Source: an uncultured Acidobacteriota bacterium | Lineage (GTDB): Bacteria; Acidobacteriota; Thermoanaerobaculia; Multivoradales; UBA5704 | Direction of reading: 5' to 3' | Length of the DNA: 64,000 nucleotides | Assembly: GCA_963718645.1 (NCBI GenBank) | Contig: OY970373.1 | Location: 1,771,730-1,835,729 of the forward strand | In this document: piece after piece, positions 1 through 64,000 of the stretch | How the letters are laid out: the number at the start of each line of letters is the position of its first letter | Numbering within the stretch: the first letter of the stretch is position 1 | The notes under the pieces: generated by a model | Databases searched by the model: none | What the model saw: the letters and a program-made list of their open reading frames with translations, nothing else | What the model was told of the DNA's origin: nothing | Made by a program: the position numbers and the translations under genes

Positions 1-142
1 AGCCCCGACCGTGGGTGGAGCGTCGATGGAGGCCTGCTCGTCACTGCCATCTGCACCCATTGCCCCGCCGCGCCACGCCGAAGGCCCGCTTGGTGGGCTG
101 GATGAAGGAGTGAAAATAAACTGATTTACCGAGCTTTTTTAT

Positions 143-1717
143 TCATTTTTTCAATGTATTCTGTTTAACTGTCTTGAGCGCCTCCTCGATTTCGCCTTTA
201 GTCTTCCCCATAAATCGGAGCAGGTGCCGATAATTCTCGACAGCAGCTTCCTCGTTTGGGTGCCCAAATCCTGTGCGGCGGGAAAAATCGAGGAAAATTG
301 CGAGGGCTCGTCGCATCATTGGCTCGGCCTCGGCGATGCGGCTCTTGGCTTGAAGGAGCATAGCCAGTTTGTTGAGGTCCGTAGCGACTCTTGGGTGTCC
401 TTCGCCATAATGTTTTTCGTCGATTTTGAGTGCGCGTCGCATCAGAGGCTCGGCTTCGGTAAGGCGGTTCTTGACTTGGAGGAGCATAGCCAGGTCGCTG
501 AGGTCCTCCGCGACTGTTGGGTGTCCTTTGCCGTAATTTCTTTCGTCGATTTTGAGCGCGCATCGCATTAGGGGCTCGGCTTCGGCAAGGCGGCTCTTAT
601 CCTGGAGAAGCATAGCCAGGGTGCTGAGGTCCCTGGCAACTGTTGGATGTCCTTTGCCGTAATTTCTTTCGTCGATTTTGAGCGCGCGTCGCATCAGAGG
701 CTCGGCTTCGGCAAGGCTCTTATCCTGGAGGAGCATAGCCAGGTTGCTGAGGTCCCTAGCTACCTTTGGGTGGCCTTTGCCGTAGTTGTTTTCGTCGATT
801 TTGAGTGCGCGTCGCATCAGAGACTTGGCCTCGACAATGCGGTTCATCTCCTTGAGGAGAACAGCCAGGTTATTGAGATCCGTAGCAACTCTTGGATGAT
901 TCTTTCCGCAGTTTTTTTCGTCTATTTCGAGGGCACGTCGCTTCAGGTGCTCGGCCTCTCTCCATTCGGCCAGCTCATCGAGTGCTTTGCCGAGCAATCC
1001 CAATAAAGAGGTGTCCTCGCTGCGCAGCGTGAGTGCTATGCGGAACGAGTTAGCTGCTTCACGATATTCAGCCTGCTTATATTGGGAGGAACCCAGATAT
1101 CGTAGCGTTTCGACGAGGTCGGATTTCTTTTTTCTAGCGGCTCTCTTTAAGAGTTTTTCAGCCTGCTGATACTGACCTTTCAGGTAAGCAGCGATTCCTC
1201 GATCTTTGGGATCCTGAGTCTCAGAGAATGAGCGGATTGCCGATGCCAATTGTTCTGCGGTAAGGCCGTGATGAGCTGCGGCTGCAAGGAGGGCTTCTTT
1301 TTGATCCTCAGCCGTAGGCCACTCGTCGGAACGATGAGGCTTCGCCTTCGGTGCGTCGAGGGCTTCGTCCGCGATGAGTCGGAAGGCGCTTCGCCGCATA
1401 AGTACCATCTCAGCGAAAGCAGAGCCCATAGGAATGTTGACCTGAGAATTGACAAGAAACCAATCCTTGGTCTTCTTCGAATGTACCAAAAGCAGCTTAA
1501 TCTGCTGTCCCGGCTCAGCTCCAGGTGGCAGGCTCAACTCTGTGGCACCGGTCTGATCCGTAGCTTGAGACTCGATACCGCCATATGAAAAGTGGAAACC
1601 GGACAACGGATGATCCTCCACATCGCGTGCAATCAGAAACATTTGCGTTCCGTTTACCGCATGCAGTATCGAGGTTGTCAACCATAGGGCGACCATTATT
1701 GCAATTTGCCGTCTCAT
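143..1717 (-). CDS. Secreted TPR protein: signal peptide, beta-sandwich-like N-domain, kinesin-light-chain-type 42-aa TPR repeats
   Basis: N-terminus MRRQIAIMVALWLTTSILHA; repeats of type HPxVAxDLxNLAMLLQ...EAEPLMRRALKIDE; start overlaps the TIR gene stop (ATGA at 1714-1717). Confidence 0.85.
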   Translation of the reverse strand: MRRQIAIMVALWLTTSILHAVNGTQMFLIARDVEDHPLSGFHFSYGGIESQATDQTGATELSLPPGAEPGQQIKLLLVHSKKTKDWFLVNSQVNIPMGSAFAEMVLMRRSAFRLIADEALDAPKAKPHRSDEWPTAEDQKEALLAAAAHHGLTAEQLASAIRSFSETQDPKDRGIAAYLKGQYQQAEKLLKRAARKKKSDLVETLRYLGSSQYKQAEYREAANSFRIALTLRSEDTSLLGLLGKALDELAEWREAEHLKRRALEIDEKNCGKNHPRVATDLNNLAVLLKEMNRIVEAKSLMRRALKIDENNYGKGHPKVARDLSNLAMLLQDKSLAEAEPLMRRALKIDERNYGKGHPTVARDLSTLAMLLQDKSRLAEAEPLMRCALKIDERNYGKGHPTVAEDLSDLAMLLQVKNRLTEAEPLMRRALKIDEKHYGEGHPRVATDLNKLAMLLQAKSRIAEAEPMMRRALAIFLDFSRRTGFGHPNEEAAVENYRHLLRFMGKTKGEIEEALKTVKQNTLKK

Positions 1718-2778
1718 CGTTTCTCCAAAACGATCGAGCAGTTATCATCATTCGTGTAACAAAAATTGTTTCCTAACTCTACTCCATTTTTCTCAGCTCG
1801 GAGACGGATTCGAGTTCTTGACGGCCTGGAAAGCCTGAACTCGAAGCGGCCTTGAGCATCAGTGACAGCCTGTCCATGAGCGCCATCACTCCGGGAAATT
1901 CGGAGACCTGCGAGAATTTGTTGGGCTTCCACTCTGCCACGAATCCAAGTCTCGGGCATCTTGAGGTGGATTTCAACCCGAGGATTGGGATCGTCGCCAA
2001 GAAAAAGGCTCACCTGATTCTCGGTCCAGGACGGATGATTCGCCCAGAACGAGACGCGACCGTTCTTGGGGACGTTGCCAGAGGGGATCTCAACCTCCCA
2101 CAATCCGTCCAGGAGTAGATGCGGCTCATTGTTCGTGGATGTACAAACCTTGGCTCCCTCAATGGGTTGGCCCTGCGGGTCGAGCACTTGGACGCGAACG
2201 GCGTAAATTCTCGGTTTGCCTGGCTGTGGGGGAGACGTAGGAGGGAGCGGCCGGAGCCAGGCAGCAAGGGTAACAGCCAGCCCAAGGAGGGAGATCGCGA
2301 TGCCCCAATTCCACCACGTCCTTAGAGACTTCGAGGGCTTGACTCTGGGAGCCACAGTTCCGTCCGGTCTTTTGCCGGTAATGCCCCAGACCAGCCGCGC
2401 CAAGCCGGCCTCGGTCAGCCCCTCGCGCAGATCGACCCACGCGAAGGCTTGCAGGAAGAGGGTCAGTTGGGAAGATTCCGGGCAGCCGGGAAGCAGGACG
2501 GGGATGACCGGAATCTTCTCGCGCCGCGACTGCGCGATGAAGGCCCGCGCTTCTGGCTCCTGCCAGGGTCCGAGGCCGTCGAAGCCGATGCACACCGCGA
2601 CCGCGCGCGAGGTCTGGATCCCCTCCTCCAGGCTTTCCTGCCATGGGAAGCCCGGGCGAAACTCTTTCTTGTCCAGCCAGACTCGCAAGCCCTGCGCCTC
2701 GAGCCACGTACAGATCTCCTCCACGACGGGCTTGTCGCGACTATTGTGGTTCAGGAAGACGTCAAACCCTTCGGGCAT
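1714..2778 (-). CDS. TIR domain - transmembrane helix - carboxypeptidase-regulatory-like beta-sandwich protein
   Basis: FDVFLNHNSRDK...VWLDK...PG..WQ..LEEGI...GPWQEPE (TIR_2-like); hydrophobic WWNWGIAISLLGLAVTLAAWL; then VQVLDPQGQPIEGA and TDAQGRFEF motifs. Confidence 0.85.
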   Translation of the reverse strand: MPEGFDVFLNHNSRDKPVVEEICTWLEAQGLRVWLDKKEFRPGFPWQESLEEGIQTSRAVAVCIGFDGLGPWQEPEARAFIAQSRREKIPVIPVLLPGCPESSQLTLFLQAFAWVDLREGLTEAGLARLVWGITGKRPDGTVAPRVKPSKSLRTWWNWGIAISLLGLAVTLAAWLRPLPPTSPPQPGKPRIYAVRVQVLDPQGQPIEGAKVCTSTNNEPHLLLDGLWEVEIPSGNVPKNGRVSFWANHPSWTENQVSLFLGDDPNPRVEIHLKMPETWIRGRVEAQQILAGLRISRSDGAHGQAVTDAQGRFEFRLSRPSRTRIRLRAEKNGVELGNNFCYTNDDNCSIVLEKR

Positions 2779-2858
2779 GCGTTGACCTCTGAGGAATCTT
2801 GAAGTGAGAGGGTAAGTTTAGCGCATGCGCGGACCGCAGCCCGGGAAGATGCGGAACC

Positions 2859-3069
2859 GGGAGGGGGACCGCCCGGAGGGTGGGGCTTTGAACAGCCTGC
2901 GGTTTCAACCGTAGGTACGGGCGCCATGGAAGTCGCCACCCCCCCCAAGGGGTGGCCGATGGCCGAGAGGTCGGCCGCCCTTTTAGGGCTTGGAATGATG
3001 GGGGGGCGGCTCACCTGCGGTTGAAACCGCAGGCTGTCCAAAGCCCGCCCTCCGGGCTGTCCCCCTCCC
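2859..3069. repeat. REP/REPIN-like inverted repeat with arms of about 58 bp
   Basis: GGGAGGGGGACCGCCCGGAGGG...CAGCCTGCGGTTTCAACCGTAGGT (2859-2916) is a near reverse complement of ACCTGCGGTTGAAACCGCAGGCTG...CCCCCTCCC (3013-3069). Confidence 0.8.
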
Positions 3070-3440
3070 TCTCGGACAGGATAGCGAGACGAGGCAAGAG
3101 CCGGCTGCCGAAGCTCCCTTGAGAGAGAAGCCGGCCCTTGCTCGGTAGAGGCAGGCCGGAGGGAACGGCCCTGATACCGCTCCCTCCGGTGCATCGATTG
3201 TCAATGAACGTGTGCCGTTTCCGGAGAATCCCGCATCGCGGCCTCGACGCCTTCTGTGAAGGCGGAGTCCTGCGATCCGGAGCCCTCCCCGGCGCCTTCG
3301 ACCTCTGGGGAACGCTTCCTCGTGGAAGGCTCTAGCCAAACTCCGATGATGTACATAGTATAGAGGAGGTCGAGGCGTTTAGGCAAGGGGCTTGGGGGTC
3401 TGACGCCAGGGAGTCCTGGACGACTTTGGGCTTCTGACTG

Positions 3441-3780
3441 CGGCATTCCCCCTGAGTACTGCGGCGTTCCCCGTCCTTTCCGAGGCGTGACGGCGGGGGA
3501 ACGCCACGTTCCCCAGGCTTCACGCTTCATTCGCTGGAGGGAACGTGGTGTTCCCTGCAATGTACATGACGTGAAGGAGTCGTCACCCCTCGTTCCCCGC
3601 TCGACGAAGGACGTGGCGGCGGGGAATGGCGCGTTCCCCGTACGTCGGAGAGCGTGACGGACGGGGAATGCGACGAGTCGGGGCGTTTACGTCGCGGAAA
3701 GGGGAGGAAACGGGACGCCGGCAGGGGGGAACGGGGCGGAACGAGCTCGATCCGCGGCGTGCGCGGTGGGGAATGAAGCT
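3441..3780. repeat. Degenerate 42-bp-period tandem hairpin array
   Basis: GTTCCC(C) at 3466, 3508, 3550, 3592, 3633; CGTG(A/G) at +20 in four of five units; (G/A)GGGAA at +29/30 in four of five; extra GGGGAA at 3726 and 3768. Confidence 0.7.
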
Positions 3781-3898
3781 CGATGGAGGGCTCGTGAGGC
3801 ACTCCCCGCACGCCCCTTGCATGGAATCTCGGCTATGGACGGCGCCGCGGTTCAACGCGCCGCTTCGAAGCCCCGACCGGGGCGCAAAAGGAGAAACC

Positions 3899-4453
3899 AT
3901 GAAATCGCATCTCGTCTGGTTGCTGACCCTCACGGTTCTCGGAACGGTCCCGCTGTCCGCGCAACGCGACCGCGGGCAACAACAGCAGCGCGGCCCGGCG
4001 CAGCGCGGATCGGAGCAGCACGCGCGGCCCCGCGCCAACCAGGGCCATCCGCCGCCGCCCCCCGCGGCGCGAAGGGGCGGGCAGCCGGAGGCGGAACGCT
4101 TCGACGGCGGGCGGGTGAACGCCATGCCGCACGTCAACCATGACCGCTGGTACGGCCACGACCGGGGGGACGATCCGCGCTTCCGCGTGGCGCAGCCGTA
4201 CGGGCACGGGCGCTTCGCCCACATCGGCCCCTCCTACCGGTATGGGGTCTCCCGCTTCGACCGGGTGGGCCACCGCTTCTGGCTGGGCAATTCGGCCTTC
4301 CTGATCGCGCCTTTCGACTGGCCGCTCGCGGTCGACTGGTGCTGGGATTGCGGTGAAGATTTCGTGGTCTACGACGACCCGGATCATCCCGGCTGGTATC
4401 TGCTCTACAACACCGAGACGGGCGCCTATATCCACGCCCAGTACGGGGGGTAG
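3899..4453 (+). CDS. Secreted hypothetical protein (Pro/Gly/His-rich N-region, aromatic C-domain with CWDC)
   Basis: RBS AAGGAGAAACC-ATG; signal peptide MKSHLVWLLTLTVLGTVPLSA; C-terminal DDPDHPGWYLLYN. Confidence 0.75.
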   Translation: MKSHLVWLLTLTVLGTVPLSAQRDRGQQQQRGPAQRGSEQHARPRANQGHPPPPPAARRGGQPEAERFDGGRVNAMPHVNHDRWYGHDRGDDPRFRVAQPYGHGRFAHIGPSYRYGVSRFDRVGHRFWLGNSAFLIAPFDWPLAVDWCWDCGEDFVVYDDPDHPGWYLLYNTETGAYIHAQYGG

Positions 4454-4467
4454 TAGAAAAGGCAAAT

Positions 4468-4573
4468 AGGGACGAAAGGGACAGCAGGGACGGCAGGGAC
4501 AACAGGGATAGGAGAGAGTACCCAGTCCGGTATTTGTTGTCCCTGCTGTCCCTGGAGTCCCTGTCGTCCCTTT
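4468..4573. repeat. Intergenic palindrome built of 9-nt AGGGACNNN units
   Basis: agggacgaa-agggacagc-agggacggc-agggacaac ... gttgtccct-gctgtccct-ggagtccct-gtcgtccct. Confidence 0.75.
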
Positions 4574-4624
4574 CTGCCGCCGCTTAGGCGACGAAATCGC
4601 CCGCTCGTCCGTATGATAATCGCC

Positions 4625-5893
4625 ATGAGCGAACACCTTCGTGATCCCGAGCTCGACCAACTCGTCCGCTCTCTGAACGAACCCAACGCCTACCAGGAAC
4701 CGGGTGAGCCCGCCCTCGTCTTCGAGCCCGACGCTCAGGATGAGGTCGAGGCGATGCGCCCGTTGAAGCTCCGGCTTCCCTCGCAGAGCGAGGTGACGGA
4801 GGGGGGCGATCTCGACCGGCTGCTCGCCGAGGTGATCCAGCAGAAGGCGAGCGATCTGCTGCTGATCGCGGGGTTGCCGCCGATCTTCCGGGTCAACGGC
4901 CGCCTGCTGCGGATGGAGGAGCGGAGCGCGCTCGAGGGGGCGGAGATCAACCGCCTGTTCCAGCCCCACTTCGGCGCCAAGGAGCGCCAGGATCTGGAGG
5001 AGCGCGGCTCGACCGACTTCAGCCTGCGCATCGCCCGCGGCCGCGTGCTCGACGAGGGGATCGGCGCGGCGTGGCGCTTCCGGGTCAACGTCCATCGCCA
5101 GCGCGGCGAGCCGGCGGTGGCGGTGCGGGCGCTCCCGCTGGAGATCCCGACGCTGGCGGGGCTCAACCTGCCGCCGATGCTCGCCGAGTTGGTCAAGCCG
5201 AGCCGCGGGCTGGTCCTGGTCTGCGGCCCCACCGGCTCGGGGAAGTCCTCGACGCTCGCCGCCCTGGTGGGGGAGATCAACCGCACCCGCACCAGCCACA
5301 TCATCACGATCGAGGATCCGATCGAGTTCGAGCACCGCTCGATCCGCTCCATCATCGAGCACGTCGAGGTGGGGCGAGATTCCAGCTCCTTTCTGGAGGC
5401 CCTGCGCGCCTCGCTGCGGCAGGACCCGGACGTCATCCTGGTCGGCGAGATGCGGGACCTGGAGACGGTGTCGACGGCGCTGACCGCCGCCGAGACCGGC
5501 CACCTGGTGCTCTCCACCCTCCACACCAACGACGCGCAGCGGGCGGTGCACCGGATCGTCGACGTCTTCCCGCCGGCCCAGCAGCAGCAGATCCGGCACC
5601 AGCTTTCCCTGGCCCTGCACGCCATCGTGGTGCAGACGCTGGTGCCGCGGACGGACGGCCGCGGGCGGGTGCCGGCCATCGAGGTGCTGCTCGGGAATTA
5701 CGCCGTGCGGCACCATATCCGCAGCGACAACCTTCAGAAGCTGTACAACGAGATCACCCTCGGCAAGCGGCAGGGGATGATCGCGATGGAGGAGTCGCTG
5801 TCGCTGCTGGTCCGGCAGGGGGTGGTGGACGTCGAGGAGGCGCGGATGCGGGCGAGCCACCCGGAGTCGTTCGAGTCGTTCCTCCACCTCTAG
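4625..5893 (+). CDS. pilT: Type IV pilus retraction ATPase PilT/PilU family, with acidic N-terminal extension
   Basis: GPTGSGKSST, TIEDPIE, LRQDPDVILVGEMRD, AAETGHLVLSTLHT. Confidence 0.88.
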   Translation: MSEHLRDPELDQLVRSLNEPNAYQEPGEPALVFEPDAQDEVEAMRPLKLRLPSQSEVTEGGDLDRLLAEVIQQKASDLLLIAGLPPIFRVNGRLLRMEERSALEGAEINRLFQPHFGAKERQDLEERGSTDFSLRIARGRVLDEGIGAAWRFRVNVHRQRGEPAVAVRALPLEIPTLAGLNLPPMLAELVKPSRGLVLVCGPTGSGKSSTLAALVGEINRTRTSHIITIEDPIEFEHRSIRSIIEHVEVGRDSSSFLEALRASLRQDPDVILVGEMRDLETVSTALTAAETGHLVLSTLHTNDAQRAVHRIVDVFPPAQQQQIRHQLSLALHAIVVQTLVPRTDGRGRVPAIEVLLGNYAVRHHIRSDNLQKLYNEITLGKRQGMIAMEESLSLLVRQGVVDVEEARMRASHPESFESFLHL

Positions 5894-5981
5894 CCCGTTT
5901 TCGCCTTTTCGACGCTTTCGCCTTTCGGAGATAACGCGCTATCGTGGGCGGGCCGAAACAGTGCAGCGATTGGAGACCGCA

Positions 5982-6458
5982 ATGCGACCGATCACCGCCA
6001 GCGACCTCATGAACCCCGAGGTCCTCACGGTCCGCGAGGATCTGAGTGTGCAGGACCTGGCCGCCTTCCTGATCGAGAACGAGATCAGCGGCGCGCCGGT
6101 GGAGGACGCCGAGGGGCGCCTGGTGGGAGTGGTGTCGCTGGTGGACATCGCCGCCGTGGCCTCGGGCGAGGGGGACCGCCTCTCCCGCGAGGGCTCGGCC
6201 TTCTTCATCGACGACGAATGGGGGGAGGGTCCCGACGAGGGCGTGGTCGGAGCGCTCCCGACCGCCCAGGATGGGCTGCGCGTGGCCGCCATCATGAACC
6301 CCAAGATCTACTCCGTCCGCGAGGACGCCACGGTCTCCGAGATCGCCTCGCTGATGCTCAAGGGGCACATCCACCGCCTGCTGGTCACCCGCGAGGACCG
6401 GGCGGTGGGGGTGATCACGACCTCGGATCTGCTGGGGTTGCTGGTGGGGGAGGATTAG
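5982..6458 (+). CDS. CBS-domain pair protein
   Basis: ISGAPVED...GRLVGVVSLVD; IHRLLV...VGVITTSDLL. Confidence 0.88.
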   Translation: MRPITASDLMNPEVLTVREDLSVQDLAAFLIENEISGAPVEDAEGRLVGVVSLVDIAAVASGEGDRLSREGSAFFIDDEWGEGPDEGVVGALPTAQDGLRVAAIMNPKIYSVREDATVSEIASLMLKGHIHRLLVTREDRAVGVITTSDLLGLLVGED

Positions 6459-6466
6459 AAGAGCGG

Positions 6467-6569
6467 GAACACGGACGGGCAGGGACTGACACGGACGGAC
6501 ACGGAACCGGGGGGACGCCTGGGATCAGCGTCCGTGGTAGTCGGTGAGCGTCCGTGTTTGTCCGTGTTC
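6467..6569. repeat. Intergenic palindrome of 10-nt CACGGACNNN units
   Basis: cacggacggg-cagggactga-cacggacgga-cacgga ... tccgtggtag-tcggtgagcg-tccgtgtttg-tccgtg. Confidence 0.75.
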
Positions 6570-6604
6570 TTCCTCCTGGCACCCACCGTGCATTGCCGAT
6601 CGCC

Positions 6605-8278
6605 ATGGCCCTCTCCCTCAAGCCGGAGCATCTGAAACGCTACGCGGACATCGTCCGTCTCCTCATGCAGCATGGGCGGTCGGACCTGGTCAAGGGGATC
6701 GACGTCGATCTGCCGGACGATCAGGCGACCGAGGAGGCGGTGACGGGCGATCCCGAGAAGCTCGCCCGCGACCTGGAGTCGCTGGGGCCGACGTTCATCA
6801 AGCTCGGCCAGCTCCTCTCCTCCCGCTCCGACCTGCTGCCCGGCCCCTATCTGGAGGCCCTGGCGCGCTTGCAGGACCGCGTCGAGCCGTTCCCGTTCGA
6901 GGAGGTCGAGGCGATCGTCGGCTCCGAGCTGGGGGTGCGGATCTCCAAGGCGTTCCTCGAATTCGACCCGCAGCCGCTGGCCGCCGCGTCGCTGGGCCAG
7001 GTCCATCGCGCGCGGCTCCGCGACGGCCGGCCGGTCGCCGTCAAGGTGCAGCGGCCGAACATCCGGCAGATCATCCTGGAGGATCTCGAGGCCTTCGCGC
7101 AGATCGCCGCGATGGCCGACAAGCACACCGAGATCGGCCGCCGCCTCGCCTTCCAGCCGATGCTCGAGGAGTTCCGCAAGACCCTGATGCGCGAGCTCGA
7201 CTACCGGCGCGAGGCGGTGAACCTGGTCACCCTCGCCAACAACCTCAAGGACTATCGTCGGCTGGTGATCCCGCGGCCCGTGGACGACTACACGACCTCG
7301 CGGGTGCTGACCATGGACTTCGTCAAGGGGACGAAGATCACCGATCTGTCGCCGCTGGCCCGCATCGACCTCGACAACCAGGAGCTCGCCGAGGACCTCT
7401 GCAAGGCCTACCTCGACCAGATCCTGATCGACGGCTTCTTCCACGCCGATCCGCATCCGGGCAACCTGCTGATCACCGAGGACGGCCGGCTCGCCCTGCT
7501 CGACCTCGGCATGGTGGCGCGGATCGATCCGGCGATGCAGGAATACCTCCTCAAGCTCCTGCTCGCCATCACCTCGGGGCAGGGGCAGGAGGTGGCGAAG
7601 GTCTCGCTGCAGATCGGCACGCCGCTGGAGGGGCTCGACGAGCCGCGGTTCCGGCGCGAGGTGGTGGATCTGGTGGGGAGCTTCCAGAACGCCTCGGGGG
7701 CGCAGGTCCAGGTCGGCCGCATCGTGATCGGCCTGGCGCGGCTGGCGGCCGAGAACAAAGTCCGTCCGGCCCCGGAGCTGACGATGATGGGGCGGGCCCT
7801 GCTGCAGCTCGACGAGACCGCCCGCGGGCTGGACGACGATCTCGATCCCAACGCGGTGGTGCGCCAGCACAGCGCCTCGATCATGCGCCGCCACATGCTG
7901 AAGAAGCTCTCGCCGGCCAACGTCTTCGCCTCGGCGCTGGAGATGCAGGACTTCGTGCAGCATCTGCCCGGCCGGCTGAACACCGTGCTCGACCACCTGG
8001 CGTCCAACCAGGTGCAGATCAAGGTGAACGCCTTCGACGAGACGCGCCTGATGGACAACCTGCAGAAGATCGCCAACCGCATCGCGCTCGGCCTGGTGCT
8101 GGCGGCGCTGATCATCGGCGCGGCGATGATGATGCAGGTCAACACCCGCTTCCGCATCTTCGGCTATCCCGGCCTCGCCATGATTCTCTTCGTGCTGGCG
8201 GCGGCGTGCGGGTTCATCCTGATCCTCACCGTCTTCGTCAACGACGACTGGCGGGTGTGGCGGAAGACGCCTCGCTGA
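6605..8278 (+). CDS. AarF/ABC1/UbiB family atypical kinase
   Basis: LGPTFIKLGQ, AAASLGQVH, VAVKVQRP, FFHADPHPGN, LLDLGMV; two C-terminal TM helices. Confidence 0.92.
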   Translation: MALSLKPEHLKRYADIVRLLMQHGRSDLVKGIDVDLPDDQATEEAVTGDPEKLARDLESLGPTFIKLGQLLSSRSDLLPGPYLEALARLQDRVEPFPFEEVEAIVGSELGVRISKAFLEFDPQPLAAASLGQVHRARLRDGRPVAVKVQRPNIRQIILEDLEAFAQIAAMADKHTEIGRRLAFQPMLEEFRKTLMRELDYRREAVNLVTLANNLKDYRRLVIPRPVDDYTTSRVLTMDFVKGTKITDLSPLARIDLDNQELAEDLCKAYLDQILIDGFFHADPHPGNLLITEDGRLALLDLGMVARIDPAMQEYLLKLLLAITSGQGQEVAKVSLQIGTPLEGLDEPRFRREVVDLVGSFQNASGAQVQVGRIVIGLARLAAENKVRPAPELTMMGRALLQLDETARGLDDDLDPNAVVRQHSASIMRRHMLKKLSPANVFASALEMQDFVQHLPGRLNTVLDHLASNQVQIKVNAFDETRLMDNLQKIANRIALGLVLAALIIGAAMMMQVNTRFRIFGYPGLAMILFVLAAACGFILILTVFVNDDWRVWRKTPR

Positions 8279-8348
8279 GGCGGACCTCGCGGGCCGCGCG
8301 GGCCTTTCCAGAGGGACCTTGCCGGCTGGGGCGATCTGCGCTCCGAAG

Positions 8349-8494
8349 CCTCACCCCTGGCCCCTCTCCCTTCCCCTCCCGCCCTCCCTCACAGGGAGAG
8401 GGGAACCCCCGCCCAAATGACCCCGAAGGGGTTTCTCCCTCTTCTCCCGGTTGGGGGGAGTGCGACGGGAGAAGAGGGCCGGGGTGATGAGGGG
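8349..8494. repeat. REP-like palindromic element (CCTCACCCC..CCTCTCCC / GGGAGA..GGGGTGATGAGG family)
   Basis: Nested inverted repeats; a related element lies at 29201-29323. Confidence 0.7.
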
Positions 8495-8531
8495 CCGCCT
8501 TGCGCTATCCTTCCCCCCGAGGGAGATCCCC

Positions 8532-9041
8532 ATGCCGAGATTCCGCAGAGTCCTGCCCGCCGCCCTCGCCGTCGCGGCGCTCGTGCTGATCCAGGGCGCG
8601 GCCCTGTCGCGGTCGCGTGGGTCGCGCGGCGGGCGGCCGGCCGAGGAGTGGAGCCGCACGTCGCCGCCGGTCAACGTCACCCACATCTTCGAGGGGGAGA
8701 TCAACCGGCGGGGGAAGCCCACCGGCTTCCATTCGCGCCCGGGCGGCCACGATCCCGCGAACGCGCGGCTGGTGCGGATCGTCGACCGCCCCAACCGCGC
8801 CGGGGTCTACTCGGCCGAGGTGGAGATCCGCTCCGAGGAGGGCTGGCTCTCCAAGCGTTCCACCTTATATCCCGACGGCATGGACCGGGCGGCGGTGATC
8901 CAGGCGGTCCTCAACGCGTTCCAGCACCGGTCCGGCGAGGGGGAGCTATTCCGCGGGCCTTCGGGGACGGGGTTCACGATCGAGGGGTATTACCAGAACG
9001 GCCGGATCAACACGGCCTATCCGATCTATACGCGGAACTGA
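8532..9041 (+). CDS. Exported bacterial EndoU-family ribonuclease
   Basis: Signal/anchor MPRFRRVLPAALAVAALVLIQGA; HIFEGEINRRGKPTGFH, KRSTLYP, terminal NTAYPIY. Confidence 0.8.
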   Translation: MPRFRRVLPAALAVAALVLIQGAALSRSRGSRGGRPAEEWSRTSPPVNVTHIFEGEINRRGKPTGFHSRPGGHDPANARLVRIVDRPNRAGVYSAEVEIRSEEGWLSKRSTLYPDGMDRAAVIQAVLNAFQHRSGEGELFRGPSGTGFTIEGYYQNGRINTAYPIYTRN

Positions 9042-9053
9042 CGGGGAGAAGCC

Positions 9054-9386
9054 ATGCGACTCGAGTTCTACCGCGATGCCGACGGTTCCCCCAACGCCCG
9101 CGGCCAGGGGCACGGCCGGCGGCTGGCCGCGTTCCTCGCCGGCGACCTCCAGGACAGCCCGGAGGCCGCGCGCGAGGTGCTGCGCGCCATCGAGGCCGTC
9201 GAGGCCGGGCGCGCCCCCTCCTGGGAGCGCACCGGCAACGCCTACACCCTGACCCTGACGCCGAAGGGCGCCGAGATCCAGAGCGAGGTCGAGGCGGACG
9301 CCGCCCCTTCCCATCTGCCGCTCGCCGAGCTCCGCGAGCGGGTAGCGGACTGGCTCGCCTTTCTGGACCACGGAGCGCGCGCGTGA
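9054..9386 (+). CDS. YacL/UPF0231-like small cytoplasmic protein
   Basis: MRLEFYRDADG...LAAFLAGDLQ...WERTGNAYTLTL resembles my recollection of YacL (MDYEFLRD.TG...WQRAGHEYTL); RBS GGAG. Confidence 0.6.
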   Translation: MRLEFYRDADGSPNARGQGHGRRLAAFLAGDLQDSPEAAREVLRAIEAVEAGRAPSWERTGNAYTLTLTPKGAEIQSEVEADAAPSHLPLAELRERVADWLAFLDHGARA

Positions 9387-9420
9387 CCTGAAACGTGCGG
9401 GTTCTGACGCATGGTGAGGT

Positions 9421-11640
9421 ATGAGACGCCTTCAATCCTCGCCCGTTTTGCTCGGCATTATCCTCATCCTCCCGGGCCTCCTGGCTCCGCCGCCGGTCCA
9501 CGCCGCGGCGGGGGATACCATCGCCGACCGGGTGCTCGGCCAGCGCCGGTTCGGCACCGCGATCCCTTATTTCGTGGACGGCACGACGCTCGACGCCGCG
9601 GACATCGCGATCGACCGCTCGGCCGTCCCCAACCGCATCTACATCGCCTCGCCCGACCTCAACCGGGTGCTCGGCTGGTCGGACCTCGGCCGCTTCCGGG
9701 CCGGCGCCCCCGCCGACCTGGTGCTGGGGCAGCCATCGGTCTTCAACGGCAACTCCGCCGACAGCTACCTCTCCTGCCCGGCGCCGCCGAGCGCGACGAC
9801 CTTCTGCGCGCCGGACCGCGTCGCGGTGGACCCCGCCGGCAACCTCTACGTCGCCGACGCGTTCAACTTCCGGGTGCTGGAGTTCGACCGCCCCTTCGCC
9901 ACCGACCGCGTGGCGGACCGGGTGTTCGGCCAGGCGAGCTTCACGGCGCGGAAGGTCCCGGCGTCGGGGCCGCTCAACTATCCGGCCGACCTCGCCGTGG
10001 ACGCCCAGGGGAACCTCTGGGTGGTCGATCCCGCCGGCACGCGGCGGATCCTCGAGTACGACGCGCCGGTGTCGCGCGGCAAGGGGCCGGTTCCGGCTCC
10101 CGACCGGATCATCGCCGCCGCCACGGAGGCAGCTTGTTTGAACGGCACCCCGGCGCGGCCCTGCAACCCGTTCAGCCTCGAATTCAGCCCGCAGGGGGAC
10201 CTGTACGTGGTGGACTTCGCCCCCGGCAAGCCCTCGCGCCAACTGGTCTATCAGCTCCCCCTGAAAACCGACCTGAAGGCCGACTTCACGCTCGCCCCGG
10301 CGCCGGAATCGTACTTTCAGCAGCCCGGGGTTTTCGATGCCGCCGGCGACCTGGTCTTCCTCGCCTCCTCCGGTCAGGTCTGGCAGTATGCGGCGCCGAT
10401 CGGCCCGGGGACCCAACCGGAGGTCCTCTCACCCCCGCTCGACAACATCGGGTTCCTCGCCCAACTGGCGCTGGATTCGCGGGGGAACCTCTACGTGACG
10501 AGCTATCACATCGTCGGCGAAGACAGCTTCGTCTATGTTGTCGACACCCCGTTTCAGGCCGCGCCGGCGAGGGTGGGGAGCGAGCGGGAGACCACCCGGG
10601 GCCTGGCGATGCCGGACATCCTTGCGATCGACCGCAGCGCATCCCCCAACCACCTGTACGTCGTCGACGCCTACGGCCGGATTCTCGGCTGGCGCGACGC
10701 CGAAGGGTTCGCCAACGGCGCCGCGGCCGACCTCGTCCTCGGCGAGCCCATCCATGGCTCGCTCTCCGATCGTGGGGGCCTGGCGGTCGACTCGCACGGT
10801 AACCTCTGGGTGGCGGACGCCGACAACCACCGGGTGCTGGAGCTCGACCGCCCGTTCGAGAGCGACGGAGTGGCCGACCGGGTGCTGGGGCAGGGTGGCT
10901 CGTTCACCTCGAGTGTCTGCAACCTCGGGGGAGTGAGCGCCCGCAGCCTGTGCTTTCCGGGAGCCCTCGCCTTCGACCCCCAGGACCACCTCTACGTCGC
11001 CGACCTCGAAAACCACCGGGTCCTTCTCTTCGAGCACCCGGAGACCGACGACGCCGCGACGAAGGTTTTCGGCCAAGCGGACTTCACGCAGGCGCTCTGC
11101 AACCGCGGCCGCCTGAAGCCCGGCGCCGCGACGCTCTGCCTGGGGGGCTTCGCAGGGGACTACCCTGTCTTCTTCGGCGATTCCAGCCTGGCCGTGGACC
11201 CGCATGGGAACCTTTACGTGGTGGACTCCGTCAACAACCGGGTGCTGATCTATCGCGATCCGCTGACCTCCGACGCCACCGGCGCCGTGGCGGACGTGGT
11301 GATCGGCCAGGACGACTTCAAGCAAAGGCTCGGTGGCACCGGCCGGCAGCGCTTCTCGGGCCCTCTGGCGGTCGCGGTCGGTCCCAGCGGCGCGCTCTAC
11401 GTGGCCGATTCCGGCAACGACCGCGTGCTGGAGTTCCGGAAACCCCTGCGGGACACCCTCGCCGACCGCGTTTTCGGGCACGCCGGTTTCACGGCCGGCG
11501 GTGTTCGATATCCGAACCTCCCGCCGCCGGCCACGGCCGCCAATCTCCTGACGCCGATGGGGGTCGCGGTGGACGCGCTGGGTAATCTCTACATCGCGGA
11601 TACCGAGCACGGCCGGGTGCTGGAGTACGACCGGCCGTAA
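9421..11640 (+). CDS. Secreted NHL-repeat beta-propeller protein
   Basis: Signal peptide; repeated AVDxxGNLYVADxxNxRVLEF and ADRVLGQ motifs. Confidence 0.88.
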   Translation: MRRLQSSPVLLGIILILPGLLAPPPVHAAAGDTIADRVLGQRRFGTAIPYFVDGTTLDAADIAIDRSAVPNRIYIASPDLNRVLGWSDLGRFRAGAPADLVLGQPSVFNGNSADSYLSCPAPPSATTFCAPDRVAVDPAGNLYVADAFNFRVLEFDRPFATDRVADRVFGQASFTARKVPASGPLNYPADLAVDAQGNLWVVDPAGTRRILEYDAPVSRGKGPVPAPDRIIAAATEAACLNGTPARPCNPFSLEFSPQGDLYVVDFAPGKPSRQLVYQLPLKTDLKADFTLAPAPESYFQQPGVFDAAGDLVFLASSGQVWQYAAPIGPGTQPEVLSPPLDNIGFLAQLALDSRGNLYVTSYHIVGEDSFVYVVDTPFQAAPARVGSERETTRGLAMPDILAIDRSASPNHLYVVDAYGRILGWRDAEGFANGAAADLVLGEPIHGSLSDRGGLAVDSHGNLWVADADNHRVLELDRPFESDGVADRVLGQGGSFTSSVCNLGGVSARSLCFPGALAFDPQDHLYVADLENHRVLLFEHPETDDAATKVFGQADFTQALCNRGRLKPGAATLCLGGFAGDYPVFFGDSSLAVDPHGNLYVVDSVNNRVLIYRDPLTSDATGAVADVVIGQDDFKQRLGGTGRQRFSGPLAVAVGPSGALYVADSGNDRVLEFRKPLRDTLADRVFGHAGFTAGGVRYPNLPPPATAANLLTPMGVAVDALGNLYIADTEHGRVLEYDRP

Positions 11641-11652
11641 GCCGCCAGCGCC

Positions 11653-12312
11653 TCAGCTCGGCTGCGAGAGGGGGAAGTCGAAGCTGGGGAGGCCGGTGGG
11701 GCCGGTCATCAGGTTGAGCAGGACGGTCTCGAGCTCGCGCAGGCTGGGCGTCTCCATCAGCACCTGGCGCTCGGCGGGGGAGAGCGGGATGGCGTGGGCG
11801 ATGGCGGTGACGATCTCCGTCCCCGCCATGTTCTCCATCACCTCGAGGTCCATGTCCGACTCGTTGGCCTCGATCCGCTGGCGCACCAGGCCGCGCAGGA
11901 CGGGGAACTCCAGCTCGTCCTCGAGCTCCTCGGGATCGTCGGCGAACTCGCCGTAGCTGACCACCACGCGCCGGTAGCCGCGGTCGCAGGGGGCTTCGCC
12001 GACCACCCGGAAACGGATGACGCCACCGACCAGCACCAGGTAGCGGTCCACCTCGGTCTCATGGACCTCGCCGATGTAGCCGACGCAGCCGACCTGGTAG
12101 ACCGGCGGCCGGCCGGCCAGGGCGCGGGCGGCGGGGGAGCCGTCGGAGAGCGGCTGGACGATCGCCACGTAGCGGTCCGCCGACATGGCGTCGTCGACGA
12201 GGTTGCGCTCGCCGGGCTGGGCGGCGGCCAGCGGGACGACCGTGCCCGGCAGCAGCAGCGGCTGCTCCAGGGCGAACAGCGGGAGGGTGGTCGGCATCTC
12301 GTCGGATTTCAC
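11653..12312 (-). CDS. Stand-alone Lon N-terminal substrate-binding domain protein (copy 2)
   Basis: LPLFAL..PLLLPG, YQVGCVG, GVIRFRV, SPAERQVLME; start uncertain (12297, 12312 or 12360). Confidence 0.8.
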   Translation of the reverse strand: MKSDEMPTTLPLFALEQPLLLPGTVVPLAAAQPGERNLVDDAMSADRYVAIVQPLSDGSPAARALAGRPPVYQVGCVGYIGEVHETEVDRYLVLVGGVIRFRVVGEAPCDRGYRRVVVSYGEFADDPEELEDELEFPVLRGLVRQRIEANESDMDLEVMENMAGTEIVTAIAHAIPLSPAERQVLMETPSLRELETVLLNLMTGPTGLPSFDFPLSQPS

Positions 12313-12356
12313 GGCGGCTATGATCACAGACCGCCCGCCCGACCGCAAGGAGCCGC

Positions 12357-13040
12357 TCAATGCACGCGCGAGGGGGGCGTGGTGTCCGGCGTCGTCGTCA
12401 GGTAGTTGAGCGAGAGGAGCTGGCCGAGGGTGTCGAGCAGCTCGCGGAAGTCGCGCGCCTCCAGCAGGGCCTGCTTCTCGGCCGGGGCGAGCGGCGCGGT
12501 CTGGGCCATGAAGAGGACGATCTGCCGGGGGGAGAGCGCCTCCAGCACGCCGGCGGAGCCGAACTGCTCCCGGCCGAGCGCGAGGATGCGGTCCTTGAAC
12601 AGCGCCAGCTTCAGATCCTCCGGCTCCTCTTCGCGGCTGCGGAGGTCGGCGGTGAACTCGCCGTAGTCCACCCGCCCCCGCGGGAGCCCGTCCGCCGCCG
12701 GCAGCTCCTCGCGCAGGCGGAAGCGGACGACCCCCTCCAGCCGCACCTGGTGCGCGTCGTCGCCGCGGCTCTCCTCGTGGACGCGGGCGAGGCAGCCGAC
12801 GGTGTAGAAGCGGCGCGCCGGCTCGCCGGCTTGGGGCTGGGCGCCCTGGACATCCTCGGCGCCGCGCACCTGGACGACGCCCACCCAGCCGTCGCCGGCC
12901 AGGGCGGCCTCGATCACCGCCCGCCCCTCGGCGGCCGTGATCGCGACCGGCAGCACCGTTCCCGGCAGCAGCAGCCAGGGCGCCAGCGGCAGGAGTTGAA
13001 TCGTGGCGGGAAACTCGGCGATCCGCGATTCGGAGCTCAT
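12357..13040 (-). CDS. Stand-alone Lon N-terminal substrate-binding domain protein (copy 1)
   Basis: LLPLAPWLLLPG, YTVGCLA, GVVRFRL, APAEKQALLEA. Confidence 0.82.
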   Translation of the reverse strand: MSSESRIAEFPATIQLLPLAPWLLLPGTVLPVAITAAEGRAVIEAALAGDGWVGVVQVRGAEDVQGAQPQAGEPARRFYTVGCLARVHEESRGDDAHQVRLEGVVRFRLREELPAADGLPRGRVDYGEFTADLRSREEEPEDLKLALFKDRILALGREQFGSAGVLEALSPRQIVLFMAQTAPLAPAEKQALLEARDFRELLDTLGQLLSLNYLTTTPDTTPPSRVH

Positions 13041-13086
13041 GGAGGGATGATAACAGCCTCGGAAGCCGCGACGCGACGGCATTCCT

Positions 13087-13124
13087 GTCCGTGTGGGTCC
13101 GTGTTCGTCCCTGCCCGTCCGTGT
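13087..13124. repeat. Half element of the 10-nt GTCCGTG repeat family
   Basis: gtccgtgtgg-gtccgtgttc-gtccctgccc-gtccgtgt. Confidence 0.65.
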
Positions 13125-13137
13125 CCCCTCGCCCTGC

Positions 13138-14034
13138 CTACAGCTCCGGCTCCCTGCCGGTCAACCGGCGGAACGCCTCGACGTAGCGGTCGAGCGTGCC
13201 GGCGACGACGTCGGCGGGGAGCTCGGGCGGCGGCGATTCCCGGTCCCAGCCCGAGGCGTCGAGCCAGTTGCGGACGTACTGCTTGTCGAACGAGGCCGGC
13301 TCCTCGCCGGGGAGCCAGTGGGCGAGGTCCCAGTAGCGCGAGGAGTCGGGAGTGAGCACCTCGTCGATCAGCAGGAGTCGATCGGAATCCACAGCGTAGC
13401 CGAATTCGAACTTGGTGTCGGCCAGGATCAGGTCGCGCCCGGCGGCGTGTGCCGCGCCCGCCTCGTAGAGCTTGAGAGTGAGGTCGCGCAGGGTGGCGGC
13501 GAGCCCGGGGCCGGCGGCGCGCTCGACCGTGGCGAAGTCGACGTTCTCGTCGTGCCCCTCCTCGGCCTTGGTGGCCGGCGTGAAGATCGGCGCCGGGAGC
13601 TGGCTCGCCCGCAGGAGGCCGGGGGGGAGCGGGATGCCGCAGACGCTGCCGCCGCTCACGTACTCCCGGTAGCCGCTGCCGGCCAGGAAGCCGCGCGCCA
13701 CGCACTCGAAGGGGACCACCCGCGCCTTGCGCGCCAGCACGGCGCGCCCCCGGAGCTGGTCCCGGTAGGGGCGCAGAGCCGCGGGGAAATCCGCCGGATC
13801 GGTCGCCAGCAGGTGGTTGGGGACGAGGGGCGCCAGCCGCTCGAACCAGACGTTCGAGAGCTGGTTGAGGATCTTCCCCTTGCCCGGGATCCCCGGCCGC
13901 AGCACGTGGTCGTAGGCCGACAGCCGGTCGGAGGCGACGATCAGCAGCGTGTCGCCGAGGTCGTAGACGTCCCGCACCTTGCCCCGCCGCGGGGCGGGGA
14001 GCCCGGGGAGGTCGCTCTGCCATAGCGCTTCCAT
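13138..14034 (-). CDS. purC: SAICAR synthetase
   Basis: RGKVRDVY, SDRLSAYD, ECVARGFLAGS, TPATKAEEGHDEN, ADTKFEFG, DEVLTPDSSR, SFDKQYVR. Confidence 0.97.
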   Translation of the reverse strand: MEALWQSDLPGLPAPRRGKVRDVYDLGDTLLIVASDRLSAYDHVLRPGIPGKGKILNQLSNVWFERLAPLVPNHLLATDPADFPAALRPYRDQLRGRAVLARKARVVPFECVARGFLAGSGYREYVSGGSVCGIPLPPGLLRASQLPAPIFTPATKAEEGHDENVDFATVERAAGPGLAATLRDLTLKLYEAGAAHAAGRDLILADTKFEFGYAVDSDRLLLIDEVLTPDSSRYWDLAHWLPGEEPASFDKQYVRNWLDASGWDRESPPPELPADVVAGTLDRYVEAFRRLTGREPEL

Positions 14035-14047
14035 GGCCGGTTCTATA

Positions 14048-16078
14048 TCAGCTCCCCTGGGGATTGGGCCAGCTCCAGGTGCTCTCCAGGAGGTTGGCGA
14101 CCTCGCGGTCGATGGCCGCCAGGAGGGGCTCGCCGGGGATCTCCTTCAGCTCCCCGGCGGCGATCGCGGCGGCGTCGATGATCTCGTAGACGGGGAGCGA
14201 ATCGAGCCCCTTGAGGTGGGCCATGCCGAGCTTGCGGATGCCGATCGGCAAGGGCTCGCCGGCATCCTCGAAGATCGCCACCACATAGGAGCGCGCCCCC
14301 TCCTGGCCGCGGAAGAGGCGGATGCCGGCGGTCTCCTGGTCGAGCTGGGCGATGAACGGGCCGGTGGCCACCATGCCGTTGTTGTGCAGGGTGCCGTTCT
14401 GGTTGATATAGGCGTAGAAGGCGCGCGCCTCTTCTTTCTTGTCGACCACGTCGACGTTCTTGCGCGCCACCGGGGCGAAGAAGCGGTGCACCGTCGCCTC
14501 CGGGTACCCCTGGTTGATCAGCATCGCCTTGACTTCGTCGACCTCCTGGGTCGCCTTGCCGGTGGTCAGCCGCGACAGCTCGACGAGGCCGGGGCCGAAG
14601 AACTCGTAGCGCTCCCCCTCCCGCGGCAGGCCGCCCATCGGGATCAGGCGGTAGGGGCCGTAGTTGAGGGCGATCCGCATGCCGCGGTCGAACGGCAGCC
14701 CATCGCGCACGGCCTGCACGTAGTAGCGCTGGAGCTGGATCGAGCAGAGCAGCAGGTTGGTGGCCTCGCGGCTGGAGTAGAAGGCACCGTCGCCCAGGTA
14801 CTTCTCGAGCTTGGCGCGGTGCGAGGTGGCCAGCCGGTTGATCCGCCGCTGGAAGCGGAACATGGCCAGGAAGGCCCCCTCCTGGCTGTCGTTGCCGGCG
14901 CGGTGGAGGACCGACAGGGTCGCCGAGAAGTCGCTGATGTCGTAGATCATGCCGTAGCGCTCGACCCGCGGATCGATCACCCAGGGCTCCATGAAGTCGA
15001 GCGGCCGGGTGGCGGAGGAGAGGCGCAGCTCGCCGCCGGCGACCGCGCGCCCCGGCGGCAGCTCGCGCCCCAGCATGACGCCGTCGCGCATCTCGATCGG
15101 CACGATCATCCGCCGCAGGCCGTGGACCAGCTCGAACTCCTTGAGCTTGACGATCAGGCTCTCCCAGACCAGGACGAGCGGCGGCGGCAGGAGCCGCTCG
15201 GGGTCGTAGGCGCGCAGGGTGGCCAGGTAGGAGAGGTAGCCCGGGCGCGACAGCAGATCGCGGCCGGCGTTGCGCGGGTCCGCCTTGAGCAGGTGGGTGA
15301 CGGCAGCGCGCAGCCCGGCGTCGGTGGCGAGCTGCTCGAAGTGCCAGCGCGCCAGCTCCTCCAGCCGGCGGCGGAGGTCGCGGCCGTCGATGTGCAGCGA
15401 GCCGGCGAAGTAGCTCGACAGCTCCCCGAGGTCGCGGCCGATATGGTCCTCGGTGAACAGCAGCACGTTGTCGCGCAGGTGGCTCAGCAGGCGGGGGAAG
15501 AGCTCCTCCTCGACCTCCTCGGTGGCCAGCGCGAGCCGCGCCACGAGGTCGTAGATGGCCGACAGCACGCGGTCGAGGTAGCGGTCGAGGATGCGGTACT
15601 TGATGGCGTCGCCGTGCTTGCGGCCGACCTCGCTGTCCCGCCGGAGGATGCGCTTCGGCACATCCTTGAAGAGGCGCGCGACGTCGAGCGAGTGCTGGAG
15701 CCAGAACACGGCCGGATATTGCCGGCCGTAGCTGGAGATGGTGGCGTTCTCGACCGCGCGGCTGAGCAGCGCCGCGTAGCGCTCCCAGGCCTGGGTGTGC
15801 GCCTTGACGTCGTGCCCCTCGCGGCGCAGCCCGGCGACCTGCACGGTCTCCTCGGCCTCGATGTAGGCGGCCAGGGCGGCGCGCAGGCCGAGCAGCCCGG
15901 AGGAGAGCAGGACCGGGAACCCCTGGAGGGGCGTGGCGCTCTCGTCCTCCAGGAAGATCGGGCGCGGCATCGGCAGCACCCGCAGGAGGCCGGGCATCAG
16001 GCGGCGCGCCTCTTCCGGATCCGGGGAGAGGAAATTGAACGGGCCCTGCAACATCTGAAGCAACGACGTCGAATTCAT
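14048..16078 (-). CDS. Soluble protein with a central divergent class III nucleotide cyclase-like domain
   Basis: IYDISDFS...EKYLGDG...MRIALNYG...FFGPGLVELSRL; rest of protein unassigned. Confidence 0.65.
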   Translation of the reverse strand: MNSTSLLQMLQGPFNFLSPDPEEARRLMPGLLRVLPMPRPIFLEDESATPLQGFPVLLSSGLLGLRAALAAYIEAEETVQVAGLRREGHDVKAHTQAWERYAALLSRAVENATISSYGRQYPAVFWLQHSLDVARLFKDVPKRILRRDSEVGRKHGDAIKYRILDRYLDRVLSAIYDLVARLALATEEVEEELFPRLLSHLRDNVLLFTEDHIGRDLGELSSYFAGSLHIDGRDLRRRLEELARWHFEQLATDAGLRAAVTHLLKADPRNAGRDLLSRPGYLSYLATLRAYDPERLLPPPLVLVWESLIVKLKEFELVHGLRRMIVPIEMRDGVMLGRELPPGRAVAGGELRLSSATRPLDFMEPWVIDPRVERYGMIYDISDFSATLSVLHRAGNDSQEGAFLAMFRFQRRINRLATSHRAKLEKYLGDGAFYSSREATNLLLCSIQLQRYYVQAVRDGLPFDRGMRIALNYGPYRLIPMGGLPREGERYEFFGPGLVELSRLTTGKATQEVDEVKAMLINQGYPEATVHRFFAPVARKNVDVVDKKEEARAFYAYINQNGTLHNNGMVATGPFIAQLDQETAGIRLFRGQEGARSYVVAIFEDAGEPLPIGIRKLGMAHLKGLDSLPVYEIIDAAAIAAGELKEIPGEPLLAAIDREVANLLESTWSWPNPQGS

Positions 16079-16196
16079 GCTCGCGCTCGGGGAACGGGCG
16101 TTGTTTCAACTGGAAAAGGAGCGATTACGTATACCATACGCGGCGGCTGCTAAACTCTTGGGCCGCGACATCCCGGAGGAAACGAGGAGAGGATTC

Positions 16197-17666
16197 ATGA
16201 GGGAGCTCGGATCGATTCACGTCGTCCCGGCAGGCAGGCCGGAAGCGGACCTGCTGGCCGTGGGCAGCTTCGAGGGCGAGGCTCCCGCCGTGGACGGCCT
16301 GGAGGAGGCGAACCGGCAGGCGGTCGCGCGCCTGGCGGCGCGCCCGGGGTGGCGGGGCAAGGAGGACCATCTGGCGCAGACCGAGGCCGGCCCCGCGGGG
16401 CCGGTGGTCTCCCTCTACGGCCTCGGCGCCCGCAAGGATTTCACCCACGCCCGGCTCAGCCACTGGCTCTGCCGCGCCGCCGAGGACGCGCGGCAGAGCG
16501 GCGCGCGGCGGTTCGCCGCCGTGCTCCCCGCCCACGCCGAGACCTCCGGCGCCGCCGCCGGCCGCCTGCTGCGCACGCTGGCGCTCTCCTCCTACCGCTT
16601 CGACCGCTTCCTCGGCGAGGCCGAGAGGGCGAACCGGGTCGAGCAGCTCGCCGTGGTGCCGCCGGCGGGCGAGGAGACGGCGTTCGCGGCCGCCCTGCCG
16701 CGGGCCGGAACGGTGGCCGGCGCCATCGCCTGGGCTCGCGACCTCGCCAACTCGCCGGCCAACGAGGCCACCCCCGCCTGGATGGAGGAGCGCGCCCGCG
16801 ACCTCGCCGCCGGCCGCAAGCTCGAGATCGAGGTGCTGCGCGGCGACGAGCTGCGCGCCCGCGGCATGGGCGGCCTGCTCGCCGTCGGCGCCGGCTCCGC
16901 CCACGAGCCGCGGATGATCCGCGTGCGGTATGGGACCCGCGGCCCCCGCGTCGCCCTGGTCGGCAAGGGGGTGACCTTCGACACCGGCGGCATCTCGATC
17001 AAGCCGGCCGCCGACATGGACGAGATGAAGTACGACAAGGCCGGCGCCTGCGCCGTGCTGGCCGCCGTGCGCGCGGCGGCCGACCTCGACCTGCCCGTGC
17101 GCCTGTCGGTCTATACCCCCTTTGCCGAGAACATGCTGAGCGCCGAGGCCTACCGGCCGAGCGACATCGTGCGCTGCTACAACGGCAAGACGGTGGAGAT
17201 CACCAACACCGACGCCGAGGGGCGGATGATCCTCGCCGACGCCCTCGCCTGGGCCGCCGAGGAGGGTCCCGACGCGATCGTCGAGCTCTCCACCCTGACC
17301 GGCGGCATCGTGGTGGCGCTCGGCCACGCGGCGGCGGGGCTCTACACCCCCGACGACGGGCTCGCCGGCGAGCTCGCCGCCGCCGCGCAGGGCGCGGGAG
17401 AGCGGCTCTGGCGCCTCCCCCTCTACCCCGAGTACCTCGAAGAGATGAAGGGCGCGCACGCCGATCTCCGCAACTCCGCCGGCCGCTGGGGGAGCGCCAG
17501 CACCGCCGCGGCGTTCCTGTCGCAGTTCGTGGGCGAGGTCCAGCGCTGGGCCCATCTCGACATCGCCGGCGTCGCCAACGTCAAGGCCGAGCGCACGGCC
17601 TGCTCGGGCGCCACCGGCTTCGGAGTCGCCACCCTGGTGAGCTGGCTCGGCCGGCTCGCCGGGTAA
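16197..17666 (+). CDS. pepA: Leucyl aminopeptidase (M17)
   Basis: VGKGVTFDTGGISIK, MKYDKAG, NTDAEGRMILAD, WAHLDIAG. Confidence 0.95.
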   Translation: MRELGSIHVVPAGRPEADLLAVGSFEGEAPAVDGLEEANRQAVARLAARPGWRGKEDHLAQTEAGPAGPVVSLYGLGARKDFTHARLSHWLCRAAEDARQSGARRFAAVLPAHAETSGAAAGRLLRTLALSSYRFDRFLGEAERANRVEQLAVVPPAGEETAFAAALPRAGTVAGAIAWARDLANSPANEATPAWMEERARDLAAGRKLEIEVLRGDELRARGMGGLLAVGAGSAHEPRMIRVRYGTRGPRVALVGKGVTFDTGGISIKPAADMDEMKYDKAGACAVLAAVRAAADLDLPVRLSVYTPFAENMLSAEAYRPSDIVRCYNGKTVEITNTDAEGRMILADALAWAAEEGPDAIVELSTLTGGIVVALGHAAAGLYTPDDGLAGELAAAAQGAGERLWRLPLYPEYLEEMKGAHADLRNSAGRWGSASTAAAFLSQFVGEVQRWAHLDIAGVANVKAERTACSGATGFGVATLVSWLGRLAG

Positions 17667-17681
17667 GGCCGCCTGCCGCCG

Positions 17682-18557
17682 ATGACCGCCGAGCTTCCCG
17701 CCCTCCTCGAGGTCCGCGACCTGGAGATCGCCTTCCCCGCCGAAAGGGGCTGGTCGCCGGTCGTGCGCGGCGCCGCTTTCGACGTCGGCCGCGGCGAGGT
17801 GGTGGGGCTGGTGGGGGAGTCGGGCTCGGGCAAAACGCTGACCGCCCTCTCCCTGCTCGGCCTGGTGCCGCCGCCGGGGCGGGTGACCGCCGGCAGCGCG
17901 CGGCTCCAGCCCGCCGCGCCGGCCGCGCCGGACGCCGCCGGCGCCGTCGATCTGCTGCGCCTCGACCCCCGCGGGCTCCAGGCCGTGCGCGGCGGCCGCA
18001 TCGGCCTCGTCTTCCAGGAGCCGGCGACGGCGTTCAACCCGGTCTACTCGATCGGCTTCCAGATCGCTGAGGCGGTGCGGGCCCACCGGCCGGTCTCGCG
18101 GCGGGAGGCCCGCGAGGAGGCGGCGCGGCTGCTCGACCGGGTGGCGCTGGCGGACGCCCGGCGGCGCCTCGACGACTATCCGCACCAGCTCTCCGGCGGC
18201 CAGCGCCAGCGCGCGATGATCGCCATGGCGCTCGCCGGCGGCCCCGACCTGCTGCTCGCCGACGAGCCGACGACCGCCCTCGACGTCACCCTGCAGGCGC
18301 AGATCCTCGAGCTGCTCGACGAGCTGCGCCGGAGCCTCGGGCTCGCCGTGCTGCTGATCACCCACGACCTCGGGGTGGTGGCCGAGACCTGCGACCGGGT
18401 GGTGGTGATGCACGCCGGCCAGGTGGTGGAGACGGCGGCGGTGGGCGAGCTCTTCCGGGCGCCGGCCCACCCCTACACCCGCGAGCTGCTGGACGCGCTG
18501 CCTCGTCTAAGCGCTCGTCTGGGCGCGCGCCTCGGCGCCGGGGCGGGCGCCGCTTGA
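17682..18557 (+). CDS. oppD: Oligopeptide/dipeptide ABC ATPase (OppD/DppD type)
   Basis: [38 protein letters not shown]. Confidence 0.88.
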
Positions 18558-19612
18558 GCGCGACCGCCGCGATCGCCCCCGAGCGGCTCCCCGCGCTGCT
18601 CAGCGTCGAGGGGCTGCGCAAGGAGTACCCGGTGCGCCGCGGCCTGCTGCAGCGCCGGCGCGGCAGCGTGCACGCCCTCGAAGGGGTCGACCTCGAGGTC
18701 GGCCGCGGCGAGTGCGTGGCGCTGGTGGGGGAGTCCGGGAGCGGCAAGACGACGCTCGGCCGCTGCGCCCTGCGGCTGATCGAGCCGACCGCCGGCCGCG
18801 TCCGCTTCGACGGCGAGGATCTGCTCGGGCTGCGCGGCGGCGCCCTGCGCCGGCGGCGCCGCCGCTTCCAGATGGTGTTCCAGGACCCCGCCGGCTCGCT
18901 CGATCCGCGCCAGCGGGTGGCCTCGATCGTGGAGGAGCCGCTCGCCATCCACACCGGCCTCGACGCCGCCGGGCGCGCCGCGCGGGCGGCGGAGCTGCTG
19001 GCCGCGGTCGGCCTGGGTCCCGAGCTCGGGAGCCGTTTCCCGCACGAGCTCTCGGGGGGGCAGCGGCAGCGGGTGGGGATCGCGCGGGCGCTGGCCCCGG
19101 AGCCCGACCTGCTGGTGGCGGACGAGCCGGTGTCGTCGCTCGACGTGGCGGTGCGCGGCCAGGTGCTCGACCTGCTCAGCCGGCTGCGCGAGCGGCTGGG
19201 GCTGGCGCTGCTGCTGATCGCGCACGACCTGCCGGCGGTCGAACGGCTGGCGGACCGGGTGGCGGTGATGTACCTCGGGCGGATCGTCGAGCTGGGGCCG
19301 GCGGCGGAGCTGCTGGCCCGCCCGCTCCATCCGTATACAGCGAGCCTGCTGTCGGCGGTGCCGGTGGTAGACCCCGGCCGCCGCCGGAGGCGGATCGTGT
19401 TGCCGGGCGAGCCGCCGAGCCCGCTGACGCCCCCCGCGGGCTGCCCGTTCCACCCGCGCTGCCCGTGCGCCCGGCCGCGCTGCGCGAGCGAGCGGCCGGA
19501 GCTGGCGGGCTCCGCAAGCCCGGCGGGGGACCTGGCGGGGGAATGGGGACGCGCGGTCGCCTGCTTCTATCCCGGAGAGCTGGCCGGGAGAGCTGGGGGG
19601 CCGGGAAGGTAA
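18554..19612 (+). CDS. oppF: Oligopeptide/dipeptide ABC ATPase (OppF/DppF type)
   Basis: [33 protein letters not shown]. Confidence 0.88.
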   Translation: MSATAAIAPERLPALLSVEGLRKEYPVRRGLLQRRRGSVHALEGVDLEVGRGECVALVGESGSGKTTLGRCALRLIEPTAGRVRFDGEDLLGLRGGALRRRRRRFQMVFQDPAGSLDPRQRVASIVEEPLAIHTGLDAAGRAARAAELLAAVGLGPELGSRFPHELSGGQRQRVGIARALAPEPDLLVADEPVSSLDVAVRGQVLDLLSRLRERLGLALLLIAHDLPAVERLADRVAVMYLGRIVELGPAAELLARPLHPYTASLLSAVPVVDPGRRRRRIVLPGEPPSPLTPPAGCPFHPRCPCARPRCASERPELAGSASPAGDLAGEWGRAVACFYPGELAGRAGGPGR

Positions 19613-19751
19613 GATAGGCAGCGCAGCTTCGTCAAGCAGAGTGCAAGAGAACTTTCATGCGGCCGGCGCGTACATCTCGGCGTGGGACGGCGCGAGCCGC
19701 GACACGGCATATCGACCCCCCGGTGCGGGGTCTCTTTCAGGGGTCTATTCA

Positions 19752-21407
19752 ATGAAGAGAACATTCCTGCGATCCGTTTCGTGGATTCAAAGTGCGGCGC
19801 TGCTGCTCGCCGCCCTGGTGCCGGCCGCCGCCCTTCCGGCGTCCGCCGCCACCCCCGCCGCCAAGGCGATCCGCATCAGCTCGTTCCTGCAACCGCCGCC
19901 GCCGGTCGAGCCGCCGGCGCTGACCATCAAGGACAACGCCGTCCAGCTCTCGGTCGACCAGGCGGTCGAGATCTCCCTTCAGCGCAACCTGGGGATCGTC
20001 ATCTCGCGCTACGTCCGCGTCGAGAACCGGCTCGCCATCATCCAGGCGCTCGGCTACTACGACCTCAACGCCACCATCGACGCCATCGCCGCCAACGCCA
20101 AGAAGATGGCGGCGACCACCTTCGACCCCTCGCAGTCGGAGAGCCAGAACCTCAACTACGGCTTCGCCCAGAACCTCCCGCTCGGCGGCTCGGTGTCGGC
20201 GACCTGGGACAACGGGCGCGGGCAGAGCAACAGCAAGCAGGCGACCCTCGCCTCGTCCTACTCCTCGGGGCTGAACTTCCACTACACCCAGCCGCTGCTG
20301 CGCGGCTTCGGCCACTATTCCACCGACCGCGCCATCCTGATCGCGCAGAACACCAGCCGGATCAGCCGCCTGGACTTCCGGTTGCAGGTGACCACGATCA
20401 TCCAGCAGGTGGTCGACGCCTACTGGGGGCTGGTCAACGCCCGCGAGCAGCTCGGCGTCGCCCAGGAGAGCCTCCAGCTCGCCCGCGACCTCCACTCGCG
20501 CAACCAGGTCGAGGTGCAGGTCGGCACCAAGGCGCCGCTGGAGCTGACGCAGAGCGAGGCCGCCATCGCCACCCGCGAAGAGGGGATCATCCAGGCCACC
20601 TCCGCAGTCGGCGACGCCGAGGACGTGCTGCGGCGGCTGCTCAACCTCCCCGCGGGCTCCCTCTGGGAAACCCCGATCGTGCCGACGTCGGACCCCAAGA
20701 CGGACACCAAGGTGACCGTCGACGTCAAGGAGGCGCTCCACCTCGCCGTCAGCCGGCGCCCCGAGCTGACCACGCAGGAGCTGCAGCTCGAGCAGGCCAA
20801 GCGCGACGCCGACTACTTCCGCAGCCAGCTCAAGCCGCAGCTCAACTTCCAGGTGGACTACGGCTATAGCGGCTTCGGCCCCAACTACAACACCGCCATC
20901 AACCAGATCACCGGGCTCGATTTCCGCGCCTGGACGGTGCAGCTCAACTTCGTCTATCCGATCCAGAACCGGGGCGCCCGGGCGACCAGCGCCACCTACA
21001 ACATCGAGGTCGACCGCTTCCAGGCGCTCTACGACCAGGAGCGGACGGTGATCGAGACCGAGGTGCGCACGGCCGCCCGCGCGGTGGACACGGCGATCAA
21101 GTCGATCGACGCCAACATCAAGGCTCGCGAGTTCCAGGAGAAGAACCTGGACGCCGAGAAGAAGCGCTACGAGAACGGCATGTCCACCAGCTTCCAGATC
21201 ACGCAGATCCAGGATCAGTTGACCCAGGCACGCAGCGCCGAGGTGCAGGCGACGGTGAACTACCGCACCGCGCTCGCCGAGTACTACCGGACGGTCGGCC
21301 AGCTCCTCGATCAGGAGGGGGTGGTGATCGACGACGACCCGGCGTCCGACGCCATCGGCAGCCGCTTCAGCTTCAGCCGCGCGCCGCTTCCCGGAGAACG
21401 GAGGTAA
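19752..21407 (+). CDS. TolC-family outer membrane efflux protein
   Basis: Signal peptide; YTQPLLRG, VVDAYW, EKKRYENG. Confidence 0.88.
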   Translation: MKRTFLRSVSWIQSAALLLAALVPAAALPASAATPAAKAIRISSFLQPPPPVEPPALTIKDNAVQLSVDQAVEISLQRNLGIVISRYVRVENRLAIIQALGYYDLNATIDAIAANAKKMAATTFDPSQSESQNLNYGFAQNLPLGGSVSATWDNGRGQSNSKQATLASSYSSGLNFHYTQPLLRGFGHYSTDRAILIAQNTSRISRLDFRLQVTTIIQQVVDAYWGLVNAREQLGVAQESLQLARDLHSRNQVEVQVGTKAPLELTQSEAAIATREEGIIQATSAVGDAEDVLRRLLNLPAGSLWETPIVPTSDPKTDTKVTVDVKEALHLAVSRRPELTTQELQLEQAKRDADYFRSQLKPQLNFQVDYGYSGFGPNYNTAINQITGLDFRAWTVQLNFVYPIQNRGARATSATYNIEVDRFQALYDQERTVIETEVRTAARAVDTAIKSIDANIKAREFQEKNLDAEKKRYENGMSTSFQITQIQDQLTQARSAEVQATVNYRTALAEYYRTVGQLLDQEGVVIDDDPASDAIGSRFSFSRAPLPGERR

Positions 21408-21411
21408 GCCC

Positions 21412-22134
21412 ATGGCAGCCCTCGAGGATTCCAGCGCCGGCCGGGTGATCGGCGCCCTGGTGTCGCCCGTCAAGACCTTCCGCTCGATCGCCGAGCGCCC
21501 CACCTGGGGCGTGGCTCTGGTCGTGCTGCTGGTCATCTCCACCCTGGTCGGCGTCCTGGCCAACCAGCGCATCGACCCCAACGACGCGCGCCAGTCGATC
21601 CAGCAGCGGATGGAGAAGAGCGGGCAGCAGCCCACCCCCGAGCAGGTGGACAAAGCGATGACGACGATGGCGAAGTTCACCGCCGTCACCCTCTGGCTGA
21701 TCCCCCTTTTCGTGGTGATCGTCTACCTGGTCATCGCGCTCCTCTTCTTCGCCGCCTTCCGCTTCTTCGGCGGCAGCGAGATCTCCTACAAGTCGAGCTT
21801 CGCCACGGCGGTGCACGCCTTCATGCCGGGCATGGTGGCCGCGCTGCTCACCCTGCCGGTGATCCTCACTCACGAGCATCTGAAGCTCAAGGACGTGCAG
21901 GGGGGGAACCTGCTCGCCTCCAACACCGGCGCCTTCGCCCCCGACAGCGTGGGGCCCGCCGTGCGGGTGCTGCTGACGAGCGTCGACTTCTTCTCGATCT
22001 GGACCCTCATCCTGCTGGTCATCGGCTACAAGGCGACGGCGAAGGTGTCCACCGCCAACGCCGCCACCGTCGCGGTGGTTCTCTGGGCCCTCTACGTCGG
22101 CATCAAAGTCGGCATCGCGGCCCTCTTCGGCTAA
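21412..22134 (+). CDS. Yip1-domain membrane protein (YknW-like)
   Basis: SPVKTFRSIAERPTW, about five hydrophobic segments, DFFSIW. Confidence 0.8.
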   Translation: MAALEDSSAGRVIGALVSPVKTFRSIAERPTWGVALVVLLVISTLVGVLANQRIDPNDARQSIQQRMEKSGQQPTPEQVDKAMTTMAKFTAVTLWLIPLFVVIVYLVIALLFFAAFRFFGGSEISYKSSFATAVHAFMPGMVAALLTLPVILTHEHLKLKDVQGGNLLASNTGAFAPDSVGPAVRVLLTSVDFFSIWTLILLVIGYKATAKVSTANAATVAVVLWALYVGIKVGIAALFG

Positions 22135-22143
22135 GGAGCTCGT

Positions 22144-23403
22144 GTGAAGAAACTGGTCATTGGGCTGCTGGTGGTGGTCGTGCTGGGGGGCATCGTCTTC
22201 GCCAGCCTCCGCGCCCAGGGGAAGGACAAGGGGGAGAAGGTCTATGCCGCGGCGGTCGAGCGGCGGGAGCTGGCGCAGATCGTCAAGGCCACCGGCGAGC
22301 TGCAGCCGCGCATCCAGGTCAACATCTCCGCCCACGTCGTCGGCAAGATCGACAAGCTCTACGTGCAGGAGGGGGACCTGATCCGCAAGGGGGCGCCCTT
22401 CCTGCGCCTCGAGCAGCAGGCCTTCCTCGCCCTGCGCGACCAGTGGGCCGCCCAGCTCCGCAGCTCGCAGACGGCGGTGCAGCAGGCCAAGGTCTCGCTC
22501 GCCGACGCGCAGGTCAAGCTCGCCCGCGCCCAGAAGCTGAAGGGGGAGGGGATCTTCACCCAGACCGACCTCGAGACCGCCCAGCTCGCCGCCACCTCCG
22601 CCAAGCTGGCCGTCGACACCGCCAACGAGAACGTGGGCCAGAGCCAAGCCAACCTGATCAAGGCCCAGGACGACCTCACCAAGACCACCATCTACTCGCC
22701 GATCGACGGCCGCGTCATCACCCTCAACGCCAAGGAGGGGGAGGTGGTCATCTCCGGCACCATGAACAACCCCGGGTCGGTGATCGGCATCATCGCCGAC
22801 ATGGCCGACATCAACGCCGAGGTCGACGTCGACGAGACCGAGATCGTCAACATCCGGGTCGGCCAGGACGCCGTGCTGCGGGTGGACGCGCTCCCCGGCA
22901 AGGAGTACAAGGGGAAGGTGATCGAGGTGGGGAGCTCCGGCTACAACCGGACCAACCAGCCGGACGTCACCTTCTTCAAGGTCAAGGTCCTGCTCGACCA
23001 CCCCGACGACAGCCTGCGCGCCCGCATGTCGGTGCGCGCCGAGATCCACACCGCGGCGCACCCGAACACCCTGACGGTGCCGATCCAGGCGGTCGTCGAG
23101 CGGGAGGCCGGGGACGAGGCGAAGGACGGCAAGAAGAGCGGCGACAGTGCGGGGGACAAGGCGGCGGCCAAGACGCGCAAGGTGATCTTCGTCATCGCGG
23201 GAGGCAAGGCGCACCAGCGGCCGGTCGAGACCGGTCTCTCGGACGAGACCAGCGTCGAGCTGACCTCCGGCGTCAAGGCCGGCGAGCAGGTGGTGACCGG
23301 CCCCTACCGCACCCTGCGCGACCTCAAGGACGGCGACGCCGTCCAGGTCAGCGCGACCACCGAGGACGAGGACAGCGACGCCGCCAAGGCCAAGAAGGAA
23401 TAG
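22144..23403 (+). CDS. Efflux periplasmic adaptor (MacA/HlyD family)
   Basis: N-terminal anchor, [26 protein letters not shown]. Confidence 0.9.
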
Positions 23404-23425
23404 GCCAGGGAGGAAAGGACAACCG

Positions 23426-24160
23426 ATGGCGCTCATCGATCTGCGCGAAATCTTCAAGGTCTACGACATGGGGGCGGAGAAGGTGCACGCGCTCAACGGG
23501 GTCGACCTCCAGGTCGAGCGGGGGGAGTACGTGGCGATCATGGGCTCGTCGGGGAGCGGCAAGTCGACGCTGATGAACCTCGTCGGCTGCCTCGACACGC
23601 CGACCTCCGGCAGCTACATCCTCAACGGCACCGCCGTGCAGGAGCTCGACGACACCCAGCTCGCCGGCATCCGCAACAAGGAGATCGGCTTCGTCTTCCA
23701 GACCTTCAACCTGCTCGCCCGCACCGACGCCCTGCACAACGTCGAGCTGCCGCTGATCTACGCCGGCCTCTCGCGCTCCGAGCGGCGGGAGCGGGCGAAG
23801 AAGGCGCTGGAGAAGGTGGGGCTGGGGAGCCGCATGACCCACCAGCCCAACGAGCTCTCCGGCGGCCAGCGCCAGCGCGTCGCCATCGCCCGCGCGCTGG
23901 TCAACGAGCCCTCGATCCTGCTCGCCGACGAGCCCACCGGCAACCTCGACTCCAGCACCTCCGAGGAGATCATGCAGCTCTTCGACGAGCTCCACCAGGC
24001 GGGGAACACCGTGGTGCTGGTCACCCACGAGCCGGACATCGCCGAGCACGCCTGGCGCAAGGTCATGCTGCGCGACGGCAAGGTCACCTCCGACCAGCCG
24101 ACGGCGCGCGCGACCGCCGCGAGTGCCGCGGGTGCCACTGTTGCCGCGACGCCGGCCTGA
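23426..24160 (+). CDS. ABC ATP-binding protein (MacB/LolD/YknY type)
   Basis: [36 protein letters not shown]. Confidence 0.92.
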
Positions 24161-24173
24161 AAGGACTTATCCC

Positions 24174-25397
<1,224 letters not shown>

Positions 25398-25409
25398 ATC
25401 CGCGTAAAG

Positions 25410-25426
25410 TTGGCCCGCGCATTGCA
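25410..25426 (+). promoter_or_regulatory. Putative sigma-54 (-24/-12) promoter
   Basis: TTGGCCCGCGCATTGCA: exact GG-N10-GC spacing, one mismatch to the TGGCAC-N5-TTGCW consensus; about 75 nt upstream of the 25500 ORF. Confidence 0.6.
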
Positions 25427-25499
25427 TTCTTGGAACGTCATGTAGCACCGACGCAGAGGGCATCATGACGATGCCTCTCTACCAAGGAGATCAAGGGCC

Positions 25500-25832
25500 A
25501 TGCGTAAACACGTCGTCCTGAGTCTGACTCTGCTGCTGGTCTTCGCCACGGCCATCTTCGCGGCCGACTCCAAGGCCACGTCCAAGCAGTACCACCGTAT
25601 GCACGGCGACATCGCCTCGATCGATGCCACCGCCCAGACGTTCACCGTCAAGCACGGCAACGACACCTCGACCTTCAAGACCGACGCCACCACCAAGTTC
25701 CGCGGCGCCGGCAAGGAGATCACCTTCGCCGACCTCCAGGTCGGCGATGACGCGCGCGTCTCGTTCACCGAAGAGGGCTCCGACAAGACGGCCGCCCGCG
25801 TCGACGTCGCTCACACCAAGAAGAAGATGTAA
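25500..25832 (+). CDS. Small secreted OB-fold-like protein (DUF5666/CusF-like), paralog 1
   Basis: Signal peptide; HGDIASID...FTVKHG...DLQVGDDARVSF. Confidence 0.75.
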   Translation: MRKHVVLSLTLLLVFATAIFAADSKATSKQYHRMHGDIASIDATAQTFTVKHGNDTSTFKTDATTKFRGAGKEITFADLQVGDDARVSFTEEGSDKTAARVDVAHTKKKM

Positions 25833-25912
25833 TTCCGTCCATTTTCTTACCCTACGCACTTTCCCGGGGTGGCCCTCTCCGGCCATCCCGCTTCGAGGGA
25901 GACCAGATCACC

Positions 25913-26323
25913 ATGCGCAAGAATTCAACCCTGAGCCTCGCTCTCGCCCTGGGCCTTCTCACCGCCCTCGCCGCCGGCGCGCAGACCACCCATGCCACGG
26001 CGACCCACGCGACGACGACCACCACCACGACCACCGCCCCGGCGACCGATTCCACGGCCACCACCACGAAGAGCGACCACCCGAAGTATCACCGCGCCAA
26101 CGGCGACATCACCTCCATGGACGCCTCGACGCAGAACTTCACGGTGACGCACGGCAAGGATAGCTGGACCTTCAAGACCGACAACGCGACCAAGGTCATG
26201 GGTCTGGGCAAGACCATCGCCTTCTCCGACCTCAAGGTCGGCGACAACGTCCGGGTCTCCTACACCGAGTCCGGCGGCGACAAGATCGCCGCCCGCATCG
26301 ACGTTCTCCACGGCAAGAAGTAG
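25913..26323 (+). CDS. Small secreted OB-fold-like protein, paralog 2 with Thr-rich linker
   Basis: Signal peptide; NGDITSMD...FTVTHG...DLKVGDNVRVSY. Confidence 0.75.
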   Translation: MRKNSTLSLALALGLLTALAAGAQTTHATATHATTTTTTTTAPATDSTATTTKSDHPKYHRANGDITSMDASTQNFTVTHGKDSWTFKTDNATKVMGLGKTIAFSDLKVGDNVRVSYTESGGDKIAARIDVLHGKK

Positions 26324-26407
26324 CGCTTGCCCGGCTCGGAGGGTGCGGAATCAGGGCGGTCCCCCGCGGGGCCGCCCCTCTGGGGTTGCAGTCGATTGAG
26401 GAGGGAC

Positions 26408-26494
26408 TGGTGCCGGAGATGGGAGTCGAACCCACACGCCCGCAAGGGGCGGCGGATTTTGAGTCCGCTGCGTCTGCCATTCCGCCACTCCGGC
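26408..26494 (-). tRNA. tRNA-Leu (CAA)
   Basis: Minus strand GCCGGAGTGGCGGAATGGCAGACGCAGCGGACTCAAAATCCGC...GGTTCGACTCCCATCTCCGGCACCA; long variable arm; encoded CCA. Confidence 0.95.
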
Positions 26495-26608
26495 TGGAAC
26501 GAGATGGGAATCCTAGGGGCTCGCCCCCGGGGTGTCAACCTGGCCGCCTTCCGCCCCGTTCTTCCTTCCCGTAACAGCATGGTCACACCCCGCCGGGGGT
26601 GGCGAGAG

Positions 26609-26638
26609 TTGACGGGGGAGCTTGTTCCGGTGTATAAC
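26609..26638 (+). promoter_or_regulatory. Putative sigma-70 promoter for carD
   Basis: TTGACG-N18-TATAAC. Confidence 0.55.
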
Positions 26639-26718
26639 AAGCGACGTAAGCGGAAGTCCCTCAGCGACTTACTTACCGCAGCTCCATTCGTCTTGCATCA
26701 ATCCAAGGGGGTCTCGAC

Positions 26719-27234
26719 GTGACATTTAGAGTCGGTCAGAAGGTGGTTTACCCCAACCACGGCGTCAGCCTGGTCGAGAAGATCGAGCCAGGTCATATGG
26801 ATGGGGTCGAGCAGCTCTACTTTCATCTCCGTCTCCTTGCCAACAACTCCAAAGTGATGGTGCCGAAGTCCAATCTTGAGCTGGTGGGCCTGCGCCCGCT
26901 CTGCCACACCCGCGAAGTGCGGGCGCTGCTCGACATCCTCGAGGACGGCAACATCGACACTTACAAGGATTGGAAGGGGCGGTACAAGCAGAACCTCGAC
27001 AAGATGAAGACCGGCCGTCTCACCGACGTGGCCGAGGTGCTCAAGAACCTGCGTCTCGTCTCGCAGCGCAAAAGCCTCTCGTTCCGTGAGAAGAAGATGT
27101 ACGAGCGTGCCAAGTACTTCATCGTGAGCGAAGTGGCTCACGTCAAGGGGATCGTCGAGCACGAGGCCGAGGGGCTGGTCGAGCAGGCGCTCAACTCCAG
27201 CCTCGAAAAGCGCCTCCGGCGCATCGCGAGCTGA
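26719..27234 (+). CDS. carD: CarD/CdnL family transcription factor
   Basis: FRVGQKVVYPNHGV, KVMVP...VGLR, WKGRY...KMKTG, LSFREKKMY. Confidence 0.9.
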   Translation: MTFRVGQKVVYPNHGVSLVEKIEPGHMDGVEQLYFHLRLLANNSKVMVPKSNLELVGLRPLCHTREVRALLDILEDGNIDTYKDWKGRYKQNLDKMKTGRLTDVAEVLKNLRLVSQRKSLSFREKKMYERAKYFIVSEVAHVKGIVEHEAEGLVEQALNSSLEKRLRRIAS

Positions 27235-27263
27235 TCCGATCGATCGACGCCAAGCGGGAGAGG

Positions 27264-27296
27264 AAAGGGCCGCTCTTCGGAGCGGCCTTTTTCTTT
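27264..27296 (+). terminator. Rho-independent terminator
   Basis: GGCCGCTC-TTCG-GAGCGGCC followed by TTTTTCTTT. Confidence 0.88.
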
Positions 27297-27373
27297 GGGG
27301 TGCGGGAGGTACATTCCTGCCGTCGGGCACGGAAGGGATGTGTGCCGGCGACCCTGCTAGAATCCACCTCCTC

Positions 27374-28108
27374 ATGAGCCGACACCCTGCCGTCCGGATG
27401 ATCCTCTGTCTCCTCCCTTTCCTCCTGCCCCTGAAGGCCGGGGCCCAGGCGCCCGCCGCCGTGCCTCCCGAACGCCCCGTCAGCACCGCCACCCAGGCGG
27501 CGCTCCGCGTCGAGCAGCGGCTCCTCTCGCTCGACCTCGTGGCCTACAAGGAGACTCGCCAGCGCGAGGGGCTCTCCCGCCAGAAGGTCACCGAGGTCCT
27601 CGCCCGCCTCGATCAGGCCCTGGCCTCCGACACCGTCGCCCTCGGGACGCTCGAGGGGCTGCAGGACGAGCTGGCGACCGCCCGCGGCGCCGCCCACACG
27701 GCCGAAGACCGGCTCAACAGCCAGCTCGACCGCCTGGAGGACAGGCTGCGCCGGATCGCGCTGCTCGAAACCGACACCGGAGCGCCGGTGCGGGCCGACG
27801 CCCTGACCGGGCGCTGGCGGGTGACCATCCAGCCGCAGAACCTCACCGCCGTCTTCGACCTCCGCCTCGACGGCACCGTGGTCGGCGGCTCCTATCAGGT
27901 CAACGGCTCCGCCAGCGGCTCGTTCCGCGGCAACCTCGCCGACGGCCGCCTGCGGATGCAGCGGCTCGACGGCAAGGGGGGCTTCGACAGCACCTGGGAG
28001 GGGATCGTGAGCAACGGGCGCATCACCGGAACCTGGACGACCAACGAGCTCGTGACCGGCCAACCCAACCGTGGGGAGTGGACCGCCGTCCGGGACAACG
28101 GGAGCTAA
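27374..28108 (+). CDS. Secreted hypothetical protein (coiled coil plus C-terminal beta domain)
   Basis: Signal-like MILCLLPFLLPLKAGAQ; heptad region; LTGRWRV...ITGTW. Confidence 0.7.
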   Translation: MSRHPAVRMILCLLPFLLPLKAGAQAPAAVPPERPVSTATQAALRVEQRLLSLDLVAYKETRQREGLSRQKVTEVLARLDQALASDTVALGTLEGLQDELATARGAAHTAEDRLNSQLDRLEDRLRRIALLETDTGAPVRADALTGRWRVTIQPQNLTAVFDLRLDGTVVGGSYQVNGSASGSFRGNLADGRLRMQRLDGKGGFDSTWEGIVSNGRITGTWTTNELVTGQPNRGEWTAVRDNGS

Positions 28109-28109
28109 T

Positions 28110-28850
28110 TTGAGCGATCTCAACCAAGACGGTCAGCGGCCGGTCCCCACCGGGCAGGCCCCCCTGGCGCCCCAGGGGCCCCTGGGGACGGCTTCGCAGA
28201 AGGACAACATCCTCTTCCTGATGGGAGGCCTGCTGATCGGCTTCGTCGTGGCCTACCTGATGTTCGAGGCGATGGCCACCCGCCAGCCGCCGCGCCTCAC
28301 CCCCGCGCTGCGGGCGCAGATCGTCGACGGCAACGACGGCGGCGGCGGCGCCATGGGCGGAGGCGCGGCGCCGGCCGGCGCGCAGGCCGCCGACCCCGCG
28401 AGTGCCGGCGCAGGTCCCGGCGCGGGAGCCGGCGGCGGACCCGCCATGGCGGAGATCCAGCAGCTCCGCGACTTCGTGGAGAAGAACCCCAACGACGCGG
28501 CGGCCGTGCGCAAGCTCGCCGACCTCAACTTCGACATCCAGAACTGGCAGCGCGCCCAGGAGCTCTACGCCCACTACCTGGAGCTCAAGCCCAACGATAC
28601 CGACGTGATGACCGACCTCGGCATCACCTACCGCGGGCTGCGGCAGTTCGACAAGGCGCTCGCCCTCTTCGAGCAGGCGAAGAAGCTCGACCCCAACCAC
28701 TGGCAGTCCTACTACAACGAGGTCGTGGTGCTCGCCTTCGACCTCAAGAAGACCGCCGAGGCCAAGGCTGCCCTGGCGAAGCTCGAACAGATGCAGCCGG
28801 CCAATCCGGACGTCAAGAAGCTCGCCGACGCGGTGGCCCGCGTCCCCTGA
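28110..28850 (+). CDS. Membrane-anchored TPR protein
   Basis: One TM helix; NPND...LADLNFD...DLGITY TPR pattern; TTG start uncertain. Confidence 0.8.
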   Translation: MSDLNQDGQRPVPTGQAPLAPQGPLGTASQKDNILFLMGGLLIGFVVAYLMFEAMATRQPPRLTPALRAQIVDGNDGGGGAMGGGAAPAGAQAADPASAGAGPGAGAGGGPAMAEIQQLRDFVEKNPNDAAAVRKLADLNFDIQNWQRAQELYAHYLELKPNDTDVMTDLGITYRGLRQFDKALALFEQAKKLDPNHWQSYYNEVVVLAFDLKKTAEAKAALAKLEQMQPANPDVKKLADAVARVP

Positions 28851-28857
28851 ACGCCCC

Positions 28858-29118
28858 ATGACGAGGATCCTCGGCATCATCCTCCTTCTCGTCATCCTCC
28901 GGCTGGCGGTGAAGAGCTTCAGCACCCAGCTCAAGGCCGCCGTCTTCGGCCCTCCGTCGACGGCGCCGAAGGCCCCGCCGCCCGCCCGCGCCGCCGTCGC
29001 CGAGACCCTGGTCCAGTGCGCCGCCTGCGGCACCTACGTCGTGCCAGGCCGGGCGCTGAAGGGGCGGGGGGAGGCTGTGTTCTGCTCGGAGGCTTGCCGG
29101 CGGAAGGGGGCGGGGTAG
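28858..29118 (+). CDS. Small membrane-anchored zinc-ribbon protein (PP0621-like)
   Basis: N-terminal TM; LVQCAACGTYV...FCSEAC. Confidence 0.75.
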   Translation: MTRILGIILLLVILRLAVKSFSTQLKAAVFGPPSTAPKAPPPARAAVAETLVQCAACGTYVVPGRALKGRGEAVFCSEACRRKGAG

Positions 29119-29200
29119 GGGTGAGGCGGCGCGGGGTCGCGCCCCCGCCCGGGCCTGAAGGCCCGCCTCTTCTACACATCTCGCAGGATCCGGGATGTTT

Positions 29201-29323
29201 GTGGCCTGCGACCTCACCCTCGATCCCTCTCCTAAAGGAGAGGGAGGGCTCGACTGGGGCCGCATCGCAGTCGTCCCCCTTCTCCTTTAGGAGAAGGGGA
29301 TAGGGGATGAGGTCGCAGGCCAC
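29201..29323. repeat. REP-like palindromic element
   Basis: GTGGCCTGCGACCTCA...TGAGGTCGCAGGCCAC outer arms; inner CTCCTAAAGGAG / CTCCTTTAGGAG hairpins. Confidence 0.8.
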
Positions 29324-29347
29324 GGAGGCCGATCGAAGCCCACTTCC

Positions 29348-31780
29348 ATGGAGCCCCGCATGCCCCGCCTCGCCGACGTCGCCCTCCCGCTCCCGCTGCC
29401 GGACCCCCTCACCTATGAGGTCCCGGCCGCCTGGGACGCGCAGGCCGTTCCCGGCGTGCGCGCGCGGGTGCTCATCGGCCGGCGGCGGCTGACCGGGCTG
29501 ATCGTCAAGGTCCACGAGGAGCGTCCGGAGGGGGTGACCCTGCGGCCGATCGTCGAAATCCTCGACCGCGAGCCGGTGGTCACGCCGGACCTCCTCGAGC
29601 TCGCCCGCTTCACCGCCGACTACTACATGGCCCCGCTCGGCGAAGTGGTCCGCTCGATGCTGCCAGGCGACCTGCCCCCCTGGGGGGACCGCAAGGTCTG
29701 GCTCAACGACCGCGGCGCCCTCGCCGCGCCGCGCGGGGAGTCCGAGGCGGCCGTGATCGCCGCCCTGCGCGAGGGGGGGCGGATGACCGTGGCCGAGCTG
29801 CAATCCAAGGTCGGCGCCCTGCCGGACTTCGACGCCACGATCGCCGCGCTCGCCGAGGGGGGGCGGATCGGCAGCGCCGAGCACCGGGCGCGGTCGGCGC
29901 GCTACATCAACGCCGTCGAGCTGGCGCCGGGAGGACTCGCGACCCATCTCGCCCTGGCGGGGAAGTCGGTCGCGGGACGCGAGGTGATTAACTATCTGGC
30001 GGCCCTCGGGCGCCCCGCCACCACGGCCGAGGTCACCGCGGCCATCGCGTGCACGCCGGCCGTGGTGCGGCGGCTGGTCTCGCTCGGCGTGCTCCGCCAG
30101 TTCACCCAGGTCGAGCGCCTCTCCCTCGACCGCCACATGATGGGCGTCCCTTCCAAACGCCCCGAGATCCTCCTGCGCGACGACCAGCAGCACGCGCTGA
30201 ACCGGCTGACCGCCGTGATCGACGCCCGCGAGCTCGCACCCTTCCTGCTCCAGGGGATGACCGGCTCCGGCAAGACCGAGGTCTACCTGCGCGCCGCCGA
30301 GGAGGCGCTCGCGCGCGGCCGGTCGACCATCCTGCTGGTGCCCGAGATCGCCCTGGTGCCGGCGCTCGCCCGCGCCGTCGAGCTCCGCTTCGGCGACCAC
30401 CTCGCCATCCTGCACTCGGGGATGGGCGTCGGCGAGCGCCACCAGGAGTGGGAGCGGGTGCGGCGCGGCGAGGCGCGCGTGGTGCTCGGCCCCCGCTCCG
30501 CCCTCTTCGCGCCGGTCGCCGACCTCGGCCTGATCGTGGTGGACGAGGAGCAGGACTCCTCCTACAAGCAGGAGCTCTCGCCGCGCTACAACGCCCGCGA
30601 CCTCGCCCTCGTCCGCGGCCGGGACGCCCGCGCCGCCACCCTCCTGGTTTCGGCCACGCCCAGCCTGGAGAGCCGCTACAACGCCGAACGGGGGAAGCTG
30701 GAGCTTCTTACGCTCAACCAGCGCGCCGGCCAGGGCACGCTCCCCGAGGGGATCCTGGTCGACCTGCGCGAGGAGGGGGTCTCGCGCCGCCCCGGCGAGG
30801 TCCACTTCTCCGAGCGCCTGCGCCTGGAGATCCGGCAGGCCCTGGCCGACGGCGACCAGGTCATCCTGCTGCGCAACCGCCGCGGCTACGCCCCCATGCT
30901 CCTCTGCCGCGCCTGCGGCGAGGATATGAGGTGCCCAGACTGCGGCCTGCCGCGCACTTATCACCGGCGCGACCGCCGGCTGGTCTGCCACTACTGCGGT
31001 TCGATGATCCCCGCCCCCAAGGTCTGCCCGGTCTGCCAGGAGGACGCGCTGGAGGCGATCGGCGCCGGCACCGAGCGGGTGGAGGACGATTTCAAGGAGC
31101 TCTTCCCGGACGTTCCCGTCGACGTCCTCGACCGCGACACGGCCCGCCGTCCTGGGGGACCGGCGGCGGTGCTGGAGCGCTTCGACCGCGGCGAGGTGAA
31201 GGTGCTGATCGGCACCCAGATGGTCTCGAAGGGGCACCACTTCCCGAACGTCGCCCTGACCGCCGTGCTGGCGGCGGACGCCTACCTGAGCTTCCCCGAC
31301 TTCCGAGCCGTCGAGCGCACCTACAACTTGCTCGTGCAGGTGGCCGGCCGGGCGGGGAGGGGAGAGCGCCCCGGCCGGGTGGTGATCCAGACCTACCATC
31401 CCGACCACTACGCCATCCAGGCCGCCCTGCACGGCGACGACGAAGGCTTCGCCCGCGAGGAGATGCGCTTCCGCCGCGTCTTCCACTACCCCCCGTTCAC
31501 CCGCATGGTGCAGCTCCTCGTCCGCGACAAGAACCGCGACCGCGCCTGGACGCTCATCTCCCAGCTCGCCGCCGACCTCGCCGCCCACCCCTTCGCCCGC
31601 GCCGCCCGCCTCTCCGGCCCCGCCCCCGCCCCCCTGGAGCGCCTGCGCGGCGAATGGCGCTTCCAACTCCTCATCCGCTCCGCCGACGGCCGCGGCCTCC
31701 ACCGCATGCTCGAAGAGGTTCTGCCGAAGAATCCCGGGTACGACCTGGTGATCGACGTCGATCCGCAGCAGTTGCTCTGA
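29348..31780 (+). CDS. priA: Primosomal protein N'
   Basis: GMTGSGKTEVY, DEEQD, SATPS, four CxxC, GTERVE, GTQMVSKG, QVAGRAGR. Confidence 0.97.
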   Translation: MEPRMPRLADVALPLPLPDPLTYEVPAAWDAQAVPGVRARVLIGRRRLTGLIVKVHEERPEGVTLRPIVEILDREPVVTPDLLELARFTADYYMAPLGEVVRSMLPGDLPPWGDRKVWLNDRGALAAPRGESEAAVIAALREGGRMTVAELQSKVGALPDFDATIAALAEGGRIGSAEHRARSARYINAVELAPGGLATHLALAGKSVAGREVINYLAALGRPATTAEVTAAIACTPAVVRRLVSLGVLRQFTQVERLSLDRHMMGVPSKRPEILLRDDQQHALNRLTAVIDARELAPFLLQGMTGSGKTEVYLRAAEEALARGRSTILLVPEIALVPALARAVELRFGDHLAILHSGMGVGERHQEWERVRRGEARVVLGPRSALFAPVADLGLIVVDEEQDSSYKQELSPRYNARDLALVRGRDARAATLLVSATPSLESRYNAERGKLELLTLNQRAGQGTLPEGILVDLREEGVSRRPGEVHFSERLRLEIRQALADGDQVILLRNRRGYAPMLLCRACGEDMRCPDCGLPRTYHRRDRRLVCHYCGSMIPAPKVCPVCQEDALEAIGAGTERVEDDFKELFPDVPVDVLDRDTARRPGGPAAVLERFDRGEVKVLIGTQMVSKGHHFPNVALTAVLAADAYLSFPDFRAVERTYNLLVQVAGRAGRGERPGRVVIQTYHPDHYAIQAALHGDDEGFAREEMRFRRVFHYPPFTRMVQLLVRDKNRDRAWTLISQLAADLAAHPFARAARLSGPAPAPLERLRGEWRFQLLIRSADGRGLHRMLEEVLPKNPGYDLVIDVDPQQLL

Positions 31781-31812
31781 GGCGTCACCGGCCTTCCGGT
31801 CCGAACGGCTTT

Positions 31813-32032
31813 CCGGGCTGAAAGCCCGGGCTTCCTCAGCCCAGGGCACCGCCCTGGGTTGGCGGTTCGGCCATACCCTGCGCCCTGAAAGGGCGCGATA
31901 ACCAACGCGAGATCCATCATTACCACCGACGCTACGGTCGATATCGCAGCCCTTCAGGCCGCCAAATCCACCGGCGATTCTCCTGACCCAGGGCGATGCC
32001 CTGGGCTCAATAATCCCGGGCCTTCAGCCCGG
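31813..32032. repeat. REP cluster (BIME/REPIN-like), left copy
   Basis: GGGCTGAAAGCCC, CCCAGGGCACCGCCCTGGG, GCCCTGAAAGGGC, CCCAGGGCGATGCCCTGGG hairpins. Confidence 0.85.
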
Positions 32033-32076
32033 TAAGACGGCCCGCTGGAGAGAACTGGTACAGTAGACAGCCTCCT

Positions 32077-35000
32077 ATGAATCTGCGCTACGACGTCTTC
32101 CTCAGCCACAGCAGCGCGGACAAGTCCGCGGTGGAGGCATTGGCGCGGAAGCTCCGAAAGGCAGGGATTGCGCCCTTCCTCGACAAGTGGGATCTCATTC
32201 CTGGGAGACTCTGGCAGCCCGATTTAGAGGAGGGTCTTCGGAATAGCCGTTCCTGCATTATCTTCGTGGGCTCAGAAGGGATCGGCCCCTGGCATTCTCA
32301 GGAGGTGCAACTCGCCCTGAACAGAGGCTCCCAAGATCCTGACTTTCCCGTCATCCCCGTCCTCCTTCCCAGCTTTAAAAAGCCCACTGATATTCCGGGC
32401 TTCCTGGCTTTGCGAACCTGGGTTGAATTCTTTTCCCTGGAAGACGAGGACGCCTTTCATCGTCTCGTCAGCGGGATTCAAGGAAAAGCACCCGGCCCGG
32501 GAAGAGAAGGATCTACGAAGCGTCCTCTTCCCTATCGCTGTATGGCCCAACCTCCCGACGAATGGGTTCACCGCCGCGAATACGACGAAGTTCTCGAAGC
32601 TCTCTGTCCCGAGGGCGGCCTTCCGGCTGGCGAGTCGGTCGGAATCACGACGGCATTACGAGGCGCCGGGGGATTCGGAAAGACCGCCCTTGCCCAAGAG
32701 CTCTGCTTTGACCCTCGGGTCCGGGAAGCCTATCCGGATGGCATTCTCTGGGTGACGATGGGGGAGGATCTCACCGAGGCCGGAAGACTCTCGCGAATTC
32801 GGGACCTCATTCGAGGATGGACCGAGAAAGAAGCTCCCGCTTTTGAGACCGTCGATGGTGCCGCCGCTACTTTGCGAAAGCTCCTTGCCGGCCTCAGAGT
32901 CCTTCTCGTCATTGACGACGCCTGGAGTTCCCTGGACGTCAATCCTCTCAAAGGGCTTGACAGTGGTTCGGCTCTCCTGATTACGACCCGGATCGCGCAT
33001 GTCCTTCCAGAGAAATCCCTCTCCGTTTCCGTTGACTCCATGGCCTCCTCCGAGGCCGTCGCGCTTCTGGGTCTGGGTTTGCCGAGTAGCGACCCGTCTC
33101 CGAGGGAAATCAAGGAGCTGGCAACTCGTCTCGGAGAGTGGGCTCTCCTTTTACGACTGGTGAATGGAACCCTGAAGGATCTCGTAAAGCGCGGTCTCTC
33201 TGTCCAAGAAGCGATTCAGCGGGCCAACGAGGACCTCGATGCGGAAGGATTCTCGGCCTTCGACCAGAATGATCCGGATTCCCGGCATGCCGCGGCGGCG
33301 AGAGCTCTTCTCGTCAGCGTCAAATATCTCTCTGAAGCCGACCGGAATCTGTTCTTCGAGCTCGCCATCTTTCCCGAGGACGAAGACATTCCTATCTCGG
33401 TTCTCAGCCGGTATTGGAGCCTGAACCCTTCGAGGATCCGAAAGCTCTTCGGCACGCTCAACGACCTTTCGCTCTTGAGAGAGCTGGATCCGAAAGAGGA
33501 ATCCATTCGGCTGCACGACGTCACTCGAAAGATCCTCCAGGAGCAGAAAGCCGAAGCGCTTCCCGTGCTTCACAGCCGGTTCTTGGAGGCTTGCCGCCCT
33601 GAGAGTGGCAAATGGGAGGATCTTTCAGTGGGGGAGTCGTATCTCTGGCGTCGATTGAGGGACCATTTCACAGGTGCCGAGCGCCAGCCCGAATTCAAAG
33701 CGCTCCTCGGGAGTTTTTCCTTCATCGAAGCCAAGCTCATGGCGACTGACGTCAACTCGTTGATCGCCGATTATGAGACTTTCGTCGCAGAGAGCCCGGA
33801 GCTCCGGCTGATTCGGGATGCGCTTCGGCTTTCCGCTCATGTACTCTCCAAAGACCGAAAGCAACTCGCGTCTCAACTCCTTGGTCGTCTTCTGGGCCGG
33901 AAAGAGCCGAGTCTTCTTGCGATGATGGACGGAGCGAGAACTTGGCTGGTAAAACCTTGGCTTCGTCCGAAAACAGGTTGCTTGACGCAGGCCGGCGGTG
34001 CTTTAATTCGCACCCTAGAAGGAAACGCTGATTGGGTCGAGATGGTGACGGTGACGGGCGACCGGCGCGCCGTCGCAGTCTCCTCCGATGGGACACTTCA
34101 GGTGTGGGATCTGGAGAGCGGACAGGCCCTCCACGTACTCGAAGGACAGACGGGTCATGTCACCGCGGTGGCTTTGGTAGACGGCCGGCGCGCCGTCTCT
34201 AACTCCTTTGGCGGAACCTTCCGGATGTGGGACTTGGAGAGCGGACAGACTCTCCAAACTTTCGTAGGACACACGAGTTTGGTCACCGCGCTGGTGGTGG
34301 ACGGCCGGCGCGTCGTCTCCGGCTCCTCCGATGGGATGCTTCGGGTATGGGACCTGGAGAGCGCACAGACCCTTCAAACACTCGAAGGACACACAGGTGG
34401 GGTTAGAGAGGTGGCGGTGGTTGACGGCCGGCGCATCATCTCCGGCTCCAACGACGGGACGCTTCGGGTGTGGGACCTGGAGAGCGGAATGTCACTCCAA
34501 ACCCTCGAAGGACACAAGGAGAGGGTCCACGCTGTGGCGGTGGTAGACAGCTCTCGTGCCATCTCCGGCTCCTACGACGGGACGCTTCGGGTGTGGGATC
34601 TGGAGAACGGTAAAACCCTTCAAATTCTTCAAGGGCGGGGTTGGGTGACGGCAGTAGCGGTGGTAGACGACCGGCGCGTCATCTCCGGCTCCTCGGACAG
34701 GACGCTTCGGATGTGGGACCTTGAGAGCGGGCAGACCCTCCGAACCCTCGAAGGACTCAGGTATTCGGTCACAGCTATGGCTGTAGTTAATGGCCGACGC
34801 ATCGTTTCCGGCTTCGAGCACGGGCCCCTTCAAGTGTGGGACTTAGAAGGTGGACAGATTCTCCAAATCCTTGAGGGACACACCGATCGGGTCACCGAGG
34901 TAGCGGTGGTGGACAGCCGGTGCGCCGTCTCCGGCTCCTACGATGGGACGCTTCGGGTGTGGAACCTGGAGAGCGGAAAGACCCTCCAAACCCTCGAAGG

Positions 35001-35850
35001 ACACATGGATAGGGTCAACGTTGTGGCCGTGGTGGACGGCTGGCGCGCCGTCTCCGGCTCCAACGACGGGACGCTTCGGGTGTGGGACCTGGAGAGCGGA
35101 AAGACCCTCCAAACCCTTGAAGGACACACAGAGTGGGTCACCGCGGTGGCCGTGATAGACAGCCAGCGCGCTGTCTCCGGCTCCTCCGATGGGACGCTTC
35201 GGGTGTGGGACCTGGAGAGCGGAAAGACTCTCCAAACCCTTGAAGGACACACAAAGTGGGTCACCGCGGTGGCGGTGGTGAATGGCCGGCGCGCCGTCTC
35301 CGGCTCCTTCGATGGGACGCTTCGGGTATGGGACCTGGAGAGCGGAAAGACCCTCCAAACTCTCAAAGGACACTGCCATCGTGTCATCGCGGTTGCGGTG
35401 GTGGACAGCCGGCGCGTTGTCTCCGCCTCCGAAGACAGGACGCTTCGAGTGTGGGACCTTGAGAGCGGACAGACCCTTCAAGCCTTCGAAGAACAAACGA
35501 ATTGGGTCACCGCGGTTGCGGCGGTGGACGGCCGGCGTGCCGTATCTGACTCCGACGGCGGGATGCTTCGGGTGTGGGACCTTGAGAGCGGACAGACCCT
35601 CCAAGTCCTAGAAGGACACACAGCTCGGGTCAATGCAGTGGCGATGGTGGACTGCCGGCACCTCGTCTCCGCCTCTGAGGATGGGACGCTTCGGATATGG
35701 GACCTGGAGACCGGCGAAGGGGTCGCAGTGATGACTTTGGAGGCTCCAGTCTTAGCCTTCGCCACCTCCCCCGGCGGAAAAATTGTTGTGGCTGGGGATG
35801 AATCGGGGAAGGTTCATTTCTTCGATCTGGTGAAACCGGAGCCTGCGTAG
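32077..35850 (+). CDS. TIR - NB-ARC (Apaf-1-like STAND) - WD40 protein
   Basis: YDVFLSHSSADK...GPWHSQE; GAGGFGKT; LLVIDDAW; LLITTR; RLHD; 14 conserved plus 1 degenerate WD40 repeats. Confidence 0.92.
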   Translation: MNLRYDVFLSHSSADKSAVEALARKLRKAGIAPFLDKWDLIPGRLWQPDLEEGLRNSRSCIIFVGSEGIGPWHSQEVQLALNRGSQDPDFPVIPVLLPSFKKPTDIPGFLALRTWVEFFSLEDEDAFHRLVSGIQGKAPGPGREGSTKRPLPYRCMAQPPDEWVHRREYDEVLEALCPEGGLPAGESVGITTALRGAGGFGKTALAQELCFDPRVREAYPDGILWVTMGEDLTEAGRLSRIRDLIRGWTEKEAPAFETVDGAAATLRKLLAGLRVLLVIDDAWSSLDVNPLKGLDSGSALLITTRIAHVLPEKSLSVSVDSMASSEAVALLGLGLPSSDPSPREIKELATRLGEWALLLRLVNGTLKDLVKRGLSVQEAIQRANEDLDAEGFSAFDQNDPDSRHAAAARALLVSVKYLSEADRNLFFELAIFPEDEDIPISVLSRYWSLNPSRIRKLFGTLNDLSLLRELDPKEESIRLHDVTRKILQEQKAEALPVLHSRFLEACRPESGKWEDLSVGESYLWRRLRDHFTGAERQPEFKALLGSFSFIEAKLMATDVNSLIADYETFVAESPELRLIRDALRLSAHVLSKDRKQLASQLLGRLLGRKEPSLLAMMDGARTWLVKPWLRPKTGCLTQAGGALIRTLEGNADWVEMVTVTGDRRAVAVSSDGTLQVWDLESGQALHVLEGQTGHVTAVALVDGRRAVSNSFGGTFRMWDLESGQTLQTFVGHTSLVTALVVDGRRVVSGSSDGMLRVWDLESAQTLQTLEGHTGGVREVAVVDGRRIISGSNDGTLRVWDLESGMSLQTLEGHKERVHAVAVVDSSRAISGSYDGTLRVWDLENGKTLQILQGRGWVTAVAVVDDRRVISGSSDRTLRMWDLESGQTLRTLEGLRYSVTAMAVVNGRRIVSGFEHGPLQVWDLEGGQILQILEGHTDRVTEVAVVDSRCAVSGSYDGTLRVWNLESGKTLQTLEGHMDRVNVVAVVDGWRAVSGSNDGTLRVWDLESGKTLQTLEGHTEWVTAVAVIDSQRAVSGSSDGTLRVWDLESGKTLQTLEGHTKWVTAVAVVNGRRAVSGSFDGTLRVWDLESGKTLQTLKGHCHRVIAVAVVDSRRVVSASEDRTLRVWDLESGQTLQAFEEQTNWVTAVAAVDGRRAVSDSDGGMLRVWDLESGQTLQVLEGHTARVNAVAMVDCRHLVSASEDGTLRIWDLETGEGVAVMTLEAPVLAFATSPGGKIVVAGDESGKVHFFDLVKPEPA

Positions 35851-35902
35851 ACCTCGAGTGGCCGCGAGTCCACCGGACTTGAAGACGCTGTAGACTGAAG
35901 AC

Positions 35903-36235
35903 ATGGCAGATACCCCATCCCTCCCGAGACTGGATCGCACCTCTTTCTCGATCCGTGGCCTCTATGAGGAGAGCGACGAGCCAGGCTATTGGGCGAAGAA
36001 GACACCCCAGGAGCGCCTGGAATCTCTGGAGCAGATGAGGCAGATCCTCTATGGGTACGATCCGGCTACCGGCCGACTTCAGAGAGTTCTTACAGTTACG
36101 AGTCTGCGCCTCGTCGCGCCGCTCTTCCAACGTCGATCGCTTTACCGGGCTGAAGGCCCGGGCTTCCTCAGCCCAAGGCATCGCCCTGGGTTAGCCGGTT
36201 GGCCTACACCCCTGCGCCCTGAAGGGGCGCGATAA
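35903..36235 (+). CDS. Small hypothetical protein, possibly antitoxin-like; 3' end runs into the REP cluster
   Basis: YWAKKTPQERLESLEQMRQ...RLQRV motif; the last ~30 aa are translated REP sequence. Confidence 0.55.
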   Translation: MADTPSLPRLDRTSFSIRGLYEESDEPGYWAKKTPQERLESLEQMRQILYGYDPATGRLQRVLTVTSLRLVAPLFQRRSLYRAEGPGFLSPRHRPGLAGWPTPLRPEGAR

Positions 36236-36436
36236 CCGGCGCGAGATCCACCACCGACGCCGACGCCGCGTTCGTTATCGCGGCCTTTCAGGCCGCAAAA
36301 TTATTTGTCGATGTCCCTGACCCAGGGCGATGCCCTGGGCTGAGGAAGCGCGGCCTTTCAGGCCGCAAAATCAACCGGCGATGCCCTTGACCCAGGGTGG
36401 TGCCCTGGGCTGAACCATCGCGGCCTTTCAGGCCGC
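36145..36436. repeat. REP cluster (BIME/REPIN-like), right copy
   Basis: Colinear with 31813-32010 over about 190 bp, plus an extra tandem unit. Confidence 0.85.
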
Positions 36437-36511
36437 CGCCGAAATCGAACGCCAATTCCCCGCGATGTTCTCTTAGACTTCTCCGTAAATCTTCTGACCC
36501 AAGGAGAGCCC

Positions 36512-37264
36512 ATGCCCAAATTGTCCTTCGCCGAGACCGTCGCCCAGCTTCAGGACACCGTCTCCGCCGTGCGGTCCAACGCCGCGATCCTTCCTCCGTT
36601 TCTCCAGCAGGGCGCCGACGAGATCGAGGCGCAGATCGCCGAGATCAAGGAGCTCAAACGCCTCCAGCGCGCCTATGCCGCGGAGCTCGAGGAGACGGCC
36701 GAGGCCAAGCAGGCCGCGATCGTCCGCGGGACGGAGGCGGCGAGGTACATGCGGACGGTGATCAAGTACCTGTATGGACGGAAGGACGCCCGGATCGTCC
36801 GGTTCGGAATCCGGCTTCGCCGCCGTCCGAGACGCAAGGCTGAGGCCGAGCTCCCGGCCGTTCCATCCTCGGCGGCGAAGGCGCAGGCCGAGGTCGCGGA
36901 CCGGCGCGACGGGAGCCCGGCCGCCGAGGTGCCGGCCGGGATCATGGGCATTCCGGCACACCTGGGCGAGGAGCCCGCCGCGAGCGCGCGGACCGGGAGC
37001 CGAACGGTTCATACCGCGAGGGCGGAGTGCGCGGCGACTGGGGCGGAGAGTCAGGCGATTGGGGCGGAGGGTCAGGCGGATGGGGGAGCGTCCCGGGGAA
37101 TGGGGGAAGAGACGGGACCGATCGGGCGAGCTCCCAGGCGGTTGGGGCAACGCTCGCGGCGATTGGGGCGGTCGCCGGATCGATTGGGGCCGCGGCGTCT
37201 CAAAAAGGGGAAGACGCCCGGCAGCTTTGGGGAAAGGCTCGGCGCGCCGGGGGAATCGACCTGA
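36512..37264 (+). CDS. Helical hypothetical protein with basic RRRPRRK patch; tail reads through a 21-nt periodic tract
   Basis: RBS AAGGAG; helical N-terminal ~110 aa ending YGRKDARIVRFGIR; Gly every 7 aa in the tail. Confidence 0.65.
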   Translation: MPKLSFAETVAQLQDTVSAVRSNAAILPPFLQQGADEIEAQIAEIKELKRLQRAYAAELEETAEAKQAAIVRGTEAARYMRTVIKYLYGRKDARIVRFGIRLRRRPRRKAEAELPAVPSSAAKAQAEVADRRDGSPAAEVPAGIMGIPAHLGEEPAASARTGSRTVHTARAECAATGAESQAIGAEGQADGGASRGMGEETGPIGRAPRRLGQRSRRLGRSPDRLGPRRLKKGKTPGSFGERLGAPGEST

Positions 37265-37277
37265 CGCCCTGAACCGA

Positions 37278-38087
37278 CTACCCCGCGGACTTCTTCAGCC
37301 GCTCCAACTCGGCGCGGAGGCGCGCGACCTCGGCCTCGGCGGCCTTGCGAGCCTTGGACTCGCGAAGCCTGGCCGCCTTTTCCTCTCTGGCCGTGAACAG
37401 CCACTCCCCAGTCTTGGCGTCGCCCACGCGAACCGTGCGTCCGTCCTGCGAGGAAGCAAAGAAAAGATTCGTGGTCTCCGAGTGGAGACGCCCTTGCGAA
37501 TCAGGCTCGATCCGCCGATACCGCCCGTCCGAGGCCAAGCGATAGCCCGTCAATAGTAGGGGATCTTCGGCGGAGAAGGAGGGATCGACCACCAGGTACT
37601 CGGGGATCCCGACTCGCTGGTAGAGCTCGACCTTCTTTTCATGGTCGTTGCGGTACATCTCGGCGTCCGAATAGGAGACGACCTCGAGGATCAGGCAGGG
37701 GCGCACGCCCTCCTCGGCGACGTTGAAGGTCGACCGCCCTTCGTCCTGACGGGCGCCCCGGACGACGGCGATATCTGGAGACGGGTTCGGCAGGCCGGGC
37801 AGGCCCCAGAAGATCTTCATGTCGAACAGGACCTGCACGTCCGGGTCGCCGTCGAAGTGGCATTCCAGCCAGCGGTTCAACGTGGTAACGATCTTGGCGT
37901 GCGGTTGACTCTGAGGAATTTCGTCTCCGAGCTCCGGGTCGAGGAGATCGTCCGGCGTCAGCGGGATCTCCTGGTCGGCGACCTCGCCGCTGGGCAGACG
38001 GACGCCCCGCCACCGCGATCCGTACCGGAAGGGATCGCGGGAGTCAGGCTCCCCGAGGGGAGGCAGCTTGCGGGCGGGCTGGGCCAT
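37278..38087 (-). CDS. Uma2/DUF820 family endonuclease
   Basis: SPDIAVV, LILEVVS, KKVELYQRVGIPEYLVVD; C-terminal AEAEVARLRAELERL. Confidence 0.88.
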   Translation of the reverse strand: MAQPARKLPPLGEPDSRDPFRYGSRWRGVRLPSGEVADQEIPLTPDDLLDPELGDEIPQSQPHAKIVTTLNRWLECHFDGDPDVQVLFDMKIFWGLPGLPNPSPDIAVVRGARQDEGRSTFNVAEEGVRPCLILEVVSYSDAEMYRNDHEKKVELYQRVGIPEYLVVDPSFSAEDPLLLTGYRLASDGRYRRIEPDSQGRLHSETTNLFFASSQDGRTVRVGDAKTGEWLFTAREEKAARLRESKARKAAEAEVARLRAELERLKKSAG

Positions 38088-38269
38088 GAAGGAAGTATAG
38101 GGAGGTCTTGCCGAGGGGGTCAAATATATCCGGAACCGGAGATTTACGGGGATCGAAGGGGGCCCGCCGCGCCTGGGCGACTGCGGGAGCCAGGCACGGG
38201 ACTTTGTCCCGCGTTTACCATTTCTTGGCACTTTACTAAGAGAAGGCAGTAACCAAGGAGGAAAATGCG

Positions 38270-38662
38270 ATGAGAAAAGTCCTGTTGGTCGGGTGCGCCG
38301 CTCTCTTCATCTCTATCGCCGGTCTGGCCCAGACGCCGAGCCCGGCCCCGCTCTCTCAGGAGGCCCTGGCGGCCATCTTAGGGCAGCCCGCCGTCACGGG
38401 TGAGTACACACCGCAAACCGAGGAACCGGCTCTCGCCGCGGCGGGGCGCCCTCTGCCGTTGAAATCCACCTGCACCGCGAGCTGCCCGTTCGGGGTCACC
38501 GTGACCTGCTCCGGCACCGGCTCGTGCTCCTCGACGGACGGCACCTCCTGCTCGGCGAAGGGAAAGGTCGTCTGCAACGGCGTTACGCACTCCTGCAACA
38601 CGTGCTACGTCTCTTGCCGCTGCTCAGGCTTCAACGACGCCTTCTGCAGGGCCAACTGCTGA
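38270..38662 (+). CDS. Secreted cysteine-rich small protein (12 Cys in the C-terminal ~64 aa)
   Basis: RBS AAGGAGG; signal peptide; spacer; TCTASC...CRANC. Confidence 0.8.
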   Translation: MRKVLLVGCAALFISIAGLAQTPSPAPLSQEALAAILGQPAVTGEYTPQTEEPALAAAGRPLPLKSTCTASCPFGVTVTCSGTGSCSSTDGTSCSAKGKVVCNGVTHSCNTCYVSCRCSGFNDAFCRANC

Positions 38663-38809
38663 CCCAGCCGCTTCGCCGCCCGGCACAGCGCTGTCCGGGC
38701 GGCTCTGTCGGCGCGCCGACAATCTCTCAAGCGATACCTCAGAGGTAATTTCTCAGCTTCGCCCCGCGTTGACCTGCGCCCCCCGGTTCATGCTAGTTTG
38801 CCGGGCGAC

Positions 38810-39757
38810 ATGGCAATCTCCGACTCTCAGTTCGACGAACCCCTGAACGAGCTCCGGCGCCGCATCCAGGAGCTGGAAGGATTCCCCGAGGGGCAGGAGA
38901 AGGAGCTGGAGCGCCTGCGCGGCACCCTGCGGAAGACCACCACCGAGGTCTATGGCGGCCTCAACCGCTGGCAGAAGACCCTGGTGGCCCGCCATCAGGA
39001 TCGCCCGTACACCCTCGAATACGTCCAGGCGCTGATGACCGATTGGGTCGAGATCCACGGCGACCGCGCGTTCGGGGACGATCCCGCCATCGTGGCCGGA
39101 TTCGCGGAGTTCCGCGGCCGGAGCGTGGCGGTGATCGGCCATCACAAGGGGCGCGACACCAAGGAGCGGATCTACCGCAACTTCGGCCAGCCCCGCCCCG
39201 AGGGGTACCGCAAGGCGCTGCGGGTGATGAAGATGGCGGAGCGGTTCGGCCGCCCCGTGCTCACTTTCATCGACACCGCCGGCGCCTATCCCGGGCTCGA
39301 CGCCGAGGAGCGCGGCCAGGCCGAGGCGATCGCCCGCAACCTCATCGAGATGGCCGTGCTGGAGGTGCCGATCATCGCCACCGTCACCGGCGAGGGGGGG
39401 AGCGGCGGCGCGCTGGCGCTGGGGGTGGGCGACCGCGTGTACATGCTGGAGTACGCGACCTACTCGGTGATCTCGCCCGAGGGGTGCGCGGCCATCCTCT
39501 GGAAGGACCAGGACCGCAAGAACGAGGCCGCCGAGGCGATGAAGATCACGGCGCCCGACCTGCTGGCCCTGGGCGTCGTCGACGAGATCATCCCCGAGCC
39601 CCCCGGCGGCGCCCATACCGATCCGGAAGTCGCCTGCCGGCGGGTGGGGGACGTCCTCGAGCGGGCGCTCAACGATCTGCTGCGCCTGCCCACCAAGGAG
39701 CTGATCGCTCGCCGCTACGAGAAGTTCCGGGCCCTCGGAGCCTTCGACGAAGGGTAA
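38810..39757 (+). CDS. accA: Acetyl-CoA carboxylase carboxyltransferase alpha subunit
   Basis: HGDRAFGDD, PEGYRKALR, DTAGAYPG, GEGGSGGALA, YSVISPEG. Confidence 0.97.
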   Translation: MAISDSQFDEPLNELRRRIQELEGFPEGQEKELERLRGTLRKTTTEVYGGLNRWQKTLVARHQDRPYTLEYVQALMTDWVEIHGDRAFGDDPAIVAGFAEFRGRSVAVIGHHKGRDTKERIYRNFGQPRPEGYRKALRVMKMAERFGRPVLTFIDTAGAYPGLDAEERGQAEAIARNLIEMAVLEVPIIATVTGEGGSGGALALGVGDRVYMLEYATYSVISPEGCAAILWKDQDRKNEAAEAMKITAPDLLALGVVDEIIPEPPGGAHTDPEVACRRVGDVLERALNDLLRLPTKELIARRYEKFRALGAFDEG

Positions 39758-39763
39758 CGACCG

Positions 39764-41446
39764 TTGAGCTCGCCGGTGGAGTGGGTGGCCGCGCCGGTGC
39801 CGGAGAGCGCTGCCGGTCTCGAACGGGACGGGGTGGCGCCCTGGCTCGCGGCGTTGCTCGCGCGGCGCGGCGTCGAGGACGCGCGCGGCGCGGAGCGCTT
39901 CCTGCACCCCTCGCTCGACCAGCTCCACGATCCCTTCCTGCTGGCGGGGATGGAGGAGGGGGTGGCGCGGCTGATCGCGGCCCGCGACGCCAGGGAGACG
40001 GTGGCCATCGTCGGCGACTACGACGTCGACGGCATCTCCTCGACGGCGCTGCTGCTGGCCGTGTTCGCCGCGTGCAAGATCGAGGCGAAGCCGATCCTTC
40101 CCAACCGTCTGCGCGAGGGGTACGGCTTCCAGGCCGTCCACGTCGAGCGGGCGCGGGAGATGGGGTGCCGGCTGATCGTCACCGCCGACTGCGGCAGCTC
40201 GTCGGTCGAGGCGGTGGAGGCGGCGCAGGCGGTGGGGATCGACGTGCTGGTCACCGATCACCACCTGCCGGGGTGCGCGCTGCCGGCCGGGGCGCTGCAC
40301 ATCAATCCGCGGCAGGAAGGGTGCACCTACCCCTTCCGCGACCTGGCGGCGGTGGGGCTCGCCTTCAAGCTGGCGCTGGCGCTCACCCGGCGCTGCGGCA
40401 AGGACGTCGATCCGGAACCGCTGCTGCGCATCGCCTGCCTGGGCACCATCGCCGACCTGGTGCCGCTGCACGGCGAGAACCGGGTGATCGCCGCCCTCGG
40501 GCTGAAGGCGCTGGCGGCCGCAAAGTCGCAGGGACTGAAGGCGCTCATCCTGCAATCGGGGATGAAGCCCCCCTTCACGGCGTCCGACGTCGGCTTCCGG
40601 CTCGGACCGCGGATCAACGCGGCGGGGCGGCTGCACGAGCCGGAGCGGGCGCTGGAGCTGCTGATGAGCCGCGACGCGGACCGCTCCGCGGTGCTCGCCG
40701 CCGAGCTCGACGGCTGGAACCGCGAGCGGCAGACGGCGGAGACCCGGGTGGTGGAGGAGGCGCGGCAGGTCTTTGCCGAGCGCGAGGCGACCGGCGGTCT
40801 GCCGCCGATCCTGGTCGGCTGGAGCCCCGGCTGGCACAAGGGGGTCGTCGGGGTGGCGGCGGGGCGGCTGGCCAAGGACTTCCACCGGCCGGTGGTGCTG
40901 CTGGCGGTGGAGAACGGCCTGGCCACCGGCTCGGGCCGCAGCGTGCCGGGGCTGGAGCTGCACGGCTTCCTGGCCGACTGGAAGGAGCGGATGGAGCGCT
41001 TCGGCGGCCACGCGCAGGCGATCGGGCTGAGCGTCGCCACCGACCGGCTGGAGGCGCTGAGAGCTGAGTGGGAGGCGGCGGGGAAGGCGTGGCCCCCCGA
41101 GCTGCTGGCGCGGCGGGTGGAGTACGAGCTCCACCTCGAGCCGCGCGAGGTCACGCCCCGTCTGCTGGCCCAGTTGGGCGCCCTGGAGCCGTTCGGCCAG
41201 GGGAACCCCCGGCCGCTCCTGCGCACCGGCCCGCTGCGGCTCGACGGCGTGCCGCGCAACTTCGGCAAGGGGCACCTCTCGGCCCGGGCGCGGGGGGAGG
41301 ACGGCAGCGCCGTCGAGCTGCTGGGATGGCGCTGGGAGGAGCGGGCGGAGAGCCTGCGCGGCAGCTTCGAGGTTCTCGCCTGCGTCGAGAACGACACCTA
41401 TCGCGGGGGCCCGGTGCTGCGGCTGGTCGACAGCCGCCCCTGCTGA
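39764..41446 (+). CDS. recJ: ssDNA exonuclease RecJ
   Basis: GDYDVDG, TADCG, TDHH, GTIADLVPL, PRINAAGR, GSGRS, FGGHAQA. Confidence 0.95.
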   Translation: MSSPVEWVAAPVPESAAGLERDGVAPWLAALLARRGVEDARGAERFLHPSLDQLHDPFLLAGMEEGVARLIAARDARETVAIVGDYDVDGISSTALLLAVFAACKIEAKPILPNRLREGYGFQAVHVERAREMGCRLIVTADCGSSSVEAVEAAQAVGIDVLVTDHHLPGCALPAGALHINPRQEGCTYPFRDLAAVGLAFKLALALTRRCGKDVDPEPLLRIACLGTIADLVPLHGENRVIAALGLKALAAAKSQGLKALILQSGMKPPFTASDVGFRLGPRINAAGRLHEPERALELLMSRDADRSAVLAAELDGWNRERQTAETRVVEEARQVFAEREATGGLPPILVGWSPGWHKGVVGVAAGRLAKDFHRPVVLLAVENGLATGSGRSVPGLELHGFLADWKERMERFGGHAQAIGLSVATDRLEALRAEWEAAGKAWPPELLARRVEYELHLEPREVTPRLLAQLGALEPFGQGNPRPLLRTGPLRLDGVPRNFGKGHLSARARGEDGSAVELLGWRWEERAESLRGSFEVLACVENDTYRGGPVLRLVDSRPC

Positions 41447-41484
41447 ACGGTTTCGCCAGGATCACACACTAGAATCCGCACCTG

Positions 41485-43581
41485 ATGCCACGCAAAGCCC
41501 GTTCCCCCGTCGCCGCCTTCCGCAAGCTCCTGCTCGTGGTGCTGGTGCTCGTCGTCCTGGGGATCGCCGGGCTCTTCCTGTTCGGCAAGGCGGGGCAGCG
41601 CACCCAGGAGAAGCCCACCCGCGCCGAGGACGCCGGCGGCCCCAAGGGGACGACCCTGATCGGCGAGGACTTCGACTACACCTTCACGGACGGTGCCCGG
41701 CCGGTCTTCCACATCAAGGGGGAGAGCATCAAGGCCGACCGCGAGGGGACCCTCTTCCTCGACCGCGTCGCCGTCACCCTCTGGGACCGCCAGGGGCGGA
41801 TCTTCCACGTCGAGAGCAAGAACGCCAGCTTCAACCGTGAGTCCAACGAGGGGGTGCTCCAGGGGAATGTCGTGCTGCGCGGCCCCAACGACCTCGAGCT
41901 GCGCACCGCCCAACTGAACCTCCAGGACAAGGGGGACACGGTGACCAGCGACGTGCCGGTCGAGATCCACTACGCGAGCAAGTACATCGCCCACGCCGGC
42001 AAGATGAACGTCGACATCTCCGGCGAGGAGTACACCCTCCAGGCGGGCGCCCGCGTCGAGAGCGTCCCCGGGACGGTGCCGCCGGTGCTGATCAACGCCC
42101 AGCGGCTGATCTACGACCGCCAGAAGCACTGGCTGCGCGCCGAAGGGGGAGCGGGGATCGTGCGCGGCGCCGACCGGCTGGCGGCGGGGCGGATCTACGG
42201 CAACCTGTCGGACGACGAGAAGGCGCTCACCTTCGTTCACGCCTTCTTCGACATCGAGGGGGAGACCCACTCCGAGGCGAAGCCGGCGGCGGGCCGGCCG
42301 CCGACCACCGTGCGGTTCAAGGGGGGCAAGGACCTCGCCGTGAGCTTCGTGAAGGAGCAGAACCAGCCCAGCCACGTCGAGTTCGAGGCGCCGGACGACG
42401 GCCGCGTCGAGATGACCTCGGCCGGCGGCGGGATCGTCCGTACACTGACCGCCCGGCGGATCGGCGGCTCGCTGGAGAACCGGGTGCTGAGCGCGGCCGA
42501 CGCGACGGGGGGCGTGGAGATCCGCGAGATCTCGCAGGTGGCGGGCAAGACCGCGCTGCGCCAGGCCACCGGCCAGCGCGGCGCGGCGACCTTCAAGCCC
42601 GACGGCCAGCTCGCCACCATGGAGCTCGACAACAACGTCGTCTACCACGACGGCCAGGTCTCCGCCACCGGCGACCAGGGGACGCTCGACATGGAGCAGG
42701 GGCGGGGCGAGTTCACCGGCAACCCGGTGGTGGTCACCAGCGACCGCGGGAAGATCGAGGCGCCGCGGATGGTATACAACACCGACCAGCAGATCGTGAA
42801 CGCCCGCGGCGGTGTGCGCGCGCTGCTGCAGAAAGTGGAGGACACGGCGATGGCGGGCACGCCTCTTGCTAACGGGGAGGGGCCAGTGCACGTGGAATCG
42901 CAAGAGGCCTTCTGGCGGCAGCAGCCCTCGTCCTTCATCTTCCGTGGCGATGTCCGCGCCTGGCGTGGCGACAACCTGCTGCTGGCGCCCGAGCTGCGGG
43001 GGGACAAGGCGGCCGATCAGCTCAACGCCACGGGCGGGGTGAAGTCGCTGTTCTATCCCACCAGCGAGGGGAAGAGCTCCACCCCGACGACCACCGCCGG
43101 CGCGAAGCCGGGCGAGAAGGCGAAGCCGATCCAGGCCACGGCGAGCGACCTCCAGTATCAGCAGAAGAACGGCGTGCTGATCTACACCGGCAACGTCCGC
43201 GTCGACCAGGAGGGGAAGACCATCACCTGCCAGAAGATGGAGGTCGACCTCGGGGCCGACCACCAGGCCAAGACGATGATCTGCACCGGCGACGTCAAGG
43301 TCAACGACCCCAAAGTAGGACGCAAGATCTCCGGGCAGAAGGCGGTCTACCAGGTGAATCAGCGGCAGGTCGACATCACCGGCGAGCCGGTGTCGATGAC
43401 CGACAAGGACGGCAACCAGGTGCGCGGCAAGCGGGTGCTGTACTACGTCGACGACGGCCGGGCGGTGGTGCAGGGCAAGGAGGGGGAGGCCAATCCTGCC
43501 CCTGCCATCCTGGAACCGGGAAAGCCCGACGCCGGCAAGCCGGCCAAACAGCCGGCCAAGCCGCCGGGGAGCGCGCGATGA
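41485..43581 (+). CDS. Long LptC/LptA (OstA beta-jellyroll) LPS export protein
   Basis: N-terminal TM then repeated beta-jellyroll motifs ([22 protein letters not shown]); directly upstream of lptB. Confidence 0.8.
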
Positions 43582-44360
43582 CCGAGCCGGCGAAGGGATC
43601 GTCGCTGACCGGGCCGCTCCGCGAGCCCCCCGAGGAGTCGCGGAAGCTCGCCACCACCAACCTGCGCAAGGTCTACCGTGGCCGCGCGGTGGTGCAGGAC
43701 GTCTCGATCGACGTCGGCCCGGGCGAGATCGTCGGGCTGCTGGGCCCCAACGGCGCCGGCAAGACGACCACCTTCTACATGGTGGTGGGGCTCACCCCGC
43801 CCGACTCCGGGACCGTGCTGCTGGGCGAGGAGGACATCACCGAGCTGCCGATGTACCTGCGGGCGCAGCGGGGGATCAGCTACCTCCCCCAGGAGCCGTC
43901 GGTCTTCCGCCGCATGTCCGTCGAGGACAACCTGCGGGCGATCTTCGAGACCATCGACCTCTCGCACGCCGAGCAGGAGCGGCGGATCGACCAGCTCATC
44001 GCCGACCTCGGCCTCTCCAAGGTGCGGCGCACCAAAGGCGCCCTGCTCTCGGGCGGCGAGCGGCGGCGGGTGGAGATCGCCCGCGCGCTGGTCATCAGCC
44101 CGTGGTATATCCTCCTCGACGAGCCGTTCGCCGGGATCGACCCGATCGCCGTGCTCGACATCCAGGGGATCATCCGCCACCTCAAGTCGATGGGCATCGG
44201 CATCCTGATCACCGACCATAACGTGCGGGAAACATTGAAAATAACCGACCGGGCCTATATCATCAACAACGGCGAAATCCTGCGTGCCGGCACCCCGCTC
44301 GAGCTGTCGACGGACCCGCAGGTCCGAAAAATCTATCTCGGAGAAGACTTCACTCTGTAG
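43578..44360 (+). CDS. lptB: LPS export ABC ATPase
   Basis: [55 protein letters not shown]. Confidence 0.96.
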
Positions 44361-44372
44361 GGCATGGTCTGA

Positions 44373-45833
44373 ATGGCGTTAGAGCAAAAACTTTCACTGC
44401 GGATGTCGCAGAAGCTGGTGATGACGCCTTCGTTGCAGCAGGCGATCAAGCTTCTGCAGATGACTCGTATGGAGCTCGACACCCTCCTCACCCAGGAGCT
44501 GGTGGAGAACCCGGTCCTCGAAGAGTCCGAGATCACCGACGAGGAGACCCCCGCCCGCGAGGAGGAGGCGATCGTCCCCGAGCCGCCGCCCAACGGCGAC
44601 GGCCTCGACCACGAGAAGTCGATGGAGAACATCGACCTCGACGCCTACTTCGGCGACTACTGGGAGGGCTCCGGGCAATCCTCGATGATGGAGGAGCGCG
44701 AGGAGCCGCCGATCGAGAACAGCCTTCGCCGCGAGGCCGACCTCTACGACCACCTGCTCTGGCAGCTCCACATGGCGGCGGAGGTCACCCCGCGCCAGCG
44801 CGAGATCGTCGAGCTGATCATCGGCAACCTCAACCCCGACGGCTTCCTGGTCGCCACCCTCGAAGAGATCCTGGCGATGGGCGAGGCCGAGGAGCGCTGC
44901 TACACGCTGCGGGAGATCGAGGAGGCGCTCGCCATCGTGCGCTCGTTCGATCCGCCGGGCATCGCCTGCGTCGACCTGCGCGAGAGCCTGCTGCTCCAGA
45001 TGGACATCAAGGAGATCCCCCCCGAGTCGCTGGCGCGGCGGATGATCGCCGAGGCCTGGGACCTCTTCCTGCGCCGGCAGTTCCCGGCGGTGGCCAAGAA
45101 GCTGGGGGTCGAGCTGGCCGAGCTGGAGGCGGCGCTGGAGGACGTGCGGACGCTGGAGACCCACCCCGGCCGCCAGTTCAGCACCGACCGGCCGCACTAC
45201 ATCGAGCCCGACGTCTTCGTCCGCCGGGTCGGCGAAGAGTACGTGATCCAGCTCAACGACGACGGCCTCCCCCGGCTGCGGGTCAGCCGCGCCTACCGCC
45301 GCATGCTCCAGACCATGCGCAGCGAGGGGCGGCAGAACGAGGCCCAGGCGTTCATCAAGGACAAGATCCGCTCGGCGGTCTGGCTGATCAAGAGCCTCGA
45401 CCAGCGCCAGCGCACCATCTACAAGGTCGCGGCGTCGATCGTCCGCCAGCAGCGCGAGTTCCTCGACCGCGGCATCGAGCACCTGCGGCCGATGGTGCTG
45501 CGCGATGTCGCCGAGGACATCGGGATGCACGAGTCGACGGTCAGCCGCGTGGTCTCCAACAAGTACATCCACACCCAGCGCGGCCTGTTCCCGATGAAGT
45601 TCTTCTTCCACAGCGGGATCGACCGCGAGTACGGCGACAACATCTCCTCCCTCACCGTCAAGCGGAAGATCGAGCAGATGGTCCAGGCCGAGGACCCCAA
45701 GCGGCCGCTCTCCGACAGCGAGCTGATGCGGATCCTCAACCGCGAGGGGATCCAGATCGCGCGCCGCACCGTGGCCAAGTACCGCGACGAGCTGAGCATC
45801 CCCTCGTCGACCGACAGGAAGCAGATCTTCTGA
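44373..45833 (+). CDS. rpoN: RNA polymerase sigma-54 factor
   Basis: MTPSLQQAIKLLQ, HESTVSR, ARRTVAKYR (RpoN box). Confidence 0.97.
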   Translation: MALEQKLSLRMSQKLVMTPSLQQAIKLLQMTRMELDTLLTQELVENPVLEESEITDEETPAREEEAIVPEPPPNGDGLDHEKSMENIDLDAYFGDYWEGSGQSSMMEEREEPPIENSLRREADLYDHLLWQLHMAAEVTPRQREIVELIIGNLNPDGFLVATLEEILAMGEAEERCYTLREIEEALAIVRSFDPPGIACVDLRESLLLQMDIKEIPPESLARRMIAEAWDLFLRRQFPAVAKKLGVELAELEAALEDVRTLETHPGRQFSTDRPHYIEPDVFVRRVGEEYVIQLNDDGLPRLRVSRAYRRMLQTMRSEGRQNEAQAFIKDKIRSAVWLIKSLDQRQRTIYKVAASIVRQQREFLDRGIEHLRPMVLRDVAEDIGMHESTVSRVVSNKYIHTQRGLFPMKFFFHSGIDREYGDNISSLTVKRKIEQMVQAEDPKRPLSDSELMRILNREGIQIARRTVAKYRDELSIPSSTDRKQIF

Positions 45834-45834
45834 G

Positions 45835-46290
45835 GTGGAGCTGGGCGCGCTGACCCGGCCGGAGCTGATCTTCCCCGACCTGCCGGCGACCGACCCCGAG
45901 GGGGTGCTCCGCGCCCTGGCCGCGCGCGTCGAGGCCTCCGGCCAGGTGCGCAACGGCGACGAGCTCTTCCAGCGGCTCTGGGAGCGCGAGCAGCTCGGCT
46001 CGACCGGCATCGGCCAGGGAGTGGCGATCCCGCACTGCAAGCTCAAGGGGTTGCGCCACGGCGTGGTGGCGGTCGGCCTGGTGCCGTCCGGGGTGGACTT
46101 CGGCGCCGCCGACGGCCAGCCGGTCCAGGTCTTCTTCCTGGTCGTCTCGCCCGCCGAATCGCCCGCCGAGCACCTGCAGATCCTGGCCGCCCTGTCGCGC
46201 TGGCTCAAGTCCGGCCGGCACGCCGGACGCCTGCTCACCCTCCGCGACCCCGCACAGGTGTACGATCTCCTTCGCGGTGAGTCCGACTGA
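45835..46290 (+). CDS. ptsN: PTS EIIA (Ntr/Fru type)
   Basis: REQLGSTGIGQGVAIPH, DFGAADG. Confidence 0.9.
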   Translation: MELGALTRPELIFPDLPATDPEGVLRALAARVEASGQVRNGDELFQRLWEREQLGSTGIGQGVAIPHCKLKGLRHGVVAVGLVPSGVDFGAADGQPVQVFFLVVSPAESPAEHLQILAALSRWLKSGRHAGRLLTLRDPAQVYDLLRGESD

Positions 46291-46308
46291 CCATGCAACC
46301 CGAGCGAT

Positions 46309-47277
46309 ATGCAGCCTGAAATCCTGAATGCCGCCGTGCCGGTGGCGGAGCTGCTGGAGGAGGAGCTCGGCTACCTCCACCTCAGCGTCCTCTCGGGCGA
46401 GCGCCACCTCGACAACCTGATCACCCATCCGCGGGTGCAGAAGCCGGGGCTCGCCTTCGCCGGCTACTACGAGTACATCAAGCCCGGTCGCGTGCAGATC
46501 ATCGGCGAGAGCGAGGCCGAGTACCTGAAGACGCTCACCGAGGACCAGCGGCTGGAGCGGCTCGACACCATCACCGGCCTGCCGGTGCCGGTGTTCGTCA
46601 TCACCAAGGGGCTGCCGCCCCTCCCCGGCTTCCTCTCCCTGTGCCTGAACCGCGAGGTGCCCGTCCTCTCGTCTCCCGCCCTCTCCTCGACCGTCATCAA
46701 GGGGATCAGCTACTTCCTCGAGGACCACCTGGTGCCCTCGACCTCCCTGCACGGCGTGCTGCTGGAGATCTACGGCCTCGGCGTGCTGCTGATCGGCGAG
46801 AGCGGAGTGGGGAAGAGCGAGTCGGCGCTCGACCTGATCACCCGCGGCCACAGCCTGGTGGCGGACGACAAGGTGCAGATCAAGCGCTACCCGAACGGCG
46901 AGCTGGTCGGCTACAACGAGGGCCCGCTGCGGCACCATATGGAGTTGAGGGGGATCGGGATCATCAACGTGCAGGACCTCTTCGGCCTCGCCTCGGTGCG
47001 CGAGCGGACCACCATCGACCTGGTCATCGAGCTGGAGCACTGGAAGGACGGCCAGGCCTACGACCGGCTGGGGCTCGACGAGTCCGTGTTCCATATCCTG
47101 GAGACCCCCTGCCCCTACATCCGCATGCCGGTCGCCATCGGGCGCAACATCAGCATCCTGGTCGAGATCGCGGCGCGCAACCACGTGCTGAAACTGCAGG
47201 GACATCACTCCGCCCGGGAGTTTGCGCGCAAACTCGAGGCCCAGCTTGAGCGAAATCGAAAAGGCCCCACCCGCTAG
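46309..47277 (+). CDS. hprK: HPr kinase/phosphorylase
   Basis: HGVLLEIYG, GESGVGKSE, GHSLVADD, MELRGIGII. Confidence 0.95.
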   Translation: MQPEILNAAVPVAELLEEELGYLHLSVLSGERHLDNLITHPRVQKPGLAFAGYYEYIKPGRVQIIGESEAEYLKTLTEDQRLERLDTITGLPVPVFVITKGLPPLPGFLSLCLNREVPVLSSPALSSTVIKGISYFLEDHLVPSTSLHGVLLEIYGLGVLLIGESGVGKSESALDLITRGHSLVADDKVQIKRYPNGELVGYNEGPLRHHMELRGIGIINVQDLFGLASVRERTTIDLVIELEHWKDGQAYDRLGLDESVFHILETPCPYIRMPVAIGRNISILVEIAARNHVLKLQGHHSAREFARKLEAQLERNRKGPTR

Positions 47278-48151
47278 CTCCCCGCAGGATACCGCCCGGC
47301 TGGTCATCATCACCGGCCTCTCCGGCTCGGGGAAGAGCGTCGTCGCCAAGTGCTTCGAGGATCTCTCGTACTACACGGTCGACAACCTCCCGCTGCCGCT
47401 GCTGCGCACTTTCCTCGACAACCCGCTGGAGCTGGTGGGGGGGATCGACCGTATCGCCGTGGTCACCGACGTGCGCGCGCCCGGCTTCGCCGAGGAGTTC
47501 CCGCGCCTCTTCGCCGAGATCGACCGCGAGCGGATCGATCCGCGGCTGCTCTTCCTGGAGGCCTCCGACGAGGTCCTGGTGCGCCGCTTCTCGGAGACCC
47601 GCCGGCCGCACCCGCTGGCGCCCGACCAACCGGTGATCGAGGGGATCCGCCGCGAGCGCGAGATGCTGGCCGAGCTGCGGACGCGCGCCGATATGGTGTT
47701 CGACACCAGCGCCTGGTCGATCCATGAGATCCGCAGCCAGGTGTACCGCGAGTTCGCCACCCATCCCGGCGAAGAGCCCGGGATGGTCGTCTCGCTGGTA
47801 AGCTTCGGCTTCAAGCACGGCATTCCCTACGGCACCGACCTGCTGTTCGATGTCCGCTTCCTGCCCAATCCCCACTTCGTGCCGGGGCTGCGCGAGCAGA
47901 CGGGGCAGGACGAGGGGGTTCAGGAGTTCCTCGATCAGCAGCCGGATTTCGAGGAGGTGATCCGGCGGCTCGACGACCTCCTGGCGTACCTGCTGCCGCG
48001 TTACCGCCGGGAGAACCGGAGCTACCTGTCGGTGGCGATCGGCTGCACGGGCGGTCGGCACCGGTCGGTGGCGGTGGCCGAGCGTCTGAAGGGGAGGCTG
48101 GAAGAGCAGGGCTGGCCGGCGCGGGTGATCCATCGGGATATTTCCCGCTAA
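47246..48151 (+). CDS. rapZ: RapZ/YvcJ P-loop protein
   Basis: ITGLSGSGKS, DNLP, ETRRPHPL, SFGFKHG, DVRFLPNP, GCTGGRHRSV; start uncertain. Confidence 0.93.
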   Translation: MSEIEKAPPASSPQDTARLVIITGLSGSGKSVVAKCFEDLSYYTVDNLPLPLLRTFLDNPLELVGGIDRIAVVTDVRAPGFAEEFPRLFAEIDRERIDPRLLFLEASDEVLVRRFSETRRPHPLAPDQPVIEGIRREREMLAELRTRADMVFDTSAWSIHEIRSQVYREFATHPGEEPGMVVSLVSFGFKHGIPYGTDLLFDVRFLPNPHFVPGLREQTGQDEGVQEFLDQQPDFEEVIRRLDDLLAYLLPRYRRENRSYLSVAIGCTGGRHRSVAVAERLKGRLEEQGWPARVIHRDISR

Positions 48152-48254
48152 ACGCGCATTTCAGCTAGGCACGGAATCGCCGTGCGAAGTTGCGGGTTAA
48201 CTATAGAGGGCTCAAGCTTCCACAGTCTTTCGGAAGCGAAGGTGTTCTGACACG

Positions 48255-48716
48255 ATGATCGGAAAACTGCTGTTGACGCATGGCGGCCTGGCGCGCGAGC
48301 TGCTGGCCGCTGCCGATAAGATCTCCGGCCGCCTGAGCGGCTTCGAGGCGCTGTCCCTGGACTGGGGCGAAGGTTTCGACCAGGCGAGGGTCAGGGTGGG
48401 AGAGGCCCTGGAGCGGCTCGACCAGGGAGAGGGGGTGTTGGTGCTGACCGACGTCTACGGCGGCACCCCCTGCAACATCGCGATGACCTACTACCAGCCG
48501 GGGAAGGTCGAGGTCCTGGCTGGAGTCAACCTGCCCATGATCCTGCGCATGGCCTGCCAAGCCGGGATGGACGGCGGCAGGACCGTCGCCGACCTCGCCC
48601 ATCTGCTGCAGGAGAAGGGGCAGCGGGGCGTCTGCCTGGCCGGCGAGCTGGAGGAGGGGCGGAAATGCACCTTCAAGCGGCCGGCCGAAGCACTGGCGGA
48701 GAAGCGGCATGATTGA
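48255..48716 (+). CDS. PTS EIIA, mannose/fructose/sorbose family
   Basis: LLTHG, LTDVYGGTPCN, GVNLPMIL. Confidence 0.9.
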   Translation: MIGKLLLTHGGLARELLAAADKISGRLSGFEALSLDWGEGFDQARVRVGEALERLDQGEGVLVLTDVYGGTPCNIAMTYYQPGKVEVLAGVNLPMILRMACQAGMDGGRTVADLAHLLQEKGQRGVCLAGELEEGRKCTFKRPAEALAEKRHD

Positions 48717-48978
48717 GCGCGAGACCGAGATCGTCAACCGTCTCGGCCTGCACGCCCGCGCGGCGGCGAAGCTGGTGCACATGGCCGGCAGCTTCCAGAG
48801 CCGGGTCACCGTGCTGAAGGACGGCGAGGAGGTCGACGCCAAGAGCATCCTCGGCATCCTGCTGCTGGCGGCGGGGCAGGGGAGCCAGATCGTTGTCCGC
48901 GCCGAAGGCCAGGACGAGGCCGAAGCGCTCCAGGCCGTGACCACGCTGATCGCCAACCGATTCGACGAGGAGAGCTGA
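48709..48978 (+). CDS. ptsH: Phosphocarrier HPr
   Basis: GLHARAA (His15), DAKSILG (Ser46). Confidence 0.95.
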   Translation: MIERETEIVNRLGLHARAAAKLVHMAGSFQSRVTVLKDGEEVDAKSILGILLLAAGQGSQIVVRAEGQDEAEALQAVTTLIANRFDEES

Positions 48979-50771
48979 TGCCGACGACACCAGCCGAGCC
49001 GATGCAGATCCTGCAAGGGATGGGGGTTGCCGGCGGCATCGCCATCGGCCGCGCGGTCGTCCTCGAAACCCGCGGGCCGGAGGTCTTCCGCCTCCACGTC
49101 GCGGACGGCCAGGTGGAGGCCGAGGTCTCCCGCCTCCACTCGGGGGCCGCGCACGCCCGCGGCGAGTTGCAGCGCCTGCGCGCGCGCGCCGAGGAGGACC
49201 TCGGCAACGACCTGGCCGCCATCTTCGACGCCCACGTCCTCCTCCTCTCCGACGCCAAGTTCCTCGGCCGGGTGGAGGAGCGGATCCGCACCCAGCAGGT
49301 CAACGCCGAGTGGGCGGTCCACAAGACGGCCGAGGAGCTCGACGCCCGCTTCTCGAACATGGAAGACCCCTACATGCGCGAGCGCAGCGAGGATCTGACC
49401 GACGTCAGCCGCCACCTCCTGCGCAGTCTCCAGGGGATCGCCCATCATGACGTCTCGGAGCTGCCGGCGGACATCGTCATCGTCGCCGACGACCTCACTC
49501 CGTCGGATGCCATCCGGCTCGGCCGCGAGCACGTGATCGGCTTCGCCATCGGCTCCGGCGGCCGGACCTCGCACACGACTATCATCGCCCGCTCGCTGAA
49601 CATCCCCGCCGTCGCCGGCCTGGTCGGCGTGCTGGGGATGATGCGCGATGAGGTGCCGGTGATCGTCGACGGCGAGAAGGGCACGGTGATCCTCTATCCC
49701 ACGCCCGAGGTCCTCCGCCAGTACCAGGAGCGCAAGGGAGAGATCGAGCGCCGCGACCACGACCTGCTGGCCACCCGCGAGCTCACCGCCGTCACCCTCG
49801 ACGGCGTCGAGATCCAGTTGATGGCCAACATCGACCTCCCCGAGGAGGTCGAGGAGGTCCCCCTCTTCGGCGCCTGCGGCGTCGGCCTCTACCGCAGCGA
49901 GTTCCTCTACATCGAGAAGAGCCCGCAGATGCCGACCGAGGACGAGCACGTAGAGATCTACCGCCGGCTGGTCGAGTTCGCGGCGCCCCATCCGGCGATC
50001 ATCCGCACCTACGACCTCGGCGGACGCAAGCTGGCGCGGGAGATGATGGCGACCAAGGAGGAGAATCCCGTCCTCGGCCTGCGCGGCATCCGGCTCACCC
50101 TGGCCCGGCCGGAGGTCTTCCGCCGGCAGATCCGGGCGCTCTACCGCGCCGGGCTCTACGGCGACCTCTGGGTCATGCTCCCGATGGTCAGCACGGTCGA
50201 GGAGGTGCGCCAGTTCCGCGCCTTCGCCGAGGAGGTCATGGCCGAGCTGGAGCGGGAAGGGGTACCCTTCCGCCGCGACGTGCGGCTCGGGGTGATGATC
50301 GAGGTCCCCGCGGCGGCGATGATCGCGGACATCCTGGCCCGCGAGGTCGACTTCTTCTCGATCGGCACCAACGACCTCATCCAGTACTCGATGGCGGTCG
50401 ACCGCAACAACGAGCATGTCGCGAGCCTCTACCAGCCCCTTCATCCGGCGATTCTGCGCATGCTACGCTTCGTCATCGACAGCGCGCGAGCGGCCGGGAT
50501 CGAGGTGGGTCTCTGCGGCGAGATGGCCGCCGACCCGCGGTTCGCCCTGCTGCTGATCGGCCTGGGGCTGCGCCGGATGTCGATGAGCCCGCGCCAGATC
50601 CCGGAGGTCAAGACCTGGGTCCGCGAATCGAGCGCGGCGGACCTGGCCGAGCTCGTCGCCGGCTGCATGGCGCACAGCACGGCCGCCGAGGTGCAGCAGC
50701 ATCTGGACGGCTTCTTCGCCTGCTCCCTGCCCTCGCGGACGGTTTCCGGTGCCCGGGCGCTCTCGCCTTAG
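48978..50771 (+). CDS. ptsI: PTS enzyme I
   Basis: RTSHTTI, GLYRSEF, ENPVLGLRG, MIEVP, SIGTNDL, CGEMA. Confidence 0.95.
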   Translation: MPTTPAEPMQILQGMGVAGGIAIGRAVVLETRGPEVFRLHVADGQVEAEVSRLHSGAAHARGELQRLRARAEEDLGNDLAAIFDAHVLLLSDAKFLGRVEERIRTQQVNAEWAVHKTAEELDARFSNMEDPYMRERSEDLTDVSRHLLRSLQGIAHHDVSELPADIVIVADDLTPSDAIRLGREHVIGFAIGSGGRTSHTTIIARSLNIPAVAGLVGVLGMMRDEVPVIVDGEKGTVILYPTPEVLRQYQERKGEIERRDHDLLATRELTAVTLDGVEIQLMANIDLPEEVEEVPLFGACGVGLYRSEFLYIEKSPQMPTEDEHVEIYRRLVEFAAPHPAIIRTYDLGGRKLAREMMATKEENPVLGLRGIRLTLARPEVFRRQIRALYRAGLYGDLWVMLPMVSTVEEVRQFRAFAEEVMAELEREGVPFRRDVRLGVMIEVPAAAMIADILAREVDFFSIGTNDLIQYSMAVDRNNEHVASLYQPLHPAILRMLRFVIDSARAAGIEVGLCGEMAADPRFALLLIGLGLRRMSMSPRQIPEVKTWVRESSAADLAELVAGCMAHSTAAEVQQHLDGFFACSLPSRTVSGARALSP

Positions 50772-50796
50772 ACTGCAACCTTGGAGAGGACTTGCG

Positions 50797-51150
50797 ATGC
50801 GTTTTCCCATCCGCCGAGTGGAGAAGCCCTGGGGCTACGAGCTGATCTTCGCCCATACCGAGCGCTACGTCGGCAAGATCCTGCACGTCAACGCCGGGGA
50901 GGCGCTCTCCCTCCAGTACCATGAGATCAAGGACGAGACGCTCCATCTCACCGAGGGCGAGGTGGAGCTGGTGGTCGAGGAGGACGGCCGGCTGGTCAGC
51001 ACCATCCTGCGCGGCGGCGACTCCTACCACATCACGCCCGGGACACGGCACCGGATGGTCGCCGGCGAGAACGGCTGCGACATCCTCGAGGTCTCGACCC
51101 CCGAGCTCGACGACGTCGTGAGACTGGAGGATCGCTATGGACGGATTTGA
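50797..51150 (+). CDS. Cupin (mannose-6-phosphate isomerase-like) protein
   Basis: KPWGYE, LSLQYH..KDET, HRM, EVSTPELDDVVRLEDRYGR. Confidence 0.88.
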   Translation: MRFPIRRVEKPWGYELIFAHTERYVGKILHVNAGEALSLQYHEIKDETLHLTEGEVELVVEEDGRLVSTILRGGDSYHITPGTRHRMVAGENGCDILEVSTPELDDVVRLEDRYGRI

Positions 51151-51994
51151 GCGGCTGCGGATCGGCAGCGCGTTGACCGTGGCCCTGGCGCTCGGCGCGC
51201 TCGGCTGCCGCGGCACGCCCCAGCCGGTGACGCGGACCGACGCAGTCAAAGCACCGCAGCCCCCCGCCGCCACCCCGCCCCCAGCGCCTGCACCTATCCC
51301 GGATCCTCCCCCTCCCGTGGAAGAGAAGCGCAAGGGCGACGCCGCACCGGTGGTGGTAGACGCCGGCGAGGAAGATATCCTGGCGACACCGGCGACCCTG
51401 GTCGAGGCCGCCCACGCCGAAAAGGCGCGTCGCGCCGGGGCAGGAAAGTCCTCCGTGGTGATCAACGACAAGACCCTGCCCCGCTACGCCGCCAAGGGGC
51501 AGATCACCGTCGCGGACCCCAAGGCGAAGGACAAGAAGAAAGGGACCGCTCCGGCGGCCGTCGCGGCGGCCACCCCGGTCCGCGACGAGCAGTACTGGCG
51601 CGGCAAGGCTCTCCAGTTGCGCGACACTTGGAAGCAGGCGGCCGACGAGGTCAAGGACCTGGAGCAGAAGTCCGGCGAGCTCCGCCTGAAGTTCTACGCC
51701 GAGGGAGACACCTTCACCCGGGACACCCAGGTCAAGCCCGAGTGGGACCGGGTGCTCGATCGCCTGCGGCAGGCCCGGCTCGACGTCGACGCCGCCAAAC
51801 AGGATCTGAACAAGTTCCTCGAAGAGGGGAGGGCGGCCAACGCCCTGCCGGGGTGGCTCGACGAGGGGATCGAGAACGAGCCGGAGGAGCCCAAGAAGAA
51901 GGAGAAGGATGGAGCGCCTCCCGTGCAGTCGATCGAGCCGCCGGTCCTCAACGACGACAGCGCGCGGAACCCTCCCCCGGGAGCCCGGCGATGA
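51137..51994 (+). CDS. Hypothetical lipoprotein
   Basis: Lipobox LGALGC after a hydrophobic stretch; Pro-rich linker; coiled coil; ALPGWL. Confidence 0.7.
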   Translation: MDGFERLRIGSALTVALALGALGCRGTPQPVTRTDAVKAPQPPAATPPPAPAPIPDPPPPVEEKRKGDAAPVVVDAGEEDILATPATLVEAAHAEKARRAGAGKSSVVINDKTLPRYAAKGQITVADPKAKDKKKGTAPAAVAAATPVRDEQYWRGKALQLRDTWKQAADEVKDLEQKSGELRLKFYAEGDTFTRDTQVKPEWDRVLDRLRQARLDVDAAKQDLNKFLEEGRAANALPGWLDEGIENEPEEPKKKEKDGAPPVQSIEPPVLNDDSARNPPPGARR

Positions 51995-53367
51995 CTCCTC
52001 CCCGCCGCTTCTTCATCGAGACCTGGGGGTGCCAGATGAACGAGCTCGACAGCCAGCGGATGTCGGGCCAGCTCATGCAGCAGGGGATCCTTCCCACCCG
52101 CGAGGTCGAGGAGGCGGACATCATCCTTCTCAACTCCTGCAGCATCCGGGAGAAGGCGGAGCAGAAGGTCTACTCGCGGCTGGGGGAGTACCGCCGTCTC
52201 AAGCGCGGCGATCGCGGGAGAGACCTCCTGATCGGGCTCTGCGGCTGCGTCGCCCAGCAGGAAGGGGAGCGGGCGCTCTCGCGGGTGCCGGACCTCGACT
52301 TCGTGCTCGGTCCGGCGCGTGTCGGCGAGCTCCAGGAGGTGATCGCGAAGCGGAGAGCGGGGGAGCGCGTCGTCGCCACCGGCTTCCCCGAGCACCGGCA
52401 GTACGACATCGACGCCGTCTCCCGCCAGGGCGAATACAAGGGGATGGTGACCATCATCGAGGGGTGCAACAAGAACTGCACCTTCTGCGTCGTCCCCAAG
52501 ACCCGCGGCCCCGAGATGAGCCGGCCGCGGCAGGACATCCTGCGCGAGGTCCGTCATCTCCTCGACTATGGCTTCCAGGAGATCGAGCTGCTGGGCCAGA
52601 CCGTGAACCACTGGCGGGAGCCCGAGGGAGACTGGGACTTCGCCGACCTCCTCGATGCCGTCGCCCGCCTGCCCGGCGTGCAGCGGCTCCGCTTCATCAC
52701 CTCCTATCCGCGCGACTTCACGCCGCGGATGGTGGCGCGGATGGGGGAGCACGCCAACATCTGTCCCTACCTCCACCTGCCGGTGCAGTCGGGCTCCGAT
52801 CCCGTCCTGCGCCGCATGGGTCGCGGCTATACCCGCGGCGAGTACCTCGATCTCGTCGGCCAGCTCCGCCGGGCGCGCCCCGGCCTGTCGCTCTCGACCG
52901 ACCTGATCGTCGGCTTCCCGGGCGAGACCGAGGACGACTTCGAGCGCACCCTCGATCTGGTGCGCGAGGTCCGTTTCTCCGAGTTCTACGCCTTCCTCTA
53001 CTCGCCACGCCCGGGCACCGCGGCACCCCGCCTCAGCGATCCGGTCGATCCGGGGGTCGGCTCCGAGCGGCTGCAGCGCCTCTTCCAACTCCAGGACGAG
53101 ATCCAGCGCGAGATCAATGAGGGCTTGGTGGGCAGGGAGCTCGAAGTCATCGTCACCGGCTGGGGGCGGCAGCCGGGAACGCAGACCGGCCGCACTCCCT
53201 GCCACCGCGTGGTCCACTTCGCGGCCGGCCCCGAGCCGCCGCTCCTGGGCAGCATGACGCGCGTCGAAGTGGAGAGCGCCTTTCCGCATAGCCTGCTGGG
53301 CAGGCTCGCCACGAGCAACAACACGGACGAGCACGGACGAGCACAGACCAGCACGGAGGTCCGGTAG
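51991..53367 (+). CDS. miaB: tRNA methylthiotransferase
   Basis: TWGCQMN..DS, NSCSIREKAE, GCVAQ, GCNKNCTFC, HLPVQSGS, TRAM-like tail. Confidence 0.95.
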   Translation: MTPPRRFFIETWGCQMNELDSQRMSGQLMQQGILPTREVEEADIILLNSCSIREKAEQKVYSRLGEYRRLKRGDRGRDLLIGLCGCVAQQEGERALSRVPDLDFVLGPARVGELQEVIAKRRAGERVVATGFPEHRQYDIDAVSRQGEYKGMVTIIEGCNKNCTFCVVPKTRGPEMSRPRQDILREVRHLLDYGFQEIELLGQTVNHWREPEGDWDFADLLDAVARLPGVQRLRFITSYPRDFTPRMVARMGEHANICPYLHLPVQSGSDPVLRRMGRGYTRGEYLDLVGQLRRARPGLSLSTDLIVGFPGETEDDFERTLDLVREVRFSEFYAFLYSPRPGTAAPRLSDPVDPGVGSERLQRLFQLQDEIQREINEGLVGRELEVIVTGWGRQPGTQTGRTPCHRVVHFAAGPEPPLLGSMTRVEVESAFPHSLLGRLATSNNTDEHGRAQTSTEVR

Positions 53368-53408
53368 GGCCCGTGCTCGTCCGTGGTTTGTCCGTGTGAG
53401 TCCGTGGT
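53321..53408. repeat. Palindrome of 10-nt CACGGACNNN units overlapping the miaB 3' end
   Basis: cacggacgag-cacggacgag-cacagaccag-cacgga ... ccgtgctcg-tccgtggtttg-tccgtgtgag-tccgtg. Confidence 0.75.
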
Positions 53409-53454
53409 TCCTCTTTGCCTTGACCTCCTTCCCCTCCGCGCCCAGAATAAGGGC

Positions 53455-53955
53455 ATGAGCAACCCCAACGAAGAGCTCCGGGTCGAGATCAAAGGGTTGA
53501 TGCTGGACCCCTCGTCCAACGTCCCGATCGTCATCCTCCGGGATACCCAGAGCCAGCTTTTCCTGCCGATCTGGATCGGCGTCTTCGAAGCCAACGCCAT
53601 CGCTCTCCGCCTCGAGGGGGTCGAGCCTCCGCGTCCGATGACTCACGATCTGTTGCGGGCGATGCTCGAACAGCTCGGCGGCGAGGTGGAGAAGATCGTG
53701 ATCTCCGACCTGCGGGAGAGCACCTTCTTCGCCATGATCCACGTGCGGAATCCCGAGCGCTCCGCCGCCATCGACGCGCGCCCGAGCGACGCCATCGCGC
53801 TCGCCCTCCGCACCGGCTCGCCGATCTTCGTCCTGCGCTCCGTGCTCGACAAGGCCCAGGCGGTCGATCTGGCGACCGACGTCAACGACGAGGAGAAGCT
53901 CAAGAAGTGGCTCGAAGAGATCAGCCCGGAGGATCTGGGCAAGTGGACGATGTAA
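53455..53955 (+). CDS. Bifunctional nuclease family (DUF151)
   Basis: LPIWIG.FEA.AI, PRPMTHDL, DARPSDAIALA. Confidence 0.92.
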   Translation: MSNPNEELRVEIKGLMLDPSSNVPIVILRDTQSQLFLPIWIGVFEANAIALRLEGVEPPRPMTHDLLRAMLEQLGGEVEKIVISDLRESTFFAMIHVRNPERSAAIDARPSDAIALALRTGSPIFVLRSVLDKAQAVDLATDVNDEEKLKKWLEEISPEDLGKWTM

Positions 53956-54090
53956 GCGGCTTCGTTCCCGTGCGGAAGTCTTGAAAAGACAGCAGGTTAC
54001 GGCGAATGTCGGCGCGCCGACATCACCGCCGGCCGCGCCTGACCTCCAGCTTGACCTCGATTGGGCCTTTCCTTAGACTGCCGCTCTCCC

Positions 54091-54849
54091 ATGATCATCG
54101 CCATCACCAACCAGAAGGGCGGCGTCGGCAAGACCACGACCGCCATCAACCTCGCCGCGGCCCTCGCCAGCAAAGGGAGGAAAACCCTCCTGGTGGATCT
54201 CGATCCCCAGGCCAACAGCTCGATGTCGTTCCTCGACATCCACGAGCTCCAGCGGTCGATCTACGACGCCCTGACCGACGAGCAGATCCATATCGCGGAC
54301 ATCCTCAAGCCGGCGGAGAAGATCGAGAACCTCCACATCGCGCCCTCGACGATCGCCCTGGCCAAGATCGAGGCGAAGCTGATCGGGGAGCTGGACAGCC
54401 ACTACCGGCTGAAGGACGAGCTCCAGAGCGTTCAGGACAACTTCGACTACATCATCATCGACACGCCCCCCACCCTGGGCATCATCACGGTGAACGCCCT
54501 GGTCGCCGCCAGCCATGTGTTGATCCCGATCCAGGCGAGCTATTTTGCCCTGGAGGGGACCGACGATCTGCTGGAGACCATCGACAAGATCAAGGTGCGG
54601 GCCAATCCCCAGCTCCAGATCCTGGGGGCGCTGATCACCATGTACGATAAGCGGACCCTGCTGGCGAAGGACATCTACGAGCAGATCCAGCGGGTCTTCG
54701 GCGTCAAGGTCTTCGAGACGGTGATCACCAAGAGCGTGCGCCTGGAAGAGAGCCCGGCCTACCGGGAATCGATCTTCACCTTCGCGCCCCGGTCCACGGG
54801 CGCCTACGAGTACTACCGCCTTTCCGAGGAGGTCCTGAGCCGTGTCTGA
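54091..54849 (+). CDS. parA: ParA/Soj family ATPase
   Basis: NQKGGVGKTTT, DLDPQAN, IDTPP. Confidence 0.88.
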   Translation: MIIAITNQKGGVGKTTTAINLAAALASKGRKTLLVDLDPQANSSMSFLDIHELQRSIYDALTDEQIHIADILKPAEKIENLHIAPSTIALAKIEAKLIGELDSHYRLKDELQSVQDNFDYIIIDTPPTLGIITVNALVAASHVLIPIQASYFALEGTDDLLETIDKIKVRANPQLQILGALITMYDKRTLLAKDIYEQIQRVFGVKVFETVITKSVRLEESPAYRESIFTFAPRSTGAYEYYRLSEEVLSRV

Positions 54850-55723
54850 TCCCGTCCGCAAGCGCGGTGGTCTCCCGATGCGCGTGAAGATGCGCCACGA
54901 CAACCATTTCGTCGAGGAGCTCTCGGCCCGTCACGAGACGCCGGTGGGGAAGATGATCCCGCTGTCCGCCATCGAGCCGGATCCGAAGCAGCCGCGCACG
55001 AGCATGGGCGACCTGGACGACCTGGTTCATTCCATCCGGGACAAGGGAATTCTCGAGCCGATCCTGGTGCGCCCCCTGACGAGCCTGGACGGACTGGACG
55101 GCGGCGAGGGCGGGATCCTCTACCGGATCATCTCCGGCGAGCGGCGCTACCGCGCGGCCCAGGAAGCGGGGCTGTACGAGGTGCCGGCGATCGAGATGGA
55201 CGTCACGGACCAGGAGGCGCTCGAGATCGCCCTGATCGAGAATCTCCAGCGCAAGGATCTGACACCTTTCGAAGAGGCCGAAGGGTACCGGATGCTCGGC
55301 GAGGCCCATGGATATACCCACGAAGAGATCTCGGAGGCGGTCGGCAAGTCGCGCACGGTGGTCACCGAAAGCCTGTCCCTGTTGCAGATGCCGCCGCGGG
55401 TCCGCGACACTGTCCAGGCGCTGGGGCTGACCTCGAAGTCCTTGCTGCTAGAGGTGCTGAAGGCGGGCGACGAGGAGGAGATGATCGACCTCCTGGAAGA
55501 GGTGGCCCGCCGCGGCCTCAACCGCGACGACCTCCGCCAGCGGCTCCGCCGCGGCGACAAGGGGGGAAAGTCGAGCCGCCGGAAGCCCTATGTCTTCCGG
55601 TTCAAGGCGCCGGACCGCACGTTCAGCCTGTCGCTGAGCTTCCGGCAGAGTGAGGTCGATCAGGACGACCTGATCCGTGCCCTCGAACAGATCCTCACGG
55701 ATCTGCGCCAGAATCCCTCATAG
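54842..55723 (+). CDS. parB: ParB/Spo0J family protein
   Basis: QPR, GILEPILVR, GERRYRA, ENLQRKDL, HTH. Confidence 0.88.
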   Translation: MSDPVRKRGGLPMRVKMRHDNHFVEELSARHETPVGKMIPLSAIEPDPKQPRTSMGDLDDLVHSIRDKGILEPILVRPLTSLDGLDGGEGGILYRIISGERRYRAAQEAGLYEVPAIEMDVTDQEALEIALIENLQRKDLTPFEEAEGYRMLGEAHGYTHEEISEAVGKSRTVVTESLSLLQMPPRVRDTVQALGLTSKSLLLEVLKAGDEEEMIDLLEEVARRGLNRDDLRQRLRRGDKGGKSSRRKPYVFRFKAPDRTFSLSLSFRQSEVDQDDLIRALEQILTDLRQNPS

Positions 55724-55728
55724 AGCCT

Positions 55729-55815
55729 CACGGACTGGCAGGGACAAACAAGGACAAATACGGACGGCCAGGGACGTTTGTCGTCCTTGTTGGTCCCTGC
55801 CAGTCCGTGTTGGTC
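55729..55815. repeat. Palindrome of 10-nt CA(C/G)GGAC units
   Basis: cacggactgg-cagggacaaa-caaggacaaa-tacggacggc-cagggac ... gtccttgttg-gtccctgcca-gtccgtg. Confidence 0.75.
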
Positions 55816-55896
55816 TTCTTCAAGGGGCCCATATGATCAGCCGATAAGGCGTATTATGTTAATCCATGGCCGCGAACAGCGACCACGGTCCGGTAC

Positions 55897-56313
55897 TCAG
55901 ACGGTCCACTCGGCCGCCAGATCTTCATCCTCCTCCAGCCGAAGCCTGACCAGGCGGCTGCCGTTCGGCATCCTCCCCGCGAGCTGCCCCGCGATCCAGC
56001 GGACGAGGTTCTCGCTCGACGGGATCGCCTGCCCGTCCGCGAACTCCGGCAGCGCCGCGTTGAGGTGCTGATGGTCGAGTTGCTCGACCACCTTCTCCTG
56101 AACCAGGGCGTCGAGCGCGCCGAGGTCTACGACGAAGCCGGTCCGCAGATCGATCTCGCCGCCCACGGTCACGAACAGGCGGTAGTTGTGGCCGTGCCCC
56201 GGCAGGTTGGCGCACTTGCCGAAGCGGGCCCGGTTCTCGGCCTCGCTCCAGTCGGGGCGGCGGTAGAGATGGCTGGCGCTGAAGCGGTAGCGGCGTTCGA
56301 GGGTGATATCCAT
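55897..56313 (-). CDS. queD: 6-carboxytetrahydropterin / 6-pyruvoyl-tetrahydropterin synthase
   Basis: FSASH, KCANLPGHGHNY, LDHQHLN, PSSENL. Confidence 0.85.
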   Translation of the reverse strand: MDITLERRYRFSASHLYRRPDWSEAENRARFGKCANLPGHGHNYRLFVTVGGEIDLRTGFVVDLGALDALVQEKVVEQLDHQHLNAALPEFADGQAIPSSENLVRWIAGQLAGRMPNGSRLVRLRLEEDEDLAAEWTV

Positions 56314-56336
56314 GGCGATCTCCATATAATGGCGCC

Positions 56337-58730
56337 GTGCGGAAACTGGATCGCTATCTGATCACGGAAATCCTCGGTCCTCTCGGGCTGGGGTTCCTGG
56401 TCTATACGTTCATCCTCCTCATCCGGTTCCTCTTTCAGTCGGCGGAGATGATCATCCGCCGCGGTCTGCCGGTCTCGATCGTCGGCAAGCTGCTGGCGCT
56501 GACCCTGCCGAACATCGTGGTGCTGACCCTGCCGATGTCGCTCCTGTTCGGCACCCTGATCGCCGTCGGCCGGCTCTCCTCGGACAGCGAGCTGATCGCC
56601 GTGCGCGCCTCGGGGATCAGCCTGCTGACCCTCTACCGGCCTATCCTGCTGCTCTCCGGCGCGCTGACGGTCGCCAACGCGCTGTTGATGATCTACGTCC
56701 TCCCCTGGGGGAACCACGAGCTCCAGGTGCTGCGGCTCGAGATCACCACCCAGACCGTGTCGCAGCAGGTCCAGCCGCGGGTGTTCTACGAAGAGTGGGA
56801 GGGGAAGGTCGTCTACGTCTTCGAGGTCCCGGAAGGAGGCAAGCGCTGGAAGGGGGTCTTCCTCGCCGAGGCGGTCCCGTCGAGCGAGAAGAACCAGATC
56901 ACCACCGCCGACTGGGGAGAGGTGCTGATCGACCAGGCGGGCGAACGGGTGGTGCTGCGGCTCTACAACGCCATCCAGCACAAGGTGGACCTCAACGCTC
57001 CCGACCGCTATGAGATCAGCCGCCACCGGCGGCTCGACCTCGTCCTGGACGACCAGTTCACCACCGAGCAGAAGGCCAAGCTCTCGGCCTCCAAGGGGAT
57101 CCGCGAGCTCACGCTCTCCGAGCTGAGCGATCTGGCGCGCGACCCGACGACCGACTCCGAGCAGCGCAACCTGGCACGGGTGGAGATCCACAAGAAGTTC
57201 TCGATCCCCGCCGCCTGCCTGGTGTTCGGCCTGTTCGCGCTGCCACTGGGGATCAACAACCGCCGGGGCGGCAAGGCGTCGGGCTTCGCGCTGTCGATCG
57301 GCATCCTGATCCTCTACTACATCCTGCTCAACAACGGCGAGGAGGCGGCGCGCTTCGGCCGCGTATCCCCCTGGCTGGCGATGTGGTTCCCCAACATCCT
57401 GCTGGCCAGCTTCGGCATCTTCCTGCTGATCCGCCGCAACCGGGACAAGAGCCTGCTGCTGACCCGCCTCGACCGCTGGGTCCGCGAGGATCTCTGGGGG
57501 GGCATCCTGGTGCTCAAGGGGATCACTCGCCAGCGGCGCCGCCAGCACAAGGAGCAGCGCCAGCTCCGCGCCGCGGAGGCCCCGAAGAAGAAGGAGCCCC
57601 GGCTCCCCCGCCTGGTCCTCCTCCTCCCCCGCCCGCGGATCGTCTTTCCGAACCTCATCGACCGCTACGTGACGAAGCTGTTCGCCTGGGTGTTCCTGCT
57701 GGTCGTGCTGTCCGGGGTGGCACTGTTCATCATCTTCGACCTGTCGGAGAACTTCGACGACATCCTGAAGAACAAGGTCGGCAGCGGCGTGGTGCTCAAC
57801 TACTACAAGTACCTGTCGCTCCAGATGTTCTACGACATCGCTCCGATCGTCATCCTGGTGGCGACCCTGCTCACCTTCAGCCTGCTGGCGCGGACGAACG
57901 AGATCACCGCCTGTAAGTCGCTGGGGATGAGCCTCTACCGGCTCTCGCTGCCGGCGGTGGTCTCGGCGCTGCTGGTGACCTTCTTCTGCGGCTATCTGGA
58001 GTCGTCGGTCCTGCCGGCGTCGAACGAGAAGGTCGCGAAGCTCAAGGACCGGATGCACGGCAAGCAGACCGCCCGCACCTACCGCCGCGCCGACCGCCAG
58101 TGGCTGTTCGGCCAGGGGCGGTACATCTATAACTACGTCCACTACGACCCGCAGCAGGCGGGCCTCCAGCGCTTGCAGGTCTTCGACTTCGACGACCAGC
58201 ACCGGCTCACCCGCCGGCTGTTCACGGAGAACGCCCACTACATCGGCGATGCCTGGGTGTTCTCCAATGGCTGGGCCCGCTCGTTCAAGGCGGTGGACGT
58301 CACCAGCTACAACCGGTTCAAGGAGCCGAAGATCGTCCGCTATCCGGAGACCCCCTCCTATTTCGACTCGGAGATCCGTCCCCCGGAACAGATGCGCTAC
58401 GGCGAGCTGAAGGACTACATCGAGGAGCTGAAGGAGAGCGGCCAGTCCGTCCCCGAGCTGCAGGTGCGGCTGGAGGACAAGATCGCGCTGCCGGTCGCTT
58501 CGTTGATCATGTCGCTGGTCGCGCTCCCCTTCGCCTTCCGCCTCGGCCGGCAGGGAGCGCTCTATGGGATCGGCGTCTCGCTGGTGCTCGGGATCGCCTT
58601 CATGGCGATCTACGCCTTCTTCACCAAGATGGGCGAAGCCGGGGCGCTGCCGCCGCAGGTCGCGGTGTGGAGCCCGGCGGCGGTCTTCGCGCTGCTCTCG
58701 GGCTACCTCTTCCTGGGTGTGCGGACCTGA
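56337..58730 (+). CDS. Fused LptF-LptG LPS export permease
   Basis: Two permease halves in one ORF (LDRYL...SDSELIA; LIDRYV...RTNEITA). Confidence 0.9.
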   Translation: MRKLDRYLITEILGPLGLGFLVYTFILLIRFLFQSAEMIIRRGLPVSIVGKLLALTLPNIVVLTLPMSLLFGTLIAVGRLSSDSELIAVRASGISLLTLYRPILLLSGALTVANALLMIYVLPWGNHELQVLRLEITTQTVSQQVQPRVFYEEWEGKVVYVFEVPEGGKRWKGVFLAEAVPSSEKNQITTADWGEVLIDQAGERVVLRLYNAIQHKVDLNAPDRYEISRHRRLDLVLDDQFTTEQKAKLSASKGIRELTLSELSDLARDPTTDSEQRNLARVEIHKKFSIPAACLVFGLFALPLGINNRRGGKASGFALSIGILILYYILLNNGEEAARFGRVSPWLAMWFPNILLASFGIFLLIRRNRDKSLLLTRLDRWVREDLWGGILVLKGITRQRRRQHKEQRQLRAAEAPKKKEPRLPRLVLLLPRPRIVFPNLIDRYVTKLFAWVFLLVVLSGVALFIIFDLSENFDDILKNKVGSGVVLNYYKYLSLQMFYDIAPIVILVATLLTFSLLARTNEITACKSLGMSLYRLSLPAVVSALLVTFFCGYLESSVLPASNEKVAKLKDRMHGKQTARTYRRADRQWLFGQGRYIYNYVHYDPQQAGLQRLQVFDFDDQHRLTRRLFTENAHYIGDAWVFSNGWARSFKAVDVTSYNRFKEPKIVRYPETPSYFDSEIRPPEQMRYGELKDYIEELKESGQSVPELQVRLEDKIALPVASLIMSLVALPFAFRLGRQGALYGIGVSLVLGIAFMAIYAFFTKMGEAGALPPQVAVWSPAAVFALLSGYLFLGVRT

Positions 58731-58762
58731 CGGCGTAGGTCTTCCCTTCCCGCCAGGCGAGG

Positions 58763-60139
58763 TCAGGAAGGCTTGGCGGGGAGATCGGGATGCTTGCGCG
58801 TACGCTTGAGGAGGCCCGAGACCTCACGGACGAGATCGAGGCCCGCCTGGTTCATGCGGGCGGCGTTGGAGAAGACCAGGAGCGCCGCGATCGCCTCACG
58901 ATGGGTGTTGTAGGACTGGAAGGTCGCCAGGGTCTCCTCGGCGACACGGCTGACGTCGGCCGGCCTCCCTTGCAGGATGTAGACGCCGGCGAGGTCGAGG
59001 GCGGCGAGGGCGGCGTCGTAGTCGAGCCCGAGGTCGCGGAAGGAGTCCCGGACCTCGCGGAAGGCCGCCTCCGCCTGGTCGATCCGCTTCAGTCCGAACG
59101 CCACGACCCCCTCCAGCCAGCGCAGCTTGAGGAGGTTCATGCGGTCGCCGGCCTGAAGATAGAGCGGCCGCGTGTGGTAGAGCAGCGCGAACGCCTCGCG
59201 CACCCGGCCCGCTTCGTTGAGGGCGTTGATCAGGTTATGGCGGGCGGCGAGAAAGAGGCGCGGATCGGCCTGCGGATCGATGAGGTCGAGGGCGCGCCGC
59301 AGCAGCTTCATCTCCCCCTCGCCGTCGCCCGCTTCGCCGCAGATCAGCGCCTTCTGCAGCAGCGTGCGGCCGAGCAGGCTCCACTGCCCCAGCTTCTTGT
59401 AGATCGCGGCGGCCCGGTCCAGGATCTGCGCGGCCTCCCCGAACCGCTGCTGCTCCTTGCGCCAGGAGGCCAGGAGCGAGAGCACCTTGGCTTTTTCGAT
59501 CAGGGTGACGGGCCCCTCGTTCAGCAGCGCCTCGGCCTTGTCGAAAGCGGTCTCGGCGCTGGCGAGGTCGACGTTGATCCGGAAGGCGTTGCCGAGATGA
59601 GCCCAGGCCCGGGTCCTCAGCCCCGCGAGCCCCTCGTCGCCACCGCACTCCCCCACCGTCAACTGATCGGCGGCGAGCACCGCCAGCCGGCCGATCTCGA
59701 TCGCGCGGCGCGGATCCTCGAAGCAGGCTTCGGAGCTCCCCTCGATCAGGCGCTCGCAGAGCATCCGGTTGCGGAAGCGCTGGCTGTTGGCCAGCAGCAG
59801 GTGCCGGCGCTCGGCTGGGCACTGCAGCAGCTCCTCGTAGAGCCGGCGGCCGACCGACCGCTGCGCGGCCAGTTGGGAGCCGGTGACCAGGATCCGCTCG
59901 AAGACCCGATCCAGGACGACGTCGTAGCCGTCCCGGAGGGCGTCGTTCGCGGTCTCGCCGGCGGCGAAATCCTGCGGTCCTTCGAAGGCCTCGACGGGCT
60001 CCCAGAGGGTCTCCGTCACGTCCTGGCAGCGCGGACAGCCGGCCAGCAGATGGCGCGCGATCTCGCGCATCTCCGACGAGCCGAGCCGCCCGAGCACGAA
60101 CTGCTCGAGCGCGTCGGGCTTCGGATGGCGCGGGCTCAT
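58763..60139 (-). CDS. Zinc anti-sigma (ZAS-like) N-domain fused to TPR-like solenoid (copy 2)
   Basis: HPKPDALEQF...HLLAGCPRC; TPR-like helices; LRWLEG, YDAALAALDLA, HREAIAAL; ATGA overlap with upstream sigma. Confidence 0.8.
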   Translation of the reverse strand: MSPRHPKPDALEQFVLGRLGSSEMREIARHLLAGCPRCQDVTETLWEPVEAFEGPQDFAAGETANDALRDGYDVVLDRVFERILVTGSQLAAQRSVGRRLYEELLQCPAERRHLLLANSQRFRNRMLCERLIEGSSEACFEDPRRAIEIGRLAVLAADQLTVGECGGDEGLAGLRTRAWAHLGNAFRINVDLASAETAFDKAEALLNEGPVTLIEKAKVLSLLASWRKEQQRFGEAAQILDRAAAIYKKLGQWSLLGRTLLQKALICGEAGDGEGEMKLLRRALDLIDPQADPRLFLAARHNLINALNEAGRVREAFALLYHTRPLYLQAGDRMNLLKLRWLEGVVAFGLKRIDQAEAAFREVRDSFRDLGLDYDAALAALDLAGVYILQGRPADVSRVAEETLATFQSYNTHREAIAALLVFSNAARMNQAGLDLVREVSGLLKRTRKHPDLPAKPS

Positions 60140-60666
60140 CCCGCCTTCCTCCGACAGACCCCGGCGCCGATCAGTTGGCGCGTCAGGGCGGCGAGACATC
60201 GGGTCGTGACCTTGCTGATGCTGGCCGGGCTGTAGCCCAGCCGCTCCGCCAGCTCCGGCGGATCGTAGCCCTGGCGATACCGCAACCAGAGCAGCGACCG
60301 GCAGCGCTCCGGAAGCCGCTCGAGGGCCAGCGTCAGATCGCGGTGGCGATCGTCGCCCTCCTGGGCGGGCGCGACGGGATCCGCCATCACCTCGAGCACC
60401 GTGGCATCGACGGAGTCGTAGAGCTTGCGGCGCTGCTCCCGCCAGTAGAGCAGACACTTGTTGCGAAGGGTGCCCAGCAGCCACGCTTCCTCGTCGCGGA
60501 TCGCCTCGCGGTGGTAGATCAGCGCCAGCAGCGCCTGCTGCAGGATGTCTTCTGTGTCCTGGGGCGGAATTCGGAAGTGGGCGAACAGGGACTTCAGACG
60601 CGGTCGGACCTGCCTGAGAAAACCCTCAAGCGACGACTCGACTTGAGGGTGATCCAGGGCACTCAT
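60136..60666 (-). CDS. ECF sigma factor (copy 3)
   Basis: DTEDILQ, AWLLG; sigma4 LWLRYRQGY...ELAERLG...SISKVTTRCLAAL. Confidence 0.85.
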   Translation of the reverse strand: MSALDHPQVESSLEGFLRQVRPRLKSLFAHFRIPPQDTEDILQQALLALIYHREAIRDEEAWLLGTLRNKCLLYWREQRRKLYDSVDATVLEVMADPVAPAQEGDDRHRDLTLALERLPERCRSLLWLRYRQGYDPPELAERLGYSPASISKVTTRCLAALTRQLIGAGVCRRKAG

Positions 60667-60799
60667 CGTCTTGGTTGAAGGCTCTTCCAAACTTCACGAT
60701 ACAATAACACTGTCCTGGATCGTTGTCCAGCCGCCCCTTGTGCCGGGGCGCGGCGGGCATCGAGCCGCCGCATGCATCCCGCGCCGCGAACCTTCGAGG

Positions 60800-61006
60800 T
60801 CAGTGACCGCCGTTGGGATCGATCCGGATCCCCGATTTCCACAGCACGTCGATCACCGTGCTCCTGATCCAGCCGGCGATTCCCGGGGCCGCGGGGTGGA
60901 TGTGCGGACGCACTCTGGGGGCGGCGCCGGCCGCGCTCACCGTCAGCAGCGAGAGGGCGAGCACCAGGACGGAAGCAGCGGCGCGACGAGCTTTGAGCTG
61001 GACCAT
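60800..61006 (-). CDS. Small secreted peptide ending GIRIDPNGGH
   Basis: RBS GAAAGGAAAC; signal peptide MVQLKARRAAASVLVLALSLLTVSAAGA; 68 aa. Confidence 0.7.
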   Translation of the reverse strand: MVQLKARRAAASVLVLALSLLTVSAAGAAPRVRPHIHPAAPGIAGWIRSTVIDVLWKSGIRIDPNGGH

Positions 61007-61173
61007 GGAAGTTTCCTTTCGAAACGCCTGCATGGCGGAAATCGCCACCGGCGCGAGCGAGAGCTCTCCAGAGTAGTGTTACCGCAGGACCCTCGGAAAG
61101 GACAGCGAGCAGCGTTTCGCCTTCACGACACCGCCGGGCGCCGGAAGCGGGATCTCGGGAGTGGGACGGGAGC

Positions 61174-61704
61174 TTAGGGCTCGGGCGGGTGGAAGCCGGC
61201 GCCGACGAGCTGTTCGGTCAGCGCCGCCAGGCAGCGGCGGGTCACCTTGCGGATGCTCGACTTGCAGTAGCCCATCCGCTCCGCGGTCTCGGCGGTGTTG
61301 CAGCCGAAGCCGTAGCGGAGGCGGAGCAGGGAGCGGCAGCGGTCCGGCAGGTTGGAGAGCATCGAGTCGAGGTCGTGGCGCAGATCGGCGCTCTCCTGCG
61401 GCGGCGCCTCGACGTCGGCGAGCAGCTCGAGGATGGCGGAATCGACCAGGTCCCAGAGCTTCGCCCGGTGCTTGCGCCAGTAGATGATGCAGCGGTTGGC
61501 GAGGGTGGCCACCAGCCAGGCGTCGTGGTTGCGGATGGTCGCCGCCTTGGAGACCAGGATCAGGAAGGTCTCCTGCAGCAGGTCGTCGGCGTCCTGCGCC
61601 GGGATCCGATAGCGGCTGAGCACCCGCTTGAGCCTCGGCTCGGCCCGCGCGAGGATCTCCTCGAGGGAAGGCTCCGCCAGATCGGGTGGGACCGAAGAGT
61701 TCAT
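61174..61704 (-). CDS. ECF sigma factor (copy 2)
   Basis: DADDLLQETF, AWLVA; LRLRYGFG...ETAERMGY..SSIRKVTRRCLAAL. Confidence 0.85.
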   Translation of the reverse strand: MNSSVPPDLAEPSLEEILARAEPRLKRVLSRYRIPAQDADDLLQETFLILVSKAATIRNHDAWLVATLANRCIIYWRKHRAKLWDLVDSAILELLADVEAPPQESADLRHDLDSMLSNLPDRCRSLLRLRYGFGCNTAETAERMGYCKSSIRKVTRRCLAALTEQLVGAGFHPPEP

Positions 61705-61822
61705 CGCTCGCCTGAGTGTATCCGAGAATTCAGCTTGACAGCCCTCCCCGCGCTCGTCCGGCGGACGGGAGAGATCGTGGAGGGGAGCCCGGCCGGCCTC
61801 CCGCAGGACAGGGAGCTGGCCT

Positions 61823-63223
61823 CTAGCGGGCTTCCCTGGAACGGAAGCTCCCGGTGGCACGGGACTCCTTGAGATAGCCGGTGACATCCCGGATCAATCC
61901 CAATGTGACGCGCTCCATCTCCGCCGCCTTCTGAAAGACGAACAGCGCCGCGATGGCCTCCCGGTGGATGTCCCGCGAGCGGAAGATGGGGAGCATCTCT
62001 TCGGCGAGGCGCCGCATCTCGGGCCCCCGCCCCTGGCGGGCGTAGATGGTGGCCAGATCGAGGGAGAGCAGGGCGGCGTCATAGCCCAGCTCGCGATCGA
62101 TCAGCTCCTTCTGGACGCCGCGCAGGAAGGCCTCGGCCTCCCCGAAATGCCCGAGGGCGCTGGCGATCTTCCCCTCCAGCCAGCGCAGGCGCAGGAGTCC
62201 CATCTGATCGCCGACCTGGTGGTAGAGGGGCCGCGCGTTCTCGAGGAGCCGCAGGGCCTCCGCATACCGTCCCCCCTCGGCGAGAGAGAGAGTGAGGTTG
62301 TGCTGGGCCGCGATGATCAGGCGCGGTTCGGCTGCGGGATCGACCTTCCGCAGCCCTTCGGTCAGATGGCGGATGGCGGCCTCCGGATCGTTCGCGAGCC
62401 CGAGGAGGAAGCCGCGCGTGATCATCGCCTTGCCGCACAGGTGCGAATCGCCGCAGCGGCGGCCGAGGGCCATCACCCGGTCGAGCAGTTGGAAAGCTTC
62501 CCGGAAGCGCTGCTGGTTGCCGCGCAACGAAGCCTTGAGCAGGAGCGCGTGGGCCTTCTCCACCGGATCGCCGGTGCCGCTCTTGAGCGACCGCTCGGCG
62601 CGGGAGAAGCACTTCTCCGCGGCGGCGAAATCGCCCCGGATGCGCAGCGCGTGGCCGAGCGCGGCCGCGGCGCGCGCCCGCAGGTCGTGGACCCGCGGCT
62701 CGCCGTAGACAGCGCCTCCGAGGTGCCCGGCGATCTGGTCGCCGAGGATCGACAGCTCCAGCGCCCGCCCTGGATCCTCGGCCCCCCATTCCCGGGCGGT
62801 CTCCAGCGCCAGGGCGCACAGCTCCCAGGTCCGGTAACGCGGCTCTCCGGCCACCCACTCGCTCCGAAGGTCCACCGGCACGTCCAGCAACTCGCGCAGC
62901 AGCTCCGGAGCCGCCGCCCGCTCCGCCTCCAACGCGGCCTGGCTCGCCTCGACGGTGCTCCAGGAGCCCGCGAAGGCGGCGCCGTAATCGCGGCCATCGC
63001 GGTCATCGCGCGCCGCCCGGCCGCGCGGGGACGCCTTCGCGCTCCCCTCCTCCACCCCTGCCGATGCCGGAGGCAGGAATCCGGCCGTGACCCGGCGGCA
63101 GTCCTCGCAGTCGGTGAGCAGGTGGCGGACGACCTCGCGGTTCCGGCGGCGCTGCAGCCGGCCCCGGCCGAAGCGGGCCAGCAGGGTCGGATGCGGGTGG
63201 TTCTCGGACCCCCGACTATCCAT
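61823..63223 (-). CDS. Zinc anti-sigma (ZAS-like) N-domain fused to TPR-like solenoid (copy 1)
   Basis: HPHPTLLARF...HLLTDCEDC; LRWLEG, YDAALLSLDLA, DIHREAIAAL; 8-nt overlap with upstream sigma. Confidence 0.8.
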   Translation of the reverse strand: MDSRGSENHPHPTLLARFGRGRLQRRRNREVVRHLLTDCEDCRRVTAGFLPPASAGVEEGSAKASPRGRAARDDRDGRDYGAAFAGSWSTVEASQAALEAERAAAPELLRELLDVPVDLRSEWVAGEPRYRTWELCALALETAREWGAEDPGRALELSILGDQIAGHLGGAVYGEPRVHDLRARAAAALGHALRIRGDFAAAEKCFSRAERSLKSGTGDPVEKAHALLLKASLRGNQQRFREAFQLLDRVMALGRRCGDSHLCGKAMITRGFLLGLANDPEAAIRHLTEGLRKVDPAAEPRLIIAAQHNLTLSLAEGGRYAEALRLLENARPLYHQVGDQMGLLRLRWLEGKIASALGHFGEAEAFLRGVQKELIDRELGYDAALLSLDLATIYARQGRGPEMRRLAEEMLPIFRSRDIHREAIAALFVFQKAAEMERVTLGLIRDVTGYLKESRATGSFRSREAR

Positions 63224-63761
63224 CCTGAGGCTCCCCCTGAACCTCCTGATCGAACCCGACCGCGAGGAGCTGCCGGGTGAGAGCCGCGAGACAGCGATTG
63301 GTGACTTTCCGGATGCTGGAGGTGCGATAGCCCATCTGCTCGGCGACCTCGGTGGGGCCGTAGCCGAGCCCGTAGCGCAGCTTGAGGAGGGAGCGGCAGC
63401 GGATCGACAGGCGCGCCATCACCCGGTTGAGGTCCCAGGTGAGCTCGGTCTTCTCCTGGTCCGGCGCCTGCGGCACCGCGAGCAGGTCGAGGATCGCCGT
63501 GTCGACCGCCTCGCAGAGGCTGCCGCGGCGCTTGCGCCAGTACATGATGCACTTCTTCTTGACCGTCCCGATCAGCCAGCTCTCGGGGCTGCGGATCTTG
63601 TCCCACTTGTAGAGGAGCGTGAGCTGGGCATCCTGCAGGATGTCCTCAGCGTCTTCGGGAGGGATCTCGAAATTCCGCAGCACGCGCTCCAGGCGGGGCC
63701 TGGAGGTCTTCAGCAGAATGTTGAGCGATTCCCGGAGTTCAGGATGGTCAAGAGTTGCCAT
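63216..63761 (-). CDS. ECF sigma factor (copy 1)
   Basis: DAEDILQDA, SWLIG; LKLRYGLGY...EVAEQMGY..SSIRKVTNRCLAAL. Confidence 0.85.
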   Translation of the reverse strand: MATLDHPELRESLNILLKTSRPRLERVLRNFEIPPEDAEDILQDAQLTLLYKWDKIRSPESWLIGTVKKKCIMYWRKRRGSLCEAVDTAILDLLAVPQAPDQEKTELTWDLNRVMARLSIRCRSLLKLRYGLGYGPTEVAEQMGYRTSSIRKVTNRCLAALTRQLLAVGFDQEVQGEPQDG

Positions 63762-63870
63762 AGAAACGATTGAGTGCCGTCGACAGCCGCTAGGCTAGCA
63801 CCCCGTTCGCCCCCTGTCCATAGCGAAGGAAAGATCTCTTCCAGGGCTCCGGAGCCTCCGGTTCGGCCCT

Positions 63871-63914
63871 GAAACGAAACGGGAAACGAAACGGCGGCCC
63901 CGGGGAGCCGCCGT
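63871..63914 (-). terminator. Probable Rho-independent terminator of an upstream minus-strand gene
   Basis: Minus strand ACGGCGGCTCC-CC-GGGGCCGCCGT followed by TTCGTTTC; a frame ending ...VPVAVTV* enters at 63976-64000. Confidence 0.55.
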
Positions 63915-64000
63915 GACGAACGGGTGACGGAAAGCGGCTCTAAGTGCCGTCTTCCAGGTGCCGGGGTGTCGTCGATCAGACGGTGACCGCCACAGGGACC

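Follow-up and report, generated by a model that had tools for sequence, protein, structure and literature searches.

An acidobacterial array of ECF sigma factors, soluble zinc-finger/TPR proteins and a family propeptide with features of RRNPP-like peptide signalling

In the ZAS class I pairs (ChrR-sigmaE, RsrA-sigmaR, RslA-SigL), the sensor part of the anti-sigma factor is a cupin in ChrR and absent in RsrA, or else a membrane anchor takes its place. The RRNPP(A) quorum-sensing systems of Bacillota, phages and plasmids, among which Rap-Phr, NprR, PlcR-PapR, PrgX, Rgg-SHP and AimR-AimP, usually employ private pheromones. Their cassette is described as being defined by two adjacent genes (PMC10075063), some RRNPPA propeptides carry tandemly repeated pheromone units (PMC11343458), and the portions of the RRNPP literature covered by our search give hosts in Bacillota/Firmicutes only. 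In ComRS/XIP of streptococci, a re-imported peptide finally turns on the alternative sigma factor SigX (PMC4497675). DdvA, from the DdvA-DdvS pair of Myxococcus xanthus, is an anti-sigma factor uniting a zinc-bound three-helix domain of the CHCC type with TPR repeats; it is a single-pass membrane protein with a periplasmic TPR-CHAT part of about 900 aa, is proposed to undergo regulated proteolysis, and controls a defence island (PMC11506125). TPR repeats are also fused to the sigma factor as a C-terminal extension in ECF42 and are part of a FecR-like anti-sigma factor in ECF267 (Casas-Pastor et al. 2021, PMC7826278), a classification whose passages on TPR repeats, Acidobacteria and soluble anti-sigma factors name no soluble ZAS-TPR group. 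Our literature search found no description of a system such as the one presented here.

The array belongs to a soil acidobacterium with a genome of 7.66 Mb and lies in a window of 64,000 nucleotides, the whole stretch of DNA analysed. An ORF check of this window found the six genes of the first-pass annotation where it had placed them, all on the minus strand, in the order sig1–TPR1, sig2, a 68-aa ORF with a signal peptide, and sig3–TPR2. They sit between metK (assigned by Pfam on locus L074) and lptFG, the adjoining gene matching LptF_LptG, and the arrangement is conserved in about 40 Thermoanaerobaculia genomes. Since the identical gene order repeats in 41 loci from other genomes, the array is not a product of chance. 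A terminator-like hairpin 3′ of metK (63891..63914, minus strand) sets it apart from the upstream gene. On balance, we read sig1-TPR1 and sig3-TPR2 as two sigma/anti-sigma modules, accompanied in the locus by another paralogous ECF sigma factor (sig2) and a Sec-exported propeptide.

The three sigma factors are of ECF type: sig1 (63216..63761, minus strand, 181 aa), sig2 (61174..61704, minus strand, 176 aa from ATG) and sig3 (60136..60666, minus strand). For the last one, we took as start the ATG at 60666, homologous to the sig1 start; the ORF listing puts it at TTG 60690. All three exceed the Pfam Sigma70_r2 cut-off (42.4 bits for sig1, cut-off 24) and carry region 4, with r4 above cut-off in sig2 and r4_2 in sig3, and all match NCBIfam TIGR02937 sigma70-ECF with 58.6, 66.7 and 64.1 bits, respectively (cut-off 42.9 bits). 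They are indeed close paralogs, as initially proposed: sig2 and sig3 are 49-50% identical to sig1, and the −35 recognition helices are near-identical. The identity of sig1 is 83-100% over 40 loci, while sig2 was found in 39/41 arrays with sig3 (L022 and L026 are without sig2). No curated subfamily or solved ECF matches these sigma factors closely, and this comparison gave nothing that would refute the first-pass proposal.

Promoter-like motifs precede these genes. Upstream of sig1, TGGACA-N14-TGCTAGCCT (63792..63820, minus strand) is conserved in an alignment of 42 upstream regions, and TGGACA-N13-15-TGNTA has nine matches in the genome, the sig1 site among them. A weaker copy lies 5′ of sig2 (61732..61760, minus strand), reading CGGACG-N14-TGTCAAGCT here and CTGGACAA...TGATAAGC in orthologs, and a motif of the sig1 type, TGGACA-17-TATTGT with TG, lies 5′ of sig3 (60701..60729, minus strand), where a scan of 58600-64000 found its sole sigma-70-like site. 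The motif of the peptide gene (61071..61104, minus strand) is different: TGTCCTTTCC...GCGGTAACACTACTC, conserved in an alignment of 30 sig2-sig3 gaps, with only four genome matches to its loose pattern.

TPR1 (61823..63223, minus strand, 466 aa) and TPR2 (58763..60139, minus strand, 458 aa) carry an N-terminal HHCC zinc finger and a C-terminal TPR domain (TPR_12 above cut-off, 65.4 and 45.2 bits). Their homology, noted at first sight, corresponds to 42% identity over 454 aa (E 2e-87). They are cytoplasmic proteins, and the reported lack of a transmembrane helix holds, the highest 19-aa Kyte-Doolittle means being 0.93 and 1.20. The gene overlaps are borne out as well: sig1 overlaps TPR1 by 8 nt and the sig3–TPR2 junction is an ATGA overlap, an arrangement kept in 37/39 loci for the sig1 stop and TPR1 start, and in 34/36 for sig3 and TPR2; sig2 has no translationally coupled partner. 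The TPR1 and TPR2 clades, together with a third, TPR3, show matching branching orders, as expected for vertical inheritance.

The assignment of the N-terminus to ZAS stands in part. The zinc motif, H-x4-C-x2-C (HLLTDCEDC, HLLAGCPRC), is one residue longer than the canonical H-x3-C-x2-C, and Pfam zf-HC2 gives 14.4 bits for TPR2, short of the 22.2 cut-off, and no match for TPR1; the N-terminus of one paralog passes it (26.8 vs 22.2 bits). On the other hand, the putative ligands (H9, H34, C39 and C42 in TPR1; H5, H30, C35 and C38 in TPR2) occupy columns that are invariant across alignments of 54 and 43 sequences. The five best PDB matches of a profile built from 43 N-termini are solved anti-sigma factors, among them DdvA (8rlz, E 2e-5; full-length 8rot, 9e-4) and ChrR (2q1z and 2z2s, 2.4e-4), 3hug_B being matched at E 0.008. 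The invariant H, H, C and C align to H6, H31, C35 and C38 of ChrR. A divergent ZAS-type anti-sigma domain is thus supported at the sequence level, and it probably holds the co-translated sigma factor. The TPR domain matches RapF at E 4e-4, ranked below LGN and kinesin light chain, so that its likeness to RRNPP receptors appears generic only.

The ORF between sig2 and sig3 (60800..61006, minus strand) encodes a 68-aa propeptide with a signal peptide (AGA|AP), a Trp-rich hydrophobic segment and the C-terminus IRIDPNGGH. An AAGGAAA Shine-Dalgarno-like box lies 6 nt 5′ of it, and residues 11-29 form a hydrophobic core (19-aa Kyte-Doolittle mean 2.05). It has no match in Pfam or NCBIfam. The family of which it is a member is large and uncurated, with 3331 representative clusters at E<=1e-3, and has a common layout: signal peptide, Trp-rich segment, then one to five x[I/M]DPxG units, present in 2-5 copies in many precursors. 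The DPxG core is common to the paralogs and is often Cys-flanked.

The linkage between peptide and TPR genes, postulated in the first-pass annotation, is conserved within and between genomes. The peptide ORF occupies the sig2-sig3 gap, giving the triad pep-sig3-TPR2, in 31/41 arrays, and five arrays have a second peptide ORF directly upstream of sig1 (triad pep′-sig1-TPR1). Scanning the 95,101 six-frame ORFs of the array's own genome with a peptide profile (E<=1e-3) gave 33 matches, 17 of which were not part of the profile; 32/33 have one of 55 TPR paralogs at a distance of 0-664 nt, when 2.0% of random positions fall within 1 kb of such a gene. In four other genomes, 38/45 peptides are within 1 kb of a TPR gene (18/23, 11/11, 5/6 and 4/5), and the lone ZAS-TPR loci taken from other genomes are immediately preceded by a family peptide in 6/6 cases. 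Peptide similarity correlates with that of the adjacent TPR proteins (Mantel r 0.43; none of 2000 permutations as high), although co-duplication alone can be enough to explain it.

Among the 55 paralogs, 29 carry the zinc finger and 12 an XRE helix-turn-helix (Pfam HTH_3 above cut-off in 6/6 tested). Some family propeptides have as neighbour a TPR protein in which the XRE DNA-binding domain takes the place of the zinc finger, and all 12 paralogs of this HTH type have a peptide neighbour. A propeptide gene beside a TPR receptor-like gene is, by analogy, the RRNPP quorum-sensing layout, and the XRE domain of these 12 paralogs gives direct support to this comparison. In contrast to the array, no sigma gene lies within 6 kb of 27/29 ZAS-type paralogs, whose zinc finger may have another partner. 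This number, with the zf-HC2 cut-off missed by the window proteins, would suit a reading in which proteins of the zinc-finger/TPR type have no anti-sigma function and act on other targets, the overlaps with sig1 and sig3 serving co-expression only. We consider it very improbable, given the profile homology to solved anti-sigma domains, the sigma-gene overlap conserved in about 40 genomes, and two more sites of the same genome where a sigma fragment limited to region 2 stands in the same position, between a peptide and a ZAS-TPR gene. Peptide–sigma–zinc-finger/TPR triads thus arise repeatedly and independently.

Within the locus retrieved, a family peptide is missing from eight of the 41 arrays (L020, L025, L028, L030, L033, L035, L044 and L047), which keep sigma factors and TPR proteins. 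As seven of these arrays fall into a single nested clade, this absence is a secondary loss; the peptide is then dispensable for the module or supplied from elsewhere. These arrays, as well as the four invariant zinc-ligand positions and the homology to ChrR and DdvA, would also agree with TPR1 and TPR2 being zinc anti-sigma factors of the RsrA/ChrR type that sense redox state or electrophiles, with the TPR as scaffold and the peptide as an unrelated neighbour or regulon member. Such a sensor seems unlikely to us: it leaves unexplained the 32 peptides found beside TPR paralogs and the peptide neighbours of HTH paralogs devoid of zinc finger, and the TPR3 clade has been retained despite the loss of its Cys ligands.

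A possible, though less than probable, alternative is that the peptide is an output or reporter instead of a returning signal, the adjacent regulator controlling production of a secreted peptide that could be antimicrobial, adhesive or metal-binding. Regulators next to their product genes are common, and several features point this way and weigh against peptide reception. The peptide gene has its own conserved motif, distinct from that of the sigma genes; the DPxG core is shared across paralogs, at odds with private pheromones; a Sec-exported peptide ends in the periplasm of a diderm, as the host is, with its LptF_LptG gene next door; and metK and lptFG are the neighbours of the locus, with no gene for an exporter, protease or importer linked to it. 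The two SBP_bac_5 genes of the genome make an uptake route conceivable. In a variant of the output reading, the TPR domain would bind the unexported precursor in the cytoplasm, like TPR secretion chaperones, and the sigma factor would report export status, not cell density. However, a single genome has more than 30 cassettes, in each of which a single peptide is coupled to a single TPR protein resembling a receptor; core units in multiple copies are difficult to account for in a product that simply has a local regulator; peptide and TPR similarities co-vary; and in the loci examined the peptides come without modification, immunity or export genes.

We thus lean towards RRNPP-like peptide receptors with an anti-sigma output domain gating ECF sigma factors. 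The peptide-sensing anti-sigma switch proposed at the outset keeps its footing in the linkage, the RRNPP-like features and the ZAS homology, and is weakened by the peptide-less arrays. Starting from the observed genes, domains, homology, synteny and repeated linkage, we infer the following route. The peptide would be exported, processed into one or several short pieces around x[I/M]DPxG and taken up again; it would then bind the C-terminal TPR solenoid acting as sensor, most likely that of TPR2, encoded next on the strand. This would alter the grip of the zinc finger on its bound sigma factor, whether by releasing or by locking it, and freed sigma factors would act on shared promoters, possibly including those of their own genes. 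The array thereby suggests Gram-positive-like peptide signalling in a two-membrane bacterium.

As in RRNPP(A) systems, the gene of a putative cytoplasmic TPR receptor here adjoins a small gene for a propeptide predicted to be secreted, paralogous cassettes are numerous in one genome, one subfamily has an N-terminal XRE HTH, and core units are repeated in many precursors, as described for RRNPPA propeptides (PMC11343458). The host, on the other hand, is a diderm acidobacterium, the output in the window is a zinc anti-sigma domain in place of an HTH or the Rap helix bundle, the peptides share their often Cys-flanked DPxG core, and, beyond generic TPR similarity, the sequences give no indication that these TPR domains share an ancestor with those of RRNPP receptors. 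With the ZAS class I pairs, the array shares the N-terminal zinc finger and the gene position, directly after and overlapping the ECF sigma gene; it departs from them by the H-x4-C-x2-C spacing, by a sensor part consisting of a cytoplasmic TPR solenoid of about 370 aa, and by a family mostly uncoupled from sigma genes (27/29). Among PDB entries, the N-terminal profile matches DdvA (8rlz) best, yet, compared with the published description of DdvA, TPR1 and TPR2 have no transmembrane helix, no CHAT domain and HHCC ligands. ECF regulation via TPR repeats recalls ECF42 and ECF267 as they are described, whereas the partner here is a separate soluble ZAS-TPR protein. Finally, the proposed path from a re-imported peptide to an active alternative sigma factor resembles the published outline of ComRS/XIP; there, ComR, an RRNPP receptor, turns on the sigma gene at the level of transcription, whereas here control would be post-translational, via an anti-sigma domain carried by the receptor itself.

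The array on the minus strand between 58763 and 63761 comprises six open reading frames, and an ORF listing located all of them in the order given by the first-pass annotation. The ECF-type sigma gene sig1 (63216-63761, 181 aa) is followed by TPR1 (61823-63223, 466 aa), which encodes a zinc-finger/TPR partner protein and starts 8 nt ahead of the sig1 stop. After the second sigma gene, sig2 (61174-61704, 176 aa counted from ATG), come the gene of a 68-aa peptide of secreted type (60800-61006), with an AAGGAAA box 6 nt upstream, the third sigma gene, sig3 (60136-60666, also counted from ATG), and the second partner gene, TPR2 (58763-60139, 458 aa), which shares an ATGA overlap with sig3. Each partner is encoded directly after an ECF sigma gene and overlaps it. 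Housekeeping genes border the array, with metK upstream and, according to Pfam, a fused LptF/LptG permease and a PTPS/QueD-like gene downstream. In the window, the permease is a single 797-aa ORF on the plus strand (56337-58730) with two LptF_LptG matches, and its presence among the neighbours indicates that the host is a diderm.

The Sigma70_r2 model scores above its Pfam cut-off in all three sigma products; region 4 does so in sig2 and sig3 and stays sub-threshold in sig1 (19.1 vs 25.7). The ECF superfamily model TIGR02937 (cut-off 42.9) gives 58.6, 66.7 and 64.1 for sig1, sig2 and sig3, respectively. With lengths of 176-181 aa and regions 2 and 4 only, they correspond to ECF (group 4) sigma-70 factors. 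Pairwise identity among them is about 50%, the region-4 recognition helix being nearly identical. Membership of a characterised ECF group with another mechanism had been named as an outcome that would speak against the original proposal; no curated subfamily model passed and no close solved relative was found. The NCBIfam subfamily and equivalog models all remained far below their cut-offs (best TIGR02983, 64.5 vs 141.55), phmmer of sig1 against the PDB returned no match at E<=0.001, and the best PDB profile match was SigJ (E 8.5e-6). Three other intact sigmas of the sig1 family, 39-56% identical to sig1, lie on the minus strand of C1, the contig of the window's genome (C1:6192468-6192983, 5982993-5983451 and 7272039-7272479), with neither an adjoining TPR gene nor the upstream motif shared by sig1, sig2 and sig3. 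A sigma-TPR fusion considered at the first of these sites was discarded, the 614-aa open frame being an upstream read-through.

Scanning one genome per species identified 49 loci, nearly all in Thermoanaerobaculia MAGs, and sig3 occurs together with TPR1 in 41 of them. Across these 41 arrays the order sig1-TPR1-sig2-gap-sig3-TPR2 recurs, sig2 being absent from two, and the flanks are formed by metK in 34 loci and by lptFG in 28. Identity to the window ranges over 83-100% for sig1, 71-98% for sig2, 61-98% for sig3 and 51-92% for TPR1, the conservation of sig1 being about that of the neighbouring metK. The sigma-TPR overlaps are retained in 37 of 39 loci for sig1/TPR1 and in 34 of 36 for sig3/TPR2, with start codons assigned heuristically. 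Downstream of TPR2, 22 loci carry a third paralog, TPR3, in which the Cys ligands of the N-terminal domain are lost (loci L002-L040; e.g. L004:10492-11781). No TPR3 ortholog was found in the window's genome, where the best match is 43% identical. In the tree, each of TPR1, TPR2 and TPR3 has a clade of its own, the branching inside the three agrees and, as far as sequence comparison can tell, the array is vertically inherited. Among 151 genomes of the class, sig1 orthologs of at least 81% identity are confined to the window's own family (its own genome and three of three others); matches at E<=1e-50 occur in 6 of the 151, two other families appearing at 54-55% identity. The compared genomes are relatives, so that counts across them are not independent events. 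Script-made gene calls used a crude GC3 filter, peptide and TPR gene starts are heuristic, and whole-genome searches scored part of the first-look candidates, absences thus reading as 'not found'.

TPR1 and TPR2 are 42% identical and both carry TPR_12 repeats above cut-off. Neither contains a membrane- or signal-like segment, the lack of a TM helix having been noticed from the sequence. The ZAS domain, a zinc-binding class I anti-sigma domain, had also been proposed for both. The canonical ZAS motif is H-x3-C-x2-C plus an upstream His or Cys ligand. In alignments of 54 full-length and of 43 N-terminal sequences, four positions never vary (numbered by TPR2: H5, H30, C35 and C38). The spacing is H-x4-C-x2-C in TPR1 and TPR2, and x3 in the paralogs and in the lone and more distant homologs. 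The Pfam zf-HC2 model (cut-off 22.2) is passed by one homolog, that of L041, with 26.8; TPR2 scores 14.4 and TPR1 gives no match. Solved anti-sigma factors account for the five best PDB matches of a profile of these N-termini: DdvA (E 2e-5), two entries of ChrR (2.4e-4), full-length DdvA and 3hug chain B (0.008). The four zinc ligands of ChrR align with the invariant positions, bar a one-residue gap. The proposal thus holds as to homology with solved anti-sigma domains and an upstream His 25 residues before, but not as to the strict H-x3-C-x2-C motif. On the strength of the profile matches and the ligand alignment, we accept the N-terminus of both proteins as a predicted divergent ZAS-type anti-sigma domain, and we regard their pairing with the sigmas as anti-sigma factors as probable. 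Stand-alone ORFs of 67-73 aa that consist of the HHCC zinc finger only, without TPR, were also observed beside pairs of HTH-TPR genes (L053:4114-4317, plus strand; L054:15-236, minus strand).

In the window peptide, a basic n-region, a hydrophobic core (residues 11-29) and the site AGA|AP make up what is read as a putative Sec signal peptide. An ORF occupies the sig2-sig3 gap in 31 of the 41 arrays by motif count (28 by profile search). It encodes a signal peptide followed by a variable stretch of basic residues, a hydrophobic segment rich in Trp and, C-terminally, the motif G-x-[RQK]-I-D-[PDG]-[DN]-G. Elsewhere in the 49 loci the motif was not found on either of the strands (open frames <200 aa, motif at most 45 residues from the stop). 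The terminal unit is present two or three times in the precursors of L015, L016, L017, L018, L031, L032 and L038. Three further loci contain shortened versions of 27-30 aa (L007:5344-5427, L008:8185-8277 and L040:5784-5867), in which the basic n-region and the middle are gone and the hydrophobic stretch and the terminal VRIDPDG remain. The ten arrays devoid of a gap ORF have gaps of only ~60-140 nt, that of L035 not being among those measured. Seven of the ten group in a single clade (support 100 for TPR1 and 99 for TPR2 in the respective subtrees) that branches from within lineages carrying the peptide, which indicates that absence of the peptide is a secondary loss. In five arrays (L027, L029, L034, L036 and L039) a second family peptide lies directly upstream of sig1; counting both positions, at least one peptide gene is present in 33 of 41 arrays and none within the fetched locus in eight. 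Among loci with enough flank, which are kin and not independent, TPR3 is found in 21 of 25 with the peptide vs one of eight without it.

A 44-sequence profile searched against 1.84 billion proteins retrieved 3331 representative clusters at E<=1e-3, 690 of them at E<=1e-10. The family is large and uncurated. Eleven of the 12 clusters inspected have the same build; the remaining one, P0204 (1299 aa, with SIDPDGD repeats), is a false positive. Many inspected members contain three to five G-C-x-[IVL]-[DE]-P-x-G-x-C units, whose flanking Cys residues could form disulfide loops. The window peptide has no Pfam or NCBIfam match. Two curated models do not cover the family, each reaching one of seven relatives: NF047412 with 17.8 vs a cut-off of 24, and DUF6799 with 31.1 vs 26.8. 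NF047412 is not above cut-off in the window's genome either. Peptide-profile matches at E<=0.01 occur in 14 of the 151 class genomes; at E<=1e-5 the family was not found in any of 200 other Acidobacteriota genomes, with 26 first-look candidates scored per genome.

Conserved linkage of the peptide had been set as a check of the proposal, and the genome of origin, a single 7.66-Mb contig with 55 paralogs of the TPR module, provides it. A profile of 29 locus peptides, used on the 151 class genomes, gave 19 matches there, 18 of which lie 118-661 nt from a TPR paralog. The 44-sequence profile in hmmsearch (E<=1e-3; 95,101 six-frame ORFs of 35-400 aa) gave 33 matches, 17 of them absent from the profile. 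For 32 of the matches a TPR paralog is 0-664 nt away, against 2.0% of random positions with one within 1 kb. The window peptide itself is 661-664 nt upstream of TPR2, with sig3 between. Four other genomes yielded 18 of 23, 11 of 11, five of six and four of five peptide matches within 1 kb of a TPR match (38 of 45 in total), and at lone ZAS-TPR loci of other genomes, two of them labelled Holophagales, a family peptide is directly upstream on the same strand in six of six. A reading of the partners as pure redox-ZAS proteins leaves these cassette statistics unexplained, and we hold it to be improbable. Similarity between peptides is correlated with similarity between the adjacent TPR domains (41 pairs, Mantel r 0.43; none of 2000 permutations as high), a correlation for which co-duplication would be a sufficient cause. 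That peptide and TPR protein are functionally linked in some way is very probable. The main rival explanation accepts the peptide as a product, or as a cytoplasmic reporter of export, rather than as a returning signal; we judge it rather unlikely, the receptor and sequestration reading being the most economical.

The 55 paralogs were typed at their N-termini with our own HMMs, and the counts of adjacent peptide genes are lower bounds; the peptide at C1:7615487-7615765, for example, was missed by the ORF length filter. The ZAS type is the most numerous, with 29 paralogs, 21 of which have an adjacent peptide gene, upstream and on the same strand except at TPR1, where it is downstream, and in one convergent case 1447 nt away. 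All 12 paralogs of the HTH type have one, as six pairs each flanking a single peptide gene, and HTH_3 (XRE) is above the Pfam cut-off in six of the six proteins tested. The remaining 14 paralogs are unclassified, eight with an adjacent peptide gene. In the HTH pairs, made of XRE-HTH/TPR genes for ~500 aa, one receptor is divergent from the peptide gene and the other convergent (e.g. L050, C1:199500-204500, and L051, L052, L053 and L054). Four of the six peptides of these pairs carry Cys-flanked C-x-x-D-P-x-G-x-C units; the idea that such peptides are specific to HTH receptors was dropped, as paralogs of the ZAS and unclassified types have them as neighbours too. Only two of the 55, TPR1 and TPR2, have a Sigma70_r2 match within 6 kb, among 52 such matches in the genome. 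At two other loci of this genome, an ORF of 87-96 aa (L060:1760-2023, minus strand; L066:786-1076, plus strand) is placed between the peptide and the ZAS-TPR gene and overlaps the start of the latter. Their homology is limited to region 2 of the sigmas, with 31-37% identity to sig3 and sig1 (pairwise E 2e-8 and 5e-7) and no Pfam match; degeneration of former sigmas or a role as sigma-2 decoys could account for them. The homologs of TPR1 in the databases are all annotated as hypothetical or TPR proteins, the Atlas neighbours of a TPR1 ortholog are all unnamed Acidobacteriota TPR proteins, and viral contigs scanned with the ZAS-TPR alignment contained no relative.

The three sigma genes share a TGGACA-N14-TG-n-TA motif 35-60 nt ahead of the start in all aligned loci. 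Only nine such sites exist in the genome of origin; one more is found upstream of a frameshifted sigma paralog. This paralog (C1:2618186-2618845, minus strand), preceded by TGGACA-N14-TGTTA, is out of frame through region 4 and is probably a frameshift or pseudogene. The motif has the geometry of an extended -10 promoter of the sigma-70 type (TGGACA-17-TAnnnT with TG); recognition by the housekeeping sigma and autoregulation by the ECF sigmas would fit it equally well. The peptide gene carries another conserved upstream motif, distinct from that of the sigma genes. Two further readings, a sigma-54 one of the peptide promoters and a calcium-loop one of DPxG, were weighed by eye only. Several peptide genes of the same genome (e.g. 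C1:1445173, 6792338, 1682458, 709484, 7026515 and 1064683) are preceded, at ~45-50 nt, by a GC-rich palindrome or hairpin whose loop is ATGGN, the stems differing between copies. Six of the 120 ATGGN-loop hairpins of the genome are at peptide genes, for 0.38 expected, and the element could act as RNA or as an operator. The leader of the window peptide folds no better than shuffles (z -1.5), and Rfam gave nothing near thresholds over 58700-64000.

Taken as a whole, the mechanism towards which we lean by a modest degree, from gene content and homology, is that proteins of the TPR family would be cytoplasmic receptors for the adjacent peptides, the output of the ZAS subfamily being the sequestration of ECF sigmas. 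The peptide of the window would most likely address TPR2, the next receptor on the strand, and TPR1 may sense either this peptide or a different one. Devoid of a partner, sig2 may be controlled in trans or serve as an amplifier. A soluble anti-sigma factor with a peptide-binding solenoid as sensor would constitute a new mode of ECF control. More tentatively, and with the odds somewhat against it, Thermoanaerobaculia of the window's family could harbor an unrecognised large network of peptide signalling from cell to cell, with dozens of receptor-propeptide cassettes per genome, XRE HTH or zinc anti-sigma outputs, and orphan ZAS-TPR receptors that converge in trans on sig1-sig3 as hub sigmas. 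In such a network, the XRE HTH would confer direct control of transcription and the zinc anti-sigma domain sigma sequestration; each orphan ZAS-TPR receptor would have its own DPxG peptide, and the sigmas would integrate many peptide channels. It would place an RRNPP-like system in a diderm phylum for the first time. Orthogonal sigma/anti-sigma/peptide triplets would be attractive parts for synthetic biology, and these small parts could be tested in heterologous hosts without culturing the organism.

No description of such a peptide/sigma/ZAS-TPR system was found in the literature searched. RRNPP systems, which pair TPR receptors with propeptides in quorum sensing, are described for Bacillota only in the relevant passages of two sources (PMC10075063; PMC9765709). 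Re-imported pheromones read by cytoplasmic TPR receptors are treated as a hallmark of this phylum. A system homologous in logic in soil Acidobacteriota would widen the range of such signalling, and a diderm host would raise the question of the route of the peptide across two membranes and back; the genome encodes two SBP_bac_5 genes, unlinked to the array. The RRNPP likeness put forward by the first-pass annotation survives in part. TPR1 and TPR2 are TPR_12-bearing candidate receptors without a TM segment, hence predicted to be cytoplasmic, and are accompanied by an adjacent gene for a propeptide of secreted type; the N-terminal HTH or Rap-type helix bundle of RRNPP effectors is absent from both, a zinc finger standing in its place. 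The match of the receptor to RapF (E 4e-4, 22 bits over 89 residues) ranks below generic TPR proteins. On the other hand, the 12 HTH-type paralogs, with an XRE HTH followed by TPR repeats beside a propeptide gene, display the RRNPP layout itself. On the ECF side, the passages on TPR and soluble anti-sigma factors in the ECF reclassification name no soluble ZAS-TPR partner and consider the existence of soluble anti-sigma variants not yet recognised to be probable (PMC7826278). DdvA, according to PMC11506125, sits in the membrane with its TPR-CHAT part in the periplasm, unlike the soluble TPR1 and TPR2. We file the combination as an RRNPP-like cassette joined to a ZAS/ECF pair, each of a known kind.
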